A DNA stretch of 64,000 nt, from the NCBI GenBank assembly GCA_030038355.1, contig JASHPB010000071.1, positions 6,550 through 70,549 of the forward strand. The letters run 5' to 3'. The translations under genes were made by a program, and so were the position numbers. This stretch comes from Candidatus Binataceae bacterium. Lineage in GTDB: Bacteria; Desulfobacterota; Binatia; Binatales; Binataceae. The notes beneath the pieces were generated by a model. It was not told the DNA's origin. It searched no databases and worked only from the letters and a program-made list of their open reading frames with translations. This document shows, piece after piece, positions 1 through 64,000 of the stretch (position 1 is its first letter; each line of letters begins with the position of its first letter).

Positions 1-20
1 TGAAGCCGCCGTAATTCTGA

Positions 21-131
21 CTTCCCTTCCCGATGCGGGAAGGGGTTGGGGGCTAGGTCGATTGTTTGACGCTAAAGAACGGATCACGGAATCCAACCTG
101 ACCCTCTTTCCCATCCCTCCAGGGAAGGGAA
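21..131. repeat. REP-like composite palindromic repeat (CCCTTCCC...GGGAAGGG family)
   Basis: Two inverted hairpin units (ttcccttcccgatgcgggaagggg...; ...ctctttcccatccctccagggaagggaa); a related copy lies at 31727-31818. Confidence 0.6.
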
Positions 132-232
132 GTTTGGCAATCCACCGCTGGTGACTATTTCGCAGATTCAATTCACGCACTCACGGAATGACGCCAAAAG
201 ACAGCCACAAAGAGATCGCGGTGCGATCACGG

Positions 233-2251
233 CTAGCGGCCTCCGCCGGACGCCGCCTCGCCAGCGTATTCCTCAGCACGGCTCCTTCCTATCGCGACGG
301 CGATTGCGGCGCGCTCGCGCACGTTAGGCCACATCACGACGACCGTGCCCATCGCCATCAGCAAACCTCCCGCCCAGAGCCAGAAAACCAGCGGCGTGAG
401 AAAAACCTCGAACGTGGCACGATTGCCGTTGTCGTCGAGACCGGCCAGCACGACGTAAAGGTCAGCAAACGGCGTCGAGCGGATCGCGACTGCCGTCGCG
501 GGCTGCTGCTGGCGCTTGTAGAAGAGCTTTGCCGGGTTTATCACGGTGACTTCGCGGCCATCGTGCATCATGGCGAGACGGGCTGTCGCTTGCTCGAGAT
601 GTGCGTTCTCGTGCTGATCGAGGCCGAGATACTTGAGCGAGAACGAACCGATCGTGAAGCTCTCGCCGATCGCTACGCTCTTCTTCACTTCCACCTTGAA
701 GAACGACGACCCGATGATGCCGACGAACGCGGCCAGCACACCAATATGGATGATGTATCCGCCATAGCGGCGGTTGTTCTTCGCAACGAGATTTACGAGG
801 GCGCGCGCGGGCGGCTCCGAGACCATGTGACGGCGTGCGCTCACGCCGCGGCGAAACTCCACGATTATCGTGCCGAGCACGAACGCGGCCAGTGAAAATC
901 CGGTCGCCGCGTACCATTCGTGGATACCGGACAGAATCGCAACGAGACCCGCGCTGACGCCGAGTATCACCGGCGCGGCGAAACTTCGAAGGAGGCGATC
1001 AGCGGTCGTGCGGCGCCAGGCAATCAGGGGTCCTACGCCCATCAGGAAGATCAGCGCGAGTGCGAGCGGACCGTTGACGCGATTGAAGAACGGCGGGCCG
1101 ACGGTGATCTTGACGCCGCGCACCCATTCAGAAAGCACCGGGAAGATAGTTCCCCAGAAGACCGCGAAAGCGATCCCGACCAGCACGAGATTGTTAAAGA
1201 GGAACGCCGCTTCGCGCGACAGATACGATTCGAACTCTGCGGGGCTTCTCAGATCAGGCGAGCGCCAGATAAGGAGCGCGGTATAGCACGTAACGATCGC
1301 GATCAGGAACGCAAGAAAATACGGTCCGAGGCCCGATTGCGTGAACGAATGCACCGAGGAGATCACGCCGCTGCGCGTGATGAAGGTGCCGAACAGCGTG
1401 AGTGAGAACGCAAGCCCGATCAGCGCGAGGTTCCAAACCTTCAGCATGTCCTTGCGTTCCTGGATCATGACGGAGTGCAGGTAGGCCGTCATCACGAGCC
1501 ACGGCATGAAAGCGGCGTTCTCGACTGGGTCCCAGGCCCAGTAGCCGCCCCACCCCAACACCTCATACGCCCAGCGCGCGCCGAACATGTTGCCGAGCGT
1601 GAGGAAGAACCACGAGAAGATCGCCCAGCGCCGCGTCGAGCGAATCCACGAGTCATCTAGCTTGGCGGTGATAAGAGCCGCCGCGCCGAACGCGAATGGA
1701 ATCGTCGAGCTAACATAGCCCGTGTAGAGCGACGGTGGATGTATCGCCATCCAGTAGTTTTGTAGCAGTGGGTTGAGATCGCTGCCTTCGATCGGCACCG
1801 GTGAGATTAGATCGAACGGCCGCGTGATGAAGTTCAGCATGAAGAGGAAGAAGATCGCGACGCCCGCCATCACAGCGAGCGCGTATGGCGCCGTGTCAGG
1901 ATTGCGGCGGCGATTCTGGAACGCCGCGATCGAGGTGAAAATCGAGAGCAGCCATGTCCAGAAGAGCAGCGAGCCCTGCTGTCCACCCCAGAGCGATGTG
2001 AACTTGTACACGGTGGGGAGCGTGGTGCTCGAATAGGACGCGACGTATTCCAGCGTGAAGTCGCTCCGGAGCAATCCGTTCCAGAGCGCGATGACCGCGA
2101 TCGTCACCATCGCGCACATTGCCCAGAGCGCATGGCGTCCGCTCAGAATGAAATCGCCGCGACCGCGGCGGGCGCCGTAAACGTTGGCGAAGATCGAATA
2201 GACCGCGAGGATGAGAGCGACCAGGAGGCAGAGTTTGCCTAGATCGGGCAT
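233..2251 (-). CDS. ccmF: Cytochrome c biogenesis heme lyase CcmF
   Basis: Multi-pass membrane protein with WGGQQGSLLFW, IHPP, WAYEVLGWGGYWAWDPVENAAFMPW (WWD domain) and SVHSF motifs. Confidence 0.96.
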   Translation of the reverse strand: MPDLGKLCLLVALILAVYSIFANVYGARRGRGDFILSGRHALWAMCAMVTIAVIALWNGLLRSDFTLEYVASYSSTTLPTVYKFTSLWGGQQGSLLFWTWLLSIFTSIAAFQNRRRNPDTAPYALAVMAGVAIFFLFMLNFITRPFDLISPVPIEGSDLNPLLQNYWMAIHPPSLYTGYVSSTIPFAFGAAALITAKLDDSWIRSTRRWAIFSWFFLTLGNMFGARWAYEVLGWGGYWAWDPVENAAFMPWLVMTAYLHSVMIQERKDMLKVWNLALIGLAFSLTLFGTFITRSGVISSVHSFTQSGLGPYFLAFLIAIVTCYTALLIWRSPDLRSPAEFESYLSREAAFLFNNLVLVGIAFAVFWGTIFPVLSEWVRGVKITVGPPFFNRVNGPLALALIFLMGVGPLIAWRRTTADRLLRSFAAPVILGVSAGLVAILSGIHEWYAATGFSLAAFVLGTIIVEFRRGVSARRHMVSEPPARALVNLVAKNNRRYGGYIIHIGVLAAFVGIIGSSFFKVEVKKSVAIGESFTIGSFSLKYLGLDQHENAHLEQATARLAMMHDGREVTVINPAKLFYKRQQQPATAVAIRSTPFADLYVVLAGLDDNGNRATFEVFLTPLVFWLWAGGLLMAMGTVVVMWPNVRERAAIAVAIGRSRAEEYAGEAASGGGR

Positions 2252-2258
2252 CGGCAGG

Positions 2259-2744
2259 CTATTTCGCTCCAGCAGGGCGGTACTTGGACGGACAGCTCGT
2301 CATCACCTGCGTCGCCGCGATCGTGCCGTCGGGTTCGAGCTTGCCCTCGACGATCACGTCGCGGTTGGGCGCAAACATATCTGGCTTTGGTTCGCCCTGG
2401 CTTACGATGCTGAAGCTCGGGGCCTCATCTACGGCAACCGGCTTGATGGAATCATTTGCGGCAGTGGAATTCGCCGCGGGCGGGATCGGATAAATCGCGA
2501 ACCTAAGCGTAAGTGTCGAAGGGTCCCACGCGATCGTACCAGGCTTGACGCGCCCGGCGATTCTGAGCGACTGGCCGCGTAGCTCGGTTGCGCGAGCACT
2601 CACCTCGGGCACGGTCAGGTAGTACTCCGAGGTCGAACGAATGGAAGAAATGATGAGATAGGCGATCGCGACAACGATCAGCCCGGAGCCGATCAGAAAG
2701 CGCGGCTTTATCCGCCTGCCCAATTTACTCAAGCCTCGATCCAT
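2259..2744 (-). CDS. ccmE: Cytochrome c maturation heme chaperone CcmE (CxxxY variant)
   Basis: N-terminal TM helix, YYLT motif, C-terminal CPSKY; directly upstream of ccmF. Confidence 0.9.
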   Translation of the reverse strand: MDRGLSKLGRRIKPRFLIGSGLIVVAIAYLIISSIRSTSEYYLTVPEVSARATELRGQSLRIAGRVKPGTIAWDPSTLTLRFAIYPIPPAANSTAANDSIKPVAVDEAPSFSIVSQGEPKPDMFAPNRDVIVEGKLEPDGTIAATQVMTSCPSKYRPAGAK

Positions 2745-2851
2745 GCCCGATGCCGCCGCCTAATCACGAAAGTTCGCGCCTGGCGAACGCCCTCGATTCT
2801 CGCAGGCAGCACGCATACAGACAACATTGCAGATGAACCTTCTAGGCAGCT

Positions 2852-3679
2852 CTAATCGTCCATCGCGGATGCGTCCGCGTCCTTGGGGCCGACCGCGACG
2901 CCACGTTTCGATGCGCGGATAAAGTCGATCATCTCGCGCACTTCGGTGCTAAGATCGCCGGTCGCGAGCATCCGTTCGACCGCGAGCTTCAAGTTCTGCC
3001 GTTTCCCGAAAAGAGCGCTGAACGCATCGCGGAGCACGCGAACCTGCGAGGCGTTGAATCCCGCACGGCGGAGCCCGATTACGTTGATCGCGCGAAGCGT
3101 GTGGGTCCCGTCCATTACGCAGAAGGGCGGAACATCGCGGCTCGTGCGACTAAGACCGCGCATCATCGCGAGCCGCCCGATGCGCGTGTACTGATGCACG
3201 ACGCAATTGCCCGAGACCAGGGCGCGGTCGCCGACCTCGACCCACCCCGCGAGCAGCGCACCGCCCGCGATGAGCGTCGAGTTGCCGACGCGGCAGTCGT
3301 GCGCAACGTGCGAATTCTGCATGAAGAAATTGTCATCGCCGATAATCGTGATCTCGCCGCGCTCGCTGCCGCGATGCACCGTCACCTGCTCGCGGAAGAC
3401 GTTGCGATTGCCGATTCGCACGGCGCGCGATGCCCCGCTGTACGTGAGATCCTGTGGCTCGTTGCCAATAACGACTCCCGGATGCAATACGTTGCCCTCG
3501 CCGAGCCCGGTGTCGCCGAGGATAGTGACGTGAGAGATGAGTTTCGTGCGCGCGCCGAGGTGAATTCGCCCCTCGAGCATGCAGAATGGTCCGATCTCGA
3601 CGCCTGGCGCCAGTTCAACGCTTGGGCTGATCACCGACGACGGATGGATTCGCGGCGGACCCGGACTCTCGGACGTCAT
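2852..3679 (-). CDS. lpxA: Acyl-ACP--UDP-N-acetylglucosamine O-acyltransferase
   Basis: Hexapeptide repeats plus PQDL, HVAHDC, VHQY, DVPPF and NVIGLRRAGF motifs. Confidence 0.9.
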   Translation of the reverse strand: MTSESPGPPRIHPSSVISPSVELAPGVEIGPFCMLEGRIHLGARTKLISHVTILGDTGLGEGNVLHPGVVIGNEPQDLTYSGASRAVRIGNRNVFREQVTVHRGSERGEITIIGDDNFFMQNSHVAHDCRVGNSTLIAGGALLAGWVEVGDRALVSGNCVVHQYTRIGRLAMMRGLSRTSRDVPPFCVMDGTHTLRAINVIGLRRAGFNASQVRVLRDAFSALFGKRQNLKLAVERMLATGDLSTEVREMIDFIRASKRGVAVGPKDADASAMDD

Positions 3680-3874
3680 TCAGTGCAGAATCCTGTCCTT
3701 CTTGCGGTCGTCGGGATGCTCGTTGAGCGGGTCAGCCGGAGCTCCGCCAGGGACGCGATACTCCTCCGCCGCCCAGGTTCCGAGGTCAACCATGCGGCAT
3801 CGCTCGGAGCAAAACGGGCGAAATCGATTCTGCGGCGACGCGTCGACGGGTTTGCGGCAAGTCGGACATCGCAT
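3680..3874 (-). CDS. yacG: DNA gyrase inhibitor YacG (zinc finger)
   Basis: CPTC...RPFCSERCRMVDLGTW signature. Confidence 0.92.
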   Translation of the reverse strand: MRCPTCRKPVDASPQNRFRPFCSERCRMVDLGTWAAEEYRVPGGAPADPLNEHPDDRKKDRILH

Positions 3875-3936
3875 GCCATGATTCTATCCGCTCGGCCGCG
3901 GGGCAAGCCATACTCTCCCGTGGCGCTGAGCGCGAG

Positions 3937-4221
3937 CTACATCTGCTGGCGCGAGATGAAGACGGCGCCCTTGTTGCCGATATGCACGCAGTTGATATCG
4001 TCGCGGTTGAACTGGGGCGTGCAAAGCGGAGTGTCGATTGCGGGACACTTGTAAAGGTTAGCCTCGATCACCTCGCACTTCGAGAGATCGAAGTTCGCCT
4101 GCGTAGTTGGCGAGCCGGTAGTGGGCTGCGGCGGTGGTGGTGTCGCGGTTGAGCATCCCGCGAGCGCCAGCATCGCCAGAGCACCCGCCATCGCCATCAG
4201 CTTCATTCTCGATACCGTCAT
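3937..4221 (-). CDS. Small Cys-rich lipoprotein of unknown function
   Basis: Lipobox LAGC, Pro/Thr linker, four-Cys domain; GGGAGG RBS upstream; exact start uncertain (4221 or 4230). Confidence 0.7.
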   Translation of the reverse strand: MTVSRMKLMAMAGALAMLALAGCSTATPPPPQPTTGSPTTQANFDLSKCEVIEANLYKCPAIDTPLCTPQFNRDDINCVHIGNKGAVFISRQQM

Positions 4222-4389
4222 CTTGGTCATCCTCCCAGTGCGACCCTTTGGCGCCATTACGCCACGGCTCGCTCATCGAACAATTTGTATAGCGCCCGGA
4301 CCGGCGCTTGGCTATCGACGGACTGCGCACCGGTATTGCCTAGCCTCGTTACAATGGGAACACTTCGATCCTGGAGGAACTTCAGCGCA

Positions 4390-5073
4390 ATGCGCCGCGC
4401 CGACCGCCTGTTCGAGATCATCCAGCGACTTCGCAGGCGGGGCGTGGTGACGGCTCGCACGCTCGCGGAACAGCTCAAGGTCAGCGAGCGCACCATCTAT
4501 CGCGACATCAGCGACCTCATCGAAAGCAAGGTCCCTATCGAGGGTGCAGCCGGAATCGGCTACTCGCTGCGCAAGGGCTACGACCTGCCACCATTGATGT
4601 TCAGCGAAAGCGAGCTTGAGGCGCTCGTGTTCGGCGCGCGGATGGTGCAGAACTGGAGCGATGCGGCGCTAGGCCAGGCTGCAGACGCGGCGATCTCCAA
4701 GATCGAGACTGTCTTGCCGGCGCATCTCCAGAGAATCGTTGAGGACCGGTCGCTGTGGGCGCCATCGGACATACGGCGCCTGCCGCTCACCTTCGATCTC
4801 GGCGCGCTGCGCGGCGCGATTCGCTCGAGTCACAAGATTCGTTTTCATTATGTCGATGACAAAGGCGCCGAGACTCATCGCAAGGTGCGGCCGCTGAGCC
4901 TCTGGTTCTATCCGCCGATCTGGATCGCGGTGTCGTGGTGCGAGCTACGCAACGACTTTCGTTTTTTTCGCGCCGACCGGATGAGAGAGGTCGAGTTCCT
5001 CGACGAATCGTTCGCGCCCGAGCCGGCAAAGTCAGCTGAGGCGCTCTTCGGGCGGCTGATGAGCCGCTCCTGA
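4390..5073 (+). CDS. YafY/PafBC-family HTH-WYL transcriptional regulator
   Basis: MRRADRLFEIIQ...VSERTIYRD wHTH; GYDLPPLMF; WYL domain WCELRNDFRFFRADR. Confidence 0.93.
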   Translation: MRRADRLFEIIQRLRRRGVVTARTLAEQLKVSERTIYRDISDLIESKVPIEGAAGIGYSLRKGYDLPPLMFSESELEALVFGARMVQNWSDAALGQAADAAISKIETVLPAHLQRIVEDRSLWAPSDIRRLPLTFDLGALRGAIRSSHKIRFHYVDDKGAETHRKVRPLSLWFYPPIWIAVSWCELRNDFRFFRADRMREVEFLDESFAPEPAKSAEALFGRLMSRS

Positions 5074-5080
5074 ACATCGC

Positions 5081-5102
5081 TCCTGATCCCACGCTGTCAG
5101 GA
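5081..5102. promoter_or_regulatory. Palindromic operator 1, probable WYL regulator site
   Basis: TCCTGATC-ccacgc-TGTCAGGA; same 22-bp geometry as operator 2. Confidence 0.55.
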
Positions 5103-5133
5103 TCTTCGATTGCCAGATTATTACAGAGATTTC

Positions 5134-5155
5134 TGCTGACAGACGGTTGTCAGCA
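5134..5155. promoter_or_regulatory. Palindromic operator 2, probable WYL regulator site
   Basis: Perfect TGCTGACA-gacggt-TGTCAGCA between the WYL gene and the cupin gene. Confidence 0.7.
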
Positions 5156-5245
5156 TCGACCCGCCGCTCAACCCGCTCGCGATGCTATCGTCTCGCCATC
5201 AATAACGACGCCGCTCCCGCGGCAATTCGGCAAAGGAGAGGGAAT

Positions 5246-5632
5246 ATGAGCACCGAGGTTATGGAGCGCACGCCGATTCGCGATCGAGTAGTCGTGCTGG
5301 TGTCGGCCGAAGAGTCATACGGCGAGCTGTTCCGCTGCGAATATATCGCGCTCGAAGTCTCGCCCGTTCCGCGCGATCATATCCACACGCATCAGGAGGA
5401 ACGCCTCGATGTCGTGGAAGGCACGGTGCGATGCAGGGTCTCGGGCATCGTGCATCGGCTCACGGCCGGGCAAACGATGGTCATTCCGGCGGGCACGCCG
5501 CACGCGGTTTGGAATGACGATCCGCGCGGCTCGCGCTCGATTTCAGAATACCGGCCGGCGATGAATGCCGAGGCGATGTTCCGCGAATTCATCATCGATC
5601 GCGGGACGGCTCGGGCGCGCCGCGCGCGTTGA
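5246..5632 (+). CDS. Cupin domain protein
   Basis: HIHTHQEE...G and IPAGTPH cupin motifs; AAGGAG RBS before ATG 5246. Confidence 0.85.
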   Translation: MSTEVMERTPIRDRVVVLVSAEESYGELFRCEYIALEVSPVPRDHIHTHQEERLDVVEGTVRCRVSGIVHRLTAGQTMVIPAGTPHAVWNDDPRGSRSISEYRPAMNAEAMFREFIIDRGTARARRAR

Positions 5633-5649
5633 AATACGAGGATATTGAG

Positions 5650-6360
5650 CTGATAACGCTCGGCGTTTTTGGCCCCGCGTTCGGCCTTCCCGATCCGAGT
5701 CCGTTCGTGGCGAAGATAGAGGTGCAGCTCAAGATGGCGGGAACTCCGTATTGCAAGCAAAGCAGCGCGCCGATGAACGGACCCTAGGGCAAGCTGCCGT
5801 ATATCGCCGATGGCGGCAAACTCATCGGCGATTCAACTTTCATAGGCGAGCACCTTGCCGCGCACCACAGCCTCAACCTCGACAGCGAACTTACTGGTGA
5901 ACAGCGCGCTCAATCTTGGGCCATCGAGCCGATGCTGGAAGATCATCTCTACTGGGCGATAGTGCACATGCGATGGATGATCGACGAAAACTTCGCGCAG
6001 GGCCCGTGTCACTTTTTCGACGGCGCGCAGAGCCCGCGCGTGAGGAGGCTTGCAAGCAAGGCCGCGAACGCGTTCGCGCGGTGCTCCATGGGCAGGGACT
6101 CGGGCGGCATTCGGCAGACGAGGTCGCCAATCTCGGGGGCCGATCACCTTCCGCCTTGGCGGTGCTGCTTGGCGATCGCGAATACCTGATGGGCTCGCGG
6201 CTCTGCGCGACGGACGCCACCGCGTTCGGCATGGTGGCCGGCGCGCTCGCGCCAATTTTTCGATTCGCCGCTCACGCGTTCGGCACGCGCAGAAAAACCT
6301 CGTCGCGTACTGCGGTCGGATGATGTCGCGATTCTATCCGCAGCACGCCTGGAATTCGCG

Positions 6361-6364
<4 letters not shown>
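5650..6364 (+). pseudogene. Glutathione S-transferase (metaxin/FAX-like) pseudogene
   Basis: FGLPDPSPFVAKIEVQLKMAG...GP*GKLPYI...IGDSTFI with in-frame TAG at 5785-5787; C-terminal motifs (QGLGRHS, YLMG, DATAFG, NLVAY) spread over two further frames. Confidence 0.85.
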
Positions 6365-8565
<2,201 letters not shown>

Positions 8566-8739
8566 GCTGGACAGGTTGGTAACGCGGCACTGCAAAAAAG
8601 CCGCGCCCTTCTGCAGGGTCTGTCACGAGGAGTCTAGACGATGTGAAGGTTGGGCGCGAATCGCGGCACGCGCGATTTACTACGCCTGCCGTGCTCGATA
8701 GCCAAGTGGTGACGCGCCTTGCCTCGAGCACGGTCTTTT

Positions 8740-9099
8740 GCGGAGCGAAATGCCGAATCGATTGCGTCGTAGTCTGCCCGCCAGGCATTTCCTTCGCGGC
8801 AAAATAACCCCGCTGCGCCAAGCGCTCCGACGTCCTCGTGAACGCGCCGCTAGTCGCGCCCGAGTTCGATCGAAAGTGCCCGGATACTCGAAGCCGGTCT
8901 GCGATGAACGTGTTTCAGTTATTCCCAGCGTTTCGGAGCTAATGCCGATAGCAGGCCTTCGATGCTCTCGAACGACAGATGACGCTCGCCGAGCCTGTGC
9001 CCTTTTCTCCAATCGATGCCACCCTGGTGATAAGCCGCCGTCCCGTTTCCTGAGGGTGTCAGCGATGTCGATCTCAAGTTTTTGATTGGTGTATTTCAT
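8740..9099 (-). pseudogene. Decayed HTH antitoxin/regulator (COG4190, TumA-like)
   Basis: After a frameshift reads ERHLSFESIEGLLSALAPKRWE*LKHVHRRPASSIRALSIELGRD*RRVHEDVGALGAAGL...ADYDAI; in-frame stops at 8919-8921 and 8850-8852; ATGA overlap with the upstream remnant. Confidence 0.75.
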
Positions 9100-9365
9100 G
9101 ACGATTGCCTCTGCCGCAGCGTCGCCACGTCTGCTAGGAAGTCATCGACCAGCCGTTCGAGGTTGAAAAACGATATGGCTGCTCGCCTTCCGTCGTTCGT
9201 TGCCGTATGCGACCATGCGTTCACCTTCTTTTTCCATAATGCAATTAATGCCTCAAATTGTGCCGGCTCCCACGAACTGGCGCTGAACCACATAAGTTTC
9301 GATTTCGACTATTGCTCGGTCGTCGAAATAGCGCTTGTCGTAGTCGCCGGTTCGCCTCTTCTCAT
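9096..9365 (-). pseudogene. Decayed DUF6516 (TumE-like) toxin
   Basis: Fragments in different frames: YDKRYFDDRAIVEI, GERMVAYGNERRK, FFNLERLVDDFLADV. Confidence 0.65.
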
Positions 9366-9471
9366 TCGCGCCCTCGGGAAACGACAAGCTGACTTTAGGT
9401 GGCGAATCTGAGGCCTGCAGTGACATATGTCATCGTATGCCATAGCAGTCCGGGCACGGGAGATTTGAATC

Positions 9472-10710
9472 ATGGCAAGTGCAGAGCGGCCGACTCCGGC
9501 GGCGCCGTTCGACCCAATGATGGGACGGCTCGAACTGATCGAGCCCGGCATCGCAATGTTTCACGGCTTCGCTAACGTCGCGTTCGCGTACGGCCGCGGC
9601 GAGATGCTCGCGGTGGACACCAGCTCGCGCACGATGGGCGCGATGGCGGTCAAAGCTATCCGCGAAATAACCGACGAGCCGTTCGCGTTTCTGATCTACA
9701 CTCATGGCCACGGCGATCACGCGTTTGGCACCGACGCGTTCCTCGAGGACGCCTTGTCGCACGGCTTCCGCCGTCCGAAAATCTGGGCGCATGAGGACGT
9801 GAGCGGCCGCTTTCATCGCTACGCGATGACACGCGGTTGGCAGTCGCACATCAACCAGCTTCAGTTCGGCGCACGTGCGCCAGTCGACGGAATCTTCGAC
9901 GAAAAATCGTTCCGCTATGCCGACCTCGCGTACCGCGACTACCAGACGCTCGAGCTAGTGGGCGAAGCCGTCGAGCTGCATCACGCGCGCGGCGAAACCG
10001 ACGATGCCACCTGGGTCTGGATGCCAACGCGGCGGACCGCGATGGTCGGTGACCTGATCGTTTCGTCGATGCCGAACACCGGCAACCCGAATAAGGTGCA
10101 ACGCTTCACGCTCGGATGGGCTGAGGCCCTGGAAGCGATCGCGCGCAAGAAGCCGCGCTACGTGCTTCCCGGGCATGGCCCCGCATATCGCGGCGAGGAC
10201 GCGTGCCAGGAGCTTCTTCTCGAGACGGCGCGCGCGCTCAGGTTCATCCACGATGAAGTGGTGCGACGCCTCAACGCCGGCCAGTGGCCGGTCGAAATCG
10301 TCGAGGCGAATATCGAACTGCCCGCCGATCTTGCGGCGCAGCCGTTTCTTGCACCGATCTACGGATGCGTTCCATTCGTCGTGCGCGATGTCATCCGCTA
10401 CTACGCGGGATGGTGGTCAGGGGAGCCGTCCGCGATGTTTCCCGCAACGCGTCGCGATCGCGCGGCGGACGTCATCGCCTTGTGCGGGCGCGATGCAGTC
10501 CTCGCGCGGGCGCGAGCGCTCCGCGATGAAGGCGAATTGCAGCGTGCGCTCGCGCTGGCTGAGACGGAGCTGAATGCCGACGTTAGCGATCGCGAGGCGA
10601 TGGATCTCAACGCCGACATTTTGGAGAAGCTCGCGGCGCGCGAGCGCTCGTTTATCGCGCGCAACTTCTTCTCGGGCGCAGCGCGCGCACTTCGTGAAGG
10701 TCTGAAGTGA
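9472..10710 (+). CDS. MBL-fold hydrolase, alkyl/aryl sulfatase-like with dimerization domain
   Basis: THGHGDH, GETDD, PNTGNP, LPGHG and YYAGWW motifs. Confidence 0.88.
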   Translation: MASAERPTPAAPFDPMMGRLELIEPGIAMFHGFANVAFAYGRGEMLAVDTSSRTMGAMAVKAIREITDEPFAFLIYTHGHGDHAFGTDAFLEDALSHGFRRPKIWAHEDVSGRFHRYAMTRGWQSHINQLQFGARAPVDGIFDEKSFRYADLAYRDYQTLELVGEAVELHHARGETDDATWVWMPTRRTAMVGDLIVSSMPNTGNPNKVQRFTLGWAEALEAIARKKPRYVLPGHGPAYRGEDACQELLLETARALRFIHDEVVRRLNAGQWPVEIVEANIELPADLAAQPFLAPIYGCVPFVVRDVIRYYAGWWSGEPSAMFPATRRDRAADVIALCGRDAVLARARALRDEGELQRALALAETELNADVSDREAMDLNADILEKLAARERSFIARNFFSGAARALREGLK

Positions 10711-10830
10711 TCGCCCGATATCGCGACTCTCTTCGAGTCATTCCGAGCCAAAGGCGCCAGCAAGGCGAGGAGGAATGATCGCGGGGCGATATTCTGCGGC
10801 GCGCGGGGCTTTTGCGGCTCCTATTCAATT

Positions 10831-11156
10831 GCGGTGTCGACCGCAGCGGCCTTGTAGCAGCTTCACTCACCAGTGCCTCAGATTCCTCGCAGCATAGGCA
10901 GTCCCTTCGACGACCGCTTTGGGGAGTCTCGCCCACGGTGTTCACGCCCTTACTTGTTGATGCCGGAACCGCGTCTTGCGACCCGTCCCACGATCCCGTT
11001 CGAGTCACCGCTCAACACCGGGCGAGGGCCTCTTAGATTCGAGCACTTCGCCTCATGGCCGCTGACGCGCACCTCTCCCCGAACTGGTCGCTCAACCTCT
11101 ATCCCGCTAGATACTGCTGAGTGAAGGTCAGACAAGGCCGCTGCCGCCAACACTGC
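10831..11156 (-). ncRNA. Candidate large structured ncRNA or non-autonomous mobile element
   Basis: At least six nested inverted-repeat pairs spanning the whole intergenic element; mismatches mostly resolve as G-U on the minus strand; GUC-GCAA-GAC tetraloop; no credible ORF. Confidence 0.55.
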
Positions 11157-11205
11157 GGACGTAGTGCGCAACGAAATGCTCACGTGCCACCCAGAGCAGT
11201 ATCAA

Positions 11206-11784
11206 TTATGGTTTCGCTGGACGTTGTGATGGATCCTTTTTCTTGCGCGGCGAGCGCTTGCGCGGCATCGCCGGCTTGAGCGCACCGTCAACGACGCCCC
11301 CCTGCAACGCGACGACGGTGATGGGAGGCCGCGGCTTTCGAATCGACGCAACGACGTCGGCCAGCTCGATCGCGGGATTGCTGCGCGCACCGGCACTATC
11401 GATTTCGATCTCGCGCCCGATATCACTCAGCGAAATCAAGCCCGCAAGCTTGCCCGCCTCGTCAACCACGGGCAGCCGATGGACTTTCGCCTCGCGCATC
11501 AGCTTGAGCGCGAATGAAACCGAGTCATCCGGCCCGCACGTGACCACCTTCTTGCTCATTACTGGTTCGATCGCGATATCGAACAGCGGCCGACCCTGCG
11601 TGTAAGTTGCCATCGCGAGGTCGCGATCGGTGACAACGCCTACCACGCGCGTTTCTTCATCAACGATCGGAACGCACCCGCAGTCGTTCTCCCACATGAT
11701 CTGCGCCGCGTCATTGATCGAACCCGCAATCGGGCACGACTTGACCGCAGCCGTCATTACTTCTGAAACCTTGCTCTGATTCAC
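11206..11784 (-). CDS. CBS domain pair protein with basic C-terminal tail
   Basis: VMT...MWENDCGCVPIVD...GVVTDRD and HRLPVVD...GLISLSD; GAGGAGG RBS with GTG start. Confidence 0.9.
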   Translation of the reverse strand: MNQSKVSEVMTAAVKSCPIAGSINDAAQIMWENDCGCVPIVDEETRVVGVVTDRDLAMATYTQGRPLFDIAIEPVMSKKVVTCGPDDSVSFALKLMREAKVHRLPVVDEAGKLAGLISLSDIGREIEIDSAGARSNPAIELADVVASIRKPRPPITVVALQGGVVDGALKPAMPRKRSPRKKKDPSQRPAKP

Positions 11785-11830
11785 GTCTCGTCCTCCTCAT
11801 CGGAAAGGGCGGCCGACGCTGGTAAGCGAA

Positions 11831-12292
11831 TCACCAGGTCGTGAAGGGCCGCCGGGAAAGATTCGAATTGTAGTAGCGCGGATCGTCGGTCACTTCGCGG
11901 CCGATCCAGTCGGGCAACTCGACGGCTTCATCTTCGGAGGCCAGCTCGACCTCGGCCACGACGAGTCCTTCGTTGGCGCCAGCGAAGCGATCAACTTCGA
12001 ACACATGTTTGCCGACTGCAATGCGATAGCGCGTTTTTTCGATCGGTGTCTGTTCGGACAGCGCGAGTATCTGCTCAGCGTCGGCGAGCGGGATTTCATA
12101 CTCGAACTCGTCTCGTGTCGCGCCTTGGGTCGCTCCCTTGATCGTTATGAATCCGCGATCGCCGTAGCATCGCACCCGCACCGAGTGCTTTGGCCCGGAC
12201 GAAATATATCCCTGCTTGATTGTAGTTCCCGGCGCGTTGTTCAAGAAGTTACAGGATTTGACGAGGAATTTGCGCTCGATTTCCTTCGGCAT
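11831..12292 (-). CDS. CYTH domain protein (triphosphate tunnel metalloenzyme)
   Basis: EIERKFLV, QGY, VRVR, EFEYEI, IEKTRY, EVEL and RYYN motifs. Confidence 0.93.
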   Translation of the reverse strand: MPKEIERKFLVKSCNFLNNAPGTTIKQGYISSGPKHSVRVRCYGDRGFITIKGATQGATRDEFEYEIPLADAEQILALSEQTPIEKTRYRIAVGKHVFEVDRFAGANEGLVVAEVELASEDEAVELPDWIGREVTDDPRYYNSNLSRRPFTTW

Positions 12293-12416
12293 TTGTCAAC
12301 GCGCGCGAGGCTGATTCTGCCGCGCACACATAGTTTACGTTCTTCGCTCGAAATGCCAAAGCCGGACGAGTCTGACTGCGGAGTTGAGTCCGCCGTTGAT
12401 AGGGAAACCTGAACAA

Positions 12417-13364
12417 TCACACGGCGGAAGCCGCGTCGGCCCATTTTGGCGTGATGCCGATTCTCCGCGCCGCGTCGAGGACGCGGCAGGCCTCGCCGAG
12501 GTCGGTGAAGGCGACGCCTCGAACCGGCATCACGGCGAGATTCACCGGGCACGACGCGAGAACATCGTAGGCAAAGCTCCTGATGGGAGCGGCGTCGTAC
12601 AATCGCTCGACGGCCTCGCGCTCGGCTGCAGTACCTAGCAGATGGCGCGCGGCGGCGAAGTCGAGGTAGAGCTCCGGCTCCGCCATCATGATGAGCGCGA
12701 GTAGAGTCGAGAGACGTGCGATAATAACGCAGCTATTCCATAAGCTGCCGCGACGCATCAAATCGATTGCAGCTTCGTGGCCCGGCGCCGCGACGAAATT
12801 GCGCACCGAGCTAATCGCGAAACTCCCGGAGATCATCGCCGGACCCGGCTCGATCCAGCCGTAAGATGTTTCCGGCGCAAGCGCCGCCATTCCAAGCATT
12901 ACGGTGAGTTCCGGGCGCCTTGCGACGATCTCGAAAGCGGCGCCGACGTGGCGCATGAACTCACGCTCGTTGCTGAGGAAATGATCCGATGGCATTACGG
13001 CGATACTCGCGTCCTGGCCGTCGGCCGCGAGTCGGAGCAGTGCGTACAGCAGGGCCGGCGCGGTCCCGCGATTAGACGGCTGAATCACGAGATTGCGAGC
13101 GGGCACGTCGCATACCAATGGGGTGTAAAATTCCTCGTGCTTGCGCGACACCACGAGCATCGTGTCGTCGGTGGAGATCGCGAGCCGCGCGCGCCGGCGT
13201 GTGTCGGTGAGCAGCGCCTCGGAGCCGAGCAGCGCGCAGAACTGCTTTGGAACGTCGGTGCCGGTGATTGCGCGAGTGAGCGGCGCGAGGCGAGTGCCGT
13301 CGCCACCCGCCATAATCACGGCGCATCGCCGATCACGGAGGGATCCTTTGTTCTGAACAATCAT
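12417..13364 (-). CDS. Sugar-phosphate nucleotidyltransferase-like protein (mannose-1-P guanylyltransferase family)
   Basis: IMAGGDGTRL, PKQF, QPSNRGTAPA, PSDH, YGWI, WNS and DLG; the usual FxEKP reads FVAAP. Confidence 0.85.
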   Translation of the reverse strand: MIVQNKGSLRDRRCAVIMAGGDGTRLAPLTRAITGTDVPKQFCALLGSEALLTDTRRRARLAISTDDTMLVVSRKHEEFYTPLVCDVPARNLVIQPSNRGTAPALLYALLRLAADGQDASIAVMPSDHFLSNEREFMRHVGAAFEIVARRPELTVMLGMAALAPETSYGWIEPGPAMISGSFAISSVRNFVAAPGHEAAIDLMRRGSLWNSCVIIARLSTLLALIMMAEPELYLDFAAARHLLGTAAEREAVERLYDAAPIRSFAYDVLASCPVNLAVMPVRGVAFTDLGEACRVLDAARRIGITPKWADAASAV

Positions 13365-13436
13365 CGGTCAACCTCCAACCTCGGGCGCGACCGACTCGGC
13401 GCCGATGGGCGCCGCGTGAAAGCCGGCTCGCCCCGC

Positions 13437-13952
13437 TTATCCCACCCTCACCTGACCGACACCCTGGAATGCCGCCGCGCGTCGGGCGCGCTTGCGAGCC
13501 GAACGTCCGGCGCGGACAACCTGGCGACGGCCCACCGATCGGAGTTGCTTCGTGGGCAGATCGCGCGGACCAATCAACTTCAATTGCCGGCGGAGCGTGC
13601 TCGGCTCGATACTGAGAACATCGCAGACCGCCTCGAACGAGAACGGATGACGCGAGCCTTCGCGCGCCTCGAACCAGGCCGATACTTCCTCGAACTGCTC
13701 GCGGTCGGATCGCCGCGTTGATTGAACATTCTTGACGTAGCAGCGGATCGCGTCTTCGAGGACCGCAAAAACGAGGCGGGTTTCGCCGTCGAGTGAACCC
13801 TTGCGCCGCGTCAGATCGTAGAACTGCACGGGAACGAGGAAATCCGGCTCGAAGCGCGAGTTCAGCCAAGGGTCAGGTTGTGTCACCTCCTGCATGACGA
13901 GGCCACCGGAAGAGAAACCGCTACTGAATTTTTCTGCTCCCACAAAGTCCAT
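13437..13952 (-). CDS. Uncharacterised protein (EPD...QF / RLxxAVLEDAI / W...FSFExVC motif family)
   Basis: AGGAGA RBS, upstream sigma54 site, helical motif pattern, Arg-rich tail. Confidence 0.8.
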   Translation of the reverse strand: MDFVGAEKFSSGFSSGGLVMQEVTQPDPWLNSRFEPDFLVPVQFYDLTRRKGSLDGETRLVFAVLEDAIRCYVKNVQSTRRSDREQFEEVSAWFEAREGSRHPFSFEAVCDVLSIEPSTLRRQLKLIGPRDLPTKQLRSVGRRQVVRAGRSARKRARRAAAFQGVGQVRVG

Positions 13953-14024
13953 TTATGTTAGGTCTCCTCTGCTGCTTCCTTTCACCAACATCCTGCAGGT
14001 CTCTAAAAGACCTTCGAGCGCCAA

Positions 14025-14040
14025 AGCATCGCTTGTGCCA
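14025..14040 (-). promoter_or_regulatory. Putative sigma54 (-24/-12) promoter
   Basis: Minus strand TGGCACAAGCGATGCT (GG-N10-GC), about 70 nt upstream of ATG 13952. Confidence 0.65.
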
Positions 14041-14515
14041 AGGTGCAGGGTCTTGGCTAATAGGAGCCAAGGCTAAGGAATAAGCCGCAATTTTCCTGCC
14101 GACTTTTGAATCGACTTCATCCAGGATCGAAGATTCCACGAATAGAAAATAGGCAGGTGCCGCCAAAGACGGCGCTCGCAATCGACGAGCCGATGGCGGC
14201 CATCTCATCGCAAGGGGTTTGCGACGGTCAACATGATAAGTGGTCGACATCGGTATCCGAATTGAACCGCGAAGCAGACGCAGAGAGACACGATAAGGAA
14301 TACCAATACGGCATTTTGCCTAGGCATAAGAAATGGCTGACCCGCCTAATCTATTGAAATCAAAGGAAAATTAGCGGCCGACCTGATGGCTTGTGACTTG
14401 CTGTCTTCGGCTGTCTTCAATCGAGCGAGGAGCGAACGGCGCTGCTCGCTGGATAATCAGTCAAATGACTCAGTCGCCGAATGATTATATTTCAACCCGG
14501 TCGTCGAGGACCGCA

Positions 14516-14741
14516 ATGACCAGCACGCTTTCAATTGATTCCCACCGCCTGCGGCTCAACCAGACAACCGCGCGGCAGATCAGGCGTAAGGCGGCCGGTC
14601 TGGACAACTACTTCGACTGCGTCACCCGATGTGAAGCGACGTTTCAGGGTTCTGCCCAACGAGCAGATGGTCATCCGCAATGAAGGCTCTTTCAAGCTCG
14701 ACGCGGCGATTCACGATGCCTTCGACGCCGCGGGGCGATAA
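14516..14741 (+). pseudogene. HPF/RaiA (ribosome hibernation factor-like) remnant
   Basis: GAGGA RBS; IRRKAAGLDNYFDCVTRC, then frameshift to VLPNEQMVI...LDAAIHDAFDAAGR. Confidence 0.6.
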
Positions 14742-14861
14742 CTTAAGAGGCGATAATTTAAGAGATGATGCGCGCGTTTTGCGCGATACAGCGAAAGCTG
14801 AGTAGTGAGGCGGGCTCACTTCGCCTCCAAACCGGTTGACCCGGAAGGATAGAGAGAGAAA

Positions 14862-15461
14862 GTGATTCAAACAGTTGAAACTCGACACGAGAGCAACCGC
14901 GAGCGGACGCTTCGTGCCTTGCTGACCCATCAGCGCGACGAAATTCTGGCGCGGCTGACAGATTCCCGCGACTCCAACGCCGATATGCAAGGGCCGAGCG
15001 GCGATGAGATGGACGTAGCTCGTTCATTGGCGGAGGCCGAAACTCGGGGCTTTCTGCTCGATCGCGAGGAATCGAAATTGCGCGCCATTGACGCGGCAAT
15101 CGCAAGGCTCGAGCGCGGAGACTACGGTATCTGCGCTAACTGCGGCGAGGAAATCCCGCTGATCCGGCTGAAGGCCGTCCCCTTCGCGACTTATTGCGTC
15201 GATTGCCAGCATGAGCGGGCTCAGATGGTGGGCCTGCGGACCGCGCCGACAACGCCAAGCTTGGGCAAGGAATTTGTCGAGACGGATGATTCCAACGCTC
15301 GGGCCAAGGATGCCAAGGCGCAGCTGGGCGATGACGATGACTCCAGCTCGATCCTGTCGGATAGTCCCTTCGGTCCTGATGAGGACGAGCTCGAGCTTCA
15401 ACAAGAGCCTCGTCGAAAGCGGGGGCGTCCGCGTAAGAATCCAGTGGCGGTGGCCCGCTAG
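14862..15461 (+). CDS. TraR/DksA C4 zinc-finger protein with acidic tail and AT-hook
   Basis: GDEMDVA (DxxDxA), YGICANCGEEIPLIRLKAVPFATYCVDCQ, C-terminal RRKRGRPRK. Confidence 0.9.
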   Translation: MIQTVETRHESNRERTLRALLTHQRDEILARLTDSRDSNADMQGPSGDEMDVARSLAEAETRGFLLDREESKLRAIDAAIARLERGDYGICANCGEEIPLIRLKAVPFATYCVDCQHERAQMVGLRTAPTTPSLGKEFVETDDSNARAKDAKAQLGDDDDSSSILSDSPFGPDEDELELQQEPRRKRGRPRKNPVAVAR

Positions 15462-15652
15462 ACCTTGTACGACGGCGGGGATCGTCCACGGCCGTCGCCA
15501 ATTCCCGACCATGTCGCATCCGATGCTCCGGATCGATGCACCAGCGTCCGGTTTCGGGGCGAATCGACGATAACGTGACGCCTCTTTTGCTCCCGAATCA
15601 GTCTGAATTGTTCTGGAAATCTCCTCTAGTTTAGACCACGCCTAACAGCTCA

Positions 15653-15668
15653 CGGCATAGCGATTGCT
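15653..15668 (+). promoter_or_regulatory. Putative sigma54 promoter
   Basis: CGGCATAGCGATTGCT (GG-N10-GC) upstream of the receiver pseudogene. Confidence 0.5.
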
Positions 15669-15738
15669 GCCCGATCGGTCGTCGTCGCTCCGCGTTGGCT
15701 AAGACGCATTGGGTAAGGTCGGCGGAAAGGGGTGGTGA

Positions 15739-16200
15739 ATGGATCTGCTGCTAGTGGAAGACCATCCTACCGAGTCGTCTGTTGATGGATGATCGACTGC
15801 GCCGGGCCTTCTTCCCCAAGGCGCAGATAGATAGCGATCGCCCAGACGCTCATCAGCTCGCCGATGTGCTTGCGCGAAGATGACTGTCAAGTGATCGTCA
15901 CCGACTACTGGCTCGGACGGAGCGACGGCCTGTCCGTCCTCCAGCACGTCAAGGAGCGATGGCGCCGAGGACGCGTAATCGTCCCAACGTACTACGGCCG
16001 TGAGGTCGTGGCAGAAGCCTTCAAATTGGCCTCTATTATTACCTGCTCAGCCCGAGGGTTTCGACAACCTGGTGGATGTCGTTCGGCTTTCGAAAGGCAA
16101 GGCGCGCGAGGATCGCAACGAACTTGGCGACGCTCTGATTCAGTGCTTGCCTGAGGCGGTATTGCGCGTCGATTCAGAGGGCAGAAATCTCGACCTCGAA
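15739..16200 (+). pseudogene. Receiver (REC)-PAS signalling protein remnant
   Basis: MDLLLVEDHP, then VIVTDYWLGRSDGLSVLQHVKE and DALIQCLPEAVLRVDSEGR in different frames. Confidence 0.65.
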
Positions 16201-16808
16201 TGCAGCCGGCGAGCGCCTCCATGGTTAGCCGAGCCAGTCCGTGCTCGGGTACGCCGTCGAGATCCTGCTGCCACCCTCAGCCGCCACGATATCTTGCGCC
16301 GTCACGAATTGGCTCACCGCGGCTAGCCCGTATCAAACTTCGCAACGATGCTACTCAAGGCGGACAGTTCGCCTGCCAAGTTTACGATGACGATAGTCCC
16401 AGTACTGAGCGGTCGCGGACCGCCTAGCGTGATTCAGAAGCAGGCCGCTGACCAGTTTGTAGCAGCGCCTTGATGAAGACCGGCGGGCGCTTGCTCAAAA
16501 CTTGCCCGCTATTGCTGGTTGTTGCTGGCCGAGAGCCATCTAACGCGCGCCGGCTGTTACACCATTCCACTGTTACACGCATTCCACGGTGCATGGGGCT
16601 ATTCAGCTTCATCTCGCTGCGCCGAGATCGCACGGTTCCCTTGGAATAGACCTTAGATCACGCCTCGCTAATTCCCCGCTTCGACCAACTCCCCGAACCA
16701 GAAGCCCGGGCGCTAGCAGTCAGGGCCACGCTATGCCTATCCTCTTTTGGCGCGGGCCGAAGAGGCCACGTAGCCGACGTACTGTTCGCCGGCAGGCGCC
16801 CGCACGGC

Positions 16809-18140
16809 GTGAAAACAGGCTTTCTCACTCATACCGGACGACCGCATCCCGCGCGCCTCGCGATTCGATACGCGTTGGCGGGTATCGTTTGGATCGCGGT
16901 CTCCGAGTATCTGCTGGCGGCGCTGCCGATCCATTCGCTGCTGCTGAACCGGTTCCTATTCGTCAGCGTCACGACCGTTCTGCTTTTCATCGTCGCGAGC
17001 CGCTACGCCCACACTCTGCAATTCTCGATCACCGTGCGAGACGAGGCGCTCGCTCGGGCGCACGGCTACTTTGATTCTGCGGTCGAAGGAATTGTCACCG
17101 CGGATTGCGAAGGTCTGATTCGACAGATGAATCCGCGCGCCCAAGAGATGTTCGGCTATCACGAGGTCGAGTTGCTCGGTCATCCAATCGAGGTGCTCAT
17201 TCCCACGCGCTATCGCAAGGAACATCCGGCGCTCAGGAAGGCGTTCCATCGCGAAGGACGTTGGCGAGCGACGGGAGTCGGGCGCGAGATCATCGCGATT
17301 CGCAAGGACGGCAGCGAATTCCCTGCCGAAATCACAATCAATCACGTGCCGACGCATCACGGCGACCTTGCGATCGCGTTCGTAAGCGATATCAGCGAGC
17401 GGCGTGCGATGGAGCGCGAGGCCCGCCGCAGTGAAACCCTCAACGCGCTCGGCGCGGTTGCAACTGGAATCGCTCACGAGCTGAACAATCCGCTTGCGGT
17501 TATCGCCTCGCGCATCGAGGTGATGCTGATGCCCGGGCAGGAACTCCCACCCGAGCTCCGGCAGGATCTGATGGTTTTACAGCGCAATGTCGAACGCGCG
17601 AGCCGCATCTCGCAAAATCTATTGTCGCTGGCACGCCAGCGGCCGGGCGTGCGGCAGCCGCTCGACATCAACAAGGCCATCGAAGAGGCGCTGCTCCTTG
17701 TCCGAAGCGACTCGCGCGGCACGAGGCTGACTTTCGATCTCGATCTCGATAGCATACTGCCGCCGGTGATCGCGGATCCGACTAGTCTCGAGCAGGTGCT
17801 GATTAACCTTGTGTCGAACGCGCGCGATGCGGGTGCGACTCACCTCGCGATTCAAACCGCGACCGACTCGGCCCGACTGTCCAACATCAGGATCAGTATC
17901 AGCGACGATGGCGAAGGGATCGCGCCGGCCGCGCTCGAACGGCTGTTTCAGCCGTTTTTCACTACCAAGCCCAAGGGGACGGGACTCGGGCTATGGCTCA
18001 GCCGCCGCATGGTCCAGGATCATGGCGGCAGCATGGAAGTGAAATCGGAAGTCGGTAAAGGAACGACTTTTACAATCCTGCTCCCGGTACGCGAGGCGGC
18101 CCCAGCCCTTATTGAAGGCCACATGCATGCCGCAAAATGA
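16809..18140 (+). CDS. Membrane PAS-domain sensor histidine kinase
   Basis: Two TM helices, PAS-PAC, AHELNNPL H-box, N-box, DDGEG, PFFTTKPKGTGLGL. Confidence 0.95.
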   Translation: MKTGFLTHTGRPHPARLAIRYALAGIVWIAVSEYLLAALPIHSLLLNRFLFVSVTTVLLFIVASRYAHTLQFSITVRDEALARAHGYFDSAVEGIVTADCEGLIRQMNPRAQEMFGYHEVELLGHPIEVLIPTRYRKEHPALRKAFHREGRWRATGVGREIIAIRKDGSEFPAEITINHVPTHHGDLAIAFVSDISERRAMEREARRSETLNALGAVATGIAHELNNPLAVIASRIEVMLMPGQELPPELRQDLMVLQRNVERASRISQNLLSLARQRPGVRQPLDINKAIEEALLLVRSDSRGTRLTFDLDLDSILPPVIADPTSLEQVLINLVSNARDAGATHLAIQTATDSARLSNIRISISDDGEGIAPAALERLFQPFFTTKPKGTGLGLWLSRRMVQDHGGSMEVKSEVGKGTTFTILLPVREAAPALIEGHMHAAK

Positions 18141-18534
18141 GCGCGACGGTGAGGCGCCGTCGCGCCGCGTTCGTATTCTGCTCGTCGACGATGAACGCGA
18201 TCTGGTCGATGCGTACACTCGTTTGCTGGCGCGTGCCGGCTACGATTGCCTGGGCGCTTTCGACCCCGACCAGGCAATCGCCAGAATCGACGCCGAGCTC
18301 TTCGACCTGATGATCACGGACCTGAGCCTGCCGCGCCGCAGCGGCCTGGAAATCATTCGTCGCGCGCGAAGCGGAGCCCGTCCGGTTCCGGTTATCGTGA
18401 TGACCGGGCACAACACACCCGACCTCAACGCCGCTGCGCGCGAGGCGGGCGCCGACACCTGCCTGCTGAAGCCGGTTTCGATAAGGGAGCTGACTTTAGT
18501 GATTCGCGAAACCCTCGCCCGCCATGCGAAATAG
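18127..18534 (+). CDS. Single-domain response regulator
   Basis: ILLVDDE, ITDLSLP, VMTG and KP motifs; overlaps the kinase stop codon. Confidence 0.92.
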   Translation: MPQNERDGEAPSRRVRILLVDDERDLVDAYTRLLARAGYDCLGAFDPDQAIARIDAELFDLMITDLSLPRRSGLEIIRRARSGARPVPVIVMTGHNTPDLNAAAREAGADTCLLKPVSIRELTLVIRETLARHAK

Positions 18535-18689
18535 CCGCGCGCGTAGGGCGACGGTGAGAAACTGCACGGCCATCGCGGGCGCTCTTCAAAGCGTCCTCGG
18601 GCGGCGGGGCTCCGGGATGGAGCGGCCACATGTCGTTTCGAGGCCTCACTGCCCAAGGGAGAGCGATCCAGAGGGGCGGGCGTCGGGGT

Positions 18690-19400
18690 TGACCGCGGCG
18701 AGCATCGCTTCGACGGCGTCGCGGAGGAGCGCATCGATCCACTCGAACCCGGCGCCTCGGAGGTCTGGACGCATCCCGACACCGGCATTCGATCTCCAAC
18801 CTGACGTGGATTTGGCGGGCCCAAGCGCTTCGTATGATCGTAGCCGACAATCTCGTTCGCCCGCGTCCAGAAGCGCAGCCAGTTTTCCTGGCTTTAGCGC
18901 GGCGTCAGCCGCGATTTCCGGCGGCGAAATTCACGCAAGAACAGCTCCTCCGCGCAAGTGGACTCGACCAGCAGGAACACTCCGCCCCGACGAAGCATGC
19001 TGAACCCGTCGATCAGCTCAGCAAAGTCGGGGTGTATCGAACCAATGGAATGGGTTCGCGTCACGACCATGTCATAGTCATCGCGCAGGCCGCTCGGCCA
19101 ATCGGAGTTCTAGCGGTCGGACACGAAATTCCCCGCCAAGACGCCGCCCTCGCGCTGATTCACTTTCCTGCAAATCGAGATGCGGAACAAATCGCGATCG
19201 ACGCAATCGATTTTTGAGACTTCGGATGGCGGGCATGAATTGATCGGCCAGCATCGCCGGGACCGAAGCACAAGTCGAGAACCGGAAGAGCTACATTGGC
19301 GGGAAAGGGCAGCGCGGCGGCCGTCAAGTGGAGAGCGCAGCGCTGCTCGGGGCGCCCTGCTCCGCTTGCCACAGGTCCAGCGGTTCATCGAGATGCTTAT
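18690..19400 (-). pseudogene. Class I SAM-dependent methyltransferase remnant
   Basis: VLDLCFGPG (motif I), IDCVDRD, ENWLRFWTRA and LRGAGFEWID across frames with stops; boundaries approximate. Confidence 0.55.
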
Positions 19401-19580
19401 CAGTGAGCTTCTGCTCGATCTGACTCTGCATGAGTGCCATCGAAACGCCCTTTCCTGCGTGTTGGTCTCGCTGCTATCAGGCGCGGCGATCTCCCTTACT
19501 TATGAACGGCGCGGCGAATCTGAAGTTACGAAATAGATGGCGCGAAGCATCGTCTTGTAGAGCCTCGCGCGGGGCCTTGG

Positions 19581-20885
19581 TTACTCCGACGGCAGCCAGT
19601 TTGGAGGCCAGACGCGCTCGGGAAATGGCACCAGCGAGAGCGGAATGATGCCTCTCTCCTTGGGATTCCACTTGCTCGCCCGCACGAACGCCGCGCTCTC
19701 CTCAAGTTGCACCAATTCGAGCGGAGTGAAGCTGCCCGGCGATTCTGTGGTGTGTGCTTTCACCTTCGCGAGATTTTGCCTAGCAGCGTCGATGCCCTGC
19801 GCCGCCGCCTTCTGAAACTGCTCCCGCGCAATTTTGATGCGCTCTTCGTCGCTGCCGTTCGGCAGCAGCGCCGGGCATCCGTGCTTGAAACAGAACGCGC
19901 CGAGGTTGAGCTGCGCATCGGCCAGGCCCTGCGCCGCAGCGTACGAATAGAGCGCCGCCGCGCTCGAAGCATCCTGCTGGGGCAGCCCCCATCCATGCTC
20001 AGACATCAGGCCGAGATTGAATTGCGATGCGGGATTACCCTCGTAGGCAGCCGCGCAGAACCACGGGGCCGCGGCGGCGAGATCCTTGGGGACGTTCGGC
20101 GCGCCCAGCGCAAACACGTAGCCGTAGTCCGCCGCCGCGTTCGGATCGCCGACTGCGGCGGTCGCTTTAAGCTTCTCGCGCGCTTCGGCGTCACCTTGCT
20201 GAATCCTGTCGAGTAAGTCGTTCGCCGCCTGCCATTGCATCGGACGAGTCGATTCCGGCGAGCCCCACGCATAGACGACATAGCCGCCGGGAATCGAGAC
20301 TTCGTTGCCCGGCGTGAGGAGCCATTGCGTCACGGGCACAACGCCGCACAACTTCACCGCCGTGAGCGTACCTCCCAACGCTAGGCCCTTCATGCCGCGC
20401 GAGCGCATCGCGGCGACCGCATCTGGAAAGTCGAGAAAGTCGGCTGGAATCGGCACGGTACCCCAGCTTACCGATCCCGCGGCTTGATCGCTCTCAGGTC
20501 CGACGCCCTCAGTGACCGTGTATCCGGTCAAATCGCTCGGCGAGACGAACTCCATCGTGGTTTGCCACGGGCCTGAAGTGCTTTCGACTTCGAGCGAGAC
20601 CATTATTGCGTCTGGATGCCACTTGCGCGCATTTTTGATCGCGGCCGCGGCAATCTTCGGCAGACGGTACGGACCTTCACTTGACTGATTTTTCTCTCCC
20701 GCTGCTCTCTCGCCGCCCGCGCGTCGGCATCCGACGGTGGTGATGAGGGTGACAACGGCGAGGAGGCTTGCACACACCCCTCTGGTCGCGCGATGAAATC
20801 GCGGCCCTGATTGTTGCGGCTGGCTCAAGGTCGATCTCACAGACATCAAGCGCGACCACGACGAACGACGCGAGCTTATCGCCAA
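19581..20885 (-). CDS. Secreted or lipoprotein with Sel1-like repeats
   Basis: Hydrophobic segment ending VGC; repeats AAYEGNPASQFNLG, AAAQGLADAQLNLG, AAAQGIDAARQNL; start uncertain. Confidence 0.8.
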   Translation of the reverse strand: MAISSRRSSWSRLMSVRSTLSQPQQSGPRFHRATRGVCASLLAVVTLITTVGCRRAGGERAAGEKNQSSEGPYRLPKIAAAAIKNARKWHPDAIMVSLEVESTSGPWQTTMEFVSPSDLTGYTVTEGVGPESDQAAGSVSWGTVPIPADFLDFPDAVAAMRSRGMKGLALGGTLTAVKLCGVVPVTQWLLTPGNEVSIPGGYVVYAWGSPESTRPMQWQAANDLLDRIQQGDAEAREKLKATAAVGDPNAAADYGYVFALGAPNVPKDLAAAAPWFCAAAYEGNPASQFNLGLMSEHGWGLPQQDASSAAALYSYAAAQGLADAQLNLGAFCFKHGCPALLPNGSDEERIKIAREQFQKAAAQGIDAARQNLAKVKAHTTESPGSFTPLELVQLEESAAFVRASKWNPKERGIIPLSLVPFPERVWPPNWLPSE

Positions 20886-21012
20886 CGATTTGACAACGAA
20901 AGTGAATCGTTGGCGACTGCCGCGGCGTCATTCACATGGCGGTTACGACGAAATTACGCGACCCTCAATTTCGCGTTCGGCTTGACTTTGCCTGCTTGGT
21001 AGACTTGCCGCG

Positions 21013-23298
21013 ATGGCGAGAGCGCCACATGGAAATCTGACCAAAACGGCGACGCCCTGGATTGCTTACGGCGCGATGCTGCTCGCCGTGATCGGCGCCT
21101 ACGAGTGGCTCAGGAGCTTCGGAGAGCGCCTGATAGCGCCTGCGCCGCGCTCCGCGGAAGTGTTCGGCGGCGCCTTGGTGCACGGCCAGATCAACGAGCT
21201 GCTGCACGTGCTGCTCGCCCTCGTGTTGGTGATCGCGACGGCGCGTGCGCTCGGCACCTTGTTCAAGCTGATTCATCAACCGCCGGTGGTCGGCGAAATA
21301 ATCGCCGGAATCCTGCTCGGCCCATCGTTGTTTGGCCGCGTCGCCCCGAGCGTGTCTGCCTACTTGCTGCCGCAGGGAATCGGCCCCTTTCTTAACATCC
21401 TCGCGCAGATCGGCGTCGTTCTTTACATGTTCCTCGTCGGCTTGGAGCTCGACCCCTCGCTGATGCGCAAGCGTGGTCACTCGACGATCGCGATCTCGCA
21501 CGCGAGCATAGTCGCGCCCTTCCTGCTCGGCGGAATCCTCGCCCTCTTTCTTTATCCACGGCTCTCATCGAGCGACGTTCCTTTCACCGTATTCGCCCTG
21601 TTTCTCGGCGTCTCGATGTCGGTGACGGCCTTTCCGGTGCTCGCGCGGATACTCACCGATCGCAATATTCATCGGAGCCGCATGGGCGCTATCGCGCTTA
21701 CCTGTGCGGCGGTTGACGACGTCACTGCGTGGTGCCTGCTGGCGTTCGTGGTCGGAGTAGCCGAGTCACGCACCACGGGCGCGCTGACCACGGTGGTGCT
21801 CGCGCTCAGCTATATCGCGATCATGGCATTCGTCGTGCGGCCCGCGATGATGCGGATGTCGCTGGTTTACGGCAATCGCGGGCGGCTCACGCAGGGCGTG
21901 ATGGCGACGATTTTCGTCACCCTTCTTCTGTCGTCGTTTGCGACCGAGTTTATCGGAATCCACGCCGTGTTCGGCGCGTTCGCCCTGGGAGCGATCATCC
22001 CGCACGACAGCGGCCTCGCCCGCGATCTCACCGATCGGCTCGAAGACGTCGTGATCGTTCTCCTGCTGCCCGCGTTCTTCGCCTTCACCGGACTGCGCAC
22101 GCAGATTGGGCTAGTGAGCGGCTACGAGGCGTGGATGATCTGCGCGCTGATCACTCTGGTCGCGTCGTTCGGCAAATTCGGCGGAAGCCTCGTCGCGGCG
22201 CGGCTCACGGGCCTCGGATGGCGCGATTCGTCGGCGCTTGGCGTGCTGATGAACACGCGCGGCCTGATGGAACTGATCGTGCTGAATATCGGACTCGAGC
22301 TGCGCGTGATTTCGCCCGAGCTGTTCGCGATGCTCGTGCTGATGGCGCTGGTCACGACCTTTGCGACCACGCCCATCCTGCATCTGATCGTGCGCGGCGC
22401 ACGCGCGGACGAGGAGCCCGCCTTCCAGCAAGCTGCGCGGCCCACGCTGGTCGGCGCGGAGCGGCGCGCAGTGCTCGTCCCCGTATCGAATCCCGAGGGC
22501 GTGCCGGACCTGGTCGAGCTAGCGCTCGCCGCGACGCCGCACGATGCGCCCCCGCCGCGGGTGCTGGCTCTCGTGCGGATTCCGGTCGGCGGAGTGCGGA
22601 CGGGACTGCGCGAGGCCGAGCAGCGTGTGCCGCCGCGCTCGCCCGCTCTTTCCGCCGCGCTTGACTTGGTGTGGGCGAAAGGCGCGGTGATTACACCGCA
22701 GGCGGTTTGGAGTCATGACCCAGCCGCCGACATTATAAGCGCAGCATCCGAACCGACGATTAGCTGGGTGCTGCTCGGATCACATCGATCGGCGTTCGGT
22801 TCCGACTTCAAGGGTGGCGTGGTGCGCGAGGTTCTCGATCGCGCGCTGAAGCTGCCAGTTAATGTTGCGATCGTCGTGCACGGCTCGGACCGTCCGTACG
22901 AGAGTGTGTTCGCCGTAGTCGACAACAGTCCGAGCGGGCGCGCGGTGCTCGAGCTCGCGACGCGCGTGGCGGACCGGCGCCGGTGCAGTCTTCAGGTGCT
23001 GCTCGCGCCGAGCCGCGGCAGCGAAGCCGAGCCGGCCTTGCTCGAGATGATCCGCGAAGCGGCGCGCGGAGTCGCGCGCAAGCTGCAGGTCGAGGTCCTG
23101 AGCGAGATCAGCCCTGAGGAAATCGTCCGTCAAGCGCCCGCGGGCCTGGTAATCGTCGGCGCGCGGCTCGCGGATCGAATCGATCTCGCGCCAGAGTCGA
23201 TCATCGACGATCTACGCACGCTGGTCGTCGTTCAAGGCCGGCAGGTCGAAGCGATTGAGGCCGCAGCTCCGGTGCCCGAGCGTCTAGCCCATTCGTAG
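21013..23298 (+). CDS. CPA2 cation:proton antiporter with C-terminal USP-like domains
   Basis: QPPVVGEIIAGILLGPS, TAFPVLARIL, AAVDD and MNTRGLMELIVL; C-terminal VLVPVSNP. Confidence 0.92.
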   Translation: MARAPHGNLTKTATPWIAYGAMLLAVIGAYEWLRSFGERLIAPAPRSAEVFGGALVHGQINELLHVLLALVLVIATARALGTLFKLIHQPPVVGEIIAGILLGPSLFGRVAPSVSAYLLPQGIGPFLNILAQIGVVLYMFLVGLELDPSLMRKRGHSTIAISHASIVAPFLLGGILALFLYPRLSSSDVPFTVFALFLGVSMSVTAFPVLARILTDRNIHRSRMGAIALTCAAVDDVTAWCLLAFVVGVAESRTTGALTTVVLALSYIAIMAFVVRPAMMRMSLVYGNRGRLTQGVMATIFVTLLLSSFATEFIGIHAVFGAFALGAIIPHDSGLARDLTDRLEDVVIVLLLPAFFAFTGLRTQIGLVSGYEAWMICALITLVASFGKFGGSLVAARLTGLGWRDSSALGVLMNTRGLMELIVLNIGLELRVISPELFAMLVLMALVTTFATTPILHLIVRGARADEEPAFQQAARPTLVGAERRAVLVPVSNPEGVPDLVELALAATPHDAPPPRVLALVRIPVGGVRTGLREAEQRVPPRSPALSAALDLVWAKGAVITPQAVWSHDPAADIISAASEPTISWVLLGSHRSAFGSDFKGGVVREVLDRALKLPVNVAIVVHGSDRPYESVFAVVDNSPSGRAVLELATRVADRRRCSLQVLLAPSRGSEAEPALLEMIREAARGVARKLQVEVLSEISPEEIVRQAPAGLVIVGARLADRIDLAPESIIDDLRTLVVVQGRQVEAIEAAAPVPERLAHS

Positions 23299-23312
23299 GT
23301 CGGCGCGCCGTG

Positions 23313-24005
23313 CTACTCGCTCCAAATCAGATCATAGACAAATCCACTCACACCACCGCCAAGTATCGGCGCAATCCAGAAAAGCCATAGCTGGGCGAGC
23401 GCCCATCCGCCGACGTACAGCGCAGGACCCGTGCTGCGCGCGGGGTTAACCGAGGTGTTGTCGATCGGGATGCAGATCAGGTGAATGAGGGTCAGCACGA
23501 GGCCGATCGGAATCGGCGCGAAGCCGATCGCGACGCGCTTGTCGGTCGAGCCGAGAATCACGAGGATGAACATGAACGTGAGCACGAACTCCGCGATGAA
23601 CGCCGACGCCAGCGAATATCCGCCCGGCGAGTGCGCGCCGAAGCCGTTGGCGGCGAAGCCGTGGCTGAGATCGAAGCCCGGGCCGCCGCTCGCGATAAGG
23701 TAGAGAATGGTTGAGGCAATTATCGCTCCGATGACCTGCGCGACGATGTAGGGAACTACTTCGGATCCGGGGAAACGTTTTCCGGTCCATAGCCCGATCG
23801 TCACGGCGGGATTGATGTGGCAGCCGGAAATATTGCCGATCGCAAACGCCATCGTGAGCAGCGTGAGACCGAAGGCGAAGGCGACCCCGAGAAAGCCGAT
23901 GCCGAGCTTCGGAAATCCGGCCGAGATAACTGCAGCTCCGCATCCTCCGAAGACCAGCCAGAACGTGCCGAACAACTCCGCAGTTGCGCGCTTTGCAAGG
24001 CTCAT
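23313..24005 (-). CDS. aqpZ: Aquaporin Z
   Basis: [35 protein letters not shown] and [13 protein letters not shown]. Confidence 0.96.
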
Positions 24006-24097
24006 AACTGTCCTCCCGTCGGGGTTAAGCCGCGCGACGGTCGACCAATCCGCCTCGCGGACAGCCGCAGATTCGAACTCAGCTGAGTGCCTTTACA

Positions 24098-24703
24098 TCA
24101 GGCACCGGGTTTCTTCACAGCCTCCACATCGATCGAAATCTTCACCTCGTCGCCGACCAGCACGCCCCCTGACTCCATCGTCTTGTTCCAGGTAAGCCCG
24201 AAGTCCTTGCGGCTGATCGTCGTAGTCGCGGAAGCGCCGGCGCGCATGTTGCCCATCGGGTCTTTAACCGGCGGCGTCGGCCCGTCTATCTCGAGCACGA
24301 CTTCTTTCGTTACGCCATGCAGCGTAAGCTCGCCGGTCACTTTCCATTTGCCGGGTCCATCAGCTTCGACCTTCTTCGACTTGAAAGTGATCGTCGGATA
24401 CTTGGCGACGTCGAGGAAATCGGCACTCTTAAGGTGAGCATCACGTTTGGCGACCCGCGTGTCGACCGAAGCCGCATCGATCGTCGCGTCAATGACAGCT
24501 GAGGTCGGGTTGTTACCGTCAGTCGTGACCGTGCCGGAAGTTTTCTCGAACTGCCCCTTGACGTTCGAGATCATCATGTGGCGCACGGTGAATTCGACGC
24601 TGGTGTGCGCGGGATCGATTTGCCAGGTGTCGGCGCGAGCGGCGAGCGGCGCGGTCGCGAGCAGCAGCATTATCAGTGCGAGGCGGGCAATCCAGGTCTT
24701 CAT
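24098..24703 (-). CDS. YceI family lipid/polyisoprenoid-binding protein
   Basis: Signal peptide, WQIDPAHT, RDAHLKSADFLD, LTLHGVTK, RKDFG. Confidence 0.93.
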   Translation of the reverse strand: MKTWIARLALIMLLLATAPLAARADTWQIDPAHTSVEFTVRHMMISNVKGQFEKTSGTVTTDGNNPTSAVIDATIDAASVDTRVAKRDAHLKSADFLDVAKYPTITFKSKKVEADGPGKWKVTGELTLHGVTKEVVLEIDGPTPPVKDPMGNMRAGASATTTISRKDFGLTWNKTMESGGVLVGDEVKISIDVEAVKKPGA

Positions 24704-24814
24704 GCAATCTCCTTCCGAGTGAGGCCGTTGAACAATCGAAATCGTCTGATTGCCAAGCCTGCCCGATCGCGCAGGCTCGACACAACATCTCAAATCGACT
24801 TCTGCGTGATGAGT

Positions 24815-25198
24815 TCAGCGGCCATGCGCACCGAGCCATCGACGACGATCGGCGATGATCGGGCGGCGGCTCTTCAGCAGCGCGTACGCGTCGTCTAGCG
24901 ACATGCCGCGCCGCGTCTTCAGGAACCACGCGATCACGAGAGGCGCCCGTTCGCATCCCTCTTCGCAATGGACGAGCACGCGGCGCCCGAGGTTTAACGT
25001 GTGGTCGATTAGCGCGGCGGTGCTATCGAGGGTCGCGATGCCGTTCAGGAGAATCGGCATGTGGATCGCATCGGGCGGCTCGCCCTCTGGAACGTCCGGC
25101 AGCACGCTGATAATCGCACCTTCGAAGCGCTGCGCATCCTGTAAATCGCCGACAAACAGGCCGGGGATGATTTCGCTCTCGCGCCAGCTCTCAGCCAA
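24815..25198 (-). CDS. Dual-specificity protein phosphatase family protein
   Basis: EIIPGLFVG and VLVHCEEGCER (CX5R). Confidence 0.85.
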   Translation of the reverse strand: MAESWRESEIIPGLFVGDLQDAQRFEGAIISVLPDVPEGEPPDAIHMPILLNGIATLDSTAALIDHTLNLGRRVLVHCEEGCERAPLVIAWFLKTRRGMSLDDAYALLKSRRPIIADRRRWLGAHGR

Positions 25199-25249
25199 AC
25201 CTGGAACTCCGATTTCGATAACGCGCCGTCGCGGCGAGCACGCGGTCGG

Positions 25250-25405
25250 TCAGCTGGTCCGGTTCGACGGGAACAGGTCGTCGATCCATTCTTCGGCGTC
25301 CGCCTCGCGCGCGAAATCCGCCTCCTGCTTCTTGCCTTTCCAGAAGACCTCGAAGCGGCCGGTCTCGGGGTTCAACTTGATCTCGTAGCCCTGGTATTCG
25401 CTCAT
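25250..25405 (-). CDS. 51-aa small protein (absent from the ORF track)
   Basis: MSEYQGYEIKLNPETGRFEVFWKGKKQEADFAREADAEEWIDDLFPSNRTS; GGAGG RBS; strong GC3 codon bias. Confidence 0.75.
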   Translation of the reverse strand: MSEYQGYEIKLNPETGRFEVFWKGKKQEADFAREADAEEWIDDLFPSNRTS

Positions 25406-25510
25406 GGCATCTTACCCTCCACGGCTTTGCGAAGCGCGCGCGGAGCGCGCGAATAGTCATAGGCCGCGGCGCGGAATGAGGGAAGTATCTCGTGACGCTC
25501 ACAGGCGCGC

Positions 25511-25840
25511 TCAGGCGGTCGGCGTCTCGCTCAGCGCACGGCGAAACGCTCGACACTCGCCCTCGACCTCGGCTGCAATCGCGCAAGCGTCGGCGAGTCG
25601 CGCCGGCGGCGCCTGGAGCTGCCCGCATTGTTCGCCGAGCCATTGCGCGCCGAACCGCTTGGCGCTCGCCGCCGAGCGAATGCGCGGCGCGTGCAACGAG
25701 CCCGAGCTCACGGTGCGCGAGCGACTCATGATGACGGCGAGCCGCTGGTCGATTTCGCCGCGGAATATCGTGAGCATTTGGAGCGTCGGCAATGGCGCGC
25801 GTAGCGGGGGCAGACGGCGATCCCGTCAAACCCGTAGATA
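25511..25840 (-). pseudogene. Hpt (histidine phosphotransfer) domain remnant
   Basis: QMLTIFRGEIDQRLAVI, ELGLVARAAHSLGG and SAKRFGAQWLGEQCGQLQ in alternating frames. Confidence 0.6.
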
Positions 25841-25981
25841 CCCGCACACTCCGCGGCGTGATCGCCGGCTACATCGCAGAACGAGGACGCACTTGATCGG
25901 CAGTGGCTAGGCCGCAAAAAACTGCGGGCGAGGTGCGCACGAGATTGTTGAACGGGCGTCCTGCCGAAGCATCAACAAGAA

Positions 25982-26452
25982 TCAGTGCGCAGGCGCCGGC
26001 TTGAGCTCCGCCGCCCACTGCGTGATGAGCCGCTTCTGGTCGTCCGTCAGCTTCGCCGAGTGATGAAAACGCAGGTAGTCGGCTGGCGGCATCGAGCCGT
26101 CGTTCACCGATTTGGCGATTTCCGCGGCGAGCGCGCTCTGGTGCGCCGAGTCATAGCGGAACCATTCGGACATATCGAGCGCACGGCGCGCTTTTACCTC
26201 GCCGAACAGGAACGAGGGCGCCAACCTTGCCTCGACCGAGCCGCTGCCCTTGTTCGCATGGCAATCGAAACAGGAGTTCACGAAAATCGGACCGACCTGC
26301 GGTTGCGCTTCGATCGAATCGGGCGGCGGCTGAGGCGGCGGAGGCATCACCAATCCGTAATTCTGCTGATTGCGGGGTGGCGCTCCGAGCATGCGCGAGC
26401 ATCCCGGTAGAGTGACGATGCCCACGATCGACGCGGCTATTCCGATCCGCAT
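25982..26452 (-). CDS. Heme-binding (Haem_bd-type) cytochrome c lipoprotein
   Basis: LPGC lipobox, SCFDCH, GSMPPADY; the ORF-track extension upstream is antisense to the next gene. Confidence 0.82.
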   Translation of the reverse strand: MRIGIAASIVGIVTLPGCSRMLGAPPRNQQNYGLVMPPPPQPPPDSIEAQPQVGPIFVNSCFDCHANKGSGSVEARLAPSFLFGEVKARRALDMSEWFRYDSAHQSALAAEIAKSVNDGSMPPADYLRFHHSAKLTDDQKRLITQWAAELKPAPAH

Positions 26453-26560
26453 CAAAATGCGATCTATTCTGACTATCACTTTGATGGATTCGACCCGACC
26501 TCGGGTTTTCTGGCAGATGAAGACAAGACGCGATATTCCAGCTCGCAAGAGGATACCAAT

Positions 26561-27487
26561 ATGAAGCTCGTCACGTACACATTCAGAGGTTCGACCCGGC
26601 TCGGCGCGATGCGCTCCGATGCGGAAGTGATCGATCTGGCACGCGCCGGCGAGCTGGCCGGCGTCCGGATTCCCGACGACATGATGAAGCTGCTCGCCGA
26701 AGGTGAACCCGGCATGCAGGCGGCGTGGCGCGCATTCAACGCCGCCGACGACTTCGCCAAAAGCCATCGCGACCAGGTAATCGCCCTCGGCCTGCTCTTC
26801 GGCGTAAGCGAACCTGGCTTCCGTCTCGAAGCGCCCGTGATGCGGCCCGGCAAGGTACTCGCGATCGGACTCAACTATCGCGATCACGCGACCGAAGCCG
26901 GCATGGAGATACCCAAGCGTCCAGTCGTCTTCACCAAGGTGCCAACCTGCATTACCGGTCCCGGGATGCCGATTCATCGCCCGCGCGTCAGCACCTCGGT
27001 CGATTGGGAAGCCGAGCTATGCGCCGTGATCGGCAGGCGGGCGCGCCACGTCAAAGCCGCCGATGCGCTCAACTTCGTCGCCGGTCTCAGCAACGGCAAC
27101 GACGTATCGGTTCGCGATTGGCAGTTCCACTCCGGCACCTGGATGATGGGCAAGGGTTTCGACACCCACGGCCCCCTCGGGCCGTGGCTCGTCACGCTCG
27201 ACGAAGTCGGAGATGCGGCGAATCTTGAAATCAAGACGCTGGTCAACGGTGTGCTCAAGCAAAAGTCGAATACCGGCCAGCTCATCTTCAACATTCCCGC
27301 GATTATCGAATATGTGACCGCGGCGTTTACGCTCGAACCGGGCGACGTGATCTTCACCGGCACTCCCGCTGGCGTGGGCGCATCGCGCAAGCCCCAGGAA
27401 TGGCTAAAGGCGGGCGACGTGGTACGGGTCGAGATCAGCAGGCTGGGCGTGCTCGAAAATCCGGTGATCGACGAGCCCGAGGCGTAG
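26561..27487 (+). CDS. Fumarylacetoacetate hydrolase family protein
   Basis: IGLNYRDH, VDWEAEL, NDVSVRD, GKGFDT and TGTPAGVG. Confidence 0.95.
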   Translation: MKLVTYTFRGSTRLGAMRSDAEVIDLARAGELAGVRIPDDMMKLLAEGEPGMQAAWRAFNAADDFAKSHRDQVIALGLLFGVSEPGFRLEAPVMRPGKVLAIGLNYRDHATEAGMEIPKRPVVFTKVPTCITGPGMPIHRPRVSTSVDWEAELCAVIGRRARHVKAADALNFVAGLSNGNDVSVRDWQFHSGTWMMGKGFDTHGPLGPWLVTLDEVGDAANLEIKTLVNGVLKQKSNTGQLIFNIPAIIEYVTAAFTLEPGDVIFTGTPAGVGASRKPQEWLKAGDVVRVEISRLGVLENPVIDEPEA

Positions 27488-27616
27488 GGCCGCACGCGAC
27501 CAGAGTGTTCTTGGGCTGTCGCTTCGCGATTTGACGGAACATCATGCAAACGGCTAGACCGATCAGAGGAATATCGGCGTCCGCTCCCGCTATCTTGCGC
27601 TCAAGGAGGATCGACA

Positions 27617-28324
27617 ATGCCCAAGCCTAATGCGCTGCATCATCTCGCAATCTCGACCGCCGACATCAAGGCGCAGATTGAATTTTTCACCGACGTCCTC
27701 GGCATGGAGCTGGTCGCGCTCTACTGGATGCACGGCGTGAGGGGCGCATGGCACGGTTTCCTGAAGCTGGGAGATACATGCTCGGTCGCCTTCGTTCAGA
27801 TGGACAAGATCAAAGATATCGAGCCTGCGTGGGGCGTCTCCCATGCCGGCAATCCCGGCCTGCCCTCGGCTGCTGGCACGATGCAGCACGTCGCATTCAA
27901 CGTCGAGACCGAGGCCGAGCTGCTGGCGATGCGCGATCGGATCCGTTCGCGCGGCATCAACGTCTTCGGACCGCTCGACCATGGCTTCTGCAAGTCAATC
28001 TATTTCGCGGGCCTCGAGGGACTCTGCCTCGAGATCGCAACTTCGAGCGAGGCAATCGATGCACGGGCGTGGATCGATCCCGAGGTCGTCAAGCTCGCTG
28101 GAATCTCAGCCGAGGAACTTCGCCGCTTCACCTCACCGGCGTCTTACGAGGGCAAGGGCGGCGCCGTCGCACAGCCGCCGATCGATCCGGCGAAGCCGCA
28201 CATGCGCTACCCCGACCCGGAGCAGTATCGGAAGCTAATGACGACGCCCGACGAGGAGATCACACGCCGGATGAGCGAGCCGACGCCGCCGGTGATAGTG
28301 CCCAAAGCCGACAAGGCGGCGTAG
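27617..28324 (+). CDS. VOC/glyoxalase family protein
   Basis: LHHLAI, MQHVAF and SIYF...LEI motifs. Confidence 0.88.
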   Translation: MPKPNALHHLAISTADIKAQIEFFTDVLGMELVALYWMHGVRGAWHGFLKLGDTCSVAFVQMDKIKDIEPAWGVSHAGNPGLPSAAGTMQHVAFNVETEAELLAMRDRIRSRGINVFGPLDHGFCKSIYFAGLEGLCLEIATSSEAIDARAWIDPEVVKLAGISAEELRRFTSPASYEGKGGAVAQPPIDPAKPHMRYPDPEQYRKLMTTPDEEITRRMSEPTPPVIVPKADKAA

Positions 28325-28456
28325 TCGCTCCATCTTCGCTGCGCTCTAGGCGGTCTGATGGCCACGCCGAGCATCGCGAATGGACCTTTGCTTGAGACCA
28401 CTCTTGCGCCTAGCTTCGCTCGCAACCCTGCCGCTTGAAGGAGCGAGGTACCTCGG

Positions 28457-28837
28457 ATGAGTGACAGGACCATTCCTCCCGAGCAGGTGATGGCATCATT
28501 GTTTCGCGGGCTCGGCCGACGCGAGCAGATGGCGTTGATGTCGAAGCTCGAGATCGCCGGCGGCGCCGTGTATCGCGCGCTCGCCGCCGGCGAATCCAAC
28601 GCGCTCGCGCGCGAGAAACTCCTGAAAGCGGCCGAGGATGAAGAACGGAACGGCGGTCTGCTCAAGCTCATGACAACGCCAAAGGACAAGTGCGAGAGGT
28701 GCGACGCCGCACTCGCCGATTCAGCAGCCGGCCACGCTTGCTCGTTCCAGTGCACGTTCTGCGAGCCGTGCGCCGCCTCGATGAACCACGTATGCCCGAA
28801 CTGCTCCGGCACACTGAGCCCCCGCGCGGCCGCCTAG
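28457..28837 (+). CDS. Ferritin-like helical pair fused to DUF1272 zinc-binding domain
   Basis: LE...YRALA...AEDE then CERC...CSFQCTFC..C...CPNC. Confidence 0.75.
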   Translation: MSDRTIPPEQVMASLFRGLGRREQMALMSKLEIAGGAVYRALAAGESNALAREKLLKAAEDEERNGGLLKLMTTPKDKCERCDAALADSAAGHACSFQCTFCEPCAASMNHVCPNCSGTLSPRAAA

Positions 28838-28847
28838 CTGTCCTGTT

Positions 28848-28987
28848 TGTCATGCTGAACGGAGCAAATCTGCGAGCGGAGTGAAGAATCTCGGCGATCG
28901 CGTCCGGGGCGGCGTCAATCGCGGTGAAGCTAGGGCCGAAGTTGATCGGGGATCCTTCAACTCGCGCGGCGCTCGCTCGGGATGACA
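28848..28987. repeat. REP/MITE-like palindromic repeat (TGTCAT.C.GA.CG...GATGACA family)
   Basis: Imperfect terminal inverted repeats tgtcatgctgaacg / cgctcgggatgaca and inner tgaagaatctc / gggatccttca. Confidence 0.6.
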
Positions 28988-29165
28988 GCGGGCGAGCATT
29001 TCTTGCGAACACCCTTCCCGGCTTTTAAATTGGCCCGTAGGAGTGCCGGCCGGCGTGGCGGCGGGCGGCCCGCCCGCTTTGTCTCGCGCAGTCACTACAC
29101 TCCGCCTATCTGATCAGACCGCCAAATCGTGTAATAAAAATCTCCGTTCAATTGTCGGAGACCAC

Positions 29166-30395
29166 ATGGCAGTCCTCGCGATCTTTGTGTCGCTGTTCTT
29201 CCTCTTCAGCCTCTTCTCGGGGCTGCTGAATCGCACGATCTTCACCGCACCGATCGTCTTCACGATCGCCGGGATGCTGATGTTCCCGGTGATGCCCGCG
29301 ATTCTGAAAGCCGGATTCAACGCGAACGTCATGCTCGGGCTCGCTGAGATCGGCCTCGTATTGCTGCTCTTCACCGATGCGAGCCAGGCCAATCTCACGA
29401 CGCTGCGCGGCATCGGAAGCCTGCCCGCGCGCCTCTTGAGCGTTGGCATGCTGCTCACGATCGCACTCGGCGCCGTCGCGGCGCTGTTGGTTTTTCCGAA
29501 GCTATCGATCTGGGAGGCGGGTATCCTGGGCGCGATCCTCGCTCCCACCGACGCCGGCCTCGGACAAGTGATCGTGAAGAGCCCGCGCGTTCCGGAGCGC
29601 GTGCGCGAGGCGCTCAACCTCGAAGCCGGCCTCAACGACGGCCTTTCGGTCCCGTTTCTCCTGTTCTTCATGGCGATCGCGGCAGCGAAAATCGAAGGCG
29701 GCCCGATGGCATTGTCGCAGTTTATCTACGATCAACTTGGCCTCGGCGCGCTCGTCGGAATTGCGATTGGTCTCAGCGGCGGCTGGCTGATGAACTTTGC
29801 CAGTAAAAGGAAATGGGTCGCCGAATCATTTCAGCAGATCGGGCTGGCGGCGCTGCCGTTGCTCTGCCTGGCATTCAGCGAAGAGCTCGACGCGAGCATG
29901 TTCATCGCGGCCTTCGTCGCGGGGCTTGCAGTGCAGTTCATGCTGAGAGACGAAGCTCGGCACAGCGTCGAGTTCGGCGGTCAGTGGGGCGATGTCGCGA
30001 ACCTCGCCGTTTTCTTTCTGTTCGGGATGATTGTCGTGCGCCATTGGCCGCAGTTCCATTCGAGCTTGTGGTTGTACGCGATTTTGAGCCTCACCGTCGT
30101 GCGGATGGTGCCGGTGGCGATCGCGTTGATCGACGCCGGGATCGATCGCGCCGCAACGGTCTTCATGGGATGGTTTGGCCCGCGCGGCCTCGCGTCTATC
30201 GTTCTCGGTCTGGTTTACTTCAAGCAGGAACTGAACTTGCCGGGCGAGGACACGATCCGGCTCGCGGTGATGGTCACGGTCTTGCTCAGCATCTTTGCGC
30301 ATGGCCTGAGCGCCCGCGCCGGTATCAGCCTTTATGAGAACCGCGTCTCGCCCCTAAAGCCGAATCGCCAAGCAGCCGGGGAGTCGATCAGCTAG
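29166..30395 (+). CDS. CPA1 (NhaP-type) cation:proton antiporter
   Basis: LAPTDAGLG, EAGLNDG and WFGPRGLASI. Confidence 0.92.
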   Translation: MAVLAIFVSLFFLFSLFSGLLNRTIFTAPIVFTIAGMLMFPVMPAILKAGFNANVMLGLAEIGLVLLLFTDASQANLTTLRGIGSLPARLLSVGMLLTIALGAVAALLVFPKLSIWEAGILGAILAPTDAGLGQVIVKSPRVPERVREALNLEAGLNDGLSVPFLLFFMAIAAAKIEGGPMALSQFIYDQLGLGALVGIAIGLSGGWLMNFASKRKWVAESFQQIGLAALPLLCLAFSEELDASMFIAAFVAGLAVQFMLRDEARHSVEFGGQWGDVANLAVFFLFGMIVVRHWPQFHSSLWLYAILSLTVVRMVPVAIALIDAGIDRAATVFMGWFGPRGLASIVLGLVYFKQELNLPGEDTIRLAVMVTVLLSIFAHGLSARAGISLYENRVSPLKPNRQAAGESIS

Positions 30396-30517
30396 GTTAC
30401 CGACATAGGCGACTATTGGTGCGTGCCTGTGGACCGGCAAGCAATTCCGGGCGATAATCCGCGATCGGATGCGAACGCACGCCGCGCGCACGCCGACCAT
30501 TCAAGGAGCATTCATCG

Positions 30518-31705
30518 ATGTCCGACCTCGAAGCTTTCCGCAAAGAGACCCGCGCGTGGCTCGAAGCCAATTGCCCGCCCGAGATGCGTAAGCCCTCGCG
30601 CGGTGAAGAAGACACCTGCTGGGGCGGACGCAAATGGAAATTCCAGTCCGACGCGCAGCGCCTCTGGATGCAAAGGATGGGCGAGCGCGGCTGGACGGTG
30701 CCTGAATGGCCGCGCGAATACGGCGGCGGCGGGCTCTCGCGCGACGAAGCCAAAATACTCCGCGAGGAAATGCGCAAGCTCGGATGCCGTTCTCCTCTCG
30801 ACAGCTTCGGTATCTGGATGCTCGGCCCTGCCCTGCTGAAATACGGTCACGAGGAGCAAAAGCGCGAGCATCTGCCGAAAATCGCGCGTGGCGAAATCCG
30901 CTGGTGCCAGGGCTACTCCGAGCCGGGCTCCGGCTCCGATCTCGCCTCGCTTCAGACGCGAGCCGAGGATAAGGGCGATCACTACATCGTCAACGGCTCG
31001 AAAATTTGGACTTCGTACGCCGACAAGGCCGATTGGATTTTCTGCCTCGTCCGCACCGATCCCAAGGCGCCGAAGCATGAAGGAATCAGCTTTGTACTGT
31101 TCGACATGGAAAGCCCGGGGGTCTCAACCGCGCCGATCACGCTGATCTCGGGCAGCTCGCCGTTCTGCCAAACGTTTTTCGAAGATGTGCTCGTGCCGAA
31201 GTCCAACCTCGTCGGCTCGCTCAACAAGGGATGGGACGTCGCGAAGTTCCTGCTCACGCACGAGCGCGACATGATCGGCGGGATGGGCACCAACAGTGGT
31301 GGCGAGAGTCGCTCGCTTGGCCAGATCGCGACCGAGTCGGTCGGACTCGATAACGGCGTGCTCGCGGATACCAATCTGCGCGGACAGATCGCGGCGCTCG
31401 AAATCGACGCGTGGGCCTTTCGGCTCACGATGGATCGCGTCGGCGACCTGGTGAAGACCGGCAAAATCAATCCCGCCGCGTCGTCGTTGTTGAAGTATTA
31501 CGGCACCGAGCTGAACAAGCGCCGGATGGAATTGGTGATGGCGGCCGGCGGCTTCGACGCACTCGAGTGGGACGGTGAACACTCGCACGAGGGGCGGAAT
31601 GCTCGCGCGTGGCTCCGCTCAAAGGCGAACTCGATCGAAGGCGGCACGAGCGAAGTGCAGCTCAACATCATCGCCAAGCGCCTGCTGAACCTCCCCGGCG
31701 TGTAA
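30518..31705 (+). CDS. Acyl-CoA dehydrogenase
   Basis: WCQGYSEPGSGSDLASL, NGSKIWTS and SIEGGTSEVQ. Confidence 0.95.
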   Translation: MSDLEAFRKETRAWLEANCPPEMRKPSRGEEDTCWGGRKWKFQSDAQRLWMQRMGERGWTVPEWPREYGGGGLSRDEAKILREEMRKLGCRSPLDSFGIWMLGPALLKYGHEEQKREHLPKIARGEIRWCQGYSEPGSGSDLASLQTRAEDKGDHYIVNGSKIWTSYADKADWIFCLVRTDPKAPKHEGISFVLFDMESPGVSTAPITLISGSSPFCQTFFEDVLVPKSNLVGSLNKGWDVAKFLLTHERDMIGGMGTNSGGESRSLGQIATESVGLDNGVLADTNLRGQIAALEIDAWAFRLTMDRVGDLVKTGKINPAASSLLKYYGTELNKRRMELVMAAGGFDALEWDGEHSHEGRNARAWLRSKANSIEGGTSEVQLNIIAKRLLNLPGV

Positions 31706-31726
31706 GCGAATGACGATTCCAGTTCA

Positions 31727-31818
31727 CATCCCGTCGCGGGAAGGGCTTAGGTTGATGCTTCGATCTTCGCAAAAAGACCCTACCCTAAGCCTCTTTCCCT
31801 TACCCCAGGGAAAGGATG
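31727..31818. repeat. REP-like composite repeat, same family as 21-131
   Basis: cccgtcgcgggaagggcttagg...ccctaccctaagcctctttccct..ccccagggaaagg. Confidence 0.55.
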
Positions 31819-31900
31819 TTTGTCGCTACGAACACTTGAAAGAAGGGTTTGTGATTGCATAGGAAATTGCAAAGGAACAATTCGGCAAGAACAATAAGAA

Positions 31901-33040
31901 ATGGCACTGGTACTCACCGACGAACAAACGATGCTCCGCGACACCACGCGGAGCTTTCTCGGCAAGAACGCGCCGATCTCGCATCTCCGGCAATTGCGCG
32001 ACAGCCGCGATCCCATAGGCTTTTCGCAGCCGCTCTGGAAGGAATTTGCCGACAACGGATGGGCCGGGATTCTCGTGCCCGAAAATCATGGCGGCCTTGG
32101 CCTCGGCTACGTCGAAGCGGGCGTCGTGATGGAAGAACTTGGGCATACGCTCACGCCCTCGCCATTCTTCGCCAGTGCCGTGGTGGCTGCGACGGCGATT
32201 TCGCGCGCCGGCAGCGACGCGCAGAAAAGCGCGTATCTCCGGAAAATCGCGGCGGGCGACCTTATCGCGACGCTCGCGATCGATGAATCGCCAAAGCATC
32301 GCCCGGCCAACAGCGCGATGAGCGCCAAGCGCAGCGCAGGGGGATTCATCTTAGAGGGTTCAAAAAGCTACGTCGTCGATGGCCACGTCGCGGACCTGTT
32401 CGTCGTCGCGGGGCGCACAGCCGGCTCAGCCAGCGATACCAAGGGCATCACGCTCTTTCTCGTCGATTCGAAGGCCAAGGGAGTTCGCGCCGAACGCACG
32501 AGCACGGTTGATAGTCACAACGCGGCGCGGATCGCATTCGACAAAACTCCGGTCGCCGCGGACCACGTGCTCGGTGAAATCGACAACGGATGGAAGCCGC
32601 TCGACGGCACGCTGAACGCCGGACGCGCTGCGCTCGCCTCCGAGATGCTCGGCGCGGGCGACGAGGCTTTCGGCCGCACCGTCAACTATCTGAAGGAGCG
32701 CAAGCAGTTCGGGAAGCTGATCGGCGAGTTCCAAGCGCTGCAGCATCGAGCGGCGGCTCTCTATTGTGAACTCGAAGTCACGCGCTCGGCGGTGCTCAAA
32801 GCGCTGCAAACGCTGGATGAGTCCTTCGACGGCGCGGGACCGATTGTAGCGGTCGCGAAGGCCAAGGCGGGCCAGAGCGCGACGCTCGCGGCGCAGGAAG
32901 GAATCCAGATGCACGGCGGCATCGGCATGACCGACGAATTCGACATCGGATTTTTCCTAAAGCGCGTGCGCGTATGCCAGGAGCTGTTCGGCGACGCCAA
33001 TTTCCAGGCTGACCGAATCGCCCGGCTCAGCCGCTACTGA
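31901..33040 (+). CDS. Acyl-CoA dehydrogenase (probable partner subunit)
   Basis: RKQFGKLIGEFQALQHRAA and QMHGGIGMTDE; tandem with the upstream ACAD. Confidence 0.93.
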   Translation: MALVLTDEQTMLRDTTRSFLGKNAPISHLRQLRDSRDPIGFSQPLWKEFADNGWAGILVPENHGGLGLGYVEAGVVMEELGHTLTPSPFFASAVVAATAISRAGSDAQKSAYLRKIAAGDLIATLAIDESPKHRPANSAMSAKRSAGGFILEGSKSYVVDGHVADLFVVAGRTAGSASDTKGITLFLVDSKAKGVRAERTSTVDSHNAARIAFDKTPVAADHVLGEIDNGWKPLDGTLNAGRAALASEMLGAGDEAFGRTVNYLKERKQFGKLIGEFQALQHRAAALYCELEVTRSAVLKALQTLDESFDGAGPIVAVAKAKAGQSATLAAQEGIQMHGGIGMTDEFDIGFFLKRVRVCQELFGDANFQADRIARLSRY

Positions 33041-33369
33041 CTGGTCGAAAGAGTCGGTAAGCAAAGCGAGCGAAAAAGGCGCGAAACCTCGATTTGATCA
33101 TTCCGACCGTTGCGCGAGCAATGACCTGATGGAGTCGCCGGCCGTCCGTCAACTGTAGCCCAGGCTGCCGCAGTCGCGGGAACTGATCCTCACGATGCAT
33201 CAGCCGTTCCTTGCCTTGAAGGCGGGTGGATAAGAACCTTCGACTTGGCTCGCAAGCTGGCTTCGCCCGGGATAACAGCTTTTCCGATTTCTTGGTGCCT
33301 CGGCATGACTCAGGGTAGTGGCACAACCTCGAGGCATCTCGAAGCATGCAAGCAAATGGACGAGCGCGG

Positions 33370-33999
33370 TTACTCGGCGCCCTTCGGCGGATGATGACGG
33401 CGCCAGCGCGCGAACCATCCGTGATGCTTCTGCGGCGGTTGCCCTGTCTCCGGAGCCGCAGCCCCCGGTCCCTGTTGCTGACCATTGAAGCGCGCGCGTG
33501 CCTCTTGGCGCTCCTCCGGCGTCATCTGCTGCCATCGATGATAATTCTGGAGCATGCGCTCACGCTGCTCAGGCGGCAGTTGCTGAAAGTGCTGATAGCG
33601 GCGGATCAGCTGCTGCTGCCGCTCGGGCGGCAGCGTTCGAAAATGATTGTAGGCCTGTCGTAGCTGCTGGCGCTGACCCTCCGGGAGCTTGCGCCATTGG
33701 CGCATCCCCTCGAGCACGCGCTGGCGTTCCTCGGGTGGGAGGCTTCGGAACTGCTGGTAGGTGCGCTGCGCGCTCATCCGCTCGTCGGGCGACATCGCCT
33801 GCCACTGCCGATAGTTGTCGAGCACGCGCTCACGCTGATTTGGCGTGAGCCGCGCCCACTGCTCGGGATAGCGGTTGGCGAATGACTGTTCGAGCGCGCT
33901 TGGCGATTCGCCGAGTGCCTGCGCGCGTGCGATGCTGATCATGGGAAAAATCATCAGCGCGGCGAGCAGGAGGATCGCCATGCGGCGGCGGAGGTTCAT
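33370..33999 (-). CDS. DUF3106-type periplasmic helical repeat protein
   Basis: Signal peptide followed by about seven 18-aa (W/F)xxL(P/T)PExR repeats. Confidence 0.82.
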   Translation of the reverse strand: MNLRRRMAILLLAALMIFPMISIARAQALGESPSALEQSFANRYPEQWARLTPNQRERVLDNYRQWQAMSPDERMSAQRTYQQFRSLPPEERQRVLEGMRQWRKLPEGQRQQLRQAYNHFRTLPPERQQQLIRRYQHFQQLPPEQRERMLQNYHRWQQMTPEERQEARARFNGQQQGPGAAAPETGQPPQKHHGWFARWRRHHPPKGAE

Positions 34000-34340
34000 T
34001 CGACTGGACCTCCATCGTCCTGCTGCCGATACTCTTCCTCGTGCGGGGGCGCGACTGCCTGATTCGCCGGACCGGGCGGAGGAGGATAGGCGACCGGGGC
34101 ATTTTGTCCGCCGCCGAGCAGACCCATCGAGCTCAAGGTGCGGATGCGGTCCATCATCGATTCGCCCTGCTCCTGACCACCGGCATTTTCGCCATTCGAA
34201 TTGTCAGAGCGGAACAAGTCGAGATTTAGCAGCATCTGCGGGTCGGGCGGCGGCTCCTTTGCTCGGGCAAATCGAACTCGGGTGAAAACCAGCGCTGCCG
34301 CCATAGTCAGAATCACCACGAGTTTACGAAGACTTCTCAT
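33996..34340 (-). CDS. Secreted hypothetical protein of the ECF operon
   Basis: Signal peptide; PDPQMLLNLDLF motif; overlaps both neighbours. Confidence 0.7.
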   Translation of the reverse strand: MRSLRKLVVILTMAAALVFTRVRFARAKEPPPDPQMLLNLDLFRSDNSNGENAGGQEQGESMMDRIRTLSSMGLLGGGQNAPVAYPPPPGPANQAVAPPHEEEYRQQDDGGPVE

Positions 34341-34845
34341 TGTCCTGCTGCGATGCCGGCGGCACCTGATCGAGCCGCTCGATCACATCATAGTTCTCCA
34401 GCAGGTCCAGATGCTCGACAACGTTGTAGTTTTTCAGCAAGCCGAGGTCAGCGTCTTTCATCTCCGTCGCCATCGCCATCTGATCGAGCGGCGGCGCCGA
34501 CAACGGCGGCGGGCGATGAATTGAAACAACGATCAGCAGCGCCGCGACCGCTGCGCCGAGACCGCCGAGCGCCGTCAGCGCGAAGCCGGAGCGCCACCAT
34601 GGCGCGCGGGCTTCCTGGTGGGCGGCGAGCTTGCGGCGCAGCTCGTATCGATAAGCGGTCCAATCCGGCTCCGGGGCTTCATCCACGAACTGCGCGACTT
34701 TGCGCAGCACGCCGAGTGAGGATTCGGCAACCGCGCGGCACTCGGCGCATCCCGCCAGATGCTGCTCGACGCGGGCGCGCTCTTCGATCCCGAGTTCGCC
34801 CCGCGCGTAAGGAATCAGCGCGGCTTCTGGATGCTTCGTGGCCAT
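34324..34845 (-). CDS. zf-HC2 (ZAS) membrane anti-sigma factor
   Basis: HLAGCAEC (HxxxCxxC), one TM helix, directly downstream of the sigma factor. Confidence 0.9.
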   Translation of the reverse strand: MATKHPEAALIPYARGELGIEERARVEQHLAGCAECRAVAESSLGVLRKVAQFVDEAPEPDWTAYRYELRRKLAAHQEARAPWWRSGFALTALGGLGAAVAALLIVVSIHRPPPLSAPPLDQMAMATEMKDADLGLLKNYNVVEHLDLLENYDVIERLDQVPPASQQDNEKSS

Positions 34846-34847
34846 CG

Positions 34848-35468
34848 TCAAACGTCTTTCAGCGTCTTCTTCAACTCCGCGACTGCGCGATGCACATGGA
34901 CGCGCGCCGTGCTCTCCGAGCATCCGAGCACGGTAGCGATCTCCCGGCTGCTGAGGCCCTCTGCCTGCATGATGACGGCTGAGCGCTGATGCGGCGACAG
35001 ACGATCGAGAGCGGTGCGAAGTTGCCCGGCGCTCTCGCCGCGAATCGCCTGCAAATCAGGCCCAGCCTCTTCGGCCGGAGGCTCGATTCCGCGCGCATCG
35101 GGATCGTCGCCCGGGCCGGCGATCGGCAGCATCCGCTTCCACCACTTGGAGCGCCGCTGCTGGTCGATACAGAGGTTGACGAGAATGCGATGAAACCAGG
35201 TCGAAAAGCTCGAGCGTCCATCGAACTTGCCGGCAGATTCGAAAAGCCGGATGAAGGCATCCTGCGACAGGTCATGGGCGTCAGCCTCGTTGCCCAGAAT
35301 CGAGCGGGCCAGCCGAAAAGCGCGGCTTTGGTAGCGCTCGACCAGCAGCTGGAACGCCTGCGAGTCGTGACCCGCGACTTTCCTGCACAATTCTTCATCG
35401 CTTAGCTCGGGCGGCATTGCTTCAGCACTGGCGGACCCGACTCGTTCTATCACGAGGGCAAGTGTCAC
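34848..35468 (-). CDS. ECF RNA polymerase sigma factor
   Basis: DEEL...AF..LVERY, DLSQDAF, FSTWFHRILVNLCID, region 4 EIA.VLGCSESTAR. Confidence 0.94.
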   Translation of the reverse strand: MTLALVIERVGSASAEAMPPELSDEELCRKVAGHDSQAFQLLVERYQSRAFRLARSILGNEADAHDLSQDAFIRLFESAGKFDGRSSFSTWFHRILVNLCIDQQRRSKWWKRMLPIAGPGDDPDARGIEPPAEEAGPDLQAIRGESAGQLRTALDRLSPHQRSAVIMQAEGLSSREIATVLGCSESTARVHVHRAVAELKKTLKDV

Positions 35469-35605
35469 GTTTCGAGCGCGATGCTGATGCTACTACCGCT
35501 GTGCGATAGGACGCAGCAGCCACGTAAAACGTTTACGTCGCCGGGAGATTTTTGCGGCCGTAAACGAATCGCTGGCGGCATCCGTCGAAGGCAAGGAAGC
35601 GAGGA

Positions 35606-35935
35606 GTGACGACGATGCCAAACGAGAATCCGAGCCCCAAGCCCGACCGAAGATGGATTTTTGCCGCCGTAATCATGGGCGTGGCGGCTGGATTCGCACT
35701 GGCGATCGTCGCCCAATCGCGGATCGCTCTCGAGCGGTTCGACGTGGACTGCGTTGATTCGTTCAGCCACCTCGCGCGCCATCATGCGGGTATGCTCGCG
35801 ATCACGGTGAGCTCAGGCGGCGCAGGCTTCTGGTCTGGCGCGTACCGGCTCGGCGGCGGCGTTTATCGTCTGGCACAGGGCACGCGCTACGCGATGATCG
35901 CAAAGGGCTACCTCGCCCGGCGATTCAGCGCCTGA
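35606..35935 (+). CDS. Hypothetical membrane protein
   Basis: GAGGAG RBS and a TM segment; no family recognised. Confidence 0.5.
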   Translation: MTTMPNENPSPKPDRRWIFAAVIMGVAAGFALAIVAQSRIALERFDVDCVDSFSHLARHHAGMLAITVSSGGAGFWSGAYRLGGGVYRLAQGTRYAMIAKGYLARRFSA

Positions 35936-36053
35936 ATCTCACCACTTGCAATCCGCTACATTTTGAGGCGTCTTCCGCGCAGCCTTCCTCCTGCGTTGTG
36001 AGCCGGGTTCGCTCACGCGATGATTGTGCTCCAATCCTCGCTGGAGGAGCGCA

Positions 36054-36356
36054 GTGGCTAATACACCATCCGTAGATTGCAAGCAGGACGCCGGAGTCCT
36101 CACCCCGATCATCAATCGCAACCGCTGCGAGGGCAAAGAAGATTGCGTGCGCGTCTGCCCGTACAACGTTTTCGAAATAGGTACGCTCTCGATCGAACAG
36201 CGCCGCGCCTTGCCACTCGGTTCCCGAATCAAGGCTTGGGCGCATCGAAATCGCCAGGCCTTCGCGATCCGAGCTGATGACTGTCATGCGTGCGGACTCT
36301 GCGTCGCCGCGTGCCCGGAGCAGGCGATAACACTGCGGCGAGTTAACGCTCCATAG
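36054..36356 (+). CDS. Dicluster ferredoxin family protein
   Basis: CEGKEDCVRVCP and CHACGLCVAACP; GGAGGA RBS with GTG start. Confidence 0.88.
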   Translation: MANTPSVDCKQDAGVLTPIINRNRCEGKEDCVRVCPYNVFEIGTLSIEQRRALPLGSRIKAWAHRNRQAFAIRADDCHACGLCVAACPEQAITLRRVNAP

Positions 36357-36599
36357 CTTGAGTCCGAGCCCGTTCGAAGACAATCAACGGTCCATATCGC
36401 GAGGGTTCACGGCAAGGGACGAATGATAGCGCGAAAGATTTTACGCTTTGGATGATTTAAAGAATCATTTTCATAGATTCATTCTCATCTCAGCCCATGC
36501 TTCATCCGTGCGCCGTCCCCACTTCTAGGCCTGATACCGATTCTTGGACTTGCCACCGCAGCATTCCCTCGAAGCGATCCATGCATCCGCTATCCGACC

Positions 36600-36920
36600 G
36601 GCCGCGTCGGCACACAGCCCGAGGAGCTGTTCAGCGTCAACGGTGTTTCTTAACGTGACGCTCTCATATGCGACCGGCACCGACGCGAACGGTAACACCA
36701 CGTATTGCTACGTCCTGCCCGACAGTAACCAGTCGCCCACTGTGCGCATTAGTTCGGGCGACACTCTGGACTGACGTTCACCAACGATCCCCCCGCGCCC
36801 CCCAGTTCCGACGCGATGGCGATGCAGATGGCGTCGTCGCCGAGCGACGTTTGCGGCATGGCCACGATGGACAGTTCATCGACGAACGTTCATTTCCACG
36901 GCACCAACACGCCGCGGCAT
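36600..36920 (+). pseudogene. Multicopper oxidase N-terminal remnant
   Basis: LNVTLSY...YCY...SPTVRISSGDTL, then shifted frame TFTND...STNVHFHG. Confidence 0.7.
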
Positions 36921-37044
36921 CGAATCGCACAGAGTGACGGTTGAAACGGTTGAAAATGAATGCGCTGCCGGAATTCTCGGGCGCGCCGCATCGTCACCGT
37001 GATCTTCTCATCGGCGAGCGTCACACCTTGGATACATTCCCATC

Positions 37045-37155
37045 AGCATCTCGGTGATCCCGAGCAATCCCATGCCCGTTCTTCACGCCGATCCCCGACT
37101 ACTTGGCGCCGCCGAACGGAAGATTCGGCGCGATCGCGAGATGCTGATTCACCAT
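37045..37155 (-). pseudogene. Aldehyde dehydrogenase C-terminal fragment
   Basis: VNQHLAIAPNLPFGGAK*SGIGVKNG, closely matching the 3' end of the intact ALDH at about 37670-37780. Confidence 0.75.
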
Positions 37156-37576
37156 CGAGTCGTCTTTATCAAGTAACTCTTGGTTATTGTATCCACTATT
37201 CGGCGAGACACATTCTCGTTTGTAGGCAGCAACTGATGAATGCCGAGGGTGGGGGTGAAGACTCGGCCCGGAGGTTTGATAAACCTTCTGCGGCGACTGT
37301 CTGAAATTGATCGCCAGAATCCGTAATCATTCCGCTAAACGCAAGAACTGTTTCCGTCTGCGAGCATCGAAAGTACCCGTGGTCCCCTGGAAGCAGGTCG
37401 AGACATCCTCTGTGCCACCACTCATCCCATTCTCAACCGCCCGCATGTCCTCTGCGTTCAACTCAAAAATCACAAGCTTTCAGTTGGTGTCTGCAGCGGT
37501 CCTTACTCGCCAGTCGCTTTGAAGACAGCCCGCGCAGGTCTAAGAAGAGCCTCTCAGTTCGAAGCTACCGAGGCGT

Positions 37577-37614
37577 GAGAATGCGGCGCCGGAAATCTCC
37601 GGCGCCGCATTCTC
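37577..37614. terminator. Strong hairpin downstream of ALDH
   Basis: gagaatgcggcgccgga-aatc-tccggcgccgcattctc, perfect 17-bp stem; no clear U-tract. Confidence 0.5.
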
Positions 37615-37642
37615 GTTACAAATTTACTCTCGGTCGAGAGCG

Positions 37643-39049
37643 TCAGACTTTCGACACGTTGACCACCTGGATCTCAGTGAAGCCAAGCAGACCCCACGGG
37701 CCGTTTTCAACGCCGATTCCCGACCATTTGGCGCCGCCAAAAGGAAGATTGGGCGCGATCGCGAGATGCTGGTTGACCCAGGCCGAGCCGCACTCGAGCT
37801 GCGCGGCGACTTCCGCAGCCTGCTCGGGGTTCTTCGACCAAACTGAGCCGCTGAGACCGTAGTGCGTGGCGTTGGCGCGGCGCACGGCATCGTCGACGTC
37901 CTCGTACGGGATCACCGGCAGCGCCGGGCCGAACTGCTCCTCATCGACGAGGCGCACGCCGTCGGAAATCCCGCCGATGATCGTGGGCTCGAAAAAGTAT
38001 CCTTCGCTTCCCATGCGATGCCCGCCAGACACGATCTTCGCGCCGTGCTTCTTGGCATCCTCGACCAGCTCCGTAACGCGCTCGAACTGCGGCTTGTTAT
38101 TGATCGGGCCGAGCTGAGTGCCGGCGTCGAGACCGTTGCCGACCTTCACGCCCTTGGCGAGTTCGCCAAGTTTCTCGAGCATCGGCGAGTACATCTTCTC
38201 CGGCACGTACACGCGCTTGATGGCGCTGCAGATCTGGCCTGAGTTTTCGAAGGCGCCCCAGAAGATTTTCGGCGCCACGCTATCGAGGTCAACGTCGTTG
38301 AGAACGATCGCGGCGTCGTTGCCGCCGAGCTCTAGCGTAAAGCGCTTCAAATCGGGCGCGGCCGCCGCGGCGACCTTCTTGCCGGTCTCGATCGATCCCG
38401 TGAAGGAGAGCTTACGCGGTATCGGATGCGAGGTCATCCAAGCGCCGAGTTCGTCGCCGCCCGAGACCACGTTGATAACCCCCGGCGGGACCAGGTCTCG
38501 CACGGTTTCACCCAGCATCAGCGTGCTGATCGGAGTGAAGGGCGACGGCTTGATCACGACTGTGTTGCCTGCCAGCAGCGCGGGCGCGATTTTCCACATC
38601 GCGAGCATCATCGGATAGTTCCAGGGCGTAATGGCGGCGACGACGCCGAGGGGCTTGCGGCGAATCTCGACGCGCGCCTGGTCGGTGTTCTGGATCACTT
38701 CGACTGGAAGTTCGAGGCTCGAGGTGTACTGCGCCCACATCGCGGCGCCGAAGATTTCTCCCGTCGCCTTGTCCAGGGGCTTGCCTTGCTCTTGTGTGAG
38801 CGTGCGGGCGAGACCCTCGGGCGGCTGCTGAAGCGCGGCTGCGATCTCACCGAGAACTTTGCGGCGCGCGCCAATATCGCGGCTCCAGGCGGGATAGGCG
38901 CGTTGCGCCGATTCCATCGCCTGATCCAGTTCAGCGCGCGTGCAATCGGGAACCTGGGCGAAGACCTTTCCCGTCGCTGGGTTGATCACGCCGGTTGTCT
39001 TCGTACCTTTTACGGACTTTCCATCGATCAACATCGTGTATTCAGGCAT
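37643..39049 (-). CDS. NAD(P)-dependent aldehyde dehydrogenase
   Basis: ITPWNYP, FTGSIETG, LELGGND, SGQICSA, EEQFGP and PFGG. Confidence 0.96.
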   Translation of the reverse strand: MPEYTMLIDGKSVKGTKTTGVINPATGKVFAQVPDCTRAELDQAMESAQRAYPAWSRDIGARRKVLGEIAAALQQPPEGLARTLTQEQGKPLDKATGEIFGAAMWAQYTSSLELPVEVIQNTDQARVEIRRKPLGVVAAITPWNYPMMLAMWKIAPALLAGNTVVIKPSPFTPISTLMLGETVRDLVPPGVINVVSGGDELGAWMTSHPIPRKLSFTGSIETGKKVAAAAAPDLKRFTLELGGNDAAIVLNDVDLDSVAPKIFWGAFENSGQICSAIKRVYVPEKMYSPMLEKLGELAKGVKVGNGLDAGTQLGPINNKPQFERVTELVEDAKKHGAKIVSGGHRMGSEGYFFEPTIIGGISDGVRLVDEEQFGPALPVIPYEDVDDAVRRANATHYGLSGSVWSKNPEQAAEVAAQLECGSAWVNQHLAIAPNLPFGGAKWSGIGVENGPWGLLGFTEIQVVNVSKV

Positions 39050-39241
39050 TTCGATGCTCCTGTGGGGTATTCGACGCTTCGCGAACACGCTCGGACAAAC
39101 CGGGCCAACAGTCAAGTGCAACCTCGAAGATTAAAGTCTTTTGAGTTTGTGCGACACAAAATCGCTTTTCAATCCGGTTACATCAACCCAGTTCAGACAT
39201 ACGTCGCTCTGAAAATCGTCGGAACGCGGCGGAATTATGGC

Positions 39242-39257
39242 TGGCACCATCGATGCC
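39242..39257 (+). promoter_or_regulatory. Putative sigma54 promoter
   Basis: TGGCACCATCGATGC (GG-N10-GC), about 30 nt before ATG 39286. Confidence 0.55.
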
Positions 39258-39285
39258 CATACAGGTGTACCAGAGGCGCAGATCG

Positions 39286-39575
39286 ATGTGGACCAGGATT
39301 AGTCCGATCTTGACAACGATGTTGTTCGTCGGAGCCATTTTCGCATTCTCGGCCTGCGTTGATTACGGTCCCGGATACGGTTACGGACCCGGCCCGGGCC
39401 ACGCGCCGGCTCCGGTTTACGCCGAGGGCTACGGACGTTCAGTAGGCGTCGGCGATTACGATGAGCATCACGCCTGGCACGATCGCGATTGGTGGGTTAG
39501 CCACGACCGCGGTTGGGTGGAATCGCATCATTATGGCTCGAGCATCACGACCAAGACGATCATGATCATCATTGA
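39286..39575 (+). CDS. Small His/Trp-rich lipoprotein, probably frameshifted near its 3' end
   Basis: FSAC lipobox; GDYDEHHAWHDRDWW; shifted frame ends WLEHHDQDDHDHH*. Confidence 0.6.
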
Positions 39576-39600
39576 AGAAGGGCCGCGTCGGTACCGTCAG

Positions 39601-40167
39601 TTAATCGGAATTGGCAGCGCGGCCTGGCGCGCGGGCCTTCATAAGCTGCGAAGTTTCGCGCGCCGCGGCGTCACCAAAAAACAAGTTCCACAGAACACCA
39701 GACCCTAGATGTTCTGCGATCTCGGCGAGGATGAAGTAGATCGCGAATACCGCCGACACGCCAAGGATCACAGCAAGCAACCGCGGCGAACCGCCGTGCA
39801 CCAGGTCGGGCAGAATTGAATCCGCCATCGTTGGATGACGAGCCGAGTCCAGCGCCAGCTCGAGCATCCGCAAAAGAACAACGCACAGCGCATACACTGC
39901 CGTCTTCGCGATCACGGGCACGATCCGCGGATAGCGGCGAAAGCTTCGCGCAACGCGCGTGTTATCGAGAATGAGGACGACCTTCGCTGCTATCAGCGCG
40001 CCAACCAGGGCGCGCGACAGCGCGGGAATCTGAATCGAGTACTGCGCCAGCGACAGCTTCACGATCATCAGGACGATTACGAAGCCGACGAAGAAGAAGC
40101 AGGCTATTGGCACCGCCTCAGAGAACTCGCGGGCAAGCCAGGTGACAACACGTTTCATCCTATCCAT
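39601..40167 (-). CDS. Hypothetical four-TM membrane protein
   Basis: Four hydrophobic helices; last gene of the RND run. Confidence 0.75.
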   Translation of the reverse strand: MDRMKRVVTWLAREFSEAVPIACFFFVGFVIVLMIVKLSLAQYSIQIPALSRALVGALIAAKVVLILDNTRVARSFRRYPRIVPVIAKTAVYALCVVLLRMLELALDSARHPTMADSILPDLVHGGSPRLLAVILGVSAVFAIYFILAEIAEHLGSGVLWNLFFGDAAARETSQLMKARAPGRAANSD

Positions 40168-40234
40168 GGGTGGCAGCGCAATTTGACGATCTTACTCAGA
40201 TCTCACCCAAAGACCATTGATGCCGCATAATGCG

Positions 40235-43200
40235 TCAGTCGACGGGCGTGGCCGATCGAACGGGCTCCAAACCTGCCGCGGCTTTACGCGAGCGAGCCGG
40301 TTCGCGCTGAACCGCGATATAGAAAATCGGAACAAACGGGATCGCAAGCAGGGTCGTTGCGAGCATCCCTCCGAACACCACCGTGCCCAGCGACTGCTGG
40401 CTGGCTGAGCCGGCGCCGGTCGCCGTTAGGAGCGGCACCACACCGAGAATGAACGCGGTCGAGGTCATCAAGATCGGCCGGAAGCGACGGCGTGCGGCCT
40501 CGATCGCAGCCTCTTTGACCGGCATGCCTCCCTCCTTCAACTCACGCGCGAATTCGACGATCAGGATTGCGTTCTTGGCGGCCAAGGCGATCATCAGCAC
40601 GAGGCCGATCTGCGTGTAGAGATCGATCGGGAATTTGCGAATGAAAAGCGCGACGATGATGCCGACTAACGCCATCGGCACCGTTAGGATCACCGCGGCC
40701 GGATCGGTCCAGCTCTCGTACTGCGCGGCCAGCACCAGGAACACCAGCGTGATCGAAAGCGCGAAGATGAAGTAGGCTTGATTACCGATCAACTTCTCCT
40801 GGTAGGAGAGCCCTGTCCATTCGTAATCCATGGTCCGCGGGAGTGTCTGCTCGGCGAATCCTTCCATCATGCTCAGCGCCTGGCCCGAACTGTAGGTCGG
40901 CATCGGGATTCCGGTGATCGTCGCGGCGGGATAGAGGTTGTAGCGCGTAACCAGCTCAGAACCGAGTACCCGGCGGACATCGAGCAAGGCGCCGAGCGGA
41001 ACCATCTGCTGATTGTGATTGGTGACATATAACTGGCCGATATCGTCGAGCCGTGTGCGGTAGTCGGCGCCCGCTTGCAACCGCACCTGGAAACTCTGAT
41101 TGAACTTGTTGAACTGATTCACATAGCTCGAGCCGAGATAGGCCTGAAGCGACTTGAATATATCGTTGATAGTTACTCCGAGTGAACGCGCCATCGAGCG
41201 ATCGATATCCAAAAAGATCTGCGGACTGCTCGCGTTGAACGTCGTGAATCCCATGCGCAGGAAGCCGGGGTCGCCGTGCGCCAGGGCAAGGACCTGCTTC
41301 ACGGCTTTCTGCAGCTCGCCGAGGCCATCACCGCCGCGATCCTCGACCATCATCTGAAACCCGAAAGCGTTGCCGAGACCCGGGATCGGCGACGGCGGCA
41401 GCACGCCGATCACCGCGGAACGAATCGCGCGGAACTTCTGTTGCAACTCAGCGATGATCCTTTCCTGCGTGAAGCCGGGCGCACGCTTATCCCAGTCCTG
41501 GTAGATCGCGAAAATCGTGATCACGTTCGAAAGCTTGGCGGAATCGAGCGCCGAGTAGCCACCGATCGTGACCCATCCTTTGATGCCCTCAGACTTGTCG
41601 AGGATCGAACCGATCCTGCTCGATACTTCTTTGACCCGCGGCTGCGCCGCGCCTGCCGGCAGTTGCGCGACGACGATACAGTAGCCCTGGTCCTCGAGCG
41701 GCATGAGCGCTGTTGGATAAATCGTAAAGACCGCGGCGGCTGCTCCAACGATCGCGAAAAAGAGAATAATCATCGCCCGCGGATGATTGGTCATGCGTCT
41801 GACGATCCCGATGTATTTCTCTTCGACCGCCGCGTAGCCGCGATTGAATCCACGATAGAACCAGTTGATTTTCTTGTCCTTGGGAATGGGCCGCAGATAG
41901 AGCGCGCATTGCGTGGGCTTGAGCGTGAGCGCGTTCAGCGCGCTGATCATCGCGGTAGCGGCAATCACGAGCGCAAATTGCCGGAACATCTGGCCGGTGA
42001 TTCCGGGCAGAAACGAAGCGGGGAGAAAAACCGAGGTCAGCACGAGCGTGATCCCGAGCACCGGCCCGGTAAGCTCACCCATCGCCTTGATCGCCGCGTC
42101 CTTGGGTGAGAGTCCCCCTTCTATGTAATGCGAAGAGTTTTCGACGATTACTATTGCGTCGTCGACCACAATTCCGATCGCGAGAATCAGCGCGAACAGC
42201 GTCATGAGATTGACGGTGAAACCGAGCAAAGCCATGGCGGCGAACGCGCCGATAATAGTGACCGGCACGGTGGTCGCAGGCACCAGCATCGCGCGGAAGT
42301 TCTGCAGAAATAGAATAATAACAATGAGAACAAGTACTCCGGCCTCGATCAGCGTTTGATATACGGCGCCAATCGACTGATTAATGAACTCAGTAGTGTC
42401 GTAGAGCGAAGTATATTTGAGAGCGTGCGGAAAGGATTTGCTCATCTGCGCCATCAGCGTGCGCGTCTCGGCGGCGACCTCGAGCGCATTTGCACCGGGC
42501 AGCGCGAAAATAGCAATGTGTGCAGTCTTCTTGCCGCTCAGACCCGAAAAGATCGTGTACACCTGTTGGCTCAGCTCGATTCGGGCGACATCCTTGAGCC
42601 GTACCAGCGACGCGGTTTCATTCGCATACGGAGTTTGTCCCACTTGCGCGGCAAGACTCGTCGGCGGTTCGCTCTTTACGATTATGTCTTCAAACTCGGA
42701 GACTTTTGAGAGCCTGCCAAGTGTGTTCACCGTGAACTGAAAGATCTGATCGGAAGGCGCCGGAGCACCGCCAATCTGGCCGGCCGCAACTTGTATATTC
42801 TGCCGCTGCACGGCGAGTTGAACGTCGAGCGCAGTGAGGCCGTAGGCCTTGAGCTTCTGCGGATCGAGCCAAACGCGCATACTATATGGACCGGCGCCGA
42901 AGACTGTAACTTGGGCGACTCCCGGCAGACGCGCGATCGGATCTTCGAGATTGATTAGTGCATAGTTACTGAGAAACGCCTCATCGAACTGATTATTGTC
43001 CGAATATAAACTCTCGATCAGAAGTATATTGGTGCTGACCTTCTTAACGTTCACGCCCTGTGCGCGGACGCTTTCGGGTAACTGCGGCATCGCCGTGTTG
43101 ACGGCATTCTGCACCAGTGCCAGTGCGGCATTGAGATCGGTGCCGATCGAAAATGTAACGGTCAGCGTGTAGCTTCCGTCGCTGCCGCTGGTTGACTGCA

Positions 43201-43432
43201 TGTAGATCGAGTTCTCGACGCCATTGACCGCCTGCTCGATCGGTATGCCGACGGTGTTCGCCACGATTACCGCGCTCGCACCAAAATACGACGTGGTCAC
43301 CTGGATCGTCGGTGGAACTATCATCGGGTATTGCGCGATTGGCAGATTGTAGAGGCAGATGGCGCCAAGGATAATCGTGACAATCGCGATTACATTCGCG
43401 AAAATCGGCCGTTCGATGAAGAACTTTGACAT
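40235..43432 (-). CDS. HAE-1 RND efflux permease (second copy)
   Basis: FFIERPIFA, GIVVDDAIV, AAKNAIL and RFRPILMTS. Confidence 0.96.
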   Translation of the reverse strand: MSKFFIERPIFANVIAIVTIILGAICLYNLPIAQYPMIVPPTIQVTTSYFGASAVIVANTVGIPIEQAVNGVENSIYMQSTSGSDGSYTLTVTFSIGTDLNAALALVQNAVNTAMPQLPESVRAQGVNVKKVSTNILLIESLYSDNNQFDEAFLSNYALINLEDPIARLPGVAQVTVFGAGPYSMRVWLDPQKLKAYGLTALDVQLAVQRQNIQVAAGQIGGAPAPSDQIFQFTVNTLGRLSKVSEFEDIIVKSEPPTSLAAQVGQTPYANETASLVRLKDVARIELSQQVYTIFSGLSGKKTAHIAIFALPGANALEVAAETRTLMAQMSKSFPHALKYTSLYDTTEFINQSIGAVYQTLIEAGVLVLIVIILFLQNFRAMLVPATTVPVTIIGAFAAMALLGFTVNLMTLFALILAIGIVVDDAIVIVENSSHYIEGGLSPKDAAIKAMGELTGPVLGITLVLTSVFLPASFLPGITGQMFRQFALVIAATAMISALNALTLKPTQCALYLRPIPKDKKINWFYRGFNRGYAAVEEKYIGIVRRMTNHPRAMIILFFAIVGAAAAVFTIYPTALMPLEDQGYCIVVAQLPAGAAQPRVKEVSSRIGSILDKSEGIKGWVTIGGYSALDSAKLSNVITIFAIYQDWDKRAPGFTQERIIAELQQKFRAIRSAVIGVLPPSPIPGLGNAFGFQMMVEDRGGDGLGELQKAVKQVLALAHGDPGFLRMGFTTFNASSPQIFLDIDRSMARSLGVTINDIFKSLQAYLGSSYVNQFNKFNQSFQVRLQAGADYRTRLDDIGQLYVTNHNQQMVPLGALLDVRRVLGSELVTRYNLYPAATITGIPMPTYSSGQALSMMEGFAEQTLPRTMDYEWTGLSYQEKLIGNQAYFIFALSITLVFLVLAAQYESWTDPAAVILTVPMALVGIIVALFIRKFPIDLYTQIGLVLMIALAAKNAILIVEFARELKEGGMPVKEAAIEAARRRFRPILMTSTAFILGVVPLLTATGAGSASQQSLGTVVFGGMLATTLLAIPFVPIFYIAVQREPARSRKAAAGLEPVRSATPVD

Positions 43433-43453
43433 GCCGTCTCGCGCCGCCCTTAT

Positions 43454-46400
43454 TCAGTCAACTGCGCTGCGGCTGGCCTGAGCGGTGGTTGGCGCCTTTG
43501 CGGTTGCAGCAGAGGCTTGCGCGGTTTCGACTTTCCCAAACCATCGCTCGCTGACCCGGTCCATGACGATGTAGAAGACCGGCACGAATGGAATCGCCAG
43601 GAGGGTCGACGCAAGCATTCCACCGAAGACCACCGTTCCTAGAGATTGCTGGCTCGCCGCGCCCGCTCCTGAAGCCGTCAGCAGTGGCACCACACCGAAG
43701 ATAAATGCGATCGAGGTCATCATGATCGGACGGAAGCGGCGATGCGCCGCCTCGACGGCGGCATCAACCGCCGACATCCCTTCAGCCTTGAGCTCGCGCG
43801 CAAATTCGACGACCAGGATCGCGTTCTTGGCAGCGAGCGCGATCATGAGGACAAGGCCGATTTGAGTATAAAGGTCGGTGGCAAAACGGCGCACCAATAG
43901 GGCAGTGATTATTCCGACCAGCGCCATCGGCACGGTGAGTATTACCGCCGCGGGATCGGTCCAGCTTTCGTACTGTGCGGCAAGCACGAGAAACACCAGC
44001 GTGATCGACAGCGCGAAAATGAAATACGACTGATTCCCCGTAAGCCGCTCCTGGTACGCGAGACCCGTCCAGTCAAAACTCATTCCGAGCGGCAGGTTTT
44101 CAGTTGCCAGTTTCTGCATGAAGTCCAGCGCCTGGCCTGAGCTGTATCCGGGCGCCGCCGAACCGACGATTGGCGCGGCGGGGTACAGGTTGTAGCGGGT
44201 GAGAAGCTCAGAACCGAGTACGCGATGAACGTCGAGCAGTGCTCCGAGCGGCACCATCAGACCGCTGCGGTTACTCACATAGAGATTGCTGATATCCTCG
44301 AGTCTGCGTCGATAGTCAGCTTCCGCCTGCAGACGCACCTGGAAAGCCTGGTTAAACTTGTTGAACTGATTGATGTACGTCGAGCCGAGATAAGTCTGCA
44401 GCGTGGTGAATACATCGTTGATAGTCACTCCGAGCGATTCCGCCATCGTTCGGTTGATATCAAGTTCGAGTTGCGGACTGTTGGCGCTGAAAGTCGTTGT
44501 GACGCCGCGAAGTCCCGCTTCGTGGTCGGCCTGTATGATTAGCTGCTGAACGGCGGCTTGCAGAGCGCGCAAGCCGCGGCTGCTTCGATCCTCGACAATC
44601 ATCTCGAAGCCGCCGGCTTGACCCAAACCTGGAATCGGCGGCGGAATTTCTACGGTGAAACTAGCCTTGTGCAGCGAGCTCAAGCGCTCACGTAAATCGG
44701 TGACGATATCCGCTTGAGTGATTCCGCCGGGACGCTTGTCCCAGTCGTCGTACATCACATACTCAGTTACTACGTTCGACAGATTCGCCGAGTCGAGAAT
44801 TGAGTATCCGCCGCTGGTTATCCATCCTTTAATGCCGGGCGCTTGCTTCAATACTCCATCGATATTCGCGGCAAGCTCGCGCACGCGTGGCTGCGAAGCC
44901 CCTGGTGGCAGACGCGCGACAACTAGACAGTAGCCCTGGTCCTCGGTCGGCAGGAATGCCGTCGGATGGCGCGCAAACATTATTGCGGCAAAGCCGACGA
45001 TTACGAAAAATACGCACACCATCTGGCCCGTCCGATGGGCCATGTGTTTGACTACCGCTACATACTGCGACTCGATTGTTCCGTATACTTCGTTGAAACC
45101 GCGATAGAACCAGTTAACCTTCCGGTCTTTGGGCCGAGGCTTCAGGTAGAGGGCGCACTGAGTAGGGCTTAAGGTCAGCGCTCCGAGCGCACTTATTATT
45201 GCGGTCGCCGCGATTACCAGCGCGAATTGCCGAAACATCTGACCGGTGATGCCAGGAAGAAACGACGCAGGCAGGAACACCGAGGTCAGTACCAGGGTGA
45301 TTCCGAAGATAGGGCCCGTCAGCTCGCCCATCGCCTTGATCGCCGCGTCCTTCGGCGTGAGCCCTTCTTCGACGTAGTGCGAGGTGTTCTCGACAATCAC
45401 GATCGCGTCGTCGACGACAATTCCGATCGCGAGAATCAAGGCGAACAAGGTCATCAGGTTGACCGTGAAGCCGAGCACCGCCATCGCGGCAAAGGCGCCA
45501 ATGATAGTGACGGGAACGGTGGTCGCCGGCACGAGCATCGCGCGAAAGTTCTGCAGGAACAGGATGATGACGATGAGAACCAGGATGCCCGCCTCGATGA
45601 GCGCCGAATAAACGCCGCCGATCGAATCGCGGATGAACGCAGATGTATCGAGCAGCGCTGTATACTTGAGGCCCTGCGGGAATTTGCGGCTCATCTGCGC
45701 CATCAGGTCGTTGACTTCCTCCGCTACCTTGAGCGCGTTGGCGCCGGGCAAAGTATAGACGTTCAGCTGCGCCGCTTGCTTGCCACTCAGCCCCGAGAAA
45801 GTCGAAAACGCTTCCTGGCTCAACTCGACTTTAGCGACGTCTCTCACGCGCACTATCGAAGCGGCGTTTTGGAGGTCAGCGGTCGTCTCAGTTTCGGTCG
45901 CGAGGGACGCCGGCGGGCGCACCTTGACGATGATGTTCTCGAATTCCTTGACGCTGGAGAGACGTCCCACGGTGTTGACCGTAAATTGGAAGATCTGGTT
46001 CGTGGCGACAGGCGGACCGCCGAGCTGGCCGGCCGCAACCTGTACATTCTGGTTCTCAATCGCTTTCTGCACCTCAAGAACAGTCAGGCCGTAGGCCTTC
46101 AGCTTCAGCGGGTCGAGCCAGATCCGCATGCTGTACGGTCCCGCGCCCAGGACTTGCACCTGTCCGACGCCCGGTAGCCGCGCGATCGGACTCTGCAAGT
46201 TGATAATGGCGTAATTACTCAGAAAGGTTTCATCGTAGCGATTATCATCGGAATAGAGACTGCCAATGAGTAATACATTGGTACTAACTTTTTGTACGCT
46301 AACGCCTTGCGTCTGGACGGCCTCGGGAAGCTGCGAGAGCGCGCCATTGACTGCATTCTGTACCAGCGCGATCGCGGAATTGAGATCGGTGCCGACTGCG

Positions 46401-46681
46401 AAGGTTACGGTCAGCGTGTAGGTGCCATCGCTGCCACTGGTAGATTGCATGTAGATCGAACCCTCGACGCCGTTGACGCCCTGTTCGATCGGGATTCCGA
46501 CGGTGGCGGCAACCACTTCGGCGCTCGCGCCCGGATAGTTGGTGCTCACCTGGATCGTCGGTGGCACGATCTGCGGGTACTGCGAGATCGGCAACGTGTA
46601 GAGGCATACGGCGCCGAGCAGAATCGTGACGATCGCTATCACGTTCGCGAGAATCGGCCGCTCGATGAAAAAACGTGACAC
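43454..46681 (-). CDS. HAE-1 RND efflux permease (first copy)
   Basis: FFIERPILA, GIVVDDAIV, AAKNAIL and RFRPIMMTS. Confidence 0.96.
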   Translation of the reverse strand: MSRFFIERPILANVIAIVTILLGAVCLYTLPISQYPQIVPPTIQVSTNYPGASAEVVAATVGIPIEQGVNGVEGSIYMQSTSGSDGTYTLTVTFAVGTDLNSAIALVQNAVNGALSQLPEAVQTQGVSVQKVSTNVLLIGSLYSDDNRYDETFLSNYAIINLQSPIARLPGVGQVQVLGAGPYSMRIWLDPLKLKAYGLTVLEVQKAIENQNVQVAAGQLGGPPVATNQIFQFTVNTVGRLSSVKEFENIIVKVRPPASLATETETTADLQNAASIVRVRDVAKVELSQEAFSTFSGLSGKQAAQLNVYTLPGANALKVAEEVNDLMAQMSRKFPQGLKYTALLDTSAFIRDSIGGVYSALIEAGILVLIVIILFLQNFRAMLVPATTVPVTIIGAFAAMAVLGFTVNLMTLFALILAIGIVVDDAIVIVENTSHYVEEGLTPKDAAIKAMGELTGPIFGITLVLTSVFLPASFLPGITGQMFRQFALVIAATAIISALGALTLSPTQCALYLKPRPKDRKVNWFYRGFNEVYGTIESQYVAVVKHMAHRTGQMVCVFFVIVGFAAIMFARHPTAFLPTEDQGYCLVVARLPPGASQPRVRELAANIDGVLKQAPGIKGWITSGGYSILDSANLSNVVTEYVMYDDWDKRPGGITQADIVTDLRERLSSLHKASFTVEIPPPIPGLGQAGGFEMIVEDRSSRGLRALQAAVQQLIIQADHEAGLRGVTTTFSANSPQLELDINRTMAESLGVTINDVFTTLQTYLGSTYINQFNKFNQAFQVRLQAEADYRRRLEDISNLYVSNRSGLMVPLGALLDVHRVLGSELLTRYNLYPAAPIVGSAAPGYSSGQALDFMQKLATENLPLGMSFDWTGLAYQERLTGNQSYFIFALSITLVFLVLAAQYESWTDPAAVILTVPMALVGIITALLVRRFATDLYTQIGLVLMIALAAKNAILVVEFARELKAEGMSAVDAAVEAAHRRFRPIMMTSIAFIFGVVPLLTASGAGAASQQSLGTVVFGGMLASTLLAIPFVPVFYIVMDRVSERWFGKVETAQASAATAKAPTTAQASRSAVD

Positions 46682-46694
46682 CTGGAACTACCGT

Positions 46695-47873
46695 CTAGCT
46701 GCTCGATGCCGAGGCGGCGGATTTGTTCTCGAGTTGCGGGCTGACTTCGCGCCCCGGTATCGCCTGCAGCAATCCTTCAACCACGACGCGATCCTGTGCC
46801 GAGAGCCCATCGTCGATGACCAGCCTGTCACCGACCTGCGCGCCGGTCTTGACGCTGCGGCGCTGAACGATGTTCCTGTCGTCGACCACGAGGACGTACT
46901 CGCCTTGCTGATCGAAACTGACCGCATCTCCAGGAATGAGTAGCGCCTCTTTATGCTGCTGCGCCGGAACGCGCACGCGAACGAATAGTCCCGGCAGGAT
47001 CGTGAGATCATCGTTGGGAAAAATCGCGCGCAGCTGGAGAGTGCCGGTGGTCGGAGCGACGCTAATCGAAGCGAAATCTACCCGGCCCTGATGCGGGTAG
47101 CCCTGCTCGTTCAGCAGGCCGAAGTACGCCGGTATCAGGCGATTCTGAAAGCTCGGCGTTTCCTTCGCCTGGACACGCGCGCGAATTCTCAGCAGGTCCC
47201 GTTCAGATATAGTGAAGTACACATAGAGCGGGTCGATACGATCGATTTCCGCGAGTGTCGTTTGCTGACCCATCGCGCCGACCAGGTTGCCCGGATCGAC
47301 GAGATGCCGCCCGATGCGCCCATCGAACGGTGCGCGAATGGTAGTGTAGTCGAGATTGAGCTGGGCCAGCACGACCTGCGCCTCGGCGCTCTTCAACGCG
47401 GCCTCGGAAGACTCATTCTCGTAACGCCAGTGATCGACTTCAGTCTGGGTGGCGGCATCCTGCGCCAGCAGACGCGTGTAGCGCGCGAGCTCGGTGGTCG
47501 AATGCCACACTGCGGCCTTTTGGGCTGCGACTTGAGCCTTGGCCTGCTGGAGCTGCGCCTGGTACTGATCCTGCTGAATCGTGAAAAGAAGTTGACCCTT
47601 CTTGACGGGCCGGCCGTCGACGAAATGAATTTTCTCCAGGTAGCCTTCAACGCGTGCGACAAGTGAAACCGAATCGGTAGAAACCGTATTTCCGGTAAAC
47701 TCGAGATAGTCAGTTACCGACTGTATATCCGGATTGGCTACGGTCACCTCGGGTGGGACAGACTCGGCAATGTTCTTGCTCTTGCATCCTGTCGCGCAGA
47801 GGAATGCCACTGCGACCGCAATCAAGAGCGGGAACTCAGCAAAGACTGAATATTGTTTCCTTCGCACCATCAA
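46695..47873 (-). CDS. RND periplasmic adaptor (MFP) lipoprotein
   Basis: ATGC lipobox, ARVEGYL, IRAPFDG and TTGTLQLRA. Confidence 0.95.
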   Translation of the reverse strand: MMVRRKQYSVFAEFPLLIAVAVAFLCATGCKSKNIAESVPPEVTVANPDIQSVTDYLEFTGNTVSTDSVSLVARVEGYLEKIHFVDGRPVKKGQLLFTIQQDQYQAQLQQAKAQVAAQKAAVWHSTTELARYTRLLAQDAATQTEVDHWRYENESSEAALKSAEAQVVLAQLNLDYTTIRAPFDGRIGRHLVDPGNLVGAMGQQTTLAEIDRIDPLYVYFTISERDLLRIRARVQAKETPSFQNRLIPAYFGLLNEQGYPHQGRVDFASISVAPTTGTLQLRAIFPNDDLTILPGLFVRVRVPAQQHKEALLIPGDAVSFDQQGEYVLVVDDRNIVQRRSVKTGAQVGDRLVIDDGLSAQDRVVVEGLLQAIPGREVSPQLENKSAASASSS

Positions 47874-47911
47874 TCTTCCGACCTAGTAAGGGTTGCATGA
47901 GACTATCTCGG

Positions 47912-49528
47912 TCACCACTCCGGCGGTTTTACCGGGAAACCCTCGTCGCGCGGCGAAGGCAGTCCGGGCACCTGCGGTTGCAGCAAATCAGGCGTAAGAA
48001 TCCTGCCCCAGTTGGTCCGATTGGCCATCTCACGCTGCGTGTCGAGCGGCACGAAATCGTGGCCCTCGCGGATCTGCCATCCCCCACCCATGGCGCGATA
48101 GGTCGCGATCAGGCCAAGGGGAACGTCTCCGGTCGCGATTGCAAGACTGTTCTGCGCCGCGAGCAGATTCTGCTCGGCTTGAAGCACGGTGGTGAAGTCG
48201 GCGGTGCCTTCCTTGTATTGAATCGTCGCGATCTTGAGCGCGCCTTCCGCGGCCTCGACGGCTTCTTTCAGATACACAACCGCAGCCTTCGAATCGATGA
48301 AGGTTGAGAGTCCATTCTCCACTTCCTGTTGCGCCTTCAGCACGGAGTTCTGATAGTTGATTAGCAGCTCCTGGAACTTCGCATCCTGGAAGCGCACGTT
48401 GTTAGTAATCTGTCCGTAGTTGAAAAGATTCCATTGCACGCCGGGCCCAACTGAAAATGCCAGACTACTGGCGTTGAACAGACTATCCATTCCGTTACGG
48501 CCGATGTTCGACGCTACCGTGTTCACGTTGCCGAGCAGCGTGAACGCAGGAAGCAGGTCCGCTTTCGCAAAGCCGATTTGCGCGCATTGCGCTGCCGCCT
48601 GGAGCTCAGCCTGTCGGATATCGGGGCGCCGGCGGAGCAGGTCTGCGGGAATTCCAATCGTCACTCGCACGGGCGCGGTAGGTATCTCCGACGATTTCCC
48701 GAGCAGCGCATCAACCTGCCCGGGCGGGAGGCCGAGCAGAACGGCGAGAGCATTCTTCTGTTCATTCAGCTGGATTGTGAACTGCGGAACCGTGGCTTCG
48801 GTCTCGCCCAGGACGGTCTCTGCCTGGTCAACATCGCGGCCCGTGACGACGCCGTTTTCGTGGCGCGCATTGACGATCTTGAGGATACCGGCCTGGCGCT
48901 CGACGTTGTCGCGCGCGATCTCGAGCTGGGTCTGGAGCGTGCGAATCTGCACGTAGGTGCTGGCGACGTCGCCGGTGAGAGTCACCAGCACGTCGTCATA
49001 GCCGGCCACCGATGCCAGGTAAGCATCGTCGGCGGATTCGATACCGCGCCGCAGCTTGCCCCATACGTCGAGTTCCCATGCAGCCTGCGCACCGAACGAG
49101 TCGGACCAGAAAGTGTTGCTGATCAGATTGTATGGGACCGAAACCGGTATTCGGTTATAGCTGAGCGACGCGTTGACCAACTGTTGTTGCGGGAAAAACT
49201 CGCCGATCGCGATACCTAGTTGCGCGCGCGCTTCGAGCACGCGGACTCCGGCCGTTCTTAGTGTAAGGTTCTGCTGATAGGCGAGGTCGATCAGGTGAGT
49301 GAGCACCGGGTCGTTGAACGAGGCCCACCAATTCCGGTAGTCCCCATCACCTTGCGCTATCGAAGTATCTCTGGCCTCGATCCATTTCTGAGCGACGGGA
49401 GCCGGAGGACGCTTGAAATCGGGGCCGATCATGCAGCCGACGAGCAGCACCGGTATAGACAAAAGCGCCAGAATCTGATGTCGCCAGACCTGGCGAGCTT
49501 GTTCTGAAAAGTTACCTATCGGGCGCAA
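47912..49528 (-). CDS. Outer membrane efflux lipoprotein (NodT/OprM family)
   Basis: LVGCMIGPDF, WELDVWG and LLRRRPDIRQAE. Confidence 0.95.
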   Translation of the reverse strand: MRPIGNFSEQARQVWRHQILALLSIPVLLVGCMIGPDFKRPPAPVAQKWIEARDTSIAQGDGDYRNWWASFNDPVLTHLIDLAYQQNLTLRTAGVRVLEARAQLGIAIGEFFPQQQLVNASLSYNRIPVSVPYNLISNTFWSDSFGAQAAWELDVWGKLRRGIESADDAYLASVAGYDDVLVTLTGDVASTYVQIRTLQTQLEIARDNVERQAGILKIVNARHENGVVTGRDVDQAETVLGETEATVPQFTIQLNEQKNALAVLLGLPPGQVDALLGKSSEIPTAPVRVTIGIPADLLRRRPDIRQAELQAAAQCAQIGFAKADLLPAFTLLGNVNTVASNIGRNGMDSLFNASSLAFSVGPGVQWNLFNYGQITNNVRFQDAKFQELLINYQNSVLKAQQEVENGLSTFIDSKAAVVYLKEAVEAAEGALKIATIQYKEGTADFTTVLQAEQNLLAAQNSLAIATGDVPLGLIATYRAMGGGWQIREGHDFVPLDTQREMANRTNWGRILTPDLLQPQVPGLPSPRDEGFPVKPPEW

Positions 49529-49552
49529 CGACTCGATCCGGCGCGCGGCTCT

Positions 49553-50080
49553 TTAGAAGATCGACCCCGGAACCACGCGCATGAAGTTAACCGGCTGAAG
49601 CCTGGAATCCGACGATACTACTCTGAGCGCGCGCTGCTCCTCTGCTTCACTGGTTACCTGACCCGAGAGAAAAACCTGATTGCCGATTACCTTGGCTTGC
49701 AGGCCGGTGAACCCATTCAGCGACAGTGTGTCATTGATTCGCTCTTCTTCCTCGCTCCAATCTCCTGTCGAAGTGCGCAACGTGTTAACCACTTGCCGAA
49801 CGCCGGGCACAGCGCCGGCGACACGCTCGGCAAGCTCGCGATCTTTCTTGTCGAACACCGTGCCGTAGAGAACGATCGTTCCAACCGATGCTGCGTAGCA
49901 CTTCGCTCCGTTCAGATTGTCATTCTGCGCCAGTGCGGCCCGCACTCGACTCATCAGCCGTGCAGAGCTATCAGCTCGCGCGGGCGTCGCCATCGCCGCT
50001 CCGCAAATCGCGATCAACAGAAGCGCCAGCCGGCGCGCCCTAACCCCCACTTGCACTCGTTCGGTCATCTGCACTCCCAT
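49553..50080 (-). CDS. Dual BON domain periplasmic protein
   Basis: Signal peptide; VLYGTV...VPGVRQVVNTL and VFLSGQV. Confidence 0.82.
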   Translation of the reverse strand: MGVQMTERVQVGVRARRLALLLIAICGAAMATPARADSSARLMSRVRAALAQNDNLNGAKCYAASVGTIVLYGTVFDKKDRELAERVAGAVPGVRQVVNTLRTSTGDWSEEEERINDTLSLNGFTGLQAKVIGNQVFLSGQVTSEAEEQRALRVVSSDSRLQPVNFMRVVPGSIF

Positions 50081-50098
50081 CCCGCGGTCGCTAACCGC

Positions 50099-50893
50099 TC
50101 AGGATTGCGGGCTCACGGCGGCTGTAGGAAGGGAAGCTGCGGCGGGCGCCGCGGTTCCCGATTTGAAAGACACGAGCCGCTCAGAGGTCGTGCCGGCCCA
50201 CAGGTTCATCGCGCTTTCCGCGTCACCCCATTGCCATTGCGCCGCGGATTTCAACGACGTTCCGCCCTCGCGTTGATCGATCGCGGCCGCGAGCAACTGG
50301 CCGGTTTGTGAGTCAGTGATCTTTCCCGCCGCCTCCGCCGAGCCGACGAACGCGTAGCTGCCGGTGGCCATCGATTGCAGCGCGTTGACCAGCCGGAGTT
50401 GCGGCACCACCAGGGAGACCGATCGCATGACCGGCGTGGCCGCCTCGGCGTTGATCAGCGCGACCTGCAGGACCATCACGCCCGGTCCGCCCTGATCGAC
50501 CAAGGTAAAGTTCTTCTGCAAGTCAGTTTTTAGCTGATTGTAGAAATACGACGTCAGCATGTGCTGATCAGCGGGCGAGACACTCGAGTTCTCGGCGTCC
50601 CAGAACTCGACTGGCTCGAGCATCACCTTATCGTACTGGTTCCACTGCACGTTCGGATTGACGTAGACCAGCGCGGCTTGACCTTCCTGTCCCGGCTTGA
50701 GCAACGAATAATCGTTGCCGAGGAAGCCGGTCGCGGCTGGGACGACCGTACTCTGCCCCTCCATGCGCTGGACTAGATTGGGTGAGGGTTTGGATGTCTC
50801 AGAACATCCGGGGATGAGGCCAGCCGCCGTCACCGCGACCACCGCGATCAGCCCAAAGCCGATCGACGAGCGCCGACCTCTTTTACCGCCCAT
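50099..50893 (-). CDS. DUF3313 family lipoprotein
   Basis: IPGC lipobox, GFLG.DYSLL, YDKVMLEPV and DSQTGQLLAAAID. Confidence 0.85.
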   Translation of the reverse strand: MGGKRGRRSSIGFGLIAVVAVTAAGLIPGCSETSKPSPNLVQRMEGQSTVVPAATGFLGNDYSLLKPGQEGQAALVYVNPNVQWNQYDKVMLEPVEFWDAENSSVSPADQHMLTSYFYNQLKTDLQKNFTLVDQGGPGVMVLQVALINAEAATPVMRSVSLVVPQLRLVNALQSMATGSYAFVGSAEAAGKITDSQTGQLLAAAIDQREGGTSLKSAAQWQWGDAESAMNLWAGTTSERLVSFKSGTAAPAAASLPTAAVSPQS

Positions 50894-51097
50894 TTTCGAT
50901 GCCCCTCTCTGGCTGCGACCGTCAGGATCACCTTCTGCTTATCGCATCGCACTCTAGTCAATTTTTCCTACACCGGAAACAGCGGGGGGTGTGTTCTGAG
51001 GCATTAATTCGTTAACCTCAGAATCAGGGCGAATCATTACCTCATCGCCGGCCCAGAGCCGGCAACGAAACCATAAATTTCGACGGACCGGACTCTG

Positions 51098-53755
51098 ATG
51101 GAACCGATTAAAGATGTTGACCCGGAGGAGACTACCGAGTGGCTGGATGCGCTGGAGGCACTGATTGATGCCGAAGGGATCGATCGCGCCCATTTTCTGC
51201 TTGAGAATCTGATTTCGCGAGCCCGCTCGCGCGGGACCTTCCTTCCCTACAACGCCAACACTCCATACCTAAACACGATCCCCGTTTCGCAACAGCCGCG
51301 CTATCCCGGCGACCGCGAAATCGAGCGCCGCATCAACGCCGCCATCCGCTGGAATGCGCTCGCGATGGTAGTGCGCGCCAACCAGGAATCGTCCGAGCTA
51401 GGCGGGCATATCGCGACCTTTCAGTCGGCGGCCACTCTTTACGATGTGGGATTCAGCCACTTCTGGCGCGCGCCCTCGGCTGAGCACGGCGGCGATCTGA
51501 TCTATTTCCAGGGACATTCGTCGCCGGGCATCTATGCGCGTGCGTTCGTCGAAGGACGCATCAGCGAAGAGCAGCTGCTTCACTTCCGGCGCGAGGTCGA
51601 CGGCACAGGCCTGTCCTCATATCCGCATCCATGGCTGATGCCCGAGTTCTGGCAGTTCCCTACGGTCTCGATGGGCCTCGGCCCGATCATGGCCATCTAC
51701 CAGGCGCGCTTCATGAAGTATCTCGAGGGGCGCGGGCTCGCGACGATGGGTGACCGCCACGTCTGGGCGTTCGTCGGAGACGGCGAGATGGACGAGCCCG
51801 AATCGCTCGGCGCGATCTCGCTCGCCGCGCGCGAGAAACTCGACAACCTGATCTTTGTCGTCAACTGCAACCTGCAGCGGCTCGATGGACCGGTGCGTGG
51901 CAACGGCAAGATCATTCAGGAGCTCGAGGCGGACTTCCGCGGCGTCGGCTGGAACGTGATCAAGGTGCTGTGGGGCAGCAACTGGGACGCGCTGCTCGAT
52001 CGCGACAAGCTCGGCGTGCTGCGCAAGCGCATGGAAGAAGCCGTGGACGGCGAGTACCAGGCATTCAAGGCGCGCGACGGCGCATACGTGCGCAAGGAAT
52101 TCTTCGCCAAGTATCCGGAGCTGCTCGAGATGGTGTCTGGCATGACCGACGAAGAGGTCTGGCAGCTCCGCCGCGGCGGTCACGATCCGATCAAGGTTTA
52201 CGCCGCATACCACGCCGCCGTGAATCATCGCGAGCAGCCCACCGTGATCCTTGCCAAGACGATCAAGGGTTATGGCATGGGCGCGGCCGGCGAAGGCATG
52301 AACATCACCCATCAGCAGAAGAAGATGGGGCTTGAGGAGCTCAAGGCGTTTCGCGACCGCTTCAAGATTCCCGTCTCCGACGACGAAATCGGCGAGGTAC
52401 CGCTCTATCGTCTCGCCGAGAACGGCGTTGAGCTGAAGTACCTGCGCGAGCGGCGCGCCGCCCTCGACGGCCATCTGCCGCAGCGGCGGCGCAAATCCGT
52501 AGCGCTTGAGATTCCTCCCCTCTCCGCATTCGAGCTGCAACTGAAGGGCAGCGAGGATCGAGAAAACTCGACCACGATGGCTTTCGTGCGCATCCTCGCC
52601 GAGTTGCTACGCCACAAGACGATTGGCGCGCGTATCGTGCCGATCGTGCCCGACGAGTCGCGCACCTTCGGCATGGAAGGGATGTTCCGTCAACTCGGAA
52701 TCTTTTCGCAGGTCGGACAACTCTACAAACCGGAGGATGCGGGCCAGCTCATGTTCTATCGCGAGCATCAGCACGGCCAGATCCTGCAGGAAGGAATCTG
52801 CGAGGCCGGCGCGATGTCATCGTGGATCGCCGCGGCGGCCTCCTACAGCACTCACGACCTGCCAATGATCCCGTTTTACATCTTCTATTCGATGTTCGGG
52901 TTTCAGCGTGTTGGCGACCTTGCCTGGGCCGCTGGCGATTCACGATGCCGCGGGTTCCTGCTCGGCGGAACCTCGGGACGCACTACACTCAACGGCGAGG
53001 GTCTGCAGCACGCCGACGGTCACAGCCACGTGCTCTCGTCCGTTATTCCGAACTGCCTCTCGTATGATCCGACGTTTGGCTACGAAGTTGCCGTGATAAT
53101 CCACGACGGTCTCCGAAAAATGATCGCCGAGCAGCAGGACGTTTTTTATTACATCACGCTGATGAACGAGAACTATCAGCACCCGCCGATGCCGAAGGGC
53201 GCCGAAGCGAGCATTCTCAAAGGGATGTACCTCTTCCGCGACGGCCGCAACGGCAAGGCGCCGCGCGTGCAACTACTCGGTTCGGGAACGATTCTGCGCG
53301 AAGTGATCGCGGCGGCGGATCTCCTGCACGACGACTTCGGCGTCGCCGCCGATATCTGGAGTGTGCCGAGCTTCACCGAGCTGCGGCGCGAGGGAATCGA
53401 GGTCGAGCGCTGGAACACGCTACATCCGAGCGCCAAGCAACGCCGCAGTTATGTCGAGACCTGCCTTGCCGAGCGGCCTGGCCCGGTCGTTGCCTCGACT
53501 GATTACATCCGCACTTTCCCCGATCAGATCCGGCCCTTCGTCCCGCGCCGCTATCGAGTGCTCGGCACCGATGGCTTTGGCCGGAGCGATTATCGCGCGC
53601 GACTTCGCAACTTCTTCGAAGTCGATCGCTATTACGTCGCCGTGGCGGCGCTCAAGGCGCTCGCGGATGACGAGCAGCTTCCGATCTCCAAGGTCGACGC
53701 CGCCATCAAGAAGTACCACATCGATACTGAGAAACCGATGCCGACGACTGTATGA
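51098..53755 (+). CDS. aceE: Pyruvate dehydrogenase E1, homodimeric type
   Basis: DVDPEETTEW, GGHIA, YPHP, PTVSMGLG, GDGEMDEPES and GEGLQH. Confidence 0.97.
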   Translation: MEPIKDVDPEETTEWLDALEALIDAEGIDRAHFLLENLISRARSRGTFLPYNANTPYLNTIPVSQQPRYPGDREIERRINAAIRWNALAMVVRANQESSELGGHIATFQSAATLYDVGFSHFWRAPSAEHGGDLIYFQGHSSPGIYARAFVEGRISEEQLLHFRREVDGTGLSSYPHPWLMPEFWQFPTVSMGLGPIMAIYQARFMKYLEGRGLATMGDRHVWAFVGDGEMDEPESLGAISLAAREKLDNLIFVVNCNLQRLDGPVRGNGKIIQELEADFRGVGWNVIKVLWGSNWDALLDRDKLGVLRKRMEEAVDGEYQAFKARDGAYVRKEFFAKYPELLEMVSGMTDEEVWQLRRGGHDPIKVYAAYHAAVNHREQPTVILAKTIKGYGMGAAGEGMNITHQQKKMGLEELKAFRDRFKIPVSDDEIGEVPLYRLAENGVELKYLRERRAALDGHLPQRRRKSVALEIPPLSAFELQLKGSEDRENSTTMAFVRILAELLRHKTIGARIVPIVPDESRTFGMEGMFRQLGIFSQVGQLYKPEDAGQLMFYREHQHGQILQEGICEAGAMSSWIAAAASYSTHDLPMIPFYIFYSMFGFQRVGDLAWAAGDSRCRGFLLGGTSGRTTLNGEGLQHADGHSHVLSSVIPNCLSYDPTFGYEVAVIIHDGLRKMIAEQQDVFYYITLMNENYQHPPMPKGAEASILKGMYLFRDGRNGKAPRVQLLGSGTILREVIAAADLLHDDFGVAADIWSVPSFTELRREGIEVERWNTLHPSAKQRRSYVETCLAERPGPVVASTDYIRTFPDQIRPFVPRRYRVLGTDGFGRSDYRARLRNFFEVDRYYVAVAALKALADDEQLPISKVDAAIKKYHIDTEKPMPTTV

Positions 53756-55131
53756 GCAAGCTCATAAACATCACCCTTCCCGATATCGGCGACTTCCACG
53801 ACGTCGAAGTCGTAGAAGTGATGGTCAAGCCGGGCGACAAGATCCGCGTGGACGATTCGCTGATCACGATCGAATCCGACAAAGCCTCGATGGAAGTGCC
53901 ATCGACCGCGGACGGCGTGATCAAGGAGCTCAAGGTCAAAGTCGGCGACAAGGTCTCCGAAGGATCCGCAATAGTCGTGGTCGAGGCGGCCGAAGGCGCG
54001 GGCACGCCCGAAGAAGTCGCCGCCAAGCCGCCATCGGTAGCTCCAGTTCCGGCGCGTGTACCGGCTCCCGCTCCGGCACCGGCATCGTCTCGCCCGGCAC
54101 GGGCTCCTGCAGCCGCCGCACCGGCGCCTGCGCCGTCACAGGCGCGCGCTGAATCTGCGGCTGCACCTTCCAGCGCCAAAGTGATCCCGATTCAATCCGC
54201 GCCGCAGCCAAGCGAGCCGCCAATCGTCCGCCCGCACGCAAGTCCCGCGGTGCGCAAGTTCGCGCGCGAACTTGGCGTCGATCTTGCGCAGATTCACGGC
54301 ACGGGCTTGAGCGGCCGAATCTTCCGCAGCGACGTCGAGCAATTCGTGAAGGCCGCGATGAAGACGCCGCGCGTCGAGCAGCATCCCGCTGCACCCGGGC
54401 TCGACTTGATTGCGTGGCCGAAAGTCGATTTCACCCGTTTCGGCGAGATCGAAACCCGACCCTTGAACCGCATTCGCCGCCTGTCCAAAACGAATCTCGC
54501 GCGCAACTGGGTGATGATTCCGCACGTCACGCAGTTCGACGAGGCCGATGTCACCGAACTCGAAGCTTTTCGCCACGAGATCAACGCGAAAGCACCCAAC
54601 AACGGCGTACGCCTCACGCTCCTCGCGTTCGTGCTCAAGGCCCTGGTGCCGGCGCTGAAGGAATTTCCGGAGTTCAATTCGTCGCTCGAGGGCGACAATC
54701 TGATCTTAAAGAAATACTTTCATTTTGCGTTTGCTGCCGACACACCCGAGGGTCTACTCGTGCCGGTTATTCACGATGTCGACAAGAAAGGCGTGCTTGA
54801 GATTGCCGCCGAGACTGCGGCTCTGGCCGCCAGAGCGCGCGAGGGGAAGTTGCGGCCGGCGGATATCCAGGGTGGATGCATCACGGTGTCGAGCCTCGGT
54901 GGAATCGGCGGAACTGCCTTTACCCCAATTATCAACGCGCCGGAAGTCGCGGTGCTCGGCGTATCGCGCGTCGCGCACAAACCAGTATGGCGGGACGGCG
55001 CCTTCGTGCCGCGCCTAATGCTGCCGCTGTCGCTCTCCTACGATCATCGCGTGATCGACGGCGCCCTCGCCGCCCGCTTCAGCACGTATTTCGGCACGCT
55101 GCTCGGAGATATGCGCCGCGCGCTGCTCTGA
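53752..55131 (+). CDS. aceF: Pyruvate dehydrogenase E2 dihydrolipoyl acetyltransferase (one lipoyl domain)
   Basis: ESDKASMEVP, HASPAVRKFARELG and DHRVIDG. Confidence 0.96.
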   Translation: MSKLINITLPDIGDFHDVEVVEVMVKPGDKIRVDDSLITIESDKASMEVPSTADGVIKELKVKVGDKVSEGSAIVVVEAAEGAGTPEEVAAKPPSVAPVPARVPAPAPAPASSRPARAPAAAAPAPAPSQARAESAAAPSSAKVIPIQSAPQPSEPPIVRPHASPAVRKFARELGVDLAQIHGTGLSGRIFRSDVEQFVKAAMKTPRVEQHPAAPGLDLIAWPKVDFTRFGEIETRPLNRIRRLSKTNLARNWVMIPHVTQFDEADVTELEAFRHEINAKAPNNGVRLTLLAFVLKALVPALKEFPEFNSSLEGDNLILKKYFHFAFAADTPEGLLVPVIHDVDKKGVLEIAAETAALAARAREGKLRPADIQGGCITVSSLGGIGGTAFTPIINAPEVAVLGVSRVAHKPVWRDGAFVPRLMLPLSLSYDHRVIDGALAARFSTYFGTLLGDMRRALL

Positions 55132-55234
55132 GCGCCGGTTGATTTGTGCGCCCGCATTTCAGATAACAAACCCGTCGGCGCCGACTGCGCGGTGGCGCAT
55201 AATTCGTGAAAAGCGAAAATCGAGGTCGAGGAAC

Positions 55235-56383
55235 ATGGGTGTACTTTCGGGCTATCGCATCATCGAGTTGGCTGGGATCGGGCCGGGTCCAATGTGCGCG
55301 ATGCTGTTGTCGGACATGGGCGCCGAGGTGGCGCGAATCGATCGCCTTGCTGACGCAGGCCTCGGCATCTCAGCGGAAACCAAGTTCAACTTCCTGAATC
55401 GCGGCCGCCGCTCGATCGCGCTCGATCTGAAACAGCCTGAGGCAATCGAGACTCTGCTCAAGATGGTCGAGCGCGCTGATGCTCTTATCGAGGGCTTTCG
55501 TCCCGGCGTCACCGAGCGGCTTGGCCTCGGTCCGGACGTATGCTTGAAGCACAACCCACGCCTCGTTTACGGGCGCATGACCGGATGGGGCCAGGAAGGT
55601 CCGCTCGCGCAGGCTGCGGGCCACGATATCAACTACATCGCGCTTTCGGGCGCGCTCGGATCGATCGGCCGCCGCGGTGAAGCCCCGGTGCCGCCGCTCA
55701 ACCTCGTGGGCGATTTCGGCGGTGGTGCGCTATTCCTCGCACTCGGCGTCGTTGCGGGACTGCTCGAAGCGCAGAAGTCCGGCAAGGGACAAGTAGTCGA
55801 TGCGGCCATGGTCGATGGCGCAGCTTCGCTGATGACTGCGATCTACGGGATTCGCGCCGCCGGCATCTGGAGCGATAAGCGCGGCGATAATATCCTCGAT
55901 ACCGGTGCGCACTACTACGACGTCTACGAGACCAAAGACGGCGAGTACATTTCGATCGGGTCGATCGAACCGAAGTTCTACGAAGAGCTGCTTGTGCTGT
56001 CCGGTCTCAAGAACGAAGAACTGCCGCGCCAGAACGATCGCGCCAAGTGGCCCGCGATGAAGGAGCGGGTGCGCGCGCTGTTCAAAACGAAGACCCGCGA
56101 CCAGTGGTGCAAGATCATGGAGGGCAGCGACGTATGCTTCGCCCCCGTGCTCAGCATGGACGAGGCGCCGGAGCATCCGCATAATCGCCATCGCGGAACC
56201 TTCGTCGAAAGCGGCGGTGTCCGCCAGCCGGGACCCGCGCCTCGCTTCAGCCGCACTCCGAGCGAGATTCAGCGGCCGCCCGCACGCCCGGGCGAGCATA
56301 CGGAAGAAGCGCTCAGCGATTGGGGCTTTAGTGCCAATGATCTGGCGCGGCTCCGCGAATGCGGCGCAATCGCTCGCAAGTGA
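55235..56383 (+). CDS. CaiB/BaiF CoA-transferase family (alpha-methylacyl-CoA racemase-like)
   Basis: ELAGIGPGP, EGFRPGV, GHDINY and NLVGDFGGG. Confidence 0.94.
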   Translation: MGVLSGYRIIELAGIGPGPMCAMLLSDMGAEVARIDRLADAGLGISAETKFNFLNRGRRSIALDLKQPEAIETLLKMVERADALIEGFRPGVTERLGLGPDVCLKHNPRLVYGRMTGWGQEGPLAQAAGHDINYIALSGALGSIGRRGEAPVPPLNLVGDFGGGALFLALGVVAGLLEAQKSGKGQVVDAAMVDGAASLMTAIYGIRAAGIWSDKRGDNILDTGAHYYDVYETKDGEYISIGSIEPKFYEELLVLSGLKNEELPRQNDRAKWPAMKERVRALFKTKTRDQWCKIMEGSDVCFAPVLSMDEAPEHPHNRHRGTFVESGGVRQPGPAPRFSRTPSEIQRPPARPGEHTEEALSDWGFSANDLARLRECGAIARK

Positions 56384-56564
56384 GCTAGCTTCTTTCGCCT
56401 TCGTTAGCAGTTCGAATTCTTCTCGCGCACATTCGCGTATAAACGCATGCTATCTTTGCGCGCGCGAATTAGCGCCACTCTGCGGCTTCGCTATCCTCAG
56501 ACTCGGAGCCGTGTTGTGCTTCGGCTCAGGCACTAAAATGCAACTTCGGCTGAGGTTCTCATTC

Positions 56565-57182
56565 ATGAGACTGCTAGTGGTTTTAATCTCCTCGCTCGGA
56601 CTCGCCGGATGCGCGGCGCTTGCAGCCGGCGGCGGCGCCGCGCCTACCTCTGCTTCCGATGCCGAGACCGCAGCGTCCACGGTTTCAGCGATGCCGAAGC
56701 CTTCGGCTTTTGACTACGTCGCCAAATCGGAAACCGAGGTCAAGTTCGTAAACCCCGCTTCATTGCTGACGAACAGCTCGCGCATCGATGCCAAAGTGAT
56801 TGAGGAACAATGCCGGTTCCACAGCGCAGATCCGCTGTTTTTCATACCCAATGCCAAATCCGAGGGCGCGTGGACTTTTGCCGGCCGCATGAACGAGGAC
56901 GGAACCTTCCAGGCCCTCGATTACCAGAGCATCTTTTCTCTCGGTATTGGAGAGGGCGCGCAACAAGTCGGCACCTGGCCGATCAAGATGGTGCCGCTCA
57001 GTGACTTTCCCGACGAGTATCTCCAGGATCGGATGGCGGTTGTGGCGACAGACAAAATCGATGGCGCCTATCAACATGACCTAACCGCTCGCTATATCGC
57101 CAACTCCCAGCGTCTGGAGCAGCGCGTCGCCGAGCTCGAGCAGGCTTACAATCCGCAAGAGGAGTGCGTGGGGCGCAAATAG
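56565..57182 (+). CDS. Hypothetical lipoprotein
   Basis: LAGC lipobox; start at 56538 or 56565. Confidence 0.65.
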   Translation: MRLLVVLISSLGLAGCAALAAGGGAAPTSASDAETAASTVSAMPKPSAFDYVAKSETEVKFVNPASLLTNSSRIDAKVIEEQCRFHSADPLFFIPNAKSEGAWTFAGRMNEDGTFQALDYQSIFSLGIGEGAQQVGTWPIKMVPLSDFPDEYLQDRMAVVATDKIDGAYQHDLTARYIANSQRLEQRVAELEQAYNPQEECVGRK

Positions 57183-57197
57183 CTAGGAACGAGGTGA

Positions 57198-58535
57198 TCA
57201 GAAGTAGATCGGATCGACGTAGAGGCCGCGCTCGGTCGCGGCGGACGGGGCCGCGAGCCCGGGCGTCCACATGTTGTACTCCTCGACCTCGTCGGCGAGC
57301 GATCTGATCAAATCGACACCGGCGGAAGCAGGAGAACTGAATATCGAGAGTGCGTCGATCCCCCGATCGCGCAGCGCTGCGCAAGCGCTTTTCAGCAGGT
57401 TCACAAATTCGTCTTCACCGCCGGAAGCAAACGCGTAGTCGAGGACGACGCCCCGGCGCGATCGCGTCGTCTTGCCGTCTTTCTCAGTCACCACGCAAAG
57501 CGATTCGCCCGCCGGCCACACGCCGACGATCGCGCGCGACGTCATCCGGATATTTCGCCAGGAATAAAGTTCAGGAGCCCGTTCAAGCCGCGCCGTCAGA
57601 GATTCTATCGTGTACGGCAGGTACATCTCCTCGCGCGCGTGACCCGCATTCAGCATTGCGACCATTGCGGCGGCGTCGTCGCGCGTCGCGGCGCGTCCGG
57701 CAGGCGCTGCAGCGCGCCGCGCCGCCGACAACTGCATTTTGAGCGCGGTGATATCCCACTTGCTCGGCGTATTAATGAAGCCATGCTGCATGCCCGCGTT
57801 ATTGACCGAGATGTAAGCATTCGATCCATCGGTATTGTCGTCGAAGCGATCGAGCACGCGGTTGGCCGCGCCCCAGAGGCCCTTGCGCTGATGTTCCGGC
57901 AGAACGCGCAGGTGAATCACGGTAACGATTGGATGATCGATGCCGCCGATTCGCACGGTATGCTTTGCGCCACAAGTCACCGCCGCTGGAATTCCATCCA
58001 GTGAGGCGATACCGATTACGTATTCCTCCATCAACCGCGCAAAAGCGAAATAGTCAGTCCCGCGCTCGAAATATACTTTGGTGTCGCCCAGCACGATTGG
58101 GCAACGCCGCTCGATATCGGCGAGTATCGCAGCATCGGCCGACGTCGCGTCGCGCACGTCGAGCTTGAACTCGAATTGCCGCTCCCAGTCGAGGCGCGAG
58201 ATTCGATGGTAACCTGCAGGCTCGACCTCGAGTTTCAACCGCCAGCGCTGATTCTTCGAGGTTTCAATTCGCGCGACGAGCATGAAGTCCGAATGCGCTT
58301 CTAGTTCGATCTTTGCGAGTTCACCCATCCGTGCAGCGAATGCAGCCCATTGGGCGCGCTCCTTTTCGTCGCTTTCGTGTGCGGTGAAGCGCCGAGAGAC
58401 TTCAGGCGTGTAGTGATGCTCGTCGGCGGTCGAAGCGCCCTCGCCCTTGGTGAGCATCCGCCCGAGGTACCACTTCGCCTGCGCGCCGACGGGCGACTCC
58501 GGAATGTCGTTTAGCAGTGGAAAATCAACGGCCAT
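57198..58535 (-). CDS. GNAT-fold acetyltransferase with N-terminal extra domain
   Basis: HLRVLPEHQRKGLW (motif A), N.GM, and a second RAATRDD-type strand. Confidence 0.72.
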   Translation of the reverse strand: MAVDFPLLNDIPESPVGAQAKWYLGRMLTKGEGASTADEHHYTPEVSRRFTAHESDEKERAQWAAFAARMGELAKIELEAHSDFMLVARIETSKNQRWRLKLEVEPAGYHRISRLDWERQFEFKLDVRDATSADAAILADIERRCPIVLGDTKVYFERGTDYFAFARLMEEYVIGIASLDGIPAAVTCGAKHTVRIGGIDHPIVTVIHLRVLPEHQRKGLWGAANRVLDRFDDNTDGSNAYISVNNAGMQHGFINTPSKWDITALKMQLSAARRAAAPAGRAATRDDAAAMVAMLNAGHAREEMYLPYTIESLTARLERAPELYSWRNIRMTSRAIVGVWPAGESLCVVTEKDGKTTRSRRGVVLDYAFASGGEDEFVNLLKSACAALRDRGIDALSIFSSPASAGVDLIRSLADEVEEYNMWTPGLAAPSAATERGLYVDPIYF

Positions 58536-58570
58536 CGTCGCTCGATAATACCGAGGCAATGGCCGAATAA

Positions 58571-61500
58571 CTATCTGGTGGCGCCCGCGTCGCGTCTCGG
58601 CTCTTCGGCGTCGGACTTGTGATCGGAACGAGGCACAGCGGCGAGTTCGACTCTATCGCGATCGCCACGATTGGCGATCCGTTCGACGAGTACGAACAGG
58701 GCTGGGACGAGAAAGATTGCGAACGCGCTGGAGAAGATCATGCCGACGATTGTAACAGTCCCGATCAATCGCCGTGCCGCCGCACCCGCGCCCAGAGCGG
58801 GAACAATCCGAAGACGAAGGCAAACGAAGTCATGAGGATGGGCCGGAGGCGCTGCCGCGCACCGTTCAGCGCCGCCGTCACAATCGATTGGCCCTTCTCC
58901 AATTCGGCCTTGGCAAACTCGATGATCAGGATCGCGTTCTTGGCCGACAATCCAATCAACATGATGAGGCCGACCTGCGCGTAGATGTCGTTATCGAAGT
59001 GCCGCGACCAGAGGCCGACGAACGCACCGCAGACTGCAACCGGAACGCTCAAGAGAACGGCGAATGGCAATGACCAACTCTCATACAATGCGGCGAGGAT
59101 CAGAAAGACGAGGACAAGCGAGAGCACGAACACACCCGCACCGTTTCCTGCAATCGATTGCTGGTACGAGATACCGTTCCACGCGGTACCCATATCGCGC
59201 GGAAGAACCGAGTTTGCACTGTCTACCACGGCAGCCATCGCATCGCCGGTGCTGTAACCGGGACCGGGTTGCGCGAAAATCTCGATGCTTCGATATTCGT
59301 TGAAGCGTGTCGTATATTCCGGGCCGAACGTGCGCTTCATGTTGAGCAGAGTCGAAAGAGGAATCATCGCGCCCTGGTTGTTGCGCACGTAGAACTGACC
59401 AACGTCGGTCGCGCGGGTCCGATACTCAGGCTCCGCTTCGACGAACACCTTCCATACCCGTCCGAAGCGGTTGAATTGATTGACGTAGTAACCACCGAGC
59501 AGCGTCTGCAGCGTTCGAAAGACGTCACTAATCGAAATACCAAGCTTGAACACCTTATCGTGGTCGACGGCGGCGTACATCTGTGGCACCGCCGAACTGA
59601 AGATAAGGTTCAGTCGCGCAAATTCCGGCCGCTTGTGCAACGCGGCGAGAAACTTCTGCGTGTTGTCCCATAGATAGTCCACGCCTTTGCCGGCCCGATC
59701 CTGCACGAAAAAATCTACTCCGCTCGCCTGTCCGATGCCCGGGATTGCCGGCGGCAGAAAAGCCAACACCTGGGCCTCGGGCAGCGCGGCGAAGTTTTTA
59801 TTCAACCGCGCCAGAACCGCGCCAACCTGCATCGAAGGCGTTGCGCGCTCAGCGTACGGCTGCAGCAGACAAAAATAGGTGCCGCTGCGAGTGCTGGTCG
59901 TCTGCGACAACAGGCTATAGTCCGCGATGGCGTTACTGTAGCGGATGGCCGGCTCGTCTTTGAGAATTCCGTCGATTTTTTTCATCAGCGCAACCGTGCG
60001 CTGGAGCGAGGCGGCCTCCGGCAACTCAAGGTTGATTATCAAATAGCCCTGGTCTTCGTCCGGCAGGAACGATTGCGGCAGGATGCGTCCGATTCCTCCC
60101 GCGAGGACGGTGAATCCCGACAGCACCGCGATTGCCAGGATCGTGCGCCTTATCAGCAGCCTTGATACCGTGACATAGCCCTTCTGCGCGCGGGCGAAGA
60201 GTGAGTTGAATAGGTCGAAGAAGCGCGCCAGCGGGCCGCGCGATGGCGTCGCCGGGCGGGGTCGCAGGATCAACGTGCCCAAGGCAGGACTCAGCGTCAA
60301 GGCGTTAAAGGCGGAGATAATCACCAAGAACGCGATCGTCAGCGCGAATTGGCGATAGAGCGAACCTGTGATTCCAGCCATGAACCCGGCGGGCAGAAAA
60401 ACCGCGGACAGCACGAGCGCGATGCCGACCAGCGCGCCGCCAACTTCGCTCATCGCCGCTACCGCCGCCTCGCGAGGCGCCAGCCCGTCGTCGATCTTTG
60501 CCTCGATTGCCTCGACAACTACGATCGCGTCGTCAACCACCAGCCCCACCGCAAGCACGAGTCCGAGTAACGAGAGCGTGTTTACCGAGAAGCCGACCGC
60601 GGGGAAAAACATGAATGCTCCCACCAGCGATACGGGAATCGTCAGGACCGGAATCAGGGTCGCGCGCCAGTTCTGCAGAAAGATAAAGATCACCAGCACG
60701 ACCAGCGCGATTGCCTCCAGCAACGTCTTGACGATCTCGTACGCGCCTTCCGTGACAGGCACGGTGGTGTCGAGCGTCAGCGCGACCTGCATGTCCGGAG
60801 GAAATTTTTTTGCGAGCTCGGCCATCCGCGCCTTCGCACGATTCGCGGCTTCCAGCGCGTTCGAGCCCGGATTCTGAAACAGGAGCAGCAGAGAGGAGGG
60901 CGCGCTGTTCATCGAGGCCTGCTGCGTGTAGCTCTCGGCGCCAAGCTCGATCCGCACGACATCCTTAAGACGCACGAGGGAACCATCAGGATTTGATCGC
61001 AGAACAATGTTGCCGAAATCCTCCGCAGTAGGGAGACGGCCCTTAGCCGTAACCGTATAGGTTTCGGCTTGACCGGGAGGAGCGGGCTCGCCGCCGATCG
61101 TGCCGGCGGGATTGACGACGTTCGGCGCGGAGATCGCCTTCTCGATATCCGCCACCGTCAACTGGAGTTTGGCGAGCCTGTCCGGAGCCACCCAGATCCG
61201 CATCGCATAGCTCGATGCGCCGAACACCTTGACCTGCCCGATGCCGGGAATTCGCGCGAGTTCGTCCTGGATATTTATCGTGACGTAGTTCGCGAGGAAG
61301 TTCTGATCCCAGGTCCTGCCCGGCGATGTAACCGAAAAGACGAGCAGTGGGATACCGACCGTCTGCTGCGTCGTCAGGCCGTAGGCGGTGACGTCCGCGG
61401 GCAGGCTCGATGTCGCTTGCGACAACCGATTCTGGACCTGCACCTGGTCGAGGTCGACGTTGGTATCGACATCGAATCTCACGATCAGCGTCATCGTCCC

Positions 61501-61755
61501 GTCGTTGCCGTTGATCGACTGCATGTGGAGCATGTTTTTTGCGCCGTTCACCTGCTCCTCGATCGGAGTGGCAACCGATTGCTCGACGGTGAGCGCATCG
61601 GCGCCGGTGTAGGTCGCGACGGTCTGAATCTGCGGCGGCACGATCTCGGGGAACTGCGCAACGGGCAGACGAAGGATCATCACGGCGCCCGTGATTACGA
61701 AAAAGATCGCAACCACGATCGCGACGATCGGATGTCTGATGAAGAAGTTCGACAC
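58571..61755 (-). pseudogene. HAE-1 RND permease frameshifted before the last TM helix
   Basis: Intact RND motifs up to FPLW (about 58790); [13 protein letters not shown]...FLVPALF continues in another frame. Confidence 0.8.
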
Positions 61756-61759
61756 TATG

Positions 61760-62987
61760 TCAGCTCTGCGCTGGCGGCACCGTTGCCGATGATGGCGAAG
61801 CGTCTCCGGCAGAGCCCGGTATATTGGCGGGAGATGGTCTCTGCGCCGCCACCGTCGGCGCGAGGGTCATACCATCTGATACCTTTTGCAGTCCTTCGGT
61901 GATGACGCGCTCGCCCGGTGATAGACCGGACTCGATTATCCTGAGACCTTGGGCCAGCTTGCCCAGTTTGACGGACCGGATGCTCACCTTGTTGTCCGCA
62001 TCGACGACCGCAACCTGGTATTGCCCCTGCGTCTCGAGCACCGCGTCGGGTGGGATCAGGACTGCGTCAGGCAAGGTATCTCCCACCGTGCGAACCTTCG
62101 CGTAGAGACCGGGCCGGAGTATCGCGCCAGGGTTGGGAAATAGCCCCTGAATCTCGATCGTGCCGGTCTGAACATTTACCTGCCGATTCGCAACATAGAA
62201 GTGGCCCCGATGCGGATATACGGAGCCGTCAGCGAGCACCATTTCAAGATCCGGCTCGTCCTTGGCACACCGGGTCTCTTCGTGCTCCTTGATCTTCTCG
62301 GCGTAATGGAGATACCCGCGCTCGCTGATCGGAAACTCGACCTCGATCGGATCGAGCTGCGAAACTGTGGTCAATCGCGAGGTGGTATTCAGCAAATCAC
62401 CCACCTGCGTCTTCGCGATACCCGCGACGCCGTCGATTGGCGACGTCACCTGCGTCCAATCGAGGTTGAGCTTGGCGGCCTCGACCGAGGCCTCAGCAGC
62501 TCGCACCGAGGCTGCACTAGCCTGGGCCGCCTGCTTGACGTGATTGTAATCCTGTTTGCTTACAATCTGTTGATCATAGAGAGGTCTGTAGCGCGCGAAA
62601 TCCTGCTGGTTCTTTTTGTTTTCCGTTTCCGCCTGCGACAACTGGCCGACGGCTTGATCGTAGGCCGCCTTGTATTGACGAGGATCGATCTGAAAAAGCA
62701 ACTGGCCGGTCTTGACGATGTCGCCATCCGTGTAGTTCTGCTTCAGCAGGTAACCGGAAACCCTTGGGAAAGATCTGAGCGTTGACGAAGCCTTCGGTCG
62801 TACCTACCCACTCGGAATAAATAGGAACATCCCTTTTGACGACGTAGGCGACAACTACTTGAGGCACTGCTGGCGGCACCGAGGCCGCAGTTCTGTGGCA
62901 CCCGGACGCTCCGATCGCCACAGCTCCCGCGAGCACGCATGCCGCCAGACCACGTCTGGACCAACGAAATAGACACCCCGAGCACAT
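61760..62987 (-). pseudogene. RND adaptor (MFP) with a +1 frameshift
   Basis: ASGC lipobox...AQIFPK, then VSGYLLKQNY in a shifted frame at the G run 62761-62763. Confidence 0.8.
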
Positions 62988-63070
62988 AAATCGATCTTCG
63001 GCCGACGCTAGAGGATGCGTCAGCGGGACAATCGACGCAATCGACGGTTGCGCTGCAGGTAAAAGTTAGC

Positions 63071-64000
63071 TTACGCGCCGCGGGCCGTGGGCGCCACTTC
63101 CTCGGCAAAGGCCTGGAACTCATCGTCATTCAAGATTGGCCACTGCGCGTTGAGGATAAAATGCGTCACACCAATCTCGGCGTAGGCTGCAATCTTGTCG
63201 AGGCACTCCTGCTTGCTACCGACCATTATGAGCGCTCGCGCCTGCTCCGGCGTGCGTCCAGAGATGGTCGCGATTCGCGACACGATCGCATTCTCCTTCT
63301 CGCGCGGCGCGCCGTAGCAAAGCGGTAGCATGATCGTCTTTTCAATCTCGTCGGTGTTGCGGCCGACGGTATCGCCGTGGCGCTCGATCACGCCAATGAG
63401 GCGCTTCATCTCGGCCGGGTCGGCATGCATCGTATTCCACATGTCGGCATGCTTCGCGACGATCTTCAGGAGTCCCTTCTCGCCGCGCCCGCCGATCATG
63501 AGCGGCACGCCGGGTTTCTGCACTGGCTTCGGATTCAGCACTGCTTCGTTCACATCGTAGTGCTTGCCGTGAAGCGTCGTGCGCTCCTGCGTGAACATGC
63601 CCTTGAGAATCTGGCATGACTCATCGAGAGCGGCGAGCCGTCCGCCCAGCGTCTTGAAATCGATGCCGAAGCTCCGGTGCTCGAGCTCGTACCATCCGGC
63701 GCCGATGCCGAGGTTAAGCCTGCCGGCGCTCGCCTGATCGAGCGTCGACGCCATCTTCGCCAGCACGCACGGATTCCGGTAGGTGTTGCTGTTGACCAGC
63801 GCGCCGATTCGCGCGCGGCTCGTATGCTGGCTGAGAGCGGCCAGCAGCGTCCAGCTTTCCATGCAAGGGCCGGCCGGATCGGGCGTGAAAATCGGATAGA
63901 AATGATCGAACGCCCAAATCGAGTCGTAACCCCAGGCGTCGAGCTTGCGCCACACGTCGCGCATACGGCTCCACTCGACGTTCTGCTGCCCGGCTTGAAA
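63071..64000 (-). CDS. LLM-class, probably F420-dependent, oxidoreductase (5' end outside window)
   Basis: DSIWAFDHF, ESWTLLAAL, YRNP, GIGAGW and IGGRGEK; frame open to the window edge. Confidence 0.9.
   Translation of the reverse strand, partial: FQAGQQNVEWSRMRDVWRKLDAWGYDSIWAFDHFYPIFTPDPAGPCMESWTLLAALSQHTSRARIGALVNSNTYRNPCVLAKMASTLDQASAGRLNLGIGAGWYELEHRSFGIDFKTLGGRLAALDESCQILKGMFTQERTTLHGKHYDVNEAVLNPKPVQKPGVPLMIGGRGEKGLLKIVAKHADMWNTMHADPAEMKRLIGVIERHGDTVGRNTDEIEKTIMLPLCYGAPREKENAIVSRIATISGRTPEQARALIMVGSKQECLDKIAAYAEIGVTHFILNAQWPILNDDEFQAFAEEVAPTARGA

What the first reader, a model, noticed from the sequence alone, without database searches (positions are those of the whole stretch)
10843..11144. 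Alternative reading: transposase-less IS110/IS1111-like element carrying only a guide (bridge/seek) RNA
Seen: both ends read GCAGCGGCCT-TGT-N5-CTTCACTCA(C/G)CAGT inward, i.e. a 14-bp sub-terminal inverted repeat set back from a palindromic flank. Removing the interior leaves a REP-like hairpin. The interior contains CAGCGGCC (11057-11064, minus), identical to 8 nt of both flanks. Established: IS1111-group elements have sub-terminal IRs, often insert into palindromes, and encode a ncRNA whose loops match the target. Inference: a non-autonomous RNA-only derivative mobilised in trans. An 8-nt match in GC-rich DNA could be chance.
Basis: inference. Interest (0 to 1): 0.7.

Follow-up and report, generated by a model that had tools for sequence, protein, structure and literature searches.

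The report
Decayed IS110 element: bridge RNA only
This 300-bp stretch is the worn-down left end of an IS110-type jumping gene that still carries its guide ("bridge") RNA, aimed at a repeat scattered through this soil bacterium's genome, but it has lost its transposase gene and right end, so it looks like a fossil, not a working mobile element.

Summary
The inverted repeat is real and longer than reported: 44 nt, 80%.

**What the interior is.** On the minus strand it is homologous to the 5' non-coding, bridge-RNA region of IS110-family insertion sequences. An HMM built only from 8 such regions of other elements hits it at E=4e-12, one of 3 hits genome-wide. Full-length relatives in metagenomes show left end, bridge RNA, a 418-aa DEDD transposase and right end.

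**What the guides target.** The window copy's guide segments spell CAGCGGCC(T)+TAGATT. That is the consensus of a ~16-copy repeat family ("R") whose cores form the flanks.

**What is missing.** There is no transposase and no right end. The second internal copy (C145) runs into a transposase gene at a contig edge.

**What the repeat arms are.** They are two inverted "R core + left end" junctions, not IS1111 sub-terminal repeats. The left arm is a 24-nt left-end fragment sitting exactly at the programmed core.

**Verdict.** The IS1111 assignment and mobilisation in trans are not supported. This is a new member of a known kind, of moderate interest.

The parts
10738..10779 (+). Hairpin-type repeat H (GTCATTCC...GGAATGA), left arm of repeat copy R_L
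   Evidence: Alignment of R-family copies. The same hairpin flanks many R copies.
10780..10852 (+). Body and core of repeat copy R_L, ending with the core dinucleotide CT (10851-10852). This is the left target of the plus-strand junction.
   Evidence: The R consensus is CGCAGCGGCC-T-TAGATTCC.
10853..10878 (+). 24-nt fragment of an IS110-type left end (LE', 10853-10876) plus a second CT (10877-10878). It is a 26-bp insert exactly at the core of R_L.
   Evidence: Core CT plus 24 nt matches the left ends of full-length relatives L053 and L052 at 22/26, and the right arm at 19/26. Similarity stops after nt 26. The R consensus resumes at 10879.
10879..10893 (+). First half of R_L's right hairpin H (CAGATTCCTCGCAGC), which is the right target of R_L. 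It ends at the deletion junction with the minus-strand relic.
   Evidence: Compared by eye with the R consensus TAGATTCCTCGCGCAGC.
10890..10895 (-). ATG CTG, the first two codons of the lost transposase gene. They overlap the junction through the microhomology CAGC.
   Evidence: Alignment with L052-L054, which read ATGCTGGTGG... and continue into a 418-aa DEDD transposase.
10896..10919 (-). 3' tail of the non-coding region with a ribosome-binding-site-like GAAGGGAC
   Evidence: Alignments.
10920..11088 (-). Bridge-RNA body, holding the target-binding and donor-binding loops
   Evidence: An independent HMM of 8 IS110 non-coding regions gives E=4.3e-12. The covariance model R1 scores it 123 bits, but the window copy was in that model's training set.
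11056..11064 (-). Left target guide, CAGCGGCCA
   Evidence: It matches its own left flank CAGCGGCCT at 8/9, while the best match to the flanks of 14 other elements is 6/9.
11040..11055 (-). Apical hairpin of the target-binding loop
   Evidence: Alignments A3/A4.
11032..11039 (-). Right target guide, AATCTA plus AG
   Evidence: Its reverse complement is CT+TAGATT, which matches the R consensus right of the core 6/6. The register was validated on 8 elements whose right ends were seen.
10991..11001 (-). Left donor guide, GAACGGGATCG. The family consensus is GAACGGTATC, matching right ends that read ...CACGGTAT|CT.
   Evidence: Read by eye. The window has G where the family has T.
10953..10962 (-). 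Right donor guide, CATCAACAAG. It pairs discontiguously with the left-end start CTTGT-ATG.
   Evidence: Read by eye. The pairing pattern is as described in passages of PMC11208160.
11089..11134 (-). Left-end terminus (TGTCTGACCTTCACTC...) and 5' stem-loop of the bridge RNA
   Evidence: Core CT plus 24 nt matches the left end of L069 at 22/26 and of L053 at 21/26. Over 36 nt it matches L053 and L052 at 28/36.
11135..11136 (-). Core dinucleotide CT (AG on the plus strand) at the junction of left target and left end
   Evidence: All relatives read ...|CT|TGTAT.. at this junction.
11137..11205 (-). Core and body of the inverted repeat copy R_R, the left target of the relic

Best explanation
The stretch is a decayed insertion of an IS110-group insertion sequence, the type with a DEDD transposase and a 5' bridge RNA. 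It lies between two inverted copies of a REP-like repeat family that I call R.

**Right-hand unit, read on the minus strand.** The order is R core, then CT, then the left end with the 5' stem-loop, then a bridge RNA with both guide loops, then a ribosome-binding site, then ATG CTG. There the element breaks off. The transposase gene, the right end and part of the neighbouring hairpin were removed by one deletion of about 1.3 kb, with the microhomology CAGC at the junction. This deletion is inferred.

**Left-hand 'arm'.** This is a second junction of the same kind in the opposite orientation. It is R core, CT, only the first 24 nt of a left end, CT, and then the normal continuation of the repeat.

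**Target specificity.** The bridge RNA's target loop is programmed for the R consensus CAGCGGC-CT-TAGATT. This IS lineage therefore homed to R repeats, as Pseudomonas IS110 members home to REPs.

**Present state.** The copy has no transposase and no right end. It also has a mutated -10 box (TATGAC to TCTGAC), a 4-nt deletion in the stem at the base of the target loop, and a changed donor guide. It is most likely an immobile and probably silent fossil; the 'silent' part is inferred.
For: **Homology to the IS110 non-coding region**
- An nhmmer profile was built only from the 300 nt before the ATG of 8 IS110-family elements, and did not include the window. Over the whole genome (10.1 Mb, both strands) it hits 3 places at E<=1: C282 (in the training set), the window at 11160-10923 minus (E=4.3e-12), and C145 (E=0.0063).
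- The covariance model finds 39 matches in 27 of 151 genomes of the family.
- Of the 30 loci fetched, 26 have transposase homology starting about 27-30 nt after the RNA.
- The family RNA structure holds on 32 sequences: 91.8% of cells paired, 19 of 31 pairs with compensatory change, 0 of 500 shuffles reaching that value, and slid controls at 50% or less. That alignment was fitted to the model.

**Full-length relatives**
- L052 and L054 have a left end, the RNA, a 418-aa transposase, and a right end reading TTGAC-N-CACGGTAT|CT.

**Guide matches**
- Left target guide against own left flank averages 6.67/9, against 4.33/9 for other elements' flanks. 0 of 10,000 permutations reach this (15 elements). 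The window scores 8/9.
- Right target guide against own right flank averages 4.25/6, against 1.73/6 for others. 0 of 10,000 permutations reach this (8 elements).
- The window's two guides give CAGCGGCC(T)TAGATT, which the consensus of 16 R copies contains 15/15.

**Absence of transposase and right end**
- tblastn with two transposases finds nothing on contig C117.
- No right-end motif with 2 or fewer mismatches lies in 10650-11350.

**Identity of the left arm**
- It matches left ends of full-length relatives at 22/26, and similarity stops at nt 26.

**Insertion is lineage-specific**
- The orthologous intergenic region of G001 lacks everything. Its flanking genes are 91% and 86% identical at the protein level.

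**Other relics in the same genome**
- C159 holds a 5'-truncated, frameshifted transposase 3' part with a right end.
- The C145 copy runs into a transposase N-terminus at its contig start.
Against: - The genome is a 93%-complete, 349-contig assembly, so an intact partner element could be unassembled. A related full-length copy does occur in one metagenome run that also holds this locus (X4 record 13).
- The order of events (two insertions, then two deletions) is inferred, not shown. The G001 comparison gives no exact junctions because the intergenic DNA does not align.
- The donor-guide reading rests on inspection by eye, not on a statistic.
- The R1 model scores for the window copy are by construction, because it was in the training set.
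- 'Silent' rests only on a consensus promoter scan (0 sites) and on one base change in a promoter inferred by analogy. No RNA data exist.
- The A at the last guide position (CCA against CCT) also occurs in L080, which has a transposase. Not every departure from a perfect match is therefore decay.
Confidence: 0.85

Rival explanations
1. It is an active non-autonomous element: a bridge-RNA-only MITE that a resident IS110-family recombinase excises and inserts in trans, and which brings its own guide.
For: - A precedent exists in print. MITEPpu9/ssr9 of Pseudomonas putida is a small-RNA-only module with ISPpu9-like ends that forms minicircles (PMC12288879; abstract and passages read).
- Transposase-less copies of the RNA recur. 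4 of 30 loci have no transposase within 1.2-1.5 kb. Two of those four are in unpublished genomes.
- The target guides are intact and match about 16 potential sites.
- Relatives with a transposase exist in the genome (C282, C145, C159).
Against: - Only one copy of this form is in the genome.
- It has no right end and no second CT-bounded junction on the RNA's 3' side. The recombinase's donor needs both ends.
- The other transposase-less loci keep the ATG and about 12-15 codons and then break off at different points. That is the pattern of random deletions, not of a defined module.
- The copies seen in this genome are themselves damaged. C282 has an in-frame TAG, C159 is truncated and frameshifted, and C145 has a 13-nt deletion in its target loop.
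- No joints were seen in contigs of 4 runs.
Confidence: 0.07
2. It is a domesticated or stand-alone small RNA gene, for example a bridge RNA kept to steer a recombinase encoded elsewhere, or recruited for regulation of the neighbouring genes.
For: - The RNA body is the best-preserved part of the relic.
- The same arrangement is present at 99% identity or more in contigs from 4 runs of 4 studies.
- Transposase loss with RNA retention recurs in relatives.
Against: - It is absent from the orthologous locus of the sister species G001.
- The bridge-RNA model finds no match at all in the other species of the genus, G002.
- No promoter-like or terminator-like site was found.
- The stem at the base of the target loop is lost.
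- It lies between the 3' ends of two convergent genes.
- Its 74% identity to the C145 copy shows no sign of constraint beyond family-conserved blocks.
Confidence: 0.05
3. It is an IS1111-group derivative whose 14-bp repeats are true sub-terminal inverted repeats.
For: - The repeat CTTCACTCA(C/G)CAGT is 13/14 identical between the arms.
- With the 7-bp/3-bp terminal extensions quoted for IS1111 (PMC11187229, passages), the reconstructed empty site reads GGCCTT|AGA, like R copies.
Against: - The full-length relatives of this very subfamily (L052, L054, L069) have the non-coding region upstream of tnp, and a right end (…CACGGTATCT) unrelated to the inverted left end.
- The left arm stops being left-end-like after 24 nt and is followed by the R repeat's own continuation.
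Confidence: 0.02

Closest known systems
IS110-group insertion sequences with bridge RNA (IS621; Durrant et al. 2024, PMC11208160, passages read)
   Same: - The non-coding left end upstream of a DEDD transposase encodes an RNA with a 5' stem-loop and two guide-bearing loops.
- The left target guide has the sequence of the left flank plus the core. The right target guide is complementary to the core plus the right flank.
- The donor guides match the element's ends, and the right donor guide pairs discontiguously.
- A CT core lies at both junctions, and a -35 box sits in the right end.
   Different: The window copy has no transposase and no right end. The stem at the base of its target loop is deleted. 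The right target guide is 6+2 nt here, against the 4-base right target guide given for IS621 in the passages read. Sequence similarity to IS621 was not tested, and Rfam 15 gave no hit on this copy or on a full relative.
MITEPpu9 / ssr9 of Pseudomonas putida KT2440 (PMC12288879, abstract and passages read)
   Same: It is a small-RNA-bearing, transposase-less unit derived from an IS110-family element that sits in REP-type repeats.
   Different: - MITEPpu9 has both IS-like end boxes, 8 copies, and detected minicircles.
- Its RNA (Ssr9) is not needed for transposition.
- Here the RNA is the guide itself, there is one copy, and one end is missing.
REP-targeting IS110/IS1111 members (ISPpu9, ISPpu10, ISPa11; PMC12288879 and PMC11187229 passages; the ISPpu10 preprint seen only as a listing and abstract)
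   Same: It inserts specifically into a multi-copy palindromic intergenic repeat, so the flanks look like a split hairpin.
   Different: The host is different (uncultured Binatia). The repeat is different too: about 170 nt, a body and core framed by dRS3-like hairpins.
IS1111 group (sub-terminal inverted repeats; Siddiquee et al. 2024, PMC11187229, passages read)
   Same: The same transposase superfamily, an RNA guide, and an inverted repeat set back from the ends as seen in the window.
   Different: The defining features were tested and not met (see the membership test).

Membership tests
IS110-group IS (DEDD transposase + 5' bridge RNA) | DEDD/RuvC-like plus Tnp-domain transposase gene | tested here: not met
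   tblastn with the L054 and C282 transposases gives no hit on contig C117. Only ATG CTG remains. Relatives L052 and L054 encode 418 aa.
IS110-group IS (DEDD transposase + 5' bridge RNA) | Non-coding left end homologous to the region upstream of IS110 transposase genes | tested here: met
   The independent nhmmer profile gives E=4.3e-12, one of 3 hits in the genome. 26 of 30 model hits in relatives are followed by a transposase.
IS110-group IS (DEDD transposase + 5' bridge RNA) | Conserved RNA fold with two guide-bearing loops | tested here: inconclusive
   The family fold is supported (19 of 31 pairs compensatory, 0 of 500 shuffles). The window copy keeps the donor-loop helices but lacks the 4-bp stem at the base of the target loop.
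IS110-group IS (DEDD transposase + 5' bridge RNA) | Target guides match the flanks around a shared core dinucleotide | tested here: met
   Left guide 8/9 against its own flank. The right guide predicts TAGATT, which matches the R consensus 6/6. The element's own right flank is missing.
IS110-group IS (DEDD transposase + 5' bridge RNA) | Donor guides match the element's own ends, and a right end with a -35 box is present | tested here: not met
   No right-end motif with 2 or fewer mismatches lies in 10650-11350. By eye, the right donor guide matches the left-end start with 1 mismatch. The left donor guide differs from the family right end by one base.
IS1111 group | Sub-terminal inverted repeats of 11-13 bp with 7-bp and 3-bp extensions at the ends of the full element (as quoted in PMC11187229) | tested here: not met
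   By eye, the left and right ends of full-length relatives are unrelated. The window's repeat is two left-end copies.
IS1111 group | Long non-coding region downstream of tnp | tested here: not met
   It lies upstream of tnp in all 26 loci that have a transposase.
MITE / non-autonomous mobilisable derivative | Several copies with the same two ends at different sites, with empty sites in relatives | tested here: not met
   One copy of this form exists. The second internal copy, C145, continues into a transposase gene. G001 lacks the whole region but gives no exact junction.
MITE / non-autonomous mobilisable derivative | Excision or circle junctions | not testable with these tools
   Only assembled contigs of 4 runs could be laid, and they showed no joints. 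Contigs cannot show rare forms.

The most novel reading that the evidence does not exclude
The 26-bp unit at 10853-10878 is the first 24 nt of a left end plus CT. It sits exactly at the bridge-RNA-specified core of the neighbouring inverted repeat, with the core on both sides. It may be a product of the recombinase itself. One possibility is a footprint left when a right end recombined with a right-end-like site 24 nt inside the left end; the right-hand copy reads GCAGTAT|CT there, against the right end's ACGGTAT|CT. The other is a minimal hitchhiker bounded by two donor half-sites. Either would mean that bridge recombinases leave or move very short donor-derived scars in nature, and that bridge-RNA-bearing relics mark where this happened.
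Probability: 0.1. Interest if true: 0.65.

Novelty: new member of a known kind. Interest (0 to 1): 0.38.

Why it matters
- It shows that a guide RNA of the IS110 bridge-recombinase type can be recognised, and its target read off, in a transposase-less fragment from an uncultured soil lineage (Binatia).
- The guides identify a multi-copy repeat as the natural homing site. This adds a natural guide-target pair and a set of related full-length elements with 6+2-nt right target guides.
- For annotation, such 'MITE-like' palindromic intergenic units can be relics of RNA-guided insertion sequences.
- It does not change what is known about the mechanism.

Tried and rejected
- **Rfam 15.** Nothing relevant on the element, nor on a full IS110 locus or C145.
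- **tRNA/tmRNA.** None.
- **Coding reading.** The two copies share an open frame but are only 50% identical at the protein level against 74% at the DNA level, with similar values in other frames. Rejected.
- **Genome contigs pattern scan.** Two chance hits inside genes.
- **DNA search of 61 relatives.** It found only short flank-motif matches. One hit, L010, is a coding coincidence.
- **C282 motif.** CTGCGGAGTGAAGG near C282 resembles the repeat arm, but it has the wrong orientation and is within chance (about 45 genome hits at 2 or fewer mismatches).
- **Homology of the flanks of the window and C145 copies beyond the RNA.** Not significant (49 of 500 and 183 of 500 shuffles).
- **Predicted right end ACGGGATCT with a -35 box.** None in the genome.
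- **Target-site count.** At 3 or fewer mismatches, 128 sites, no more than for shuffled targets. Only the 4 sites at 1 or fewer mismatches, all R copies, are informative.
- **Left-end pattern search in 151 genomes at 3 or fewer mismatches.** Mostly chance by its own reversed-pattern control. One 2-mismatch fragment in G240 without RNA or transposase cannot be told from chance.
- **Sequencing runs.** No RNA holder listed.
- **Parts of the stretch without contig cover in some runs.** These carry no meaning.
- **Complex prediction, structure prediction and protein searches.** Not used, because no protein is encoded.

Full report
**Observation.** The repeat finder extends the inverted repeat to 10831-10874 / 11113-11156 (44 nt, 80%). 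It also reports the internal matches to the flanks: 11054-11064 against 10844-10854, and 11054-11068 against 11133-11147. The unit lies between the 3' ends of two convergent genes. One is a metallo-beta-lactamase/alkyl-sulfatase-like ORF (9472-10710, plus strand). The other is a CBS-domain ORF (11206-11784, minus strand).

**First tests.**
- Rfam gave nothing, and ARAGORN gave nothing.
- In the window's own genome (G000; 349 contigs, 93% complete) the whole unit is single-copy. The interior has one diverged relative at the start of contig C145 (74% over 134 nt).
- A coding reading was rejected.

**The flanks belong to a repeat family.**
- GCGGTGTCGGCCGCAGCGGCCTT is the core of a repeat of about 170 nt, which I call R. 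I collected 16 copies apart from the two in the window.
- An R copy consists of a body and this core. It is commonly framed by a hairpin repeat, GTCATTCCGAGCG...CGAGGAATC on the left and AGATTCCTCGCGCAGCGCTCGGAATGAC on the right.
- Earlier notes of this scan (e1-924132, e1-1087652) call such hairpins in Binatia dRS3/NTS-like 'Ssn-type' repeats. I did not test that link.
- The window holds one R copy on the plus strand (R_L, 10738-10852 and onward) and one inverted (R_R, about 11137-11205).
- The sister species G001 has the two flanking genes (91% and 86% protein identity) but only about 130 nt of unrelated DNA between them. The whole R + element region is therefore lineage-specific, but no exact junction can be read.

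**The interior is an IS110 bridge-RNA region.**
- G000 has IS110-family genes. A weak local similarity of the interior's minus strand to the DNA just upstream of the C282 transposase led me to collect relatives of that transposase in 201 genomes of the class and to align their upstream regions.
- An nhmmer profile of the 300 nt before the start codon of 8 such elements, without the window, was run over the whole genome. It gave three hits at E<=1: C282 itself, the window at 11160-10923 minus (46.5 bits, E=4.3e-12), and C145 (E=0.0063). This is the independent test of homology. It also fixes the sense strand as minus.
- A metagenome pattern scan then found three closer relatives (L052-L054). 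L052 and L054 are full-length: left flank, CT, TGTATGA(C/T)CTTCACTC..., the RNA region, ATG CTG GTG..., a 418-aa DEDD transposase, and a right end CTTGAC(A/C)AC(T/G)ATCACGGTAT|CT|. L053 ends 60 codons into the transposase at its contig edge.
- The same alignment shows that the C145 copy continues into a diverged transposase N-terminus and is simply cut by the contig start. It is therefore not RNA-only.
- A covariance model (R1, built from 10 sequences including the window) found 39 matches in 27 of 151 genomes of the family.
- Of the 30 loci fetched, 26 have transposase homology beginning about 27-30 nt after the RNA. In one of these only the first 86 aa remain, several are frameshifted, and one has only 107 nt of room. 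Four have none within 1.2-1.5 kb. Two of those four, and one of the 26, are in genomes flagged as unpublished.
- On 32 aligned sequences the family fold has 91.8% of cells paired, 19 of 31 pairs with compensatory change, and 0 of 500 shuffles as high. Slid controls reach 50% or less. That alignment was fitted to the model. An independent RNAalifold run on 10 sequences gave 12 of 35 pairs with compensatory change.

**Guides.** By position the RNA follows the bridge-RNA plan described for IS621, which is a 5' stem-loop followed by a target-binding and a donor-binding loop (passages of PMC11208160).
- *Left target guide.* The 9 nt before the apical hairpin of the first loop match each element's own left flank plus core: mean 6.67/9 against 4.33/9 for other elements' flanks, with 0 of 10,000 permutations as high (15 elements). 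The window scores 8/9 (CAGCGGCCA against CAGCGGCCT), and its best cross score is 6.
- *Right target guide.* The 6 nt before the conserved AG on the 3' side predict the right flank: 4.25/6 own against 1.73/6 cross, with 0 of 10,000 permutations as high (8 elements whose right end was seen).
- *The window's target.* Its right guide AATCTA+AG predicts CT+TAGATT. Together the two guides give CAGCGGCC(T)TAGATT, and the column consensus of the 16 R copies, CGCAGCGGCCTTAGATTCCTCGCG, contains it 15/15. Individual copies score 8-14/15. The four genome sites within one mismatch are all R copies.
- *Donor guides, read by eye.* GAACGGTATC in the second loop equals the right end ...CACGGTAT|CT. This right end was seen in C282/L038, L040, L047, L052, L054 and C159. 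CAT-NN-ACAAG is the discontiguous complement of the left-end start CTTGT-ATG.

**What the window copy lacks.**
- No transposase homology lies on its contig, and no right-end motif with 2 or fewer mismatches lies nearby.
- After ATG CTG (10895-10890, minus strand) the sequence is the first half of R_L's right hairpin, with CAGC shared at the junction.
- Relative to full-length relatives, the window has C for A in the left-end hexamer. By analogy with IS621 that hexamer should be the -10 box of the circle-junction promoter; this is an inference from PMC11208160 passages.
- It also has a 4-nt deletion that removes the 3' strand of the stem at the base of the target loop, and G for T in the left donor guide.
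- A consensus scan finds no promoter or terminator.

**The left arm.** From the core CT at 10851-10852, the next 24 nt match the left ends of L053 and L052 (22/26 including the core), better than they match the right arm (19/26). Similarity ends at nt 26. A second CT follows, and then CAGATTCCTCGCAGC, which is R's own continuation. R_L is thus an R copy with a 26-bp insert exactly at the programmed core. By eye, full-length relatives have no terminal inverted repeat, and their non-coding region is upstream of tnp.

**History (inferred).** Elements of this lineage inserted, guided by their RNA, into both inverted R cores. One was later cut down to 24 nt. The other lost the transposase gene, the right end and half a hairpin in a deletion of about 1.3 kb. 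Other relics of the same subfamily in the genome fit a decaying population. These are C159, a truncated and frameshifted transposase 3' part 90% identical to L054 plus a right end, and C145. Transposase-less copies in relatives keep the ATG and about 12-15 codons and then break off at different points.

**Population data.** Contigs from 4 runs of 4 studies carry the same arrangement at 99% identity or more. X9 record 20 spans 10814-11167 with 1 difference, and X4 record 14 spans 10915-11203. No joints were reported. One run also holds a related copy that runs into a transposase N-terminus. Contigs cannot show rare excised forms.

**Literature.**
- Bridge/seek RNAs of IS110/IS1111 are established (PMC11208160 and PMC11187229; passages read).
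- An RNA-only, IS110-derived MITE is described (MITEPpu9/ssr9, PMC12288879; abstract and passages read).
- My searches and passages of one preprint on non-coding RNA mapping turned up no description of transposase-less relics that keep the bridge RNA. That is three word searches, not proof of absence. bioRxiv supplements were not available.

**Verdict.** The IS1111 assignment and mobility in trans are not supported. It is a new member of a known kind, with one odd detail worth a bench test: the 26-bp left-end fragment at the programmed core.

Noticed in passing
G000 contigs C16, C33, C65, C119, C131, C155, C171, C221 (2 copies), C229, C252 (with a near-identical copy on C310), C287, C291, C300, C304, C69; window 10738-10852 and about 11137-11205: A repeat family of about 170 nt ('R'). 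It has a body with the core GTGTCGGCCGCAGCGGCC and is usually framed by GTCATTCC...GGAATGAC hairpins. Some copies instead begin with a terminator-like hairpin plus a T-run. Its nature (REP/BIME-like, or an Ssn-type mosaic as earlier notes suggest) was not worked out.
   Followed up: partly
G000:C83:5154-5176: Two R halves lie head-to-head and share one palindromic core with nothing between them. This is a natural 'empty' palindromic arrangement of the repeat.
   Followed up: no
G000:C282:1494-2990 (L014/L038/L063): An IS110-family element of a second subfamily (52% transposase identity to L054). It has an in-frame TAG at codon 25, no recognisable CTTGTAT left-end terminus, and a right flank that fits its right target guide only 3/6.
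   Followed up: partly
G000:C159:3587-4121: A 5'-truncated, frameshifted 3' part of a transposase gene, 90% identical to that of metagenome relative L054. It is followed by an intact-looking right end ...CACGGTAT|CT|AATCGG.
   Followed up: partly
L039 and L049 (G132:C4), about 480 nt upstream of the transposase ATG: A right end (TTGACG...ACGGTATCT) is followed after 11 nt by the left end of the next copy. G132-type elements also have a left end about 200 nt longer before the bridge-RNA body. This looks like tandem copies or a junction-like arrangement.
   Followed up: no
L094 (G240:C12:77756-77774): A 19-nt left-end-like fragment, 18/19 identical to the window's left arm, with no bridge RNA or transposase nearby. 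It lies between GGCCGGC palindromes. It cannot be told from chance.
   Followed up: partly
window 11111-11119 and 11196-11204: GATACTGCT and its reverse complement form a further 9-nt inverted repeat that spans the right junction. It may be chance.
   Followed up: no
L080 and L079 (G020, G186): Their left target guide ends in CA where the flank has CT, as in the window. The A opposite the core T may therefore be a tolerated or preferred variant, not decay.
   Followed up: no

What the first reader, a model, noticed from the sequence alone, without database searches (positions are those of the whole stretch)
10831..11156. Unexplained ~326-nt nested-helix element: candidate novel large ncRNA
Seen: between the converging sulfatase and CBS genes the sequence pairs end to end. 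The pairs are 10831-41/11146-56, 10843-55/11132-44 (perfect 13 bp), 10861-74/11113-26 (13 of 14), 10889-97/11099-107, 10911-26/11075-90 and 10937-48/11064-73. They enclose a branched core with a GCC-AUGA-GGC hairpin, a UGUUGA/UCAACA stem, a GUC-GCAA-GAC GNRA hairpin and a twice-occurring GUG(A)CUCGAA motif. Most mismatches become G-U pairs on the minus strand, which fits selection on RNA structure better than a DNA palindrome. The hallmarks of tmRNA, RNase P and SRP are missing, and it is much longer than a typical 6S RNA. Inference: a structured RNA class I cannot assign.
Basis: partly seen in the sequence, partly recalled or inferred. Interest (0 to 1): 0.85.

Follow-up and report, generated by a model that had tools for sequence, protein, structure and literature searches.

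The report
Orphan IS110 bridge-RNA remnant between repeats
The folded 326-base element is the leftover front end of an IS110-type jumping gene, carrying its guide ("bridge") RNA gene but no transposase, wedged between two inverted copies of the short genomic repeat that this jumping gene targets; it belongs to a known kind, not a new RNA class.

Summary
The helices are real: 44-nt inverted arms and fold z about -3.5 on both strands. That signal comes from the outer arms. The core alone folds no better than shuffles (z -0.13 on the minus strand).

On the minus strand, window 11134-10896 is 83% identical to three metagenome sequences. In those, it lies directly upstream of an IS110-family DEDD transposase (PF01548 + PF02371), where IS110 bridge RNAs are encoded.

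The guide logic holds:
- A variable 9-mer in loop 1 equals each copy's own left flank plus a CT core (8/9, 8/9, 9/9, 9/9; cross-pairs 3-5/9).
- A second 9-mer is the reverse complement of CT plus the right half of a ~146-nt dispersed repeat (34 hits in this genome).
- A conserved loop-2 segment matches the element's right end.
- The circle junction of the intact relative forms TTGACC-17-TATGAT.

The window copy has only ATG CTG left of the transposase, a ruined -10 hexamer and a mismatch at the guide's core position. It keeps 52 of the relative's 69 predicted pairs. The left arm is the target repeat carrying a 25-nt stub of a second, inverted insertion. The sister species has a 118-nt spacer without the element.

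Verdict: a decaying member of a known kind; low-to-moderate interest.

The parts
9472..10710 (+). Flanking gene: alkyl-sulfatase-type metallo-beta-lactamase protein (context only)
   Evidence: Pfam Alkyl_sulf_dimr 2e-28, Lactamase_B 7.8e-9
10737..10852 (-). Left copy of the ~146-nt dispersed repeat, distal part (repeat-profile positions about 26-144). It ends at the CT core 10851-10852. This is the left-target side of a second, plus-oriented insertion.
   Evidence: nhmmer with the genome-derived repeat profile: 68.5 bits, E 2.7e-22 in the local search. C33:364-389 is 100% identical to window 10828-10853.
10853..10877 (+). 25-nt stub of an IS110 left-end terminus in the opposite orientation, the remnant of a second insertion at the same CT site of the repeat
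   Evidence: Identity to left-end termini after the core: 18/25 (window IS-1), 20/25 (L056), 21/25 (L057, L059). Removing 10854-10879 raises the repeat-profile score from 68.5 to 83.3 bits and extends the match to profile position 15. Control deletions give 68.5, 49.4 and 31.9 bits.
10878..10893 (-). Continuation of the left repeat copy (profile positions about 25 down to 15), the right-target half next to the stub. It is joined directly to the start codon region of the lost transposase.
   Evidence: Plus strand 10876-10892 reads CCTCAGATTCCTCGCAG, against CTTAGATTCCTCGCGC in the reverse complement of the repeat consensus. Profile extension.
10890..10895 (-). All that is left of the transposase gene: ATG CTG. 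Homology to the relatives' ORF stops here.
   Evidence: Alignment with L056, L057, L059 and C145. In L056 the ORF that begins at this ATG is a 418-aa IS110 transposase.
10896..11134 (-). Left non-coding end (239 nt) of an IS110-family element carrying the bridge-RNA gene. The shared CT core is at 11136-11135.
   Evidence: 83% identity over window 10890-11139 to L056, L057 and L059. The flanks of all copies diverge exactly at the core. The predicted fold has an outer stem and two stem-loops with internal loops.
11056..11064 (-). Left-target-guide-like 9-mer (CAGCGGCCA), 5' side of loop 1
   Evidence: Equals the copy's own left flank plus core at 8/9. The same position in L056, L057 and L059 gives 8/9, 9/9 and 9/9 against their own flanks. 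Cross-comparisons between different insertions give 3-5/9.
11032..11040 (-). Right-target-guide-like 9-mer (GAATCTAAG), 3' side of loop 1
   Evidence: Its reverse complement CTTAGATTC is found exactly in the reverse complement of the repeat consensus, directly after CAGCGGC.
10991..10999 (-). Left-donor-guide-like segment (ACGGGATCG), 5' side of loop 2
   Evidence: L056 and L057 have ACGGTATCG here. The right ends of L056, C159 and C282 all finish ACGGTATCT.
10953..10961 (-). Right-donor-guide-like segment (ATCAACAAG), 3' side of loop 2
   Evidence: Its reverse complement CTTGTTGAT resembles core plus left-end start (CTTGTATGAT in L056, CTTGTCTGAC in the window) if one base is skipped. This is a partial match only.
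11137..11200 (+). Right, partial copy of the dispersed repeat (from profile position about 27), inverted relative to the left copy. It is the left-target flank of the main insertion.
   Evidence: nhmmer 11133-11267, profile positions 25-140, 13.4 bits, E 2.5e-5 in the local search. The distal part overlaps the CBS gene and is doubtful.
11206..11784 (-). Flanking gene: CBS-pair protein (context only)
   Evidence: Pfam CBS 3.4e-30

Best explanation
The core (window 11134 to 10896, minus strand) is the left non-coding end of an IS110-family insertion sequence. [quoted passage not shown] This copy landed at a CT core inside a ~146-nt dispersed repeat that its first loop is programmed for (left half CAGCGGC, core CT, right half TAGATTC). 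It later lost the transposase and the right end by deletion. A neighbouring, inverted copy of the same repeat had been hit at the same site by a second copy of the element, of which only 25 nt remain. The two inverted 'repeat half plus left-end terminus' junctions form the 44-nt arms that close the apparent end-to-end helix. The inner helices are what remains of the bridge RNA fold. Shown here: homology to transposase-linked left ends, guide-to-flank correspondence, the junction promoter in the intact relative, the repeat family, and absence from the sister species' spacer. Inferred: the order of the deletions, and that the window copy is now an inactive fossil.
For: (1) Three metagenome loci carry the same sequence at 83% identity. 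Each is followed by a transposase start. In L056 the complete 418-aa ORF has PF01548 (1.7e-32) and PF02371 (2.3e-25). A second, diverged copy in the same genome (C145, 74% identity) also runs into the transposase N-terminus at the contig end.
(2) The loop-1 9-mer equals each copy's own left flank plus CT: 8/9, 8/9, 9/9, 9/9, against 3-5/9 between different insertions.
(3) The window's second loop-1 9-mer is the exact reverse complement of CT plus the next 7 nt of the repeat consensus. The predicted 16-nt site has 0 exact matches. It has 4 one-mismatch sites, all 4 inside repeat copies, and 4 two-mismatch sites, 3 of them inside repeats. The reversed control gives 0, 1 and 4.
(4) The loop-2 segment ACGGTATC matches the right ends of L056, C159 and C282.
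(5) L056's right end plus left end forms TTGACC, a 17-nt spacer and TATGAT. L056 also has a long left end (242 nt), a short right end (about 17 nt) and a CT core.
(6) These features match the published description of IS110-group bridge RNAs (PMC11208160, passages read).
(7) The same-genus genome G001 has the orthologous sulfatase (91% identity) and CBS (88% identity) genes separated by about 118 nt, without the element or the repeat.
(8) Contigs of three sequencing runs from three studies bridge the transposase-less junction. One of them may be the sample the window was assembled from.
Against: The window copy itself has no transposase, so its assignment rests on homology. Only four distinct sequences were available, and covariation of the RNA helices is not significant: 4 pairs with changes on both sides, a value reached by 74 of 500 shuffles. 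RNAalifold's covariation term is unfavourable (+6.12). The core alone folds no better than shuffles in the window and only modestly better in L056 (z -1.96). L056's observed right flank matches its predicted right target at only 6/9 including the core. The right-donor guide match needs a skipped base. The right repeat copy is weak (13.4 bits). No expression data exist. The two-insertion, two-deletion history is a reconstruction.
Confidence: 0.86

Rival explanations
1. It is a still-mobile, non-autonomous mini-IS110 (MITE-like): left end plus bridge RNA plus a minimal right end, moved in trans by a recombinase encoded elsewhere.
For: It is compact and has no ORF. It retains all four guide-like segments. 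Related IS110 genes exist in the genome.
Against: This composite occurs only once in the genome. No right-end terminus of the ...ACGGTATCT type follows the left end. What follows is repeat sequence and an inverted left-end stub. The -10 position reads TCTGAC instead of TATGAT, and the left-target guide mismatches the core. The detectable relatives in the assembly are all defective: C282 has an in-frame TAG, and C159 and C145 are fragments.
Confidence: 0.06
2. The long inverted arms have been co-opted as a REP/BIME-like hairpin between the convergent genes, acting as a transcript-end stabiliser or a barrier to read-through, whatever the origin of the core.
For: The element sits between converging genes. 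The arms are 44 nt at 80% complementarity. The whole element is stable on either strand. No separate intrinsic terminator is predicted in 10650-11300.
Against: There is no U-tract. The sister species manages with a 118-nt spacer that lacks the element. Nothing points to selection on the arms. This would be a side effect, not an alternative origin.
Confidence: 0.06
3. It is a free-standing, novel class of large structured host ncRNA.
For: No Rfam match at any threshold. There are many nested helices and conserved blocks between the two genomic copies.
Against: Every homolog with enough flank is joined to an IS110 transposase. It is absent from the orthologous site in G001. It was not found in 60 relatives by DNA search or in 164 same-family genomes by pattern. 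The core has no fold-energy signal, and the closing helix is explained by the repeats.
Confidence: 0.02

Closest known systems
IS110-group bridge RNA (IS621 paradigm; Durrant et al. 2024, PMC11208160, passages read)
   Same: It is encoded in a long left end upstream of a PF01548 + PF02371 recombinase and on the same strand. It has two stem-loops with internal loops, the first variable and the second conserved. The 5' side of loop 1 has the sense of the left target plus core, and the 3' side is complementary to core plus right target. It uses a CT core. A sigma-70 promoter is assembled across the right-end/left-end junction. Its target is a dispersed repeat.
   Different: The window copy is an orphan with no recombinase gene, no right end, a damaged -10 hexamer and a core mismatch in the guide. 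An extra long-range stem encloses both loops in the predicted fold. The sequence is unrelated to anything in Rfam 15 or to plasmid records. The nearest plasmid-borne transposase is only 51% identical.
REP/BIME-targeting IS110 elements (IS621, ISPpu9, ISPpu10; PMC12288879, passages read)
   Same: Site-specific insertion at one dinucleotide inside a short repeated extragenic element that also occurs as inverted pairs.
   Different: The target here is a ~146-nt repeat with ATTCCGAGCG...CGCTCGGGAT ends rather than a classical ~35-nt REP. Two inverted insertions are recorded at one locus, and both are degraded.
MITEs
   Same: Short, without an ORF, with inverted ends, derived from an IS.
   Different: The inverted ends are not element termini but target repeat plus left-end terminus. 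There is no target-site duplication and only a single copy.

Membership tests
IS110-family bridge RNA | Encoded in the non-coding left end, directly upstream of and co-oriented with a DEDD (PF01548) + PF02371 recombinase | tested here: met
   Met for homolog L056 and for the N-terminal codons in L057, L059 and C145. In the window copy only ATG CTG remains, so this feature is met by homology, not in situ.
IS110-family bridge RNA | 5' side of the first internal loop has the sequence of the left target plus core, and it varies with the insertion site | tested here: met
   8/9, 8/9, 9/9 and 9/9 against own flanks. 3-5/9 between different insertions.
IS110-family bridge RNA | 3' side of the first loop is complementary to core plus right target | tested here: met
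   Window: exact 9/9 to the repeat consensus and 8/9 to the right flank of the stub. L056: only 6/9 to its observed right flank.
IS110-family bridge RNA | Second loop matches the donor: the right-end terminus (left donor) and the left-end start (right donor) | tested here: inconclusive
   Left donor: ACGGTATC in the RNA against ACGGTATCT at three right ends. Right donor: a match only if one base is skipped. Discontiguous pairing of this guide is described for IS621.
IS110-family bridge RNA | Two stem-loops with large internal loops, supported by covariation | tested here: inconclusive
   The predicted architecture fits. With 4 distinct sequences, covariation is not above shuffles: 74 of 500 shuffles reach the observed value.
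IS110-family bridge RNA | Promoter reconstituted at the right-end/left-end circle junction | tested here: met
   L056: TTGACC, 17 nt, TATGAT. The window's -10 position reads TCTGAC, and no promoter-like site is found in 10650-11300.
IS110-family bridge RNA | RNA is expressed and binds its recombinase | not testable with these tools
   No RNA run holds the stretch.
IS110 group insertion sequence | Long left end, short right end, no long terminal inverted repeats, shared core dinucleotide at both junctions | tested here: met
   L056: left end 242 nt, right end about 17 nt, CT at both ends. The right-end boundary was fixed by comparison with C159.
MITE | Terminal inverted repeats that are the element's own ends, a target-site duplication, and many copies | tested here: not met
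   The arms are target repeat plus left-end terminus. The composite occurs once in the genome.
Any Rfam 15 family | Covariance-model match | tested here: not met
   0 matches at gathering score on the window and 0 at E<=10 on 10650-11300. The left end of L056 also has no match.

The most novel reading that the evidence does not exclude
The locus may be more than debris. One reading is that the transposase-less left end still yields a bridge RNA that acts in trans with related recombinases in the cell or community. Another is that the 25-nt left-end stub, bounded by an intact CT core and the correct right-target flank, is a natural footprint of recombinase-mediated partial (half-site) deletion. 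In that case the locus would record how IS110 elements are removed from their repeat targets.
Probability: 0.1. Interest if true: 0.5.

Novelty: new member of a known kind. Interest (0 to 1): 0.27.

Why it matters
It removes a false lead: a conspicuous "large novel ncRNA" is explained by a system described in 2024 that Rfam does not recognise. Similar unexplained nested-helix elements next to dispersed repeats should therefore be checked against IS110 ends. It also gives a clean natural example of bridge-RNA logic read from sequence alone. The guide halves, the CT core, the junction promoter and the genome's own repeat family as target are all visible. Finally, it shows what a decaying bridge-RNA locus looks like, and it yields an uncharacterised bridge-RNA/recombinase pair (L056) with a readable target code.

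Tried and rejected
- **Rfam.** No family matches the window, the region, or the intact relative's left end.
- **Protein-coding reading.** Four internal ORFs of 74-118 aa have no Pfam hit. The two genomic copies differ by indels of 1, 5 and 13 nt.
- **Homolog searches with no true match.**
  - DNA search of 60 relatives found only 25-27-nt repeat hits in G001.
  - A two-block pattern found nothing in 164 other same-family genomes.
  - The genome-contig scan gave 31 loci, all limited to the pattern blocks and therefore chance.
  - Viral scans gave 1 chance locus and then 0.
  - The left-end DNA has no match in plasmid records.
  - No transposase at E<=1e-90 was found in 300 sampled genomes of the phylum, other than the own-genome copy C282.
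- **Metagenome scan.** Of 8 loci, 3 are real homologs and 5 are chance.
- **C145 copy.** Its fold shows no signal: z +0.97 and -0.50.
- **Helix covariation.** Inconclusive.
- **Expression.** No RNA holder is listed among the sequencing runs.
- **Literature on orphan or non-autonomous bridge-RNA loci.** One search returned 10 papers with at least 3 of the 4 terms, of which 9 were listed. I saw only the listing and abstract starts, plus passages of PMC12288879, so I cannot say whether such loci are already in print.
- **Supplements.** They were closed. The bridge-RNA models and target tables of PMC11208160, and the database of bioRxiv 2026.10.21.760802, may already contain this subfamily.

Full report
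**Observation.**
All six helices are at the stated coordinates, with 8/11, 13/13, 13/14, 7/9, 13/16 and 5/10 Watson-Crick pairs.
- The repeat finder reports a single 44-nt inverted repeat, 10831-10874 / 11113-11156, 80% complementary.
- The stretch 10825-11162 folds better than dinucleotide shuffles on both strands: z -3.58 and -3.51, with 0 of 100 shuffles as good.
- Rfam 15 gives nothing, either at gathering score on the whole window or at E<=10 on 10650-11300.
- The flanks are an alkyl-sulfatase-type metallo-beta-lactamase gene (+) and a CBS-pair gene (-).
- Without the outer arms the fold signal disappears. For 10893-11100, z is -0.13 on the minus strand and -1.31 on the plus strand.
- The G-U argument for the minus strand is 5 positions against 4, so it decides nothing by itself.

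**Two repeated things overlap here.**
- A search of the window's own genome (5.05 Mb, 349 contigs, 60.8% GC) found a second copy of the core on contig C145. It is 74% identical to window 10896-11029 and lies 62 nt from the contig end.
- The same search found a 26-nt exact match of the 5' arm on contig C33.
- The C33 match belongs to a separate dispersed repeat of about 146 nt, with ends ATTCCGAGCG...CGCTCGGGAT. A profile built iteratively from the genome gives 34 nhmmer hits.
- Window 10737-10861 (minus strand) is one copy of this repeat (68.5 bits). Window 11133-11267 (plus strand) is a weak second, inverted copy that starts at the same profile position (13.4 bits, E 2.5e-5 in the local search).
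- The two core copies differ by indels of 1, 5 and 13 nt, and the internal ORFs have no Pfam match. The core is therefore not coding.

**What the core is.**
- Relatives did not help at first. There was no DNA match in 60 relatives and no pattern match in 164 other genomes of the family. A scan of the species-representative genome collection gave 31 hits, all limited to the pattern blocks.
- A metagenome scan with a second pattern returned 8 loci. Three of them (L056, L057, L059) align to window 10890-11139 at 83% identity.
- In all three, and in C145, the sequence beyond window position 10890 continues on the window's minus strand into an ORF.
- In L056 that ORF is complete at 418 aa. It carries DEDD_Tnp_IS110 (PF01548, 1.7e-32) and Transposase_20 (PF02371, 2.3e-25).
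- The core is thus the left non-coding end of an IS110-family insertion sequence, read on the minus strand.
- The flanks of the four insertions diverge exactly at a shared CCTTGT. This fixes the left boundary at a CT core (window 11136-11135).
- The right boundary follows from comparing L056 with a truncated own-genome copy, C159:3558-4121 (86.7% identical). Homology ends at ...ACGGTATCT, about 17 nt after the stop codon.
- The result is a long left end (242 nt in L056) and a short right end, as described for the IS110 group (PMC11208160, passages read).

**Test of the bridge-RNA logic.** According to the passages read in PMC11208160:
- The RNA has a 5' stem-loop and two stem-loops with internal loops. 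The first loop is variable and the second is conserved.
[quoted passage not shown] - A CT core is included in every pairing.
- A sigma-70 promoter is formed across the right-end/left-end junction of the excised circle.

All of this can be read here:
- The 9-mer after the conserved GGTGCGCGT equals each copy's own left flank plus CT: 8/9 (window), 8/9 (L056), 9/9 (L057) and 9/9 (L059). Comparisons between different insertions give 3-5/9.
- In the window, the 9-mer on the 3' side of the same loop, GAATCTAAG, is the exact reverse complement of CTTAGATTC. In the reverse complement of the repeat consensus, that sequence directly follows CAGCGGC.
- The 16-nt site predicted from the two guide halves has no exact copy in the genome. 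It has 4 one-mismatch sites, all 4 inside repeat copies, and 4 two-mismatch sites, 3 of them inside repeats. A reversed control gives 0, 1 and 4.
- In the conserved second loop, ACGGTATC matches the right ends of L056, C159 and C282. ATCAACAAG matches the left-end start only with one base skipped, so I count that one as inconclusive.
- Joining L056's right end to its left end gives TTGACC, a 17-nt spacer and TATGAT.
- MFE and RNAalifold predictions show an outer stem enclosing two stem-loops with internal loops.
- With only four distinct sequences, helix covariation is not above shuffles: 4 pairs with double changes, reached by 74 of 500 shuffles.

**Why the window copy looks like one long hairpin.**
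- On the minus strand the left end is preceded by the right-hand repeat copy. The element sits at the predicted CT site of that copy.
- After the bridge-RNA region only ATG CTG of the transposase remains (10895-10890). It is joined directly to positions about 15-25 of the left-hand repeat copy.
- That left-hand copy is itself interrupted at the same CT site by 25 nt (10853-10877, plus strand). These are 18/25, 20/25 and 21/25 identical to the left-end termini of the window element, L056 and L057.
- Removing 10854-10879 raises the repeat-profile score from 68.5 to 83.3 bits. Three control deletions do not raise it.
- So two inverted copies of the target repeat were each hit at the canonical site, in opposite orientations.
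- What is left is one transposase-less left end and one 25-nt stub.
- The two inverted junctions, each 17 nt of repeat plus 27 nt of left-end terminus, are the 44-nt arms.
- The order of events, and the need for at least two deletions, is inference.

**State of the copy.**
- Relative to the transposase-bearing relatives, the window copy has TCTGAC where the -10 hexamer TATGAT stands.
- It has an A instead of T at the core position of the left-target guide.
- It has a weakened apical hairpin in loop 1 and a 4-nt deletion.
- It keeps 52 of the 69 pairs of L056's predicted fold, with 3 gapped. L057 keeps 63 of 69 and C145 keeps 43 of 69, with 9 gapped.
- No promoter-like or terminator-like site is predicted in 10650-11300.
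- The other members of this IS clade in the assembly are also defective. C282 (54% identity) has an in-frame TAG. C159 is a 3' fragment. C145 lacks the first part of the left end and the loop-1 hairpin, and has a 1-nt deletion in the first codons. The assembly is 93% complete, and repeats are often lost from such assemblies, so an intact copy cannot be excluded.

**Insertion, not a host gene.**
- In the same-genus genome G001, the orthologous sulfatase (91% identity) and CBS (88% identity) genes converge across about 118 nt that contains neither the repeat nor the element. In G002 the two genes are not adjacent.
- The transposase-less arrangement is not an assembly artefact of this genome alone. 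Contigs from runs X1, X2 and X4 (three studies, peat and soil) cross position 10890 with 0-1 differences. One of these runs may be the source sample.
- Run X3 also holds a contig of a relative that continues into the transposase.
- No RNA run holds the stretch.

**Comparison and verdict.**
- It works like, and by homology is, an IS110-group bridge RNA locus.
- The defining features tested in the relatives are met. These are linkage to the recombinase, target guides that track the flanks, the CT core, the junction promoter and the end lengths.
- The donor guides are half met. Covariation and protein binding remain open.
- It is not a MITE in the strict sense. It is not a new RNA class.
- Its sequence subfamily appears uncatalogued in the collections I could search (Rfam, plasmids, GTDB representatives). 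The published bridge-RNA model sets sit in supplements and databases I could not open.
- Interest is low to moderate. It is a neat, fully readable natural example of bridge-RNA targeting of a genome's own repeat family, and of how such loci decay.

Noticed in passing
window 10737-10861 (-), 11133-11267 (+); own genome e.g. C33:340-484, C65:1319-1473, C131:27114-27253: An uncharacterised dispersed repeat of about 146 nt, with inverted ends ATTCCGAGCG...CGCTCGGGAT. It has 34 nhmmer hits in this genome. Short matches in the same-genus genome G001 suggest it is shared within the genus. Its own nature (REP/BIME-like or MITE) was not worked out.
   Followed up: partly
L056:4720-4887 (-): The metagenomic relative's IS110 element sits next to a full-length match to Rfam RF02001, a group II intron D1-D4 element (76.2 bits, E 5e-14). 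The first ~16 model positions are overlaid by the IS left end, so that copy appears to have inserted into a group II intron.
   Followed up: partly
own genome C282:1783-2949 (L063), C159:3558-4121, C145:1-250 (L002), C8:253-690: Other IS110-family remains in the same genome. C282 is full length (54% identity) with an in-frame TAG and the same right-end terminus and TTGACA box. C159 is a 3' fragment with the right end. C145 is a 5'-truncated left end plus the transposase start at a contig edge. C8 is a further DEDD domain at a contig edge.
   Followed up: partly
window 10828: In run X1 a 60-nt contig follows the window up to 10828 and then continues with unrelated sequence. This may be another locus carrying the repeat, or a strain variant (table 7).
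   Followed up: no
window 10890-11029: Run X3 holds a 746-nt contig of a relative (13 differences, 1 gap) that continues into a transposase N-terminus. Its word depth is 9.68, against about 3-4 for the locus itself. Transposase-bearing relatives therefore co-occur in that community.
   Followed up: no
window 10798: The contig from run X2 has a 2-nt insertion (GC) behind 10798, inside the left repeat copy (table 4).
   Followed up: no
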